Shown one piece after another: positions 1 through 1,653 of a stretch of DNA of 1,653 bases. Made by a program: the position numbers and the translations under genes. Source of the DNA: Naegleria gruberi (Eukaryota). The notes under the pieces are model-generated. The model was not told where the DNA came from. It saw only the letters and a list, made by a program, of their open reading frames with translations, and ran no database searches. Within the stretch, counting starts at the first letter, position 1; each line of letters starts with the position of its first letter. The DNA lies in NCBI GenBank assembly GCA_000004985.1, contig GG739356.1. The stretch is one strand, 5' to 3'.

Positions 1-386
1 CCTACATCAAGTGGTTGATATAAGTGACTCAAGTGTGGTGGAATGGACATAACAATAATATTATTTTGCTTGGCATATTCCAACACATCAGAATCACAGT
101 GAGTGGAATGATTATCGTACAATAATAATACTGGTCTACTTGAAGGTATGTGTTCAATAAAGTTCTTCTTCATCCAACTCAAAAAGCAATTTGTTGTAAT
201 AAATCCATTCTCAGTAGCAAATACCGTTGCTTTACTATCCAAATCACTGAACATATCATCTGATACGGATTTTCCTTTATAAATAAATAGAGGAGGAACA
301 TATGATCCTGCAGCATTTCCACAAACAAGTATTGAACATGTTTCTCTAGATGAAGAAGTTACCATAGATGGATGACTTCCTTTTTT
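1..386 (-). CDS. Transposase segment 3: DDE_1 catalytic core (partial), with the second and third catalytic Asp.
   Basis: This frame is offset -1 from segment 2 and is open from the stop at 413-411 to the window start. Translation is ..KKGSHPSMVTSSSRETCSILVCGNAAGSYVPPLFIYKGKSVSDDMFSDLDSKATVFATENGFITTNCFLSWMKKNFIEHIPSSRPVLLLYDNHSTHCDSDVLEYAKQNNIIVMSIPPHLSHLYQPLDV. 'CgNAaG...PP.fIyKGK', 'llLyDNhstH' and 'P.hlSH.lQPLDv' are the conserved pogo DDE_1 blocks. The D-to-D spacing is 36 residues. Confidence 0.85.
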
Positions 387-838
387 TTGGCAAGAGTGTA
401 TCCTGTAGTTTCATTCCTTTGGATTCCTGTTTCATCACAATTATAGATATGGTCAGGCATTAAGTTATTCTTTTTAATTTCCTTCTCTAATTGATCAAAG
501 AATAATTCTACGACTTGGGAATTTTCACTGTCACTTCTAACTTGTTCAAGCCTTTCTGCTTCTCTAACAGCAATATCATGATTCCTACTTCTGAAGTCTT
601 GATACCATCCATCAGAGAGATCTTTTGGTTTATTGTACTTGCACTCATACATCTTGTTGGCTTTGTTAATCACATCATATTCATTGACAGGTAAATTATT
701 ATCATTCCTTTCAAATATCCACTCCTTTAATTCATCCTCTTCCTCTTTAGTAAAGTAGGTCTTTCTACCAGCATGTGAATTAATTGATGATCTTCCATTT
801 ACTAGATCATTAAAAGTTGTATCTGAATGTCGAATTTT
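359..838 (-). CDS. Transposase segment 2: Tc5/CENP-B-type HTH and start of the DDE_1 domain, including the first catalytic Asp.
   Basis: This frame is offset -1 from segment 1 and is open from 874. Translation is ..DTTFNDLVNGRSSINSHAGRKTYFTKEEEDELKEWIFERNDNNLPVNEYDVINKANKMYECKYNKPKDLSDGWYQDFRSRNHDIAVREAERLEQ...FFDQLEKEIKKNNLMPDHIYNCDETGIQRNETTGYTLAKKKEVIHLW*. 'LT.eEe..L..WI...g.pv....i..kA', 'fkaS.GW...F..Rh.i' and 'IyNcDETG' are canonical pogo/Tigger motifs. D1 codon at 436-434. The ORF track entry 359-673 is the Met-initiated tail of this segment. Confidence 0.85.
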   Translation of the reverse strand, partial: KIRHSDTTFNDLVNGRSSINSHAGRKTYFTKEEEDELKEWIFERNDNNLPVNEYDVINKANKMYECKYNKPKDLSDGWYQDFRSRNHDIAVREAERLEQVRSDSENSQVVELFFDQLEKEIKKNNLMPDHIYNCDETGIQRNETTGYTLAKKKEVIHLW

Positions 839-966
839 TTGGCTACGCTTCTGATGGATGCACCATTTGTGGTATTATAATATTCTAATGCTTTCTCTCT
901 CTTCTCCTCCTCTTCCTGTTGCTGTTGTTCATGTTCCTGCTTTTTTGTTAATTTCTTCTTAACCAT
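826..966 (-). CDS. Transposase segment 1: N-terminus with psq-type helix-turn-helix.
   Basis: ATG at 966-964 in context catcATGg (A at -3, G at +4), with no upstream in-frame ATG (TAA at 1005-1003). Translation is MVKKKLTKKQEHEQQQQEEEEKREKALEYYNTTNGASIRSVAKKFDI. The 'ALEYY..NGASIRSVAKKFDI' stretch fits the psq/CENP-B N-terminal HTH consensus (..g.s.r.vA..fgIp.sTL). The frame then hits TAG at 804-802. Confidence 0.65.
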
Positions 967-1029
967 GATGATGAAGGTGATCGGGATTATATTTTTTTCA
1001 TATTAAACATGGTTGTAAACTTTGGTAAT

Positions 1030-1050
1030 TTTATTGCAAAACAATTTATT
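1030..1050 (-). promoter_or_regulatory. Two AATAAA hexamers (minus strand, at 1050-1045 and 1035-1030) lie 55-75 nt downstream of the CobW-like stop codon. They are candidate polyadenylation signals for that gene.
   Basis: Plus-strand TTTATT occurs at 1045-1050 and 1030-1035. Position relative to the TAA at 1107-1105 is appropriate for a eukaryotic poly(A) signal. AT-rich background makes chance occurrence fairly likely. Confidence 0.3.
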
Positions 1051-1104
1051 CACCAAAACAAACAAACGATACGGGTAGAGAAGACCCACACTACTACATA
1101 TACA

Positions 1105-1653
1105 TTATAAAAACTTTGAAAGTTTACTATTAAAATTGTTCAAGATGATCGAAAATCGAGGGTGATCGGAATTGAAATATTTTGCCCTAGTTTGAGTTTT
1201 GAAAGGATTCTTCATAATTGACCACTTTTTAAACAATTCTTCCACATTCTCACCTGGTAACACCTCATCCTTTACCAAACACTTATCAAGAATTTCTTCT
1301 ATCGCCTTCTGGTCAAGATTTTGACCAATGAAAACAATTTCCTGTCGTCTGTCACCAAAAATTCCTTCAAATTTGAATTTCTTTTCAAATGTTTCAATTT
1401 CCTCTTTGGTAAACCTTTTAGATTTCTCTTCTTCTGATAAAGATGCTAACCAATAAGCTTTTGGTTGATAAGAAAATGAAGTTCCAGCAGTTGACCATTC
1501 ATAGATTAGTTTAGAATCGGTTGCCAACCAGAAGAAACCTTTCGATCTCAAAATTCCTTTGAAACTATCCTGCAATATTGTGGAGAATAATAATTCTGGA
1601 TTGAATGGTAATCTTCTTTGATATACAAATGAGGAAATTCCATATTCGGTTGT
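1105..1653 (-). CDS. COG0523/CobW-family GTPase (ZNG1/CBWD-like zinc metallochaperone), C-terminal portion. The CDS is 5'-partial and continues beyond the window end. Stop codon TAA at 1107-1105.
   Basis: Extending the 1105-1575 ORF to the window edge keeps the minus-strand frame open and gives TTEYGISSFVYQRRLPFNPELLFSTILQDSFKGILRSKGFFWLATDSKLIYEWSTAGTSF...WLASLSEEEKSKRF...FGDRRQEIVFIGQNLDQKAIEEILDKCL. The 'ygISSFVy.arRPFhP' linker, 'lRsKGffWla' and 'rr..lVfIGr.LD....l...l..CL' are the hallmark motifs of the CobW C-terminal domain. The ORF track's initial M at 1575 is a TTG codon inside this longer frame, not a true start. Confidence 0.8.
   Translation of the reverse strand, partial: TTEYGISSFVYQRRLPFNPELLFSTILQDSFKGILRSKGFFWLATDSKLIYEWSTAGTSFSYQPKAYWLASLSEEEKSKRFTKEEIETFEKKFKFEGIFGDRRQEIVFIGQNLDQKAIEEILDKCLVKDEVLPGENVEELFKKWSIMKNPFKTQTRAKYFNSDHPRFSIILNNFNSKLSKFL

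Follow-up and report, generated by a model that had tools for sequence, protein, structure and literature searches.

A frame break on an A8 run in a pogo/Tigger-type transposase gene is most probably an ordinary slippage mutation and not a programmed frameshift signal

Results

A pogo/Tigger-type transposon lies at the end of a CobW-type GTPase gene

The window, that is, the whole stretch of DNA analysed here (1,653 nt), has a GC content of 33% and carries its coding sequence on the minus strand throughout. A pogo/Tigger-type transposase gene extends from an ATG at position 966 to the window edge over three frames (966–826, 823–383 and 380–3), and a fragment of a host gene occupies the other side of the element end. 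The best protein matches of the transposase, P0001–P0004, come from Logan/ENA metagenome contigs of 33–35% GC (DNA loci L001–L004), and two further loci, L049 and L050, hold one and the same related element from two samples. The window comprises the following features.

1190–1653, minus strand: host gene fragment, C-terminal domain of a CobW/COG0523 G3E GTPase (Pfam CobW_C, 7.9e-23)
1188–1189, no strand: TA dinucleotide next to the terminal repeat (pogo/Tc1-type target site), read from the sequence
1162–1187, minus strand: 5' terminal inverted repeat, GGGCAAAATATTTCAATTCCGATCAC, matched in L002 (5' end), L003 (3' end, inverted) and the complete element in L049 (both ends)
967–1161, minus strand: subterminal or 5' untranslated region of the element, from alignment with relatives
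940–946, minus strand: second in-phase A_AAA_AAG, codons 7–9 (ACA AAA AAG), where the frame is unchanged; an internal control
826–966, minus strand: transposase segment 1 (M1 to I47), N-terminal basic/acidic region and first HTH
824–825, minus strand: first frame break, remnant CA, a 1-nt deletion in an ancestral CCN Pro codon (FDI-P-DTTF)
383–823, minus strand: transposase segment 2 (DTTFNDL..YNCDETG..YTLAKK), HTH_Tnp_Tc5 domain and first catalytic Asp
381–388, minus strand: A8 homopolymer run (T8 on the plus strand), the frame-break site; A6 or AAAATA in relatives
380–386, minus strand: A_AAA_AAG heptamer, in phase with the upstream frame; probably an indel by-product, not a demonstrated shift site
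3–380, minus strand: transposase segment 3 (GSHPSMV..LLLYDNHSTH..QPLDV), DDE_1 core, open to the window edge
359–361, minus strand: TAA stop of the upstream (0) frame, six codons past the AAG codon of the heptamer (..KKKEVIHLW-stop)

With both frameshifts conceptually mended, the repaired translation scores against Pfam as DDE_1 (PF03184, 6.8e-16) and HTH_Tnp_Tc5 (PF03221, 1.6e-8), and in the alignment ATG 966 matches the starts of P0001 and P0002. The first catalytic Asp lies in YNCDETG (445–425) and the second in YDNHSTH (119–99), and the window ends before the third catalytic residue. The two frameshifts aside, the 322 transposase codons contain zero stops and are well conserved; the transposon copy is young. 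The same domains characterize the pogo/Tigger superfamily (IS630-Tc1-mariner; CENP-B-type HTH and DDE_1, TA target), whose catalytic motifs YNCDETG and LLYDNHSTH also occur in the window transposase, and database relatives of the window protein are named “tigger transposable element-derived protein”. The window very probably covers the 5' two-thirds of a eukaryotic DNA transposon of the pogo/Tigger type, in a non-autonomous and decaying copy with a TA target, a terminal inverted repeat, a 5' untranslated region, HTH domains and a DDE_1 core. In contrast to known pogo/Tigger elements, this copy ends at the window edge, is broken by two frameshifts and belongs to an uncatalogued lineage with at most 63% identity to anything in 5.8 billion clustered proteins, among which no close paralogue of the repaired protein was found (best matches 54–63% identical). 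Likewise, the 54-aa, 97-aa and 182-aa ORF products have no exact match in a 153-billion-gene index.

The 5' end of the element was delimited against its relatives. L049 contains a complete element of ~2.1 kb with both ends flanked by TA (TA-GGGCAAAATTATGGAA...TTCCATAATTTTGCCC-TA), and the TA-flanked terminal repeat GGGCAAAAT..., found at both of its ends, is also found in the window. Specifically, the window holds the 5' end only, with TA at 1189–1188 and GGGCAAAAT... at 1187–1162, and the opposite end falls outside it. Because TA followed by GGGCAAAATATTTCAATTCCGATCAC (1189–1162) matches the ends of the relatives, the element begins at 1187. Additionally, the octamer CCGATCAC occurs twice on the minus strand, at 1162–1169 in the terminal repeat and at 977–984, 10 nt before the transposase ATG; it is kept at both places in L001 and L002, and the terminal-repeat copy is also kept in the inverted 3' end of L003. 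At least two matches to CCGATCAC with at most one mismatch arise in only 15 of 200 shuffles, and the octamer is possibly a candidate transposase binding motif.

On the host side, the CobW segment aligns with its best homologue, P0011, at 51% identity as far as ..NPFK, and P0011 itself has just six residues past the aligned NPFQ. The CobW ORF runs on into the element down to 1108, and the last 27 codons of this apparent ORF, RAKYFNSDHPRFSIILNNFNSKLSKFL and the stop, are element-derived. The insertion point of the transposon falls within the final few codons of the CobW-type GTPase gene, and the insertion therefore gives the G3E GTPase gene a chimeric C-terminus, in which the last host codons are replaced by a 27-aa transposon-end tail, RAKYFNS..KFL-stop (1108–1189, minus strand). 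An insertion common to the window and L003, with CobW in the 3' flank of L003, was rejected, since stops occur there in every frame. The host flanks beside the TA do share CCTTTCAAAA (window 1190–1210; L003 1749–1765), at most 7 nt from the insertion point, which may reflect chance or a target-site preference. In L048, the contig of P0011, a gene for an ASXH-domain protein and a TPR-CobW fusion lie nearby with short intergenic spacers, and this neighbourhood points to a compact eukaryotic genome as the type of host.

The transposase frame changes within the A8 run

On the minus strand, the site reads GCC (391–389) AAA AAA AAG (382–380) GAA (379–377). The upstream frame continues as ..YTLAKKKEVIHLW and then meets TAA at 361–359 (ORF 359..673), and the -1 frame, GSHPSMVTSSSRETCSILVCGNAAGSYVPP..., is open from 410 to the window edge, covering at least 126 codons with conserved DDE motifs. 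The heptamer A_AAA_AAG (386–380) is in the correct X_XXY_YYZ phase. The original prediction had located the frame break on A8 in GCC-AAA-AAA-AAG-GAA (391–377), a 0-frame stop at 361–359 and a -1 shift on A_AAA_AAG that restores the DDE block, and all of these coordinates hold. It had also announced a second, non-slippery frameshift in the gene, which the comparison with relatives identifies as the 1-nt deletion at 824–825.

In alignments with relatives, the frame break falls within the A-run, and nothing but the length of this run varies between its flanks, CTTGCC and GGAAGTCAYCCATCTAT, both of them conserved in the DNA. The break lies 15 codons past the first catalytic Asp, within the RNase-H-like catalytic core and not at a domain boundary of the OrfA/OrfB type. 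The coding sequence has only three runs of at least 6, and the A-run, as the longest of them, is the expected indel hotspot. At this base composition the motifs by themselves are unremarkable: of 200 dinucleotide shuffles of the window, 100 contain an A8 run and 70 contain at least two AAAAAAG. The non-random part is the coincidence of run and frame break, and this is exactly what homopolymer indel mutation predicts.

At 824–825, the window has GAC ATT -CA GAT where the relatives have ATT/ATA CCN TAT (Ile-Pro-Tyr). This deletion is non-slippery, private to the window copy and situated 148 codons upstream of the A8 run. It ends the ATG-initiated frame after 54 aa, and only a 54-aa peptide can therefore be made from the ATG, whatever happens at A8. 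L003 has a 1-nt deletion of its own (~30–40), CCTTA-TCC against CCTTATTCT in L002, at ~4 nt from the first break of the window (824–831); the two deletions are independent and hit the same short HTH-coding stretch.

Relatives read through the site in one frame

At the site of the A8 run, the window reads CTTGCC-AAAAAAAA-GGAAGTCAT, and its nearest DNA relatives read CTTGCC-AAAAAA-GGAAGTCA. Specifically, both L002 and L003 have CTTGCC-AAAAAA-GGAAGTCAC (Ala-Lys-Lys-Gly-Ser-His-Pro-Ser) in one frame, L001 has GCT AAA ATA GGA AGT CAT CCA TCT, and L004 has GCC ATT AAG GGT. In the four-way DNA alignment, L001, L002 and L003 show a clean 2-nt gap against the window, with the flanks conserved. A profile search added the clade proteins P0131–P0134 and P0173, and all nine clade proteins (P0001–P0004, P0131–P0134 and P0173), as well as L028, the closest JGI locus, have exactly two residues between Ala and Gly, in the variants TLA-KK/KI/IK/QK/KL/KR-G. 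The protein obtained by a -1 repair of the window, TLAKKKGS, has one Lys found in no clade member.

The wider family behaves in the same way. Among family proteins with a locatable YNCDET-type motif, 78 of 78 stay in one frame over the stretch printed past the site, a few of the 78 stopping before or just after it. A protein-profile scan of JGI metagenomes returned distant relatives only (at most 40% identity), which are informative on site conservation and not on counts of A8 versus A9; of the 43 JGI loci, a clear majority of those with a readable site continue in one frame, and a few are broken near it by private lesions, such as L036. The clade proteins, the 78 family proteins and the readable JGI loci are all free of a break at the position that corresponds to the A-run. 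The variable-run DNA pattern CTTGCCAAAAAAN{0,3}GGAAGTCAYCC had 0 matches in JGI metagenomes, IMG/VR and GTDB genomes.

Each of the five sampled relative loci, which represent four related elements, carries its own, different lesions, listed below, and L049/L050 again stand for a single element.

L001: GAG to TAG (FAT-stop-NGF)
L002: 2-nt deletion in a TGTG repeat
L003: CGA to TGA and a 1-nt deletion
L004: frame break on another A-run, within the linker that precedes the C-terminal Cys-rich domain
L049/L050: frame break in the corresponding linker, ahead of the C-terminal Cys-rich domain

The window frameshifts at 824–825 and 381–388 are shared by none of the relatives. Such lesions are what ordinary point mutation and short-repeat slippage leave behind in a decaying transposon family. 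In addition, frame-disrupting lesions that are private to a copy and absent in intact homologues, as expected of a transposon pseudogene, are what the window copy displays.

Unlike known pogo/Tigger elements, the relatives have an extra C-terminal Cys-rich (CxC-like) domain, a region that falls beyond the window edge. This CxC/CxxC-rich domain (e.g. CSCRSTCNTNKTCSCKKKGIACTKYCSCKGTC) follows a Lys/Glu-rich linker and lies at 1330–1657 in L003, 1637–2158 in L004 and 1835–2401 in L049; the Cys-rich ORFs that are called separately have no recorded Pfam family. The transposase and the Cys-rich part form one fused ORF in P0004 and P0132–P0134. P0003 (L004) and P0131 (L049/L050), of 408 aa each, are otherwise intact and are followed by the Cys-rich ORF in the -1 frame. 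In L004, the break (~1560–1580), the single frame break of that locus, sits on an in-phase CA-A_AAA_AAG-AAA (A7) and is in the -1 direction; at L049 1835–1838 and L050 1668–1671 there is a stop/start overlap, ATGA, where the fused P0132 has ~8 more residues. These breaks could be independent tolerated linker lesions, a short intron or something conserved.

Signals of recoding around the A8 run

The original prediction had proposed, as a check, to look for a stem-loop or pseudoknot ~5–9 nt downstream, as in -1 frameshifting sites of the dnaX/IS3 type. In pseudoknot-free minimum free energy (MFE) folding compared with 200 shuffles, no such stem-loop beyond the shuffle level was found in the 60 or 90 nt downstream. 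The 60-nt segment has an MFE of -9.8 kcal/mol (z -0.75; 45 of 200 shuffles fold as well) and the 90-nt segment one of -17.4 kcal/mol (z -0.63; 56 of 200). The sole local hairpin, GAAGU..ACUUC, starts at spacer 0 after the heptamer and is absent in L002 and L003. A search of Rfam gave no match above threshold, and the matches to DUF3800-II and wcaG at permissive E-values were rejected as chance, with 20 bits against gathering scores of 42–43.

With respect to programmed ribosomal frameshifting (PRF), the in-phase X_XXY_YYZ motif is present, yet at chance frequency; the homologues do not conserve a two-frame layout; and a complete product from the upstream start is precluded by the deletion at 824–825. 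Transcriptional slippage would call for a conserved A/T run, of at least 9 in the bacterial cases, and the run is A8 here and A6, AAAATA or ATTAAG in the relatives. PMC5009743 describes such slippage in bacteria on runs of 9 A/T. The same paper attributes the exceptional shiftiness of A_AAA_AAG in E. coli to the presence of a sole tRNA-Lys, and expects AAG to be firmly bound in organisms that have a tRNA dedicated to this codon. In human cells, AAA-coded lysines clearly repress translation when six AAA codons form an A tract of 18 nt (PMC4552401), and A8 is far shorter than this. Both the type of element and the ASXH-domain gene near P0011 suggest a eukaryotic host. Separate tRNA-Lys species are the rule in eukaryotes.

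Other causes of the frame change were rejected. An intron does not fit a contiguous alignment to relatives that differs by 2 nt only, and an alternative genetic code or a +1 site of the Euplotes type does not fit a break that is not at a stop codon. The in-frame TAG and TGA of relatives, furthermore, sit where other copies have GAG and CGA, which also speaks against an alternative code.

Discussion

In all probability, the break at A8 is an ordinary slippage mutation in an already broken pogo/Tigger-type copy and not a programmed frameshift signal. The two-residue spacing throughout the clade and the A6 run of the relatives make A6, by parsimony, the most likely ancestral state of the sequence, and the lesion most likely a net +2 insertion. 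An ancestral GCC AAA AAA GGA (Ala-Lys-Lys-Gly) would have gained two A's to yield A8, in a single +2 step or in two +1 steps; the slippage mechanism and the order of events are what we infer. An A9 (Lys-Lys-Lys) ancestor or intermediate specific to the subfamily of the window, whose best relative is 63% identical, may nevertheless have existed. The original prediction had included, among its three readings, a homopolymer deletion that a ninth A would mend, and had proposed to count A8 against A9 in other copies. This direction of the indel is most likely wrong: L002 and L003, which are relatives from outside the window's own subfamily, have A6, neither A8 nor A9.

The heptamer would then be the footprint of a mutation and not a signal. 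In the ancestral sequence, the run would have stopped at a codon boundary with G as the next letter (AAA-AAA-GGA): a net change of +2 or -1 puts this G at position 3 of a codon in the old frame, and an in-phase A_AAA_AAG is therefore written. About half of the frameshifting indels in an AAA-AAA-G run give the in-phase heptamer. Because any net +2 or -1 change produces it, and because the same heptamer stands at 946–940 without a change of frame, the motif has no independent weight. The earlier identification of a dnaX-type heptamer is right as to sequence and phase, and its weight as a signal is lost.

An artefact of sequencing or assembly appears improbable. In that case the real sequence would have A6 or A9 in an unbroken ORF, and the run length would have been miscalled, perhaps together with CC to C at 824–825. 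Length changes in mononucleotide repeats are a classic error type of long reads, and both lesions are of this kind (the A-run, and CC to C). Against this, the adjoining 464-nt CobW segment is uninterrupted and aligned end to end with its closest homologue, and an error starting from A6 would have to be +2 instead of the usual +/-1. Contigs of relatives in the Illumina/MEGAHIT style (k141_ names) have a similar density of lesions, including nonsense substitutions, which are not homopolymer errors; genuine decay is therefore usual in this family, and an assembly artefact is disfavoured.

Recoding, by -1 ribosomal frameshifting on A_AAA_AAG or by transcriptional slippage on A8, would supply a low, self-limiting amount of full-length transposase, much as in bacterial elements of the IS3/IS630 type; bacterial IS630 relatives use transcriptional realignment (PMC5009743). 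The in-phase heptamer and the open -1 frame with its DDE motifs fit this reading, as does the -1 break of L004, which likewise sits on an in-phase A_AAA_AAG (A7), and a low-level slippage-corrected product from the A8 site is physically possible. We nevertheless regard recoding as highly improbable. The break is common to no relative, and the shift product would have an extra Lys against the two-residue spacing; the frameshift at 824–825 makes the A8 site irrelevant to an ATG-initiated product; pseudoknot-free folding gives no stimulatory structure (z -0.75 and -0.63); and the break lies within the catalytic core instead of at a domain boundary. An AAG in the A site, moreover, shifts poorly in organisms with a dedicated tRNA-Lys(CUU), and the A8 run does not reach the 9 A/T of the bacterial slippage sites (PMC5009743). 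As for the coincidence with L004, about half of the indels at an AAA-G boundary give the signature, so that two cases out of two have p ~0.25. A related idea is hinted at by the two breaks on in-phase A_AAA_AAG (A8 in the window, A7 in L004), namely that A-runs in a Lys-rich transposase of an AT-rich host act as reversible on/off switches, with slippage providing a trickle of trans-frame transposase; this, too, is scarcely probable. Taken together, the second frameshift, the private lesions and the A6 relatives support the original leaning to a homopolymer indel, an error or a pseudogene, and its recoding alternative is not supported by the relatives, the folding or the upstream frameshift.

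As in the -1 PRF of E. coli dnaX and of IS3/IS1-family elements, the window has the identical heptamer in the correct phase, with the 0 frame stopping close by and the -1 frame running on for longer and encoding catalytic residues. Unlike those systems, it is without a downstream stem-loop in pseudoknot-free folding, its layout is not conserved in homologues, its host is eukaryotic, where A_AAA_AAG is outside the efficient sites, and its break lies inside the catalytic core with a separate frameshift upstream. In transcriptional realignment (Thermus dnaX, a Roseiflexus IS630-family element and potyvirus P3N-PIPO), an A run likewise joins two coding frames, and the window element belongs to the wider IS630-Tc1-mariner group; its run, however, is only 8 nt long, not conserved and private to one broken copy. 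In homopolymer pseudogenes partly rescued by slippage, such as the poly-A genes of Buchnera/Blochmannia and the “savior” indels in the G-run of herpesvirus TK, an indel in a mononucleotide run inactivates a gene, as here, and low-level slippage of polymerase or ribosome could in principle restore some product (PMC5009743). The window copy differs in that it is dispensable, gives no sign of selection for expression and has a second lesion that blocks the ORF.

If recoding were real here, it would be the first case in a eukaryotic cut-and-paste transposon, and an on/off switch, if true, would be a phase-variation-like, self-limiting mode of expression for a eukaryotic pogo family. On the preferred reading of a slippage mutation, the biological weight of the locus is small: it is one more decaying pogo/Tigger-type copy, from a lineage new to databases. 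The lesson is one of method: in AT-rich and lysine-rich genes, a slippery heptamer on a frame break amounts to evidence of recoding only when the two-frame layout is conserved in homologues.

Follow-up and report, generated by a model that had tools for sequence, protein, structure and literature searches.

The window analysed here, a stretch of DNA of 1,653 nucleotides, very probably carries a transposon of the pogo superfamily, from the DD35D branch that contains Fot1, which inserted at a TA within the last codons of a CobW gene and whose transposase is broken. Positions 1-1187, read on the minus strand, would represent the 5' 57% of a cut-and-paste DNA transposon of ~2.1 kb, integrated at the TA found at 1188-1189, in the last few CobW codons and in the same orientation as the gene. 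The CobW frame would then continue for ~80 nt through the repeat and leader of the transposon to end at a transposon TAA, and the native C-terminal tail and 3' UTR of CobW would have been displaced beyond the other end of the element and out of the window.

The gene hit by the insertion encodes on the minus strand, like the transposase, a CobW_C domain (PF07683, E 7.9e-23 in Pfam), in agreement with the same-strand CobW-like COG0523 gene of the preliminary description. Its reading frame runs from 1653 to a TAA at 1107-1105. The native 3' part of this CobW/COG0523-type gene occupies 1190..1653 (minus strand, 155 codons), with CobW_C at ~1638-1275 and native residues of the product ending ...KNPFKTQT. 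The N-terminal GTPase domain with its CxCC motif would fall past position 1653. The product has 790 homologs, many of which combine PF02492 and PF07683. The closest CobW homolog, P0007 (51% identity), has both cobW and CobW_C; its locus, L001, encodes the metal motif of the GTPase domain as GCICC and has ordinary 35-nt GT-AG introns.

The end of the element was positioned by comparison with related copies. Six termini of elements, of which four are 5' ends and two are 3' ends in reverse complement, align exactly from 1187 onward, and their upstream flanks are unrelated. TA followed by GGGCAAAA is the start of the alignment in the upstream regions of L006, L002/L003 and L005, as well as in the 3' ends of L002 and L004 after reverse complementation. 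The blastn alignment of the window with L006 covers 193-1189 at 66.7% identity and halts at the TA. This TA (1188-1189) is the presumed target-site duplication, present in one copy, and the termini of the relatives all begin with TA followed by GGG. In the CobW frame, its T closes a Thr codon and its A opens the next one. Next to it lies the 5' terminal inverted repeat (1160..1187, minus strand; GGGCAAAATATTTCAATTCCGATCACCC), whose length is inferred from the relatives. The repeat matches both ends of L002 plus ends of L004 and L006, and the other end of the window copy is beyond the window. Because this second end lies outside, inverted repeats inside the window amount to just chance-level pairs.

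The inverted repeat ends at 1187, at a distance of 80 nt upstream from the stop of CobW. The final 27 codons of the frame, like the stop itself, are therefore derived from the transposon. This tail of the CobW frame spans 1105..1188 (minus strand) and its direct translation gives RAKYFNSDHPRFSIILNNFNSKLSKFL, beginning RAKYFNSDHPRF..., before the TAA at 1107-1105. Its DNA aligns with the 5' end of element L006, where the corresponding frame is open for just 21 unrelated codons, so that the tail is not a conserved coding region. Judged from the sequence, the apparent C-terminus and stop of the host CobW gene are transposon sequence, and CobW may be expressed with a chimeric tail.

The preliminary description had placed the transposon immediately downstream of the gene, fewer than 140 bp after its stop. 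The distance from stop to ATG is indeed 138 nt, but the element does not start within that spacer: the TA that took the insertion is part of the reading frame and precedes the present stop by 80 nt. A transposon wholly downstream of an intact CobW gene, with its end in 967-1104 and with a native stop and C-terminus, is highly improbable. The frame uninterrupted to the TAA at 1107-1105 and the nearby ATG are what such an arrangement would give. However, homology to independent copies extends past 1104 to 1189, where the TA and GGG terminus recurs in six ends, and the tblastn alignment of P0007 is confined to 1653-1195. CobW homologs terminate 3-19 residues beyond the conserved (D/N)PF motif, and the 31-residue tail found after NPF in the window product exceeds those of all 12 homologs compared. 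The earlier suggestion that the transposon may have displaced the native 3' UTR or poly(A) site of the gene is borne out, the native CobW 3' end having been replaced by transposon sequence.

It is very unlikely that the junction between CobW and the transposon is a chimeric assembly of unrelated loci. The window resembles a short contig of metagenome type, and transposons are repeats at which assemblers fail, but the join is found exactly at the element terminus beside a TA, as a true insertion would look, and mis-joins usually occur inside a repeat rather than at its last base. The GC content is also equal on both sides of the junction, 33.2% in the CobW part and 33.2% in the transposon part.

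The 5' non-coding end of the inserted transposon, composed of inverted repeat and leader, covers 967..1187 (minus strand; 221 nt, GC 30%); AATAAA occurs in it twice, at 1050-1045 and 1035-1030. The distance from the start of the repeat to the ATG is 221 nt both in the window and in L006. The motif TCCGATCAC, within the inverted repeat (1162..1170, minus strand), is also found in the 5' repeat of L006 and, inverted, in the 3' repeat of L004. A second, direct copy, CCCGATCAC, is located at 977..985 (minus strand), 11 nt before the ATG; the two copies are 185 nt apart. The motif pair has the identical 185-nt spacing in L006, L005 has a variant motif, and L056 shows a comparable arrangement of a different motif, TTGGGTCA, in the repeat and directly before the ATG. 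TCCGATCAC is a candidate binding site of the transposase. In an intact relative, the CENP-B-type bipartite HTH together with the DDE_1 core would bind the inverted repeats, probably at this motif in each repeat and once directly before the ATG. The transposase would then excise the element and reinsert it at TA sites.

The transposase coding sequence begins at ATG 966-964 (minus strand), a start already proposed in the preliminary description, which agrees with the starts of the homologs P0001 and P0004 and whose context, TCATCATCATGG, is kept in L005 and L006. Its first segment (826..966, minus strand, frame -1) codes for Met1-Ile47 within ORF 802..966 and was aligned with P0001 and P0004. 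It comprises a K/Q/E-rich leader at 939-892 and the start of a psq-like HTH. The Q/E-rich stretch QEHEQQQQEEEEKREK, first assigned to 945-895 and described as a poly-Q/poly-E insert, is actually at 939-892 and is not an insert because the charged leader of the relatives is equally long: 25 residues, rich in K/R/E, precede the first helix in the window protein, P0001 and P0004 alike. The psq-like region (~897-791) spans the first of two frameshifts. The HTH_psq match (E 0.0018, 18.4 bits) is under the gathering score of 20.4; the signal is weak yet consistent across three family members (E 0.002-0.013).

The second segment (383..820, minus strand, frame -3) encodes HTH_Tnp_Tc5 (PF03221, ~748-566, E 8.5e-9 in Pfam), a linker and the first catalytic Asp (codon 436-434, in IYNCDETG), whose IYNCDE motif is invariant across the family alignment. 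The family profile matches the DNA-binding domain of CENP-B (PDB 1HLV, residues 11-130, E 1.8e-5). The third segment (3..386, minus strand, frame -2) corresponds to the DDE_1 core (PF03184, 344-3 in Pfam, E 9.9e-17, 61.5 bits against a cut-off of 22) and includes the second and third Asp, at codons 116-114 (LLLYDNHS) and 8-6 (QPLDV). The profile search suggested earlier thus detects DDE_1. The second and third Asp are separated by 35 residues, which makes the triad DD35D and not DD36D as first read. The full N-terminal architecture claimed at that time holds for HTH_Tnp_Tc5 and DDE_1; the psq assignment is sub-threshold and the two frameshifts had been passed over. The remaining 40-45% of the transposase, at its C-terminus, is found beyond the window together with the 3' end of the element.

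When intact homologs are aligned by tblastn they match frames -1 (891-826), -3 (871-383) and -2 (398-3), and this split of the transposase over three frames implies two 1-nt deletions. At the first site (821..826, minus strand) the homologs have two codons (F-x-I-P-x-T-T) against five bases, CAGAT, in the window, a loss of one base, and the pre-shift frame stops at TAG 804-802. The site reads ATTCAGAT, and the form with an intact frame would be ATTCCAGAT. The second site (381..388, minus strand) is a run of eight A. With nine A (or six) the product would read ...LAKK(K)GSHPS..., like the homologs; the earlier frame stops at 361-359. Programmed -1 frameshifting at A AAA AAA G was rejected, the intact homologs being all single-frame at both sites, as were short introns at the frame changes, where no residues are lost relative to the homologs.

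The window copy lacks an uninterrupted transposase frame, which disqualifies it as an autonomous element, and its sequence as determined cannot direct synthesis of the transposase. With the two 1-nt deletions it would be mobile solely with transposase provided by another copy. There is some chance, though clearly the lesser one, that the copy is intact and autonomous and that the frameshifts are errors of sequencing or assembly. Both are losses of a single base, one of them within the A8 homopolymer, and 322 codons at 33% GC are otherwise free of stops, open stretches of at least 128 codons being found in just 4 of 5000 shuffles. Against this, there is no homopolymer at the first site, ATTCAGAT, and the related copy L004, from another sample, also has a frameshift and an in-frame stop, showing that decay is normal in the window family.

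Protein relatives are few, ~8 at 38-63% identity among 5.8 billion sequences, all from environmental assemblies, and the close ones are confined to metagenome contigs. Full-length relatives have 569-607 amino acids and a C-terminal Cys-rich CXC-like tail. Two elements are complete. L002 (2073 bp) has 28-nt repeats, reading GGGCAAAATTATGGAA(C/T)TCCGA... at both ends, with TA on either side, and is inserted at the TA of a TAA stop codon. L056 (2130 bp) has 29-nt repeats, also with TA on either side, and lies in a Sel1-repeat reading frame. Genes flanking the related copies in their contigs code for ASXH, AAA, TPR and Sel1 domains and, together with a 35-nt GT-AG intron, point to a eukaryotic source.

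These relatives bear on the nature of the sequence. Pogo transposases were repeatedly domesticated, as in CENP-B, the TIGD genes and POGZ (PMC7386202). A domesticated pogo-derived host gene is extremely unlikely here, given the terminal inverted repeat and TA of the window, the relatives with both repeats and TA duplications at unrelated loci, the broken frame, and a DDD triad that is intact rather than degenerate. The transposon proposed at first is therefore retained over a domesticated gene, the relatives with inverted repeats and TA duplications being found in unrelated contexts.

Flanks can be read for three insertions, and two of these (the window and L056) interrupt reading frames; pogo-type internally eliminated sequences are known in Blepharisma (PMC9942856). 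The element might be removed before expression, either spliced out like an intron or eliminated like the TA-bounded sequences that ciliates limit to the germline, leaving CobW functionally intact. Such removal is barely credible: none of the reading frames shows reassigned stop codons, and the window element has no GT...AG at its ends and differs from the Blepharisma transposon Bogo in its repeat and in the TAA duplication of the latter; the introns of L001 are, moreover, ordinary. Germline DNA is also seldom assembled from bulk samples.

Searches of larger collections delimit the distribution of the family. The searches run here found no copy above ~67% nucleotide identity to the window. In IMG/VR contigs neither a transposase relative nor the repeat pattern was found, and a viral origin was discarded on that basis. 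The 18-base repeat pattern has five exact matches in 596 Gb of bacterial and archaeal genomes, against ~17 expected by chance; these matches are attributed to chance and none resembles the window by blastn. The family profile retrieved 48 loci from JGI metagenomes, all distant pogo-like sequences (23-40% identity) and none from the window family. No Rfam RNA family is found within the window.

The insertion of the transposon in CobW is a small example of how a transposon rewrites the tail of a metallochaperone-type GTPase, and shows that boundaries between genes and transposons cannot be judged from reading frames alone. It is ordinary transposon biology that leaves the current understanding of transposons and of COG0523 proteins unchanged. 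The element represents a rare pogo-superfamily lineage with defined termini, which could be included in the repeat libraries used on protist genomes and metagenomes. It is conceivable, though rather improbable, that the element belongs to an undescribed clade of Fot-like pogo transposons from protists, which habitually inserts, in very compact genomes, at TA sites within coding sequences or at their extreme ends. Such a clade would be marked by the GGGCA... repeat, by a C-terminal cysteine domain of the CXC type and by the additional direct copy of the repeat motif immediately ahead of the ATG. The host frame would be re-terminated either by the TA joined to the G of the repeat or by transposon stops close by; insertions would be tolerated in this way and give chimeric C-termini like that of CobW.

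Assignment to the pogo superfamily and to its DD35D branch containing Fot1 is part of the joint explanation presented at the outset and shares its high probability. The element combines DDE_1, a D-D-D triad, a CENP-B-type N-terminus and terminal inverted repeats. The pogo superfamily has 29-59 residues between the last two Asp (PMC7386202), a range that includes the 35 residues of the window. A TA adjoins the visible end; TA on both sides is seen in the relatives L002 and L056, and a second TA of the window copy would lie outside the window. A neighbour-joining tree was built from 22-25 sequences over ~150 residues of the DDE core, with reference elements taken from Dupeyron et al. and other than labelled Lemi or Mover elements. 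The window family is monophyletic (90-99% bootstrap) and shares a clade with Fot1, Flipper, FOTYL and Cirt1 (77-89%) without being nested among them; the references for Tigger, pogoR and pogo make up a clade of their own (100%). By this DDE_1 phylogeny, of the kind called for earlier, the Tigger part of the original Pogo/Tigger-like label is too specific and probably wrong, the DDE core being placed with Fot1-type DD35D elements and having 22-24% identity to Tigger.

Fot1 and Fot-like elements have in common with the window element DD35D, the signatures D-(G/N)-H-x-S-H and P-(P/A)-H-x-S-H-L-x-Q-P-L-D-V-G-x-F, and, with its family, the TA duplication. Fot and Fot-like elements have an N-terminus with psq-type and Tc5-type HTH (Gao et al., PMC7386202), of which the Tc5 is clear and the psq weak in the window. 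The DDE-core identity to Fot1-type elements is, however, just 28-33%, and the window family is placed next to unnamed DD35D elements of animals and oomycetes, not inside the fungal ones. Its repeat starts with GGGCA, unlike the termini listed for known families, its full-length relatives differ from Fot1-type elements by the C-terminal Cys-rich CXC-like tail, and its hosts are apparently AT-rich eukaryotes that are uncultured.

Tigger, pogo sensu stricto and pogoR, a group that includes the lineages from which CENP-B, the TIGD genes and JRK arose, share with the window DDE_1, HTH_Tnp_Tc5, the CENP-B-like domain and the TA target. The references used from this group are DD29-33D, unlike the DD35D of the window, have motifs of their own (D-N-x-x-x-H; P-P-N-x-T-S-x-x-Q-P-x-D-Q-G) and reach 22-29% identity to the window. 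Bogo, a pogo-family transposon of the germline of the AT-rich protist Blepharisma, is like the window element in its combination of DD35D, DDE_1 and HTH_Tnp_Tc5 (PMC9942856). Its repeat, CTCCCCCC...CGTGAGCGAACAAAA, is unlike the TIR signatures of Tc2, Fot and Pogo characterised earlier, its duplication is TAA/TTA, and it was placed near Tc2 (PMC9942856). The window family has instead the repeat GGGCAAAAT... and a TA duplication, and is grouped away from Tc2_FR5. Passer/Tc2-type elements resemble the window family in DD35D, HTH_Tnp_Tc5, the TA duplication and repeats of 25-37 nt. Their repeats nevertheless start with CCGTA, CTGTA or CCGTC, unlike that of the window, and in the tree, where one labelled Passer-type reference was used, Tc2_FR5 is outside the clade that unites Fot and the window family.

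The CobW open frame and the transposase lie both on the minus strand of the 1653-nt window (33% GC). The former, 182 codons long, runs from 1653 to the TAA at 1107-1105. Pfam assigns its initial 126 residues to the CobW C-terminal domain (PF07683, E 7.9e-23), and the frame has 790 homologs, many of which also feature the cobW GTPase domain. The pogo-type transposase, read downward from the ATG at 966-964, matches HTH_Tnp_Tc5 (E 8.5e-9) and DDE_1 (E 9.9e-17) in Pfam, while a profile of the window protein and its relatives matches the human CENP-B DNA-binding domain (1HLV, residues 11-130; E 1.8e-5). These matches are far above chance and establish that a real transposon adjoins a real COG0523-type gene, as put forward in the preliminary description. 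The element was placed there downstream of the CobW stop codon, but its terminus lies at 1187, within the 3' coding end of the gene, and it is the element that supplies the stop.

This boundary is defined by relatives of the element. Among 5.8 billion proteins only a handful are closely related to the transposase (38-63% identity), all of them from environmental assemblies; viral contigs carry no relatives and prokaryotic genomes nothing real that resembles the element. Upstream of the ATG, the contig loci L006, L005 and L002/L003 align to the supposedly intergenic region of the window and on past the CobW stop codon. Similarity starts in all aligned ends at TA|GGGCAAAA, with unrelated flanks beyond, and the 3' ends of L002 and L004, once reverse-complemented, align up to the point reached by the 5' ends. 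In an unbiased blastn comparison of the whole window to L006, positions 193-1189 align with 66.7% identity and the alignment ends exactly at the TA. The aligned termini and this comparison set the start of the inverted repeat at 1187 (minus strand), adjoined by the TA of the insertion point at 1188-1189. The repeat start is 221 nt from the ATG both in the window and in L006. Two related elements are complete and bracketed by TA on both sides: that of L002 (398-2470, 2073 bp) has 28-nt repeats and that of L056 (1646-3775, 2130 bp) 29-nt repeats.

The tblastn alignment of P0007, the closest CobW homolog (51% identity), ends at position 1195. Across the junction the CobW frame reads ...AAA ACT CAA AC[T A]GG GCA AAA..., showing that insertion occurred inside the reading frame, within a pair of codons. 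The transposon contributes the final 27 residues of the frame (RAKYFNSDHPRFSIILNNFNSKLSKFL) as well as its stop. In 12 homologs the protein ends 3-19 residues beyond a conserved (D/N)PF motif, whereas the window tail extends 31 residues beyond NPF, exceeding all of them. The junction is found four residues beyond NPF; the element thus took the place of a native tail that was short and variable, and the CobW_C domain remained whole. The new tail is accidental rather than a conserved coding region, because the equivalent frame of L006 is open for only 21 codons of unrelated sequence. Two AATAAA hexamers of the transposon leader (minus strand, 1050-1045 and 1035-1030) lie 55-77 nt beyond the stop of the chimeric CobW frame and are not conserved in L006; they might provide polyadenylation signals for the truncated gene. 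GC content is equal on either side of the junction (33.2%). The CobW stop region inside the leader is also bracketed by an 18-nt imperfect inverted repeat (1015-1032/1110-1127, 78% complementary), probably a chance occurrence in AT-rich sequence.

The terminal repeat includes the 9-nt motif TCCGATCAC (1162-1170, minus strand). A second copy, CCCGATCAC, is found in direct orientation at 977-985 on the same strand, 11 nt before the ATG and 185 nt from the first. Both copies are present in L006 with identical 185-nt spacing, TCCGATCAC is inverted in the 3' repeat of L004, and in L056 a different motif, TTGGGTCA, is arranged analogously. The ends of some Tc1/mariner elements contain repeated binding sites, and by analogy we infer that the motif copies are candidate transposase binding sites; TCCGATCAC/CCCGATCAC may be such a site or a promoter element.

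When compared to intact homologs by tblastn, the transposase is split over frames -1 (891-826), -3 (871-383) and -2 (398-3). At the first frame change (821-826, minus strand) the five bases CAGAT replace two codons of P0001, P0004 and P0002 within the conserved F-x-I-P-x-T-T. At the second (381-388, minus strand) an A8 run leads to LAKKK/EVI... where homologs have LAKKGSHPS, and A9 restores the frame. The abandoned frame reaches a stop in about seven codons at either site. Introns and programmed frameshifting are both ruled out because the homologs are unbroken at the two sites and no residues are missing. Apart from these lesions 322 transposase codons are free of stops, and only 4 of 5000 shuffled sequences contained an open stretch of 128 codons or more; the copy is thus either young and recently damaged or carries two sequencing errors, the latter being rather unlikely. 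The element copy is defective as sequenced. Defective copies are thus common in the family: the L004 copy (about 1-330), from another sample, is frameshifted close to the psq-like region and also contains an in-frame stop (EQI*KK versus EQIRKN in P0004).

The catalytic aspartate codons are at 436-434, 116-114 and 8-6. The last two are 35 residues apart, making the triad DD35D in the usual convention and not DD36D as first assigned. Of the full N-terminal architecture attributed to the protein, HTH_Tnp_Tc5 stands while the psq helix-turn-helix stays below threshold (E 0.0018, 18.4 bits versus 20.4); it is also weakly seen in P0004 and P0001. The reported poly-Q/poly-E insert corresponds to a Q/E-rich segment (939-892) of a 25-residue leader that aligns without gap to the relatives, in all of which it is K/R/E-rich; judged from this alignment, the segment varies in composition and is no insert. 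Full-length relatives (569-607 aa) share a Cys-rich, CXC-like carboxyl-terminal tail whose counterpart lies beyond the window end. In P0127, P0128 and P0005 (loci L056, L059 and L004) this segment, e.g. GIFCTCRSACMTNHKCVCKSGGRCCSEDCSCHGRC, follows a Lys/Glu-rich linker and presumably resembles CXC-type zinc modules; a scan of P0005 gave no Pfam match for it, and the precomputed lists of P0127 and P0128 contain none either.

The contigs of relatives inform on their hosts. L001 codes for the closest CobW homolog, fused to TPR repeats, and for an ASXH-domain protein. A 35-nt GT-AG intron (3397-3431, GTAAGT...ACTGACACGTTCAG) splits the GCICC metal-binding motif in the GTPase domain of the fusion. 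It is the only direct evidence that the relatives' contigs are eukaryotic, and a branch-site-like motif lies near its 3' splice site, probably reminiscent of metamonad introns. This gene content and the intron point to eukaryotes whose genomes are densely packed with genes and whose introns are short. In L002 (395-400/2468-2473) the insertion occupies the TA within the TAA stop of a minus-strand reading frame, and a TAG stop is re-formed from this TA and the repeat's first G. The reconstructed empty site, TAAATG, has the next reading frame directly after the stop, a sign that the host genome is very compact. The L056 element interrupts a Sel1-repeat reading frame, whose upstream part enters the repeat for 12 nt and then stops. 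In-silico excision leaves the frame smooth across a single TA; the upstream repeats, however, occupy a different frame, suggestive of a nearby intron or additional lesion. The practical value of the window element is for annotation and repeat libraries.

Its affiliation was assessed in neighbour-joining trees with bootstrap, using DDE-core references taken from supplementary files 5 and 13 of Dupeyron et al. 2020 (PMC7325037). The window transposase and five relatives are monophyletic (90-99%) and group with Fot1, Flipper, FOTYL, Cirt1 and unnamed DD35D elements of animals and Phytophthora (77-89%). Tigger, to which the element had been likened, is clearly apart together with pogoR-type elements and Drosophila pogo (100%; DD29-33D), as is Tc2_FR5. 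The GGGCA repeat terminus has no match among the termini in the accessible part of Table S1 of Gao et al. 2020 (PMC7386202). Bogo, a DD35D pogo element of the protist Blepharisma, differs by its repeat and TAA duplication (PMC9942856). In a small tree that lacks Lemi and Mover, the label with the best support for the window element is "Fot-like branch", though it is not settled. The family fits the description of Fot and Fot-like elements by Gao et al. 2020 (PMC7386202), in which DD35D is combined with HTH_psq as well as HTH_Tnp_Tc5.
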